Position numbers and translations under genes: made by a program
Shown: positions 1-4,183 of the stretch, one piece after another
How the letters are laid out: each line of letters begins with the position of its first letter
How positions within the stretch are numbered: position 1 is the stretch's first letter
The notes under the pieces: model-generated
What the model was told of the DNA's origin: nothing
Database searches by the model: none
What the model saw: only the letters and a program-made list of their open reading frames with translations
From: a virus
Lineage: Duplodnaviria; Heunggongvirae; Uroviricota; Caudoviricetes
Direction: 5' to 3' (one strand)
Length of the DNA stretch: 4,183 nucleotides
IMG/VR virus record: IMGVR_UViG_2671180378_000012

Positions 1-1
1 C

Positions 2-1309
2 CAGGGGGAAATGGGGTACATCAACCGTTCGCGTGCAACAGGCGTCAGCAAAGGTCCGGGGCAGCAGGAAGCCGTCAGCCGTCTGGCTGAAGAGCTGACA
101 GGTAAAAAGCATACATCACCGAAAACGCGCTCTGCCGGGGAGAGGGAAGAGGAGCAGGCAAGAGAGGCTCTGCTTGCCCTTGAAGCTGAGCTCAGGACGC
201 TGGAAAAACACAGCGGTGCGAATGAGAAAATCAGCCGGCAGCGCCGTGATTTATGGAAGGCGGAAAGTCAGTATGCGGTCCTGAAAGAGGCTGCCACGAA
301 ACGACAGTTATCTGAGCAGGAAAAATCCCTGCTGGCGCATAAAGACGAGACGCTGGAGTACAAACGCCAGCTGGCTGAGCTGGGCGACAAGGTTGAATAC
401 CAGAAACGCCTGAATGAGCTGGCACAGCAGGCGGTGCGGTTTGAAGAGCAGCAGAGCTCGAAGCAGGCCGCCATCAGCGCAAAAGCCCGCGGTCTCACTG
501 ACCGTCAGGCGCAGCGGGAGTCTGAAGCGCAGCGTCTTCGGGACGTGTACGGTGATAATCCGGCTGCGCTGGCGAAGGCCACATCGGCACTGAAGAACAC
601 CTGGTCTGCGGAGGAGCAGCTTCGTGGAAGCTGGATGGCCGGGCTGAAGTCCGGCTGGGGCGAGTGGGCGGAAAGTGCGACGGACAGTTTTTCGCAGGTT
701 AAAAGTGCTGCCACGCAGACCTTTGACGGTATTGCACAGAATATGGCGGCGATGCTGACCGGTGCAGAGGCAGACTGGCGGGGATTCACCCGTTCTGTGC
801 TGTCCATGATGACAGAAATCCTGCTTAAACAGGCCATGGTGGGCATTGTCGGGCGTATCGGCAGCGCCATTGGCGGTGCTTTCGGTGGTGGTGCATCTGC
901 TTCCTCGGGGACGGCCATTGAGGCTGCGGCGGCGAACTTCCATTTCGCGACCGGAGGATTTACGGGGACGGGCGGCAAATATGAGCCTGCGGGGATAGTT
1001 CACCGCGGGGAGTTTGTTTTCACGAAAGAGGCAACCAGCCGGATAGGTGTGGGGAATCTTTACCGTCTGATGCGCGGCTATGCGGAAGGTGGTTATGTGG
1101 GCGGTGCCGGAAGTCCGGCGCAGATGCGGCGGACGGAAGGCATTAATTTTAATCAGAACAATCACGTGGTGATTCAGAACGACGGCACCAACGGACAGGC
1201 GGGGCCGCAGCTGATGAAGGCGGTGTATGACATGGCCCGCAAGGGGGCGCAGGATGAGCTCCGGCTGCAGTTGCGTGATGGCGGTATGTTATCAGGGAGC
1301 GGGCGATGA
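2..1309 (+). CDS. H: Tail tape measure protein (lambda gpH-like), C-terminal portion; 5'-partial, continues upstream of the window
   Basis: The frame is open from the window edge (codons from nt 2, no stop before the ATG at 11) to TGA at 1307-1309. The translation has a charged, coiled-coil-like region, then a Gly/Ala-rich hydrophobic segment (GGAFGGGASASSG...), then a conserved C-terminus. It sits immediately upstream of M-L-K-I-J and its stop overlaps the M start (ATGA). 432+ residues is far shorter than a full tape measure protein, so the real start lies upstream. Confidence 0.88.
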   Translation, partial: QGEMGYINRSRATGVSKGPGQQEAVSRLAEELTGKKHTSPKTRSAGEREEEQAREALLALEAELRTLEKHSGANEKISRQRRDLWKAESQYAVLKEAATKRQLSEQEKSLLAHKDETLEYKRQLAELGDKVEYQKRLNELAQQAVRFEEQQSSKQAAISAKARGLTDRQAQRESEAQRLRDVYGDNPAALAKATSALKNTWSAEEQLRGSWMAGLKSGWGEWAESATDSFSQVKSAATQTFDGIAQNMAAMLTGAEADWRGFTRSVLSMMTEILLKQAMVGIVGRIGSAIGGAFGGGASASSGTAIEAAAANFHFATGGFTGTGGKYEPAGIVHRGEFVFTKEATSRIGVGNLYRLMRGYAEGGYVGGAGSPAQMRRTEGINFNQNNHVVIQNDGTNGQAGPQLMKAVYDMARKGAQDELRLQLRDGGMLSGSGR

Positions 1310-1635
1310 AAACCTTTCGCTGGAAAGTGAAGCCGGATATGGAGGTGAACTCACAGCCATCGGTGCGTGAAGTGCGTTTTGGTGACGGGTACTCACAGCG
1401 TATGGCGGCAGGGCTGAATGCTGACCTGAAAACATACCGGGTGACGCTTTCCGTGACCCGGGAGGAGGCCCGGCATCTGGAAGCGTTTCTGGCAGAGCAC
1501 GGGGGCTGGAAGGCATTTTTGTGGAAGCCACCCTATGCATACCGGCAGATAAAGGTGACCTGTGCCGGGTGGTCTGCGCGGGTCGGGATGTTGCGCGTTG
1601 AGTTCAGCGCGGAGTTTAAGCAGGTGGTGAACTGA
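1306..1635 (+). CDS. M: Minor tail protein M (tail tip assembly)
   Basis: 109-aa ORF beginning MKTFRWKVKP..., same length and clear similarity to lambda gpM as I recall it. GGGAG Shine-Dalgarno about 7 nt upstream (1295-1299). Start overlaps the H stop (ATGA) and stop overlaps the L start. Confidence 0.92.
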   Translation: MKTFRWKVKPDMEVNSQPSVREVRFGDGYSQRMAAGLNADLKTYRVTLSVTREEARHLEAFLAEHGGWKAFLWKPPYAYRQIKVTCAGWSARVGMLRVEFSAEFKQVVN

Positions 1636-2333
1636 TGCAGGATATTCACGAAGAAAGTCTGAACGAGTCGGTTAAATCAGAGCAGTCACCGCGGGTGGTA
1701 CTCTGGGAAATCGACCTGACGGCGCAGGGCGGTGAGCGGTATTTTTTCTGCAATGAGCTGAATGAAAAAGGGGAGCCGGTGACCTGGCAGGGGCGTGAAT
1801 ATCAGGCGTACCCGATTGAGGGCAGCGGCTTTGAGATGAACGGAAAGGGCAGCAGTGCCCGCCCGTCGCTGACGGTGTCCAATCTGTTCGGTCTTGTCAC
1901 CGGGATGGCGGAGGATTTGCAGAGCCTGGTGGGTGCCACGGTGGTCCGCCGCCGGGTGTATGCGCGTTTTCTGGATGCGGTGAACTTTGTGGCAGGCAAT
2001 CCGGAGGCCGACCCGGAGCAGGAGCTGACTGACCGGTGGGTGGTGGAGCAGATGTCATCGCTGACGGCCATGACGGCCTCGTTTGTGCTGGCCACACCGA
2101 CCGAGACGGACGGGGCGCTGTTTCCCGGTCGCATCATGCTGGCGAACACCTGTATGTGGGATTACCGGGGAGATGAATGCGGGTATAACGGTCCTGCGGT
2201 GGCGGATGAGTTCGACAACCCCACCACGGATATCCGTAAGGACAGATGCAGCAAGTGCATGCGCGGGTGTGAGATGCGCGGCATGGCGGTCAATTTTGGC
2301 GGTTTCCTTTCCATCAATAAACTTTCGCAGTAA
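1635..2333 (+). CDS. L: Minor tail protein L (tail tip assembly; Fe-S cluster-binding family)
   Basis: 232-aa ORF beginning MQDIHEESLNE... and ending ...NFGGFLSINKLSQ, same length as and closely resembling lambda gpL. AGGTGG Shine-Dalgarno at 1622-1627. TGATG overlap with the M stop. C-terminal Cys residues at codons 173, 182, 205, 208 and 212. Confidence 0.92.
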   Translation: MQDIHEESLNESVKSEQSPRVVLWEIDLTAQGGERYFFCNELNEKGEPVTWQGREYQAYPIEGSGFEMNGKGSSARPSLTVSNLFGLVTGMAEDLQSLVGATVVRRRVYARFLDAVNFVAGNPEADPEQELTDRWVVEQMSSLTAMTASFVLATPTETDGALFPGRIMLANTCMWDYRGDECGYNGPAVADEFDNPTTDIRKDRCSKCMRGCEMRGMAVNFGGFLSINKLSQ

Positions 2334-2343
2334 ATCCTGTTTT

Positions 2344-2973
2344 ATGACACAGACTGAATCAGCGATTCTGGCGCATGCCCGGCGGTGTGCGCCTGCGGAG
2401 TCGTGCGGCTTCGTGATAAGCACGCCGGAGGGGGAACGGTATATCCCTTGTGTGAATATCTCTGCAGAGCCGGAGGCGTATTTTCGTATCGCACCGGAAG
2501 ACTGGCTGCGGGCAGAGATGCAGGGGGAGATTGTGGCACTGGTCCACAGTCATCCCGGTGGACTGCCCTGGCTGAGCGAGGCTGACCGGCGGCTGCAGAT
2601 AAAAAGCGCACTGCCCTGGTGGCTGGTCTGCCGGGGTGACATTCATAAATTCCGCTGTGTGCCACATNNNNNNNNNNNNNNNNNNNNNNNNNNNNNNNNN
2701 NNNNNNNNNNNNNNNNNNNNNNNNNNNNNNNNNNNNNNNNNNNNNNNNNNNNNNNNNNNNNNNNNNNNNNNNNNNNNNNNNNNNNNNNNNNNNNNNNNNN
2801 NNTGCGGCAACGGTGAACTGCTTCACCATATACCTGAACAACTGAGTAAACGGGAGAGGTATTCTGAAAAATGGCAACGACGAACGCATTCTGTCTGGCG
2901 TCACCGCCACTGGTCCGCATCTGCCTTCACGGGGATTTACAACGATTTGGCCGCCGCCTCAGCCTGTATGTGA
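2344..2973 (+). CDS. K: Tail tip assembly protein K (MPN/JAMM metallopeptidase-like N-terminal domain, NlpC/P60-like C-terminal region); interrupted by N-masked block
   Basis: ATG at 2344 is 10 nt after the L stop and begins MTQTESAILAHARRCAPAESCGF... A JAMM motif H-S-H-x7-S-x2-D is readable at 2545-2586 (HSHPGGLPWLSEAD). The C-terminal tail ...GELLHHIPEQLSKRERY...AFTGIYNDL is lambda gpK-like. Stop TGA at 2971-2973. 135 nt of N (2668-2802) hide the middle of the protein. The ORF-track version (2083..2973) is an upstream in-frame extension that overlaps L and is not believed to be translated. Confidence 0.82.
   Translation: MTQTESAILAHARRCAPAESCGFVISTPEGERYIPCVNISAEPEAYFRIAPEDWLRAEMQGEIVALVHSHPGGLPWLSEADRRLQIKSALPWWLVCRGDIHKFRCVPHXXXXXXXXXXXXXXXXXXXXXXXXXXXXXXXXXXXXXXXXXXXXXCGNGELLHHIPEQLSKRERYSEKWQRRTHSVWRHRHWSASAFTGIYNDLAAASACM
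2668..2802. other. Run of 135 N (masked or assembly gap) inside gene K
   Basis: Literal n characters in the sequence. Length is a multiple of 3 and the K frame is kept across it, but the true underlying length and content are unknown. Confidence 0.99.
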
Positions 2974-3353
2974 ACACGGCAGCGGAGGCCATCCGTGCCC
3001 TGTCGCTGCAGGTGCCGGGATTCCGCCGTCAGATGAACGAAGGCNNNNNNNNNNNNNNNNNNNNNNNNNNNNNNNNNNNNNNNNNNNNNNNNNNNNNNNN
3101 NNNTGCCAGCATGATACTGGGTGGTGTGGCTCAGATGCTGGCCCCGAAGGCTAAAGTACCGGAGTACAAAAGCACGGATAACGGCAGACAGAACACGTAC
3201 TTTTCCTCGCTGGATAACATGATTGCACAGGGGAACCCGATGCCGGTGCCTTACGGTGAAATGCTGGTTGGCTCACGGCGAATCTCCCAGGACATCAGTA
3301 CCCGTGATGAAGGCGGTGACGGGAAGGTGGTGGTTATCGGGCGGCAGGCATAA
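2871..3353 (+). CDS. I: Tail tip assembly protein I (ubiquitin-like N-terminal domain family); interrupted by N-masked block
   Basis: ATG at 2871 begins MATTNAFCLASPPLVRICLHGDLQRFGRR... and the C-terminus is ...GGVAQMLAPKA...QNTYFSSLDNMIAQGN...GEMLVGSRRISQ..., both clearly lambda gpI-like. Stop TAA at 3351-3353. It starts 103 nt before the K stop in a different frame, the same overlap I recall for lambda K/I. 59 nt of N (3045-3103) hide the central region. Confidence 0.85.
   Translation: MATTNAFCLASPPLVRICLHGDLQRFGRRLSLYVNTAAEAIRALSLQVPGFRRQMNEGXXXXXXXXXXXXXXXXXXXXASMILGGVAQMLAPKAKVPEYKSTDNGRQNTYFSSLDNMIAQGNPMPVPYGEMLVGSRRISQDISTRDEGGDGKVVVIGRQA
3045..3103. other. Run of 59 N (masked or assembly gap) inside gene I
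   Basis: Literal n characters. The flanking frame is continuous only if the gap length is taken at face value, so the true length is uncertain. Confidence 0.99.
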
Positions 3354-3390
3354 AAGCGAAAAAATCCCGCAGTGACCGAAGGCTGCGGGA
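3352..3390 (-). terminator. Putative intrinsic-terminator-like hairpin oriented on the minus strand, abutting the I stop codon
   Basis: Perfect 8-bp stem, TCCCGCAG (3365-3372) pairing with CTGCGGGA (3383-3390), with a 10-nt loop. On the minus strand it is followed by TTTTTTCGCTTTT (complement of 3352-3364). On the plus strand it is followed by an A-rich stretch, not a U-tract. Confidence 0.35.
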
Positions 3391-3497
3391 ACAGAAAATG
3401 AAGATTAACCACAGGGAGTTTTGTTTTTATTGGCCCGAAAAAACTGTAACGCCCGGGAATGATATCTGCCACGGGGGCGTACAGAAAATGTGAAGAT
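3391..3497. repeat. Short direct repeat, ACAGAAAATG followed by AAGAT, two copies 90 bp apart in the I-J spacer
   Basis: Exact 10-mer ACAGAAAATG at 3391-3400 and 3481-3490. Copy 1 continues AAGAT, copy 2 continues TG then AAGAT. Both copies sit just 3' of a G-rich hairpin-like segment and are followed within about 25-33 nt by TTTTTATT. Confidence 0.4.
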
Positions 3498-3523
3498 ATT
3501 CAGAATTTTTATTCAGTCATGAT

Positions 3524-3557
3524 ACAGGCATCCTCCGGGATGCCTGTTGTTTTTGTG
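3524..3557 (+). terminator. Putative Rho-independent terminator-like hairpin on the plus strand, about 30 nt upstream of the J start
   Basis: 10-bp stem, ACAGGCATCC (3524-3533) pairing with GGATGCCTGT (3538-3547), with a tetraloop TCCG, followed directly by the T-rich tract TGTTTTTGTG (3548-3557). Confidence 0.45.
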
Positions 3558-3588
3558 CGTAACAGTTATCACAGTAAAGGGTGAGACA

Positions 3589-4183
3589 ATGGGCAAAGGT
3601 GGCGGCAAGGCGCACACGCCGGTTGAGGCAAAGGACAATCTTAAGTCCACGCAGATGATGAGCGTGATTGATGCGATTGGTGAAGGGCCGATTGAAGGTC
3701 CGGTGAAGGGGCTGCAGAGTATTCTGGTGAACAAAACCCCGCTGACGGACACGGACGGTAATCCTGTGATACATGGTGTGACAGCGGTCTGGCGCGCCGG
3801 GGAGCAGGAGCAGACACCACCGGAAGGCTTTGAGTCCTCCGGGGCGGAAACCGCACTGGGCGTGGAAGTGACGAAGGCAAAGCCGGTGACGCGCACCATT
3901 ACGTCCGCGAACATTGACCGCCTGCGGGTCACCTTCGGGGTGCAGTCACTGGTGCAGACCACCTCAAAGGGCGACCGTAATCCCTCTTCTGTCCGACTGC
4001 TGATTCAGTTGCAGCGTAACGGTAACTGGGTGACGGAAAAGGATGTCACCATTAACGGCAAGACCACCTCACAGTTCCTGGCCTCGGTGATTCTGGGTAA
4101 TCTGCCTCCCCGTCCTTTTAACATCCGGATGGTCCGGGAGACAGCGGACAGCACCCCGGACCAGCTGCAGAATAAGACGCTCT
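3589..4183 (+). CDS. J: Host specificity protein / central tail fibre J, N-terminal portion; 3'-partial, continues beyond the window
   Basis: ATG at 3589 begins MGKGGGKAHTPVEAKDNLKSTQMMSVIDAIGEGPIEGPV..., strongly resembling the lambda gpJ N-terminus, including ...EQEQTPPEGFESSG...TRTITSANIDRLR...GDRNPS...NLPPRPFNIRM...DQLQNKTL. I translated the frame by hand and found no stop to the window end at 4183. It is missing from the ORF track only because no stop lies inside the window. Confidence 0.92.
   Translation, partial: MGKGGGKAHTPVEAKDNLKSTQMMSVIDAIGEGPIEGPVKGLQSILVNKTPLTDTDGNPVIHGVTAVWRAGEQEQTPPEGFESSGAETALGVEVTKAKPVTRTITSANIDRLRVTFGVQSLVQTTSKGDRNPSSVRLLIQLQRNGNWVTEKDVTINGKTTSQFLASVILGNLPPRPFNIRMVRETADSTPDQLQNKTL

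Follow-up and report, generated by a model that had tools for sequence, protein, structure and literature searches.

The junction between tail genes I and J of a lambda-like prophage raises the question of why a GC-rich hairpin stands directly beside the stop codon of I with its uridine tract on the strand opposite to the tail genes. We addressed this question in a 4183-bp stretch of DNA (hereafter the window). It belongs to a lambda-like prophage of pathogenic E. coli, of which it represents the tail module: the end of the tape-measure gene H (11-1309) is followed by M, L, K and I (2871-3353), and J begins at 3589, after a spacer of 235 bp. The segment from 3300 to 3640 matches E. coli E2865 and 88_1577 with 100% identity, and the nearest matches of the window in phage collections (up to 98%) are Stx1a- and Stx2a-converting phages. 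In the unmasked identical locus of E2865, I is annotated as 'tail assembly protein' and J as gpJ. No RNA gene is annotated at the I-J spacer in the RefSeq records, and an Rfam cmscan search of the whole window with E up to 1 gave nothing relevant, its sole match being a chance snoRNA at 3651-3708. The junction comprises the following parts:

2871-3353, plus strand: tail assembly gene I, from the list of open reading frames, partly N-masked, with its stop TAA at 3351-3353
3352-3364, minus strand: terminator U-tract and likely Hfq-binding 3' tail (predicted), reading UUUUUU CGC UUUU in the sequence
3365-3390, minus strand: predicted sRNA terminator stem-loop, with 5' arm UCCCGCAG (3390-3383), loop CCUUCGGUCA (3382-3373) and 3' arm CUGCGGGA (3372-3365)
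3524-3557, plus strand: terminator-like hairpin just upstream of J, with a 10-bp stem (3524-3533 / 3538-3547), loop TCCG and then TGTTTTTGTG
3589-4183, plus strand: start of the tail tip / host specificity gene J (translation MGKGGGKAHTP...; gpJ in E2865), which runs past the end of the window

The original prediction described an 8-bp perfect stem at 3365-3390 with a U-tract on the minus strand, and both an inverted-repeat check and shuffled sequences confirmed it. The two arms, TCCCGCAG (3365-3372) and CTGCGGGA (3383-3390), are 100% complementary over 8 bp and enclose a 10-nt loop, and the minus strand downstream of the stem reads TTTTTTCGCTTTT. The 3' arm is followed there by UUUUUU (3364-3359), CGC (3358-3356), UUUU (3355-3352) and A, and the second of these T runs overlaps the TAA stop of I. 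A strict terminator pattern, requiring a perfectly paired stem of 8 bp or more, a loop of 3-12 nt and 5 or more T among the 8 nt that follow, was applied to both strands and identified exactly two structures in the 4183-bp window, namely this hairpin and the plus-strand hairpin at 3524-3557, which had likewise been predicted and is present with its 10-bp stem and TGTTTTTGTG tail. In 500 dinucleotide-preserving shuffles the same pattern occurred on average 0.01 times, at least once in 5 of the 500 and twice in none. A consensus terminator scan accepts only loops of 3-8 nt and missed the 3365-3390 hairpin because its loop is 10 nt, giving instead an overlapping minor stem at 3370-3356. In the folded minus-strand RNA the hairpin is found in both the minimum-free-energy and the centroid structure, the latter with an energy of -14 kcal/mol. 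The site thus has the two components of an intrinsic terminator, a GC-rich hairpin and an immediately following U-rich tract on the transcribed strand.

Comparison with homologous loci indicates that this hairpin and U-tract are very probably the Rho-independent terminator of a leftward, Hfq-dependent sRNA, an allele of the PasB/EcOnc22-24 family whose expression in this prophage we infer from homology. The element itself is already known, having been described as EcOnc22-24 (2014) and as PasB (2021), and the hairpin is its terminator. PasB was described in EPEC O127:H6 E2348/69 (Pearl Mizrahi et al. 2021, PMC8550237, Table S6) as an 83-nt RNA on the minus strand of NC_011601.1 (1466343-1466261), in prophage PP6 between E2348C_1436 and E2348C_1437. 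RefSeq annotates these plus-strand flanking genes as tail assembly protein I, with its stop at 1466255, and gpJ, beginning at 1466496, which places the 3' end of PasB 6 nt from the I stop, at the same hairpin as that of the window. The spacers of E2348/69 and the window show 87% mean column identity, with the PasB terminator aligning onto the 3365-3390 hairpin, and the first bases of the published PasB northern probe, AATCCCGCAGTGATCGCGGAGCT (PMC8550237), correspond to the window plus-strand bases AATCCCGCAGTGA.

The published data for PasB provide direct evidence of an expressed and Hfq-dependent transcript (PMC8550237). In an hfq mutant its log2 fold changes are -6.8 and -2.4 (padj 2e-40 and 4e-6), and its baseMean of 482-1082 compares with 5-15 for the nearly silent flanking I and J. 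In RIL-seq, PasB has 37 partners and is RNA2 (the 3' partner) in 99-100% of its chimeras; the same tables contain no entries naming the I or J locus tags and assign no other interacting RNA to the spacer.

The second set of homologues comes from EHEC O157:H7 Sakai, in which EcOnc22, EcOnc23 and EcOnc24 were assigned to prophages Sp15, Sp14 and Sp11, respectively (Tree et al. 2014, PMC4104026, Table S2). These were detected as Hfq-CRAC peaks and as a northern band of ~85 nt that is destabilised without hfq (PMC4104026), and their targets were given as unknown in a later review of the subject (Sy and Tree 2021, PMC7873438). Their northern probe matches the I-J spacers of Sp11, Sp14 and Sp15 on the tail-sense strand, with zero mismatches once an OCR gap was corrected, and lies directly beside the same hairpin. 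The coordinates in Table S2 refer to an older Sakai record, and a shift of roughly +140 bp is evident from AgvB1 and from the EcOnc42 probe. A placement of the EcOnc22 peak near J, over the plus-strand terminator, was considered and rejected, as correction for this shift puts the CRAC peak on the PasB-like body. Just as the consensus scan missed the hairpin of the window, no predicted Rho-independent terminator was given for EcOnc22-24 by Tree et al. (PMC4104026). PasB of EPEC and EcOnc22-24 of EHEC are thus one family in the same I-J slot, a link that is absent from both Pearl Mizrahi et al. 2021 and Zhu et al. 2026. The prediction that the hairpin terminates leftward transcription and closes a small transcribed unit is supported by these loci, through the 3' end of PasB and the position of the EcOnc22/23/24 probe.

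Alignment with these homologues divides the minus strand of the spacer into the following parts:

~3452 to ~3357, minus strand: predicted PasB/EcOnc22-family sRNA gene, A-type allele, roughly 95 nt, based on the covariance model, identity to PasB and synteny
3398-3408, minus strand: candidate seed UUAAUCUUCAU, with the core AAUCUUC at 3406-3400, single-stranded and just upstream of the terminator
3415-3420, minus strand: AACUCC motif, complementary to a Shine-Dalgarno sequence and a possible second pairing site, conserved in alignments and of putative function
3459-3464, minus strand: predicted -10 hexamer TATCAT of the sRNA promoter, aligned with the -10 of other alleles and without a good -35
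3489-3504, no strand assigned: candidate CRP-like box TGTGA-agatat-TCAGA, upstream of the predicted sRNA promoter

To evaluate this assignment independently of the window itself, we used a covariance model that was built from 15 members of other alleles (E2348/69, Sakai and IMG/VR loci) and included zero window-type sequences. This model matched the minus strand of the window at full length (3450-3353) with 66.5 bits and an E-value of 1.4e-12, and the plus strand with only 8 bits. Both this match and the identity to validated members place the element of the window in the PasB/EcOnc22-24 family. Its position is equally consistent: in the window, in E2348/69 and in Sakai Sp11, Sp14 and Sp15 the element lies in the I-J spacer, antisense to the tail genes, with its 3' end at the I stop.

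The I-J junctions of related phages, a comparison that the original prediction had proposed, provide a broader view of this conservation. We gathered 95 loci via the I protein and extracted 82 I-J spacers (42 unique), which fall into length classes of 60 bp (as in lambda), 235-260 bp (that of the window), 336-342 bp and 851-852 bp. The model found 89 matches in the related loci, all antisense to I and abutting the I stop, and the hairpin is present in all 89; no match was found in lambda or in the E. ruysiae, Enterobacter, Pseudocitrobacter, Rahnella and Pantoea relatives. The seven core pairs CCCGCAG/CTGCGGG are unchanged in the 27 distinct sequences from these 89 loci, so a covariation test on the terminator stem had no countable changes among its 7 pairs. 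Since the stem never varies, the structural support rests on the invariance of its arms against a variable loop, which occurs in 8 versions of 10-16 nt. Across the 27 distinct sequences the stem arms have an entropy of 0.00, as compared with 0.77 for the 5' part, 0.85 for the loop and 0.95 for the linker. The ATCTTC just upstream of the stem is likewise invariant, and all alleles retain a U run of 6-7.

At least four alleles can be distinguished: A, that of the window; B, PasB proper, which is also found in Sakai Sp12; C, which is mostly linked to sodC; and D, comprising EcOnc22-24. Among 5426 complete E. coli genomes, sensitive blastn searches located the family in at least 1151, at up to 9 places per genome, and a sequence with at least 95% identity to the 118-nt stretch of the window is the best match in ~465 of the same 5426. 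Carriers of the A allele include E. coli E2865 (NZ_AP018808.1, I-J spacer at 1210756-1210990) and O157:H7 PV15-279. In Sakai the family is found in seven prophages. The A-type allele was not found in Sp4, 9, 10, 11, 12, 14 or 15 (Sp3, 6, 8 and 17 lay outside this search), and the published Sakai CRAC and northern data do not cover the A allele because no A-type copy was found in the seven prophages that were checked.

Evidence for the start of the sRNA comes from the alignment of promoter elements. The TATCAT of the window occupies the same alignment columns as TATAAT in E2348/69 and AATAAT in the Sakai and L028 alleles, and the position of this -10 hexamer, in any of the three forms, is kept in alleles without sodC. 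The E2348/69 promoter, TTCACA-16-TATAAT, is near consensus with a score of 11/12; no recognisable -35 was found in either the window allele or the expressed Sakai allele. A consensus promoter scan of the window gave no full sigma-70 match, a null result that is uninformative because the expressed Sakai EcOnc22 allele gives none in the same scan either. The predicted start at ~3452 lies 7 nt past the -10, and the window position aligned with the published PasB 5' end is ~3438, which would correspond to an RNA of roughly 81 nt. The 5' end of the family is uncertain, as the published start of PasB lies 15 nt downstream of the promoter prediction for E2348/69. The CRP-like box at 3489-3504 is offered as a lead only. 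It is the single match in the window against 0.09 expected, and its half-sites are invariant among alleles while the 6-nt spacer differs. Its centre lies ~44.5 nt upstream of the predicted start, the canonical positions being -41.5 and -61.5.

Taken with the homologues, these elements suggest how the locus would operate. RNA polymerase would start ~7 nt after TATCAT (3464-3459), near 3452, and proceed leftward until it is released at the hairpin and U run at ~3359-3356, a few nucleotides short of gene I and at the 3' end that has been demonstrated in homologues. The product, of roughly 80-95 nt, would run antisense to the tail operon; in this RNA a single-stranded U-rich stretch containing AAUCUUC precedes a GC-rich stem-loop and a U-tail. 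In enterobacterial sRNAs the Hfq-binding module consists of a U-rich stretch, a terminator hairpin and a U-tail (Ishikawa et al. 2012, cited in PMC4104026), and, as in other Hfq-dependent sRNAs, the terminator hairpin and its U-tail may here double as an Hfq-binding 3' module. In a lysogen, in which the tail genes are silent, the sRNA would be made alone, stabilised by Hfq, and pair in trans with host and prophage mRNAs. Pairing would presumably involve AAUCUUC, and perhaps AACUCC. The AAUCUUC at 3406-3400 is unpaired in the centroid fold, and the seed proposed for PasB lies at the same position (Zhu et al. 2026, bioRxiv 10.64898/2026.05.13.724894). A discrete Hfq-bound RNA of ~83-85 nt has been demonstrated for the PasB and EcOnc22 homologues and would be expected of the window allele by analogy; for this allele we infer the use of the promoter, the binding of Hfq and the presence of targets.

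An additional function in cis can be considered, as the late tail mRNA contains, at the I-J junction, a stretch of ~90 nt to which the sRNA is perfectly complementary. By pairing there it could direct RNase III cleavage or block J; in that case the four or more divergent alleles (A-D), of which one genome can have up to 9 copies, could serve as specificity types through which prophages interfere with one another or tail-tip dosage is controlled. If this were true, pairing would occur upon induction of the prophage itself or of a co-resident prophage with the same allele. We regard such a cis action alongside the trans role as improbable.

Similarly improbable is that the hairpin is a real leftward terminator that survives as the fossil of a larger minus-strand cassette, the sodC moron, with no active promoter or functional sRNA at this site. 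The same hairpin does lie downstream of a minus-strand sodC in 26 of the 82 spacers and in Sakai Sp4 and Sp10, and the window allele, without a -35, has zero promoter-scan matches; the expressed EcOnc22, however, is equally devoid of a scan-detectable promoter. The window also retains the aligned -10, AAUCUUC and the CRP-like box, features that are common to the expressed PasB and EcOnc22 but absent from the sodC version, and the frequency of sequences at least 95% identical to it (best match in ~465 of 5426 genomes) fits maintenance over decay.

It is very unlikely that the stem-loop acts in the plus-strand late mRNA, as a 3' stabiliser or processing site after I, in place of terminating minus-strand transcription. 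The polycistronic transcript must hold the same palindrome and can fold it, and the hairpin abuts the I stop; yet the T run is found on the minus-strand side only, the plus strand continuing as ACAGAAAATG, and the covariance model scores just 8 bits on that strand. The minus-strand transcript of the homologues ends at the hairpin, and lambda and other relatives do without it. A role of the stem-loop in the late mRNA could coexist with one as sRNA terminator.

A reading of the conserved block as a plus-strand gene for a 31-aa protein (3398-3493), to which the hairpin would be incidental, is extremely improbable. An ATG-initiated ORF is present and its first codons (MKI) are conserved, but these codons are the invariant AAUCUUC of the sRNA read on the opposite strand, 38 of the 82 spacers have ACG or ACA in place of the start codon, and the ORF ranges from 16 to 54 aa in a frame that differs among alleles. 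This ORF was rejected as a gene because its start, length and frame are not conserved. Chance palindromy in GC-rich DNA, which the original prediction had named as the alternative, has next to no probability, being contradicted by the shuffles (0.01 per window) and by a stem that is invariant in 27 distinct sequences in which loop and flanks vary.

The terminator of a PasB/EcOnc22-family sRNA thus being the preferred explanation of the hairpin at 3365-3390, its relation to the plus-strand hairpin at 3524-3557 can be evaluated from the shorter junctions. In lambda the I-J spacer (J02459 15445-15504) is 60 bp and consists essentially of a plus-strand hairpin, AAACCGCC-tgcg-GGCGGTTT, then TGTCATTT, and the E. 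ruysiae prophage has a 60-bp spacer with the plus-strand hairpin alone, as in lambda. The hairpins of lambda and the window are both on the plus strand, GC-rich, provided with a T-rich tail and immediately upstream of J, but their sequences are unrelated, and the lambda spacer has nothing on the minus strand. In the plus-strand hairpin, substitutions on one side of the stem are matched on the other among alleles (ATCC/GGAT versus ACCC/GGGT, U-G pairs being the intermediates), and no evidence was found for a plus-strand small RNA in the I-J spacer. From this comparison of sequences the plus-strand terminator at 3524-3557 is the ancestral hairpin of the I-J junction, lying outside the sRNA unit.

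The sRNA element is an inserted unit, since the 60-bp I-J spacers of lambda and E. ruysiae lack it; ~175 bp carrying the minus-strand sRNA unit have been inserted between the I stop and the plus-strand terminator. The moron of Juhala et al. 2000 is reportedly a self-contained unit of promoter, gene and terminator that has been inserted between two genes which are neighbours in related phages. The minus-strand sRNA unit is a moron in this sense: lambda and E. ruysiae lack it at this junction, and it has its own terminator, its promoter being the predicted part. These results modify the view that outward-facing terminators bracket a single unit. The minus-strand unit does end in its own terminator, while the plus-strand hairpin, which stands alone in lambda and E. 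ruysiae, belongs to the older junction. Insulation of the tail genes from antisense read-in, the other function that had been suggested, holds as a consequence of the terminator and not as its main role. The terminator would shield the tail genes from antisense transcription by sRNA transcripts in the window and by sodC transcripts in the 851-bp version.

These findings also bear on the reported distribution of the family. A recent survey of Pas sRNAs by blastn with a word size of 28 described PasB as the least diverse and as mostly single-copy (Zhu, Shabalina and Storz 2026, bioRxiv 10.64898/2026.05.13.724894). The longest exact match to PasB is 17 nt in the window allele and 15 nt in EcOnc22, and alleles A, C and D escape a search at that word size. 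The low diversity and mostly single-copy state reported for PasB probably reflect this search setting, and the PasB/EcOnc22 family is broader and more often multi-copy than the survey reports. The hairpin marks a prophage sRNA family that has been validated experimentally in its homologues and is omitted by genome annotation, and Rfam holds no family for PasB or EcOnc22-24.

Among known systems, PasB is the closest to the window allele. The two share the lambdoid I-J slot, the antisense orientation, a 3' end abutting the I stop, an identical terminator core (CCCGCAG/CUGCGGG), a U-tail and the AAUCUUC upstream of the terminator, and they are 80% identical over 75 aligned columns. They differ in the loop (CCUUCGGUCA in the window, CUCCGCGAUCA in PasB), in the 5' half and the sequence flanking the seed, and in the promoter, which is TATCAT without a -35 in the window and TTCACA-16-TATAAT in PasB. 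Their U runs differ as well: the window allele has 6 followed by the CGC interruption, whereas PasB, for which 7 is also the published value (PMC8550237), and EcOnc22 have 7. EcOnc22-24 share the slot, strand and terminator core with the window allele; EcOnc22 is an Hfq-dependent RNA of ~85 nt to which the window allele is 69% identical over 132 columns, with differences in the loop and the 5' part.

The sodC-F1/F2 moron, found in lambdoid prophages of O157:H7 (D'Orazio et al. 2008, PMC2569942), represents a second use of this site. Like the sRNA unit of the window, it sits in the I-J slot on the minus strand, and downstream of it come a PasB-like element and a terminator hairpin identical to that of the window; slot and terminator are common to a PasB-like sRNA and to the sodC-F virulence moron. 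Its cargo is a gene for a Cu/Zn superoxide dismutase of 175 aa, with a promoter and a first hairpin of its own, whereas the window has no sodC; the sodC version, in turn, is without the PasB -10, the CRP-like box and the plus-strand I-J hairpin. The anti-sRNAs AgvB and AsxR of EHEC (Rfam RF02702 and RF02703) were considered as identities for the element of the window and rejected, as they are sited near PR' and the RF02702 and RF02703 models have no match. They resemble the sRNA of the window in being short, prophage-encoded, Hfq-binding sRNAs with intrinsic terminators that are carried as morons, but they occupy another slot, downstream of the late promoter PR' and near the lysis genes, and are unrelated to it in sequence.

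PasB and EcOnc22, EcOnc23 and EcOnc24 are alleles of a single small RNA and occupy the same slot between tail genes I and J. The EcOnc RNAs are listed in Table S2 of PMC4104026, and their link with PasB is mentioned in neither of the Pas papers (PMC8550237, Table S6; bioRxiv 10.64898/2026.05.13.724894). The latter, a 2026 survey, used blastn with a word size of 28, and because the longest exact matches to PasB are only 15-17 nt for the allele found in the window (A), the mostly sodC-linked allele (C) and that of EcOnc22/23/24 (D), these three forms were undetectable in that search. The Sakai genome (NC_002695.2) carries the family seven times, in four forms distributed among its prophages (Sp), with B denoting PasB proper.

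PasB-family copies in E. coli Sakai
Sp12, 2217392-2217732: B-type, essentially PasB
Sp11, Sp14 and Sp15: D-type, three copies
Sp4 and Sp10: C-type, sodC-linked, two copies
Sp9, 1794585-1794771: one degenerate copy

The Sp9 prophage has lost genes K and I, and the loop of the hairpin in its family copy has collapsed. Among the Sakai family copies, Hfq peaks are reported for the D-type alone (PMC4104026).

RefSeq (PGAP) places an RNA gene at none of the PasB-family loci listed among the E. coli genome matches (H79-H109), for which the feature column reads 'none' or gives just the adjoining tail assembly gene. Rfam has no family for the PasB-type RNA, and the RefSeq omission is consistent with this absence. 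Within the window, genes K and I are partly masked by N, in two stretches.

Masked segments
2668-2802: N run
3045-3103: N run

The identical E2865 locus provides the unmasked sequence of both genes, and the hairpin finding is unaffected by the masked bases. Four genome contigs match the prophage tail region or its I protein under labels other than E. coli (L004, L005, L008 and L012). The tail region of the E. coli prophage occurs, with 93-100% protein identity, on short contigs whose labels read Streptomyces flavalbus, Parendozoicomonas haliclonae and Clostridiales MAG, while the I protein match on a 44.6-kb contig labelled Geobacteraceae MAG (L008) has 44% identity to the query over the same span, like the Enterobacter loci. 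Contamination or mis-binning is the most likely explanation for each of the four contigs.

Approximately one third of related prophages contain an 851-bp form of the I-J spacer (L025:2083-2933 and 25 further IMG/VR loci), which is also present twice in Sakai.

851-bp sodC spacers in NC_002695.2
1202487-1203337: Sp4
1963484-1964334: Sp10

This form encodes the Cu/Zn superoxide dismutase gene sodC-F on the minus strand (Pfam Sod_Cu, E 3.9e-32), with a hairpin of its own, followed by a PasB-like element and then a terminator identical to that of the PasB family. The 851-bp spacers lack the PasB -10 element, the CRP-like box and the + strand I-J hairpin. The sodC 3' region may be the source of the PasB-like RNA in these spacers; alternatively, an older small RNA may already have been present, with sodC inserted upstream of it.

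In some alleles, the stretch that separates the + strand hairpin from the ribosome-binding site of J contains two to four copies of a heptamer, with copy number varying directly upstream of this host-specificity gene; the repeat is absent from the window.

Heptamer repeat
L016, L040 and L082 (related loci), last 60 nt before J: CAGACAT

In E2348/69, PasB is approximately twice as abundant in the non-activating as in the activating condition (PMC8550237). A CRP-like box lies upstream of the predicted promoter of the small RNA.

CRP-like box
3489-3504: TGTGA-agatat-TCAGA

It is the sole match within the window, where 0.09 would be expected, and across alleles its half-sites are invariant and its 6-nt spacer variable. 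The centre of the box precedes the predicted start by ~44.5 nt, a non-canonical position for CRP. The non-activating and activating media of the E2348/69 study were reportedly LB and glucose-containing DMEM. If so, catabolite control of PasB, for which this is no proof by itself, would fit the difference in abundance.

Follow-up and report, generated by a model that had tools for sequence, protein, structure and literature searches.

Several short, Hfq-associated RNAs are known as prophage cargo, among them AgvB/AsxR, HnrS (EcOnc10-12) and StxS, which are often multicopy and end at intrinsic terminators. Closest to the locus described here are two sets of small RNAs (sRNAs) that carry separate names in the literature. 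EcOnc22, EcOnc23 and EcOnc24 of EHEC Sakai were found as Hfq-CRAC peaks, give a Northern band of ~85 nt and are destabilised in a delta-hfq strain (Tree et al. 2014, PMC4104026), and they form CLASH hybrids with mRNAs (Waters et al. 2017, PMC5286369). PasB (pathogenicity-associated sRNA B) of EPEC E2348/69 is 83 nt long, Hfq-dependent and detected by RIL-seq, with a log2 fold change of -6.8 in the hfq-dependence comparison and 37 listed RIL-seq interactions (Pearl Mizrahi et al. 2021, PMC8550237). Its seed has been independently proposed to lie just upstream of the terminator, and its variants are described as usually single-copy and differing by a few nucleotides (Zhu, Shabalina & Storz 2026 preprint). 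Within the literature searched, we found no paper equating EcOnc22-24 with PasB; EcOnc is not named in the Pas preprint (Zhu, Shabalina & Storz 2026), and in Table S6 the entries for PasA and PasD have a homologue note but that for PasB has none.

The published positions place both sets at the junction of the tail genes I and J. EcOnc22, EcOnc23 and EcOnc24 map to the I-J spacers of the Sakai prophages Sp15 (the Stx1 prophage), Sp14 and Sp11, respectively, on the strand opposite the tail genes. After correction for a genome-version offset of +137 nt, calibrated on three identical HnrS copies, the EcOnc peak lies directly upstream of the terminator that adjoins I. Uncorrected NC_002695.2 coordinates would put the EcOnc22 peak antisense to the second hairpin of the spacer; this placement is ruled out by the HnrS control together with the CLASH data, in which hybrid reads labelled EcOnc22/23/24 contain the antisense sequence GCCTGAAAAATAACTCCATAACGTTAATCTTCA. 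The probe and coordinates of PasB locate it at the same place and on the antisense strand in the 240-bp I-J spacer of E2348/69 prophage PP6, with the Northern probe spanning the equivalent terminator hairpin.

The window analysed here, a stretch of 4,183 nucleotides from a tailed-phage record (IMGVR_UViG_2671180378_000012), contains the corresponding junction. Tail assembly gene I (2871-3353, plus strand) ends with a TAA stop codon at 3351-3353 and the 5' part of J (tail tip/host specificity; 3589-4183, plus strand) begins with an ATG at 3589, leaving a spacer of 235 bp (3354-3588), the size given in the initial annotation. The reading frame of I is interrupted by an N run (3045-3103), which corresponds to ~258 nt of the reference LC567823, a phage whose spacer is 99.6% identical to that of the window. 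The start codon and context of I are identical to those of the annotated I of LC567823 and the deposited I/J boundaries are the same; no feature is annotated inside the I-J spacer of that deposited record. Neighboring genes of the window overlap or abut, as had been noted (H/M, M/L, a gap of 10 nt between L and K, an overlap of 103 nt between K and I). In phage lambda, the last position of I is 15444 and the first of J is 15505, a spacer of 60 bp that agrees with the figure of about 60 bp given in the initial annotation. The GC content of the spacer is 44% as against 56% in I and 59% in J, in line with the earlier impression of a composition unlike that of the flanking genes.

Two modules make up the spacer, an sRNA cassette at about 3354-3515 and a second, J-proximal one at about 3516-3588. 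The break between modules is visible in relatives with longer junctions, of which a 342-bp class has only the first ~160 nt in common with the window and a class carrying sodC only the first ~106 nt. Two GC-rich hairpins with U-tracts on opposite strands had been pointed out within the spacer, and the arms and U-tracts of both were located; a terminator scan of 3100-3800 returned 3 sites versus 0.9 +/- 0.8 in shuffled sequences. The two need to be told apart, as they are different things, the terminator of an sRNA and a sense-strand hairpin before J. Likewise, the description of the spacer as structured applies to these two hairpins but not to the predicted sRNA, which folds no better than shuffles (z = -0.07); the spacer as a whole gave z = -2.96 on the plus strand and z = -1.8 on the minus strand. 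The reported duplicated motif is also present, with ACAGAAAATG at 3391-3400 and 3481-3490. By eye the repeat is longer, ACAGAAAATG(TG)AAGAT, and by our own estimate chance alone would yield ~0.03 exact 10-mer repeats in a sequence of 235 nt.

We consider it likely that the spacer is a compact antisense sRNA cargo cassette of the PasB/EcOnc22-24 type in a lambdoid (Stx-type) prophage, followed by a separate hairpin (hairpin 2). A covariance model (R1) built from 14 alleles, with window-type sequences left out, matches 3358-3452 of the minus strand over its full length (model positions 1-93 of 93, 57.1 bits, E = 7.7e-10) and has no match in lambda. The window's score is the lowest among the full-length matches, and its allele is therefore divergent. 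When 25 distinct spacers are aligned, they have in common a fixed hexamer resembling a -10 box, a U-run, a conserved core and a stem that is invariant while its loop varies. The match falls in the I-J spacer, antisense to the tail operon, and the window carries the terminator signature of the family, CCCGCAG...CUGCGGG followed by a U-tract of at least 6 adjoining the I stop codon. These sequence comparisons show the I-proximal ~100 nt (3358-3452, minus strand) to be a divergent allele of the published prophage sRNA family, and they correct the initial annotation in placing the functional RNA on the minus strand. An Rfam scan of 3200-3750, carried up to E = 10, found no family in the spacer; matches to archaeal snoRNAs were sub-threshold, lie inside J and were dismissed as chance.

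The predicted primary transcript (3358-3452, minus strand) would be ~94 nt long, running from 3452 to 3359. Homology with the published PasB 5' end and with CLASH read starts, both of which fall just past the equivalent of a conserved U-run near the RNA 5' end (3438-3443, minus strand), suggests that the mature sRNA of the window would measure ~80 nt (~3438 to 3359). Downstream of the U-run, an A-rich tract of AAN repeats can be read from the sequence (AAUAAAAACAAAAC, 3431-3418, minus strand), followed on its 3' side by an allele-specific segment (UCCCUGUG, 3417-3410). Block identities, computed from the multiple alignment of alleles, are 45-65% to other alleles for the stretch 3410-3431. By analogy with the A-R-N motifs treated in PMC4104026, the A-rich tract may take part in binding to the distal face of Hfq. 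The proposed seed region is the core GUUAAUCUUCAU (3398-3409, minus strand), which is the best-conserved part of the RNA body (alignments A2 and A3) and is unpaired in the predicted folds.

Read on the plus strand, the conserved motif could instead mark the start of a small sense protein gene, with ATGAAGATTAAC at 3398 opening a 31-aa frame (MKINHREF..., 3398-3493) behind a purine-rich stretch, and the Sp15 allele has a 39-aa frame with the same first four residues. Comparative data contradict this reading, to which we give next to no credence and which we reject: about half of the alleles have ACG or ACA in place of the start codon, and the frames, where present, span 12-39 aa, are unrelated after residue 4-5 and differ by indels that are not multiples of three.

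The RNA would end at an intrinsic terminator (hairpin 1; 3359-3390, minus strand) with an 8-bp stem (UCCCGCAG/CUGCGGGA, 3390-3383 and 3372-3365), a 10-nt loop and a U6 tract, the complement of A6 at 3359-3364 of the plus strand. Stem and U-tract are invariant or nearly so in the 25 distinct spacers, and the loop varies in sequence and length. Because the stem is invariant, it has no covariation support. The end of the terminator lies 5 nt from the I stop codon, so that this Rho-independent signal would keep antisense transcription out of I.

Such a layout makes the RNA perfectly complementary to the polycistronic late mRNA, and with its end only 5 nt from the I stop codon it might act mainly in cis on the I-J part of the tail mRNA, by cleavage or by a block of J, with any trans targets incidental. 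Its purpose would then be to damp leaky tail-gene expression in lysogens or to tune the I:J ratio in lytic growth. The high divergence of most of the RNA body is what one would expect if nothing mattered but complementarity to its own locus, which is automatic. However, the short core, the A-rich tract and the 3' U-tail are conserved although they are unneeded for cis pairing, and the J ribosome-binding site lies outside the RNA, at a distance of more than 120 nt. Moreover, homologues depend on Hfq, chimeras between them and unlinked mRNAs such as that of yjbJ occur, PasB has its 37 RIL-seq partners, and the same slot also carries sodC, a gene without cis logic. A predominantly cis-acting RNA thus seems unlikely to us.

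We favor instead an sRNA of the PasB/EcOnc22-24 type that would act in trans. By analogy with the family, a lysogen would make the RNA of ~80-94 nt from its own promoter, and Hfq would bind and stabilise it via the 3' U-tail and the A-rich tract. Host or prophage mRNAs would be its pairing partners, contacted through the unpaired segment that immediately precedes the terminator, and the adjacent allele-specific segment probably directs different alleles to different targets. Expression in lysogens has been published for homologues, and a stable Hfq-dependent RNA is known for the Sakai and E2348/69 alleles only. Sakai itself harbors at least four family alleles (Sp11/14/15, Sp10, Sp12 and Sp9), those of Sp10, Sp12 and Sp9 at 1963489-1963585 (-), 2217630-2217727 (+) and 1794545-1794635 (-) of NC_002695.2. 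Only the three-copy allele of Sp11/14/15 is listed as an Hfq peak, and detectable Hfq binding is therefore not to be assumed for every allele.

A sigma-70 promoter for this RNA can be assigned, with the reserve due to a call made from sequence, to a conserved position on the minus strand. The putative -10 box TATCAT (3459-3464) is in register with AATAAT or TATAAT of other alleles and agrees with the consensus in 5 of 6 positions, including the critical A2 and T6. At the -35 position, 17 nt further upstream (3487-3482), the window has a weak TTTCTG, where many other alleles have TTCACA at the same distance. Compared with the start site predicted from the consensus promoter, the 5' ends in the literature are 14-16 nt further downstream. 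Upstream of the promoter follows a conserved AT-rich block (3488-3515), in which the AUCUUCA(C)AUUUUCUGU repeat occurs for the second time. Its identity across alleles is 86-100%, with 86% of columns invariant, and it is kept along with the sRNA gene in the 342-bp class; it may be an UP-like element. The putative -10 box and start site are bracketed by an inverted repeat (CUGUACGCCC...GGGCGUUACAG, 3444-3484, minus strand) that overlaps the -10 box, ends at the U-run and folds with a dG of -14.9 kcal/mol (z = -2.87). The PasB allele has an inverted repeat of like architecture and other sequence (z = -3.59), whereas the repeat is weaker in Sp15 and absent from three other alleles.

The promoter region is also where doubts about an active gene arise. 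One could regard the window's cassette as a decayed remnant whose promoter has been replaced or lost and that yields no stable RNA, an ordinary lineage-specific linker in which only the two terminator hairpins matter, as insulators. The promoter block is only 36-54% identical to other alleles and has a weak -35, a generic promoter scan made no call at the position of the sRNA promoter, the inverted repeat with its U-run lies over the putative -10 box and start site, and several Sakai alleles are not among the listed Hfq peaks. On the other hand, the Sp15 allele, whose RNA was detected by experiment, has a -35 that is just as poor (TTCCGG), the -10 position retains A2 and T6, and the model is matched over its full length, with no damage to body, core or terminator. 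Furthermore, many independent Stx1a and Stx2a phages, as well as 279 genome records, carry this allele at 99-100% identity; O157:H7 PV15-279 (NZ_AP018488, around 2042320-2042554) and Stx1_132418 are examples that have it exactly. We regard decay as improbable and continue to read the cassette as a probable antisense sRNA gene.

The distribution of the spacer is broad. It occurs in 706 of 5426 complete E. coli genomes, in 1-9 copies each, and in 147 phage records, mostly of Stx-converting phages; in nearly all of the matches listed, the sRNA locus is unannotated. Junction sizes in the 75 measured loci fall into three classes, 234-260, 336-343 and 848-852 bp, which differ in content among loci whose J N-termini are at least 95% identical. 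The longest class contains sodC in antisense orientation (Pfam Sod_Cu, 3.9e-32), a gene annotated at this junction in Sakai Sp10 (ECs_1989). In this prophage sodC moron, the junction, the antisense orientation, the I-proximal terminator and the adjoining sRNA body are the same as in the window, but the cargo is protein-coding, the junction measures ~850 bp, the 3' end of the cassette replaces the sRNA's own promoter, and hairpin 2 is absent. The I-J junction is thus an antisense cargo slot in related prophages.

These features agree with those of a moron, in the sense of Juhala et al. 2000 (cited in PMC4104026) a cargo cassette that stands on its own within the late operon: the extra DNA sits between genes that adjoin each other in related phages, varies among close relatives and has an atypical GC content. 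Of the two signals of autonomy, the terminator is clear and the window allele's own promoter is a candidate. Measured against lambda, the extra DNA is an antisense sRNA cassette homologous to EcOnc22-24 and PasB, which supports the earlier suggestion of inserted DNA, whether a small element, the remnant of a moron or a locus for an sRNA. It had also been reasoned that equally long spacers in close relatives, if no small transcript came with them, would point to an ordinary linker. Close relatives do have equally long spacers, with none of the 75 measured loci below 234 bp, but a small transcript is documented in relatives, and the spacer is therefore not an ordinary linker.

The J-proximal module carries hairpin 2 (3524-3556, plus strand), a terminator-like element with a 10-bp stem of 6 GC pairs (arms 3524-3533 and 3538-3547; dG ~-19 kcal/mol) and a 4-nt UCCG loop, followed on the plus strand by TTGTTTTTG (the tail UUGUUUUUG). 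With these features it is predicted to act as a plus-strand intrinsic terminator. It ends ~40 nt upstream of the J start codon and is 97% paired in 7 alleles, among which the single compensatory pair amounts to no significant covariation. Lambda and the 342-bp class have unrelated hairpin-plus-U elements at the same position, and hairpin 2 is an element separate from the sRNA cassette. Located just upstream of the J ribosome-binding site, it might stop unprogrammed rightward transcription in the lysogen, to be read through by Q-modified polymerase in lytic growth.

A terminator of this canonical form on the plus strand, hairpin 2 with its UUGUUUUUG tail, also invites the idea that a small RNA of that strand ending there (~3500-3556) is the functional product or a part of it. 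The spacer would then hold a divergent sRNA pair insulated by outward-facing terminators, the plus-strand member being transcribed from the central AT-rich block by a divergent promoter or else processed from the I 3' region. Dyads of sRNAs have been described at a different moron site of these prophages, and hairpin 2 and the AT-rich block are the best-conserved parts of the spacer. This high conservation, however, matches the J-linked haplotype and need not reflect selection. Neither comparison of alleles nor the promoter scan yielded a plus-strand promoter, no plus-sense Hfq peak is listed at the junction in Sakai, and lambda has a hairpin at the same place, with none of its sRNAs reported so far (PreS/LPR1, LPR2, 6S) mapping to I-J. 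A plus-strand product is in our view very unlikely, which leaves the antisense RNA as the preferred product of the locus.

Comparison with the individual described systems illustrates where the window allele stands. With PasB it has in common the I-J locus, the antisense orientation, the terminator stem and U-tail adjoining I, the conserved core just 5' of the terminator and the U-run, the covariance model links the two, and their spacers are 76% identical over 233 nt. Divergence is greatest in the promoter spacer and in the seed-adjacent segment. PasB has a near-consensus promoter (TTCACA...TATAAT) as opposed to TTTCTG and TATCAT in the window, and the segments next to the seed differ (CUCCUUCACAUUGAUCUUCAU as opposed to CUCCCUGUGGUUAAUCUUCAU). 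The window allele is far more divergent than the PasB variants of the preprint, and its set occurs in 1-9 copies per genome. The spacers of EcOnc22-24 have the same locus, strand and architecture at ~75% identity. CLASH hybrids show CCAUAACGUU of the Sp15 allele paired with yjbJ; the window has CCCUGUGGUU in its place and the predicted pairing is lost. Pairing energies were judged against mononucleotide shuffles, and duplex prediction gave no comparable pairing with yjbJ, which was dropped as a target of the window allele.

Other prophage sRNAs resemble the window RNA in kind and differ from it in sequence and site. The anti-sRNAs AgvB and AsxR (51-60 nt, with a shared ~42-nt 3' region; RF02702 and RF02703) lie at the PR' moron site, and 3200-3750 has no Rfam AgvB/AsxR match; identity with them is ruled out. 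HnrS (66 nt, up to nine copies) is also antisense to late genes, but it maps between the Rz endopeptidase and terminase genes and only the octamer UAAUCUUC is common to both RNAs, ruling out identity here as well. HnrS pairs with the hha ribosome-binding site via CUUCUACC, whereas the window RNA is without the ACC extension. As a target of the window RNA, hha was rejected: RNAduplex reached low energies only via unrealistic long interior loops, and the window core forms only 4 contiguous pairs with the hha site. The lambda junction has orthologous flanking genes and a sense GC hairpin with a U-rich tail shortly before J, but at 60 bp it is without the antisense cassette and its hairpin is unrelated in sequence to hairpin 2.

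The predicted window RNA is a further, divergent member of an already described kind of prophage cargo. More tentatively, and as an idea that is possible rather than likely, the I-J junction of Stx-type lambdoid prophages may be a dedicated antisense slot in which one sRNA scaffold, made up of U-run, AAN tract, conserved core and invariant terminator, is re-armed by swaps of the promoter and the seed-adjacent segment. Prophages residing in one genome could then provide up to nine paralogues with differing regulons and expression control, the window allele would be a distinct regulator with its own targets, and the inverted repeat over the -10 box would serve as an operator or as a terminator for upstream antisense transcription.

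With this analysis, an sRNA family of Shiga-toxin and related EHEC/EPEC prophages gains an allele that is divergent, widespread and unannotated, and EcOnc22-24 and PasB are tied together. For annotation, it supplies the precise position of, and a model for, a gene that is overlooked in nearly all phage and genome records among the matches listed, together with a well-defined natural allele set for target-swap experiments. The I-J slot holds either the sRNA alone or the sRNA body with sodC. If the alleles differ in their targets, the prophage load of a pathogen would set its repertoire of Hfq-dependent regulators.

The window carries a lambda-type tail module comprising the C-terminal part of H (11-1309), M (1306-1635), L (1635-2333), K (2344-2973), I (2871-3353) and the start of J (3589 onward). 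The I stop codon (TAA, 3351-3353) and the J start leave a spacer of 235 bp, as the initial annotation had described. The same I/J boundaries, with no feature between them, are annotated in phage LC567823, which is 99.6% identical to the window within the spacer and ~95% identical outside it. Runs of N at 2668-2802 (135 nt) in K and 3045-3103 (59 nt) in I correspond to about 250 and 258 nt in this closely related phage and, since their length is not preserved, look like scaffold gaps or masking rather than real sequence.

The composition of the spacer differs from that of its surroundings (GC 44% versus 56-59% in the flanks), and the two hairpins with U-tracts on opposite strands could both be located. 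Hairpin 1, proximal to I, has arms at 3365-3372 and 3383-3390 preceded by A6, corresponding to U6 on the minus strand; hairpin 2, proximal to J, has plus-strand arms at 3524-3533 and 3538-3547, followed by TTGTTTTTG. A terminator scan found three terminator-like sites where 0.9 were expected, and the motif reported as duplicated is a 10-nt repeat, ACAGAAAATG. The description of the spacer as structured holds for the hairpins but not for the predicted sRNA, whose overall fold is no more stable than that of shuffled sequence. An Rfam scan of the spacer matched no family. Sub-threshold archaeal C/D-box snoRNA matches inside J (3651-3708, plus strand; 15 bits against gathering thresholds of 39-54) are due to chance, arising from GAUGAUGA and CUGA-like words in coding sequence.

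We sampled 84 loci with a J N-terminus at least 95% identical to that of the window, in 75 of which the I-J spacer was measurable. Aligned in antisense reading, 25 distinct short spacers share one layout. A conserved block rich in AT comes first, then a variable stretch in which a -10-like hexamer is fixed (TATCAT in the window; elsewhere AATAAT or TATAAT, often 17 nt downstream of TTCACA). Next are a U-run, an AAN tract rich in A, an allele-specific segment and the conserved core GUUAAUCUUCAU; the last element is a 7-8-bp stem that does not vary, with a loop that does, and a tract of U6-7. A covariance model trained on 14 alleles, none of them of the window type, aligns end to end with window positions 3358-3452 on the minus strand (57.1 bits, E=7.7e-10) and has no match in lambda. 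In a block comparison, the window allele, its own copy of the sRNA gene, resembles the others in core, terminator, AT block and hairpin 2, and is nearly unrelated to them in the promoter spacer (36-54% identity), the AAN/variable segment (45-65%) and the linker (11-44%). The reading as a small ORF on the sense strand, beginning at the conserved motif, was rejected: about half of the alleles have ACG or ACA in place of its ATG, and the encoded peptides show no relationship to one another. Read on the minus strand, the window repeat (3391-3405 and 3481-3497) is AUCUUCA(C)AUUUUCUGU, each copy preceding a GC-rich hairpin and then U6: the inverted repeat and U-run at 3484-3444, and the terminator and U-tract at 3390-3365. 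This tandem arrangement is absent from other alleles and may represent a partial duplication.

Homologous Hfq-CRAC peaks from EHEC O157:H7 Sakai are listed as EcOnc22 (Sp15, the Stx1 prophage), EcOnc23 (Sp14) and EcOnc24 (Sp11), with a ~85-nt Northern band destabilised in delta-hfq (Table S2, Tree et al. 2014, PMC4104026). Their coordinates map into the I-J spacers of these prophages, antisense to the tail genes. Table S2 and the CLASH tables number positions on an earlier version of the Sakai genome; transferred uncorrected to NC_002695.2, these coordinates assign the peaks to the wrong element. The offset was calibrated on three identical copies of the sRNA HnrS (EcOnc10-12) in prophages of opposite orientation, which give one sequence only at +137 nt; it amounts to +137 nt at 1.78-2.23 Mb and about +133 nt at 5.11 Mb. 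After the +137 correction the EcOnc22-24 peak reads UGCCUGAAAAAUAACUCCAUAACGUUAAUCUUCAUCGUUCUCUCCCGCAGCUCCGCUAACU, then CUGCGGGAUUUUUUU, the terminator abutting the I stop. This position is settled by sequence, because it is matched by CLASH hybrid reads labelled EcOnc22/23/24, which carry GCCTGAAAAATAACTCCATAACGTTAATCTTCA in chimeras with yjbJ (ECs5028) and other mRNAs (Waters et al. 2017 and supplement, PMC5286369).

PasB, an 83-nt sRNA of EPEC E2348/69 prophage PP6 (NC_011601.1, minus strand, 1466343-1466261; probe AATCCCGCAGTGATCGCGGAGCT), has a log2 fold change of -6.8 in the hfq-dependence comparison and 37 listed interactions (Table S6, Pearl Mizrahi et al. 2021, PMC8550237). On the genome it lies antisense in a 240-bp spacer between I and J genes, with TTCACA...TATAAT upstream and the same terminator as EcOnc22-24 and the window; the window spacer is 76% identical to the PasB spacer. 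Given their shared locus, antisense strand and terminator, EcOnc22-24 and PasB are one sRNA family. The 2026 Pas preprint (Zhu, Shabalina & Storz) nowhere mentions EcOnc in its text and states that the function of Pas sRNAs is not elucidated. AgvB/AsxR and HnrS were ruled out as identities of the spacer RNA, mapping to the PR' moron site and between Rz and terminase, respectively. HnrS occurs at comparison loci L003 (~2208-2143, minus strand), L004 and L005, with the reconstructed sequence CAAUAAUAAUCUUCUACCCAAUCAGUACAUUACUGCUGUGACUCCAACACGGCAGUUUUUUU, of which CUUCUACC pairs with GGUAGAAG at the hha RBS. Its octamer UAAUCUUC recurs in the PasB/EcOnc22-24 core, where common ancestry and chance are both possible.

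The published 5' ends, from RNA-seq coverage for PasB and read starts for EcOnc22-24, fall just past the U-run, the start expected from the consensus promoter being 14-16 nt further upstream. Either processing shortens a primary transcript of ~94 nt to about 80 nt, or the promoter has been misassigned. An inverted repeat that encloses the -10 box and stops at the U-run, with a sequence that differs between alleles, is present in the window and PasB alleles and, in weaker form, in the Sp15 allele. Sakai harbors at least four alleles and an Hfq peak is listed only for the three-copy one, so that no individual allele can be taken to be expressed.

For the window allele anatomy and homology are established, and its homologues have been published as Hfq-bound RNAs that depend on Hfq for their stability and form chimeras with mRNAs (PMC4104026, PMC5286369, PMC8550237). 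In the proposed mechanism, the window allele would be transcribed in the lysogen from its minus-strand promoter, with termination predicted at 3359-3364; Hfq would bind the RNA via the U-tail and AAN tract, leaving base-pairing to the single-stranded region 5' of the terminator. CLASH-supported pairing of the Sp15 allele with yjbJ uses the allele-specific segment CCAUAACGUU, replaced in the window by CCCUGUGGUU, for which no comparable yjbJ pairing is predicted. Judging from this difference in the pairing segment, alleles of the family probably differ in their targets.

The extra DNA relative to lambda, whose I-J spacer measures 60 bp, is an antisense sRNA cassette, which supports its earlier reading as a small inserted element, moron remnant or sRNA locus. 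None of the 75 measured close loci is lambda-like: their spacers fall into classes of 234-260 bp (n=47), 336-343 bp (n=14) and 848-852 bp (n=14). In the ~850-bp class the antisense cargo is sodC, a gene for Cu,Zn superoxide dismutase (Pfam Sod_Cu, 3.9e-32); the copy in Sakai Sp10, lying between I and J, is annotated as ECs_1989. In this class, the sodC cassette replaces the sRNA promoter through to J, and the full sRNA body and terminator are kept beside I, directly downstream of the sodC terminator (L010, L095; Sp10, 1963489-1964201). With the sRNA's own promoter gone, the sRNA, if made at these loci, would have to come from sodC transcript read-through or processing.

The ~340-bp class (Sakai Sp12) retains the whole sRNA gene with promoter and AT block, its J-proximal part being replaced by unrelated DNA with its own hairpin and U-runs on both sides. 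In the 342-bp spacers (L018, L070, L096 = Sakai Sp12), the J-proximal ~180 nt (spacer ~165-342) are unrelated to the window, and the hairpin ACCCCGGTATC...GATACCGGGGT (about -21 kcal/mol, U-runs on both strands) lies 105 nt before J. These ~180 nt hold no Pfam-recognisable ORF and could represent a bidirectional terminator plus a second small antisense cargo. Sp9-type prophages have K and I deleted and the sRNA kept; a full-length family member (73 bits) is found in L094 (12546-12636, Sakai Sp9) and also in L044, L050, L059, L067 and L078, its terminator falling within the 3' end of the annotated truncated L-like ORF ECs_1805.

Hairpin 2 (3524-3547, plus strand) lies with its U-rich tail ~40 nt upstream of J. 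Unrelated hairpin-plus-U elements occupy this position in lambda (AACCGCC-TGCG-GGCGGTT plus TTGTCATTT) and in the 342-bp class; the sodC class has none there. Across seven alleles 97% of cells pair, and covariation amounts to one double-change pair, matched in 84 of 500 shuffles. We infer that hairpin 2 serves as a sense-strand terminator or insulator ignored by Q-modified polymerase.

Of 5426 complete E. coli genomes, 706 carry the spacer, each in 1-9 places (median 3). It is also present in 147 phage records, most of them for long-tailed phages that convert with Stx1a, Stx2a or Stx2c; beneath nearly all of the phage and genome matches listed, no feature is annotated. E. coli-type I-J junctions, with J 95-97% identical to window J, also appear on two short contigs, L089 (NZ_JBHTEB010000006.1, Streptomyces flavalbus) and L092 (SFGJ01000116.1, Clostridiales MAG), one with a PasB-family sRNA (best model match, 107 bits) and the other with sodC. 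In both cases the assembly is almost certainly contaminated with E. coli prophage DNA.

The window element thus belongs to a known, functionally uncharacterised prophage sRNA family. On sequence grounds, the window allele is a divergent, widespread and unannotated member of the PasB/EcOnc22-24 family. The analysis adds an exact gene model and the equivalence of EcOnc22-24 and PasB, and it presents the I-J junction as a slot for antisense cargo in which sRNA alleles are swapped.

Follow-up and report, generated by a model that had tools for sequence, protein, structure and literature searches.

A terminator-like hairpin and an antisense PasB-like small RNA gene in the spacer between tail genes I and J of a lambdoid prophage

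Genes and features around the I-J spacer

We analyzed a stretch of DNA of 4,183 nt (hereafter, the window), whose content, according to its open reading frame (ORF) list and the annotation of homologous regions, is the tail-tip region of a lambdoid prophage; the nearest phage records to it are those of Stx-converting and related lambdoid phages. A first-pass annotation of the window had placed a hairpin upstream of J in a lambdoid tail operon, and this gene context is borne out: I ends at 3353, J starts at 3589, and the hairpin (3524-3547) lies between them, all three being on the + strand, which is the late-operon strand. The genes and features that we refer to are the following.

11-1309: H (tape-measure), 3' end only
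1306-1635: M
1635-2333: L
from 2344: K, partly N-masked
2871..3353, + strand: I (tail assembly protein I), TAA stop at 3351-3353, partly N-masked; the E2348/69 homologue is annotated as 'tail assembly protein'
3354-3588: I-J spacer, 235 bp
3359..3437, - strand: PasB-like small RNA (sRNA) gene, by homology to PasB and EcOnc22/23/24; 5' end placed by homology, to within a few nt
3359..3389, - strand: intrinsic terminator of the PasB-like RNA, stem CCCGCAG/CTGCGGG (3383-3389 with 3366-3372), U-run at 3359-3364
3443..3472, - strand: putative PasB-like core promoter, -10 TACAGT (3448-3443), -35 GTGGCA (3472-3467), 18-nt spacer, start at ~3436
3489..3504, no strand assigned: CRP-like site TGTGAAGATATTCAGA, of the form TGTGA-N6-TCAGA, 15/16 to TGTGA-N6-TCACA
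3524..3547, + strand: hairpin with a perfect 10-bp stem, 6 G-C pairs and a TCCG loop
3524-3533: 5' arm of the hairpin, ACAGGCATCC
3534-3537: loop of the hairpin, TCCG
3538-3547: 3' arm of the hairpin, GGATGCCTGT
3548..3557, + strand: U-rich tail TGTTTTTGTG, 7 U in 10 nt
3589-3591, + strand: J start ATG, homologue annotated; Shine-Dalgarno-like AAGGGTGAG at 3577-3585

Two stretches of the window are N-masked, 2668-2802 in K and 3045-3103 in I, and the frames of these two genes are therefore uncheckable in the window. Of 5426 complete E. coli genomes, 706 contain the I-J spacer, unannotated; the median copy number among these 706 is three. A scan of the window against Rfam with E <= 1 returned nothing relevant. 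We also considered a 41-codon ORF (3459-3584) that spans the hairpin, and rejected it since its frame is not kept in variants with loop indels.

Most of the spacer is filled by an antisense sRNA cassette, which the first-pass annotation had missed; what it said about the form and orientation of the hairpin stood, while the small upstream transcript that it proposed found no support (see below). PasB is an 83-nt Hfq-dependent sRNA of EPEC E2348/69, encoded on the minus strand at NC_011601.1 1466343-1466261, between E2348C_1436 and E2348C_1437 (PMC8550237). The PasB-like RNA of the window (3359-3437) is identical to it at 60 of 75 positions (80%), and shares with the PasB family the location between I and J, the antisense strand and a 3' terminator with a U-run. 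The published northern probe for PasB (Table S6, PMC8550237) matches positions 3363-3375 of the window on the opposite strand. The terminator of the PasB-like RNA abuts the stop codon of I; its inner part was found by our terminator scan, a fold of it was made, and the same element lies at the 3' end of PasB in E2348/69. In the RefSeq records examined, the PasB-like gene at 3359-3437 carries no annotation.

EcOnc22, EcOnc23 and EcOnc24 of EHEC Sakai are candidates from an Hfq-CRAC screen that run at ~85 nt on northerns and are destabilised without hfq (PMC4104026). We located them in the I-J spacers of Sp15, Sp14 and Sp11, respectively, antisense to the tail genes (in Sp15 at NC_002695.2 ~2902846-2902926), and by sequence they appear to be homologues of PasB; the PasB papers name no EHEC homologue. 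A placement of the EcOnc22-24 peaks on the antisense strand of the hairpin itself was rejected, since it came from misreading NC_002695.1 coordinates on NC_002695.2: the offset between the two versions is +139 to +143 when judged by AgvB1 and +136 when the 3' end of StxS1 is set against tR', and applying it moves the peaks to the PasB-like RNA. The unshifted coordinates hit the hairpin because the offset happens to equal the distance from PasB to the hairpin. PasB and EcOnc22-24 thus occupy the same spacer as the hairpin, and their homologue here is antisense and 87 nt to its left, but they are a different element on the other strand with a terminator of their own, and serve only as context for it.

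Between PasB of E2348/69 and the PasB-like genes of the window, Sp15 and Sp9, identity is ~75-80%, and the exact words in common are no longer than 15-17 nt. Nevertheless, when the window is compared with loci L001, L122, L123, L023 and L025, these genes are seen to keep a core (AAYAAYTCCYT ... TTAATCTTC) and the terminator. Judging from these sequences, the PasB family is wider than a BLAST census with a word size of 28 would detect; moreover, the EHEC PasB-like copies are multicopy, as opposed to the mostly single-copy PasB that has been reported.

Sakai Sp9 (NC_002695.2 1794147-1794772) has an annotated L homologue of only 438 nt, and K and I are missing from it, presumably owing to a deletion in a defective prophage; it keeps the PasB cassette, the CRP-like site and the hairpin directly upstream of J. 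On NC_002695.2, the U-tracts of the I|J hairpins of Sakai fall at about 1794731-1794737 (+) in Sp9 and, on the complement, at about 2902734-2902740 in Sp15, 2676665-2676671 in Sp14 and 2166715-2166721 in Sp11. Two other kinds of sRNA were considered and rejected: the AgvB/AsxR-type anti-sRNAs, suggested by the CA-rich antisense sequence by the hairpin, have their genes downstream of PR' and are unrelated in sequence, and for HnrS (EcOnc10-12), suggested by its spacer-like copy numbers, EcOnc12 lies ~15 kb upstream of J in Sp9.

The putative core promoter of the PasB-like gene was placed by reading the sequence and by aligning it with that of E2348/69 and further variants, and was missed by the consensus promoter scan. 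The CRP-like site is the only such match in the window, where 0.09 are expected by chance, and it is the best-conserved block of the spacer, being kept in variants with differing flanks. Its centre (3496.5) precedes the predicted PasB-like start by ~60.5 nt, a spacing of the class I type, and the site may function at the PasB-like promoter. PasB has been reported to be higher in overnight LB than in DMEM, and CRP-repressed Spf behaves oppositely in the same data; as a sign of CRP control, this pattern is suggestive only. CRP is not mentioned in the PasB papers, and neither CRP nor promoters are mentioned in bioRxiv 10.64898/2026.05.13.724894. As a separate matter, we considered a class I or class II sense promoter that would use the CRP-like site for a small RNA or for J, and rejected it, as there is no acceptable -10 at the required distances.

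Structure and conservation of the hairpin

The 10-bp GC-rich stem, the tetraloop and the tail were found at 3524-3557 exactly as first described. They present what is expected of an intrinsic terminator, namely, a G+C-rich stem (about 5-12 bp) with a short loop and a U-rich tract directly 3' of it; the U-tract of the tail is broken by a G at its second position. On the opposite strand, no U-run follows the stem. In our terminator scan, this is the sole strong + strand terminator-like site of the window, the other + strand match being a 6-bp stem at 2459. The distance to J, however, had been given as ~30 nt and needs correction: the stem ends 41 nt, and the T-run ~35 nt, before the ATG at 3589.

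The terminator proposal had been made to depend on the hairpin folding better than shuffled sequence, and it does so. The RNA of positions 3520-3560 folds with -19.3 kcal/mol, compared with -8.5 +/- 2.3 kcal/mol for 200 dinucleotide shuffles of the same segment (z = -4.6), and 0/200 shuffles are as good. The 24-nt hairpin alone has a folding energy of -18.8 kcal/mol, and is thereby stronger than the I|J hairpins of lambda, HK639 and mEpX1 (next section), as well as tR' of an Stx1 phage. When 41-nt segments are ranked by raw folding energy, the hairpin is outside the ten lowest of the G+C-rich window; what distinguishes it is the score after correction for composition, the combination of a perfect stem and a T-run, and the A+T-rich intergenic surroundings.

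IMG/VR loci, phages and E. coli genomes yielded 16 distinct versions of the block, taken from TTTTATTC to past the T-run, and 15 of the 16 were used for a covariation alignment. Stem cells are paired in 98% of cases in these 15 variants, versus 35-49% when the 3' partner is slid. One stem pair alternates between U-A and C-G, with six sequences each, two U-G intermediates and one mismatch, and wobble pairing (nine cells) occurs as G-U on the + strand only, an argument for the + strand RNA as the selected molecule. Since a single pair carries the covariation and 19 of 500 shuffles reach the observed score, the support that it lends is modest; at that level, it is compatible with selection acting on an RNA helix of the + strand that precedes a U-tract. 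Within the tail, the central TTTT (T44-T47 of the alignment) is the same in all 15 variants, and similarity stops right after the tail.

The block is kept between mosaic flanks, with different PasB variants on its left and at least four unrelated J leaders on its right. It sits exactly where freely combining mosaic segments meet, a position that would also suit a hairpin without RNA function, be it a 'linker' retained because homologous recombination of mosaic modules runs through it, the relic of an older insertion, an incidental palindrome or a DNA-level site, and one recombinant variant does have a C.A mismatch in its stem. However, the compensatory U-A/C-G change via U-G and the strand-specific wobbles point to selection of an RNA helix, and unrelated hairpins with T-runs are found at the same junction in four J families and in an alternative module (see below); we regard a function-free hairpin as very improbable.

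The I-J junction in related phages

For a survey of this junction, IMG/VR loci were retrieved with five J N-termini, and the 200 nt upstream of J were searched on the + strand by the same rule as in the terminator scan. Of the 27 distinct upstream sequences with a window-type J, 24 contain a + strand terminator-like site in these 200 nt; the same junction has one in 60/60 distinct upstream sequences of the HK639 type, 64/65 of the HK022/mEpX1 type and 54/54 of the lambda type, as well as in 4/37 of the SPN3UB type. The background within the upstream tail genes is 0.02-0.32 terminator-like sites per 200 nt. The window-type exceptions are loci with a sodC-like gene, described below, and the one recombinant with the stem C.A mismatch. 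A canonical hairpin with a T-run precedes J in ev017, phi458, Serratia phage Niamh, HK639, mEpX1 and the virulent T1-like Shfl1; no hairpin is found at the junction of SPN3UB, where the I-J gap is 9 nt.

In HK639 (HM208537, 19137..19160) and mEpX1 (JQ182727, 14410..14431), the depositors annotate the site as 'terminator' or 'rho-independent terminator'. The intrinsic-terminator form and sense orientation claimed by the first-pass annotation are hence supported by the sequence, by its conservation and by positional analogues that others have annotated as rho-independent terminators. The HK639 and mEpX1 terminators share with the hairpin of the window the junction, the late-operon strand, a G+C-rich stem, a 4-nt loop and a T-run, but their sequences are dissimilar, and their stems are of 7-8 bp with ~-12 kcal/mol, compared with 10 bp and -18.8 kcal/mol in the window. 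Furthermore, they end 16-17 nt before the J start, as opposed to 41 nt, and their spacers of 52-55 nt have nothing else inside, whereas the hairpin of the window is preceded by a 170-nt antisense sRNA cassette.

Lambda itself carries GAAACCGCC-TGCG-GGCGGTTTT 20 nt before J, in a 60-nt I-J spacer. This hairpin (J02459, ~15466-15489: GAAACCGCC TGCG GGCGGTTTTG) resembles that of the window in position, strand, tetraloop and U-rich 3' side, and is kept in 54/54 lambda/ev017-type upstream sequences, with changes in the loop only. On the other hand, it is unannotated in the lambda record, an A-run further upstream pairs with part of its U-run, it is 20 nt from the J start, and its homology with the hairpin of the window amounts to at most a few short words. 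Full-text literature searches turned up no account of an I-J terminator in lambda. The stem of the window hairpin is unrelated in sequence to those of the lambda, HK639 and HK022-type hairpins, and the I|J class is thus a positional and functional one rather than a sequence family. The recurrence of hairpins at I|J seems to have no prior explanation.

In Shfl1 (L217 697-773), the junction before the J homologue reads ACCCGC CTTGC GCGGGT TTTTTTTT, followed by an extended -10-like TGTATAAT; this arrangement suggests that the junction is a true operon boundary in this phage, where transcription also starts anew.

The geometry of these hairpins bears on another reading, in which the hairpin is a stability or processing element of the late mRNA, that is, a 3' shield of the H-M-L-K-I message against 3' exonucleases once it has been cleaved, or a 5' structure that stabilises or insulates the J message and its ribosome-binding site (RBS). 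The HK639, HK022/mEpX1 and lambda hairpins end 16-20 nt before J, with the U-tract running into the J Shine-Dalgarno region, and termination alone does not require such a fixed 16-20-nt geometry; in addition, the structure appears to be selected on the + strand RNA, which is the late mRNA, and Q-modified polymerase would put the hairpin in every late transcript. However, the invariant T-run and the loss of conservation beyond it are the signature of a terminator and would not be needed in a protective hairpin, and the hairpin of the window, 41 nt from the start codon, is without the tight RBS coupling seen elsewhere. We consider a stability or processing role unlikely.

The content of the junction also varies. 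A common alternative spacer retains both PasB and the CRP-like site and has its right part swapped for unrelated DNA (~190 bp); this alternative right half (L017 5620-5830, L023 and L031, from IMG/VR) contains a strong + strand hairpin, CCCCGGTATC-TGCT-GATACCGGGG, followed by TTTCTCTTT. The alternative hairpin resembles an insertion within a weaker hairpin, GCATGAAA...TTTCATGC followed by TTTT, which is intact in L090. At another IMG/VR locus (L025 ~4760-6000), an insertion sequence with a transposase orfA-like ORF lies to the right of the CRP-like block and replaces the hairpin region. Finally, 14 of the 75 loci with a window-type J have an antisense Cu,Zn superoxide dismutase (sodC-like) gene between I and J. 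In these sodC loci (L130 350-1200; also L131, L141 and L177), the sodC-like gene has a strong terminator of its own, adjoining a remnant of the PasB terminator, and no sense terminator before J was found in these 14.

Antisense morons, with PasB or sodC as cargo, seem to have a hot spot at the I|J junction. The moron concept reportedly goes back to Juhala et al. in 2000. Morons are extra DNA between adjacent or nearly adjacent genes, with their own promoter and terminator, and are tolerated in a Q-antiterminated operon; the PasB-like cassette would be of this kind. However, a classical moron is co-oriented with the late operon, and its terminator is the sense terminator, whereas here the cargo (the PasB-like RNA, or sodC in L130) is antisense. 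For this reason, the sense hairpin is not the terminator of the cargo, and resembles instead the junction terminator of moron-less phages.

The small upstream transcript proposed by the first-pass annotation can be considered against these variants. In this reading, the hairpin would end a separate sense sRNA of ~70-90 nt, made from a promoter that lies in the PasB promoter region and diverges from that of PasB, and having the A+U-rich block 3481-3523 as its body. The part of the spacer from 3484 to the T-run is its most conserved part, the layout is that of an Hfq-type 3' half (A/U-rich single strand, G+C-rich hairpin and U tail), the left half of the block is retained in the alternative module, which has a different sense terminator at its end, and the -10-like element of the PasB promoter region is near-palindromic (TTATAA) in several variants. 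Yet the CRP-like site at ~-60.5 of PasB accounts for the conservation of the block's left half, the promoter scan found nothing on either strand (it also misses the PasB promoter) and no candidate is conserved, and in relatives whose I-J spacers measure 52-68 nt, a terminator of this kind is present although the spacer is too short to hold a gene.

Published RNA data point the same way for EPEC. The full RIL-seq RNA list of E2348/69 contains no RNA from the pasB-E2348C_1437 spacer and no 5'UTR of E2348C_1437 (J), although it does name IGR RNAs beside pasA and pasC. As to EHEC, the Hfq-CRAC screen of Tree et al. dropped sense peaks within 100 bp of coding regions (PMC4104026) and could therefore not report a sense RNA at the hairpin; within this limit, there is no EcOnc entry on the sense strand there. 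As the documented sRNA of the spacer is antisense with its own terminator, the RIL-seq list is empty at this place and the 52-68-nt spacers are roomless, the proposal is not sustained, and a separate sense sRNA seems to us quite unlikely.

Proposed role of the hairpin in the late operon

Taking the evidence together, the hairpin is probably the local intrinsic terminator of the I|J junction, a non-homologous equivalent of the one found there in the majority of lambda-like siphophages, and it would stop unmodified polymerase and be read through by Q-modified polymerase. Its structure, strand bias, conservation and recurrence at the junction were observed, and from these we infer termination itself and its effect. 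According to this model, the PasB-like moron, with its promoter and CRP-like site, would have been placed between the I stop and the terminator in this lineage. Unmodified polymerase may move rightwards in the spacer as a result of read-through, spurious starts or firing of the divergent PasB promoter region; it would then form the 10-bp hairpin, pause at the U-tract and be released ~35 nt before J, so that neither J nor the late genes distal to it would be expressed in the lysogen. In the lytic cycle, polymerase arriving from PR' with the Q modification would ignore the signal, and J would be made.

In lambda, Q-modified polymerase reads through late-operon terminators such as tR'. As regards Q control here, the window stops short of the Q region; in Sakai Sp15, where the hairpin family of the window lies between I and J, the late genes are preceded by tR' and an annotated antiterminator Q. 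Established lambda biology then predicts that the site is ignored by Q-modified polymerase and acts on unmodified polymerase only; read-through of the hairpin by Q-modified polymerase would be consistent with this arrangement. Both tR' and the hairpin are intrinsic terminators by form, lie on the late-operon strand and, in Q-bearing lambdoid prophages, are expected to stop unmodified polymerase and to be overridden by Q, but tR' is located just downstream of PR' and is a known control point, whereas the I|J hairpin lies >10 kb further down the operon and has no documented transcript end. In Stx phages, the transcript truncated at tR' is a regulatory sRNA, StxS (PMC7547250).

Among the three roles proposed earlier for the hairpin (the end of a small transcript, attenuation, and processing or stability of the J message), attenuation of unmodified transcription in a lysogen fits best. 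Its most likely purpose would be to block rightward transcription of the spacer, for which the PasB cassette is one possible source, from reaching J in the lysogen. Since tR' already silences the upstream late genes in lysogens, a second stop at this very junction is hard to explain. The hairpin is also dispensable, as sodC-type and SPN3UB-type junctions are without one.

A sense transcript running through the spacer up to the hairpin is fully complementary to the PasB-like sRNA. The hairpin could accordingly be more than a passive stop, as the end of an 'anti-PasB' 3' tail on the I message, as part of a CRP-linked two-strand cassette, or as a conserved checkpoint of J dosage, a set of ideas to which we attach a low probability. 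If they were true, a discrete 'anti-PasB' tail would sponge PasB or be cleaved with it, the cassette would tie a trans-acting sRNA to carbon status and to the late operon of the prophage, and the near-universal I|J terminator would set the dosage of J, the tail-tip protein, even for Q-modified polymerase.

The hairpin itself is probably an ordinary, unannotated intrinsic terminator at a junction that is already annotated with one in relatives. Because unrelated hairpins recur there in four J families, we view the junction as a selected operon boundary that also looks like a hot spot for antisense morons. The identity of the PasB homologue and EcOnc22-24, the CRP-like site and the moron hot spot may be of interest to the prophage sRNA field, and the PasB family including EcOnc22-24, together with a conserved CRP-like site at class I distance, would offer a testable handle on the timing of a virulence-associated sRNA.
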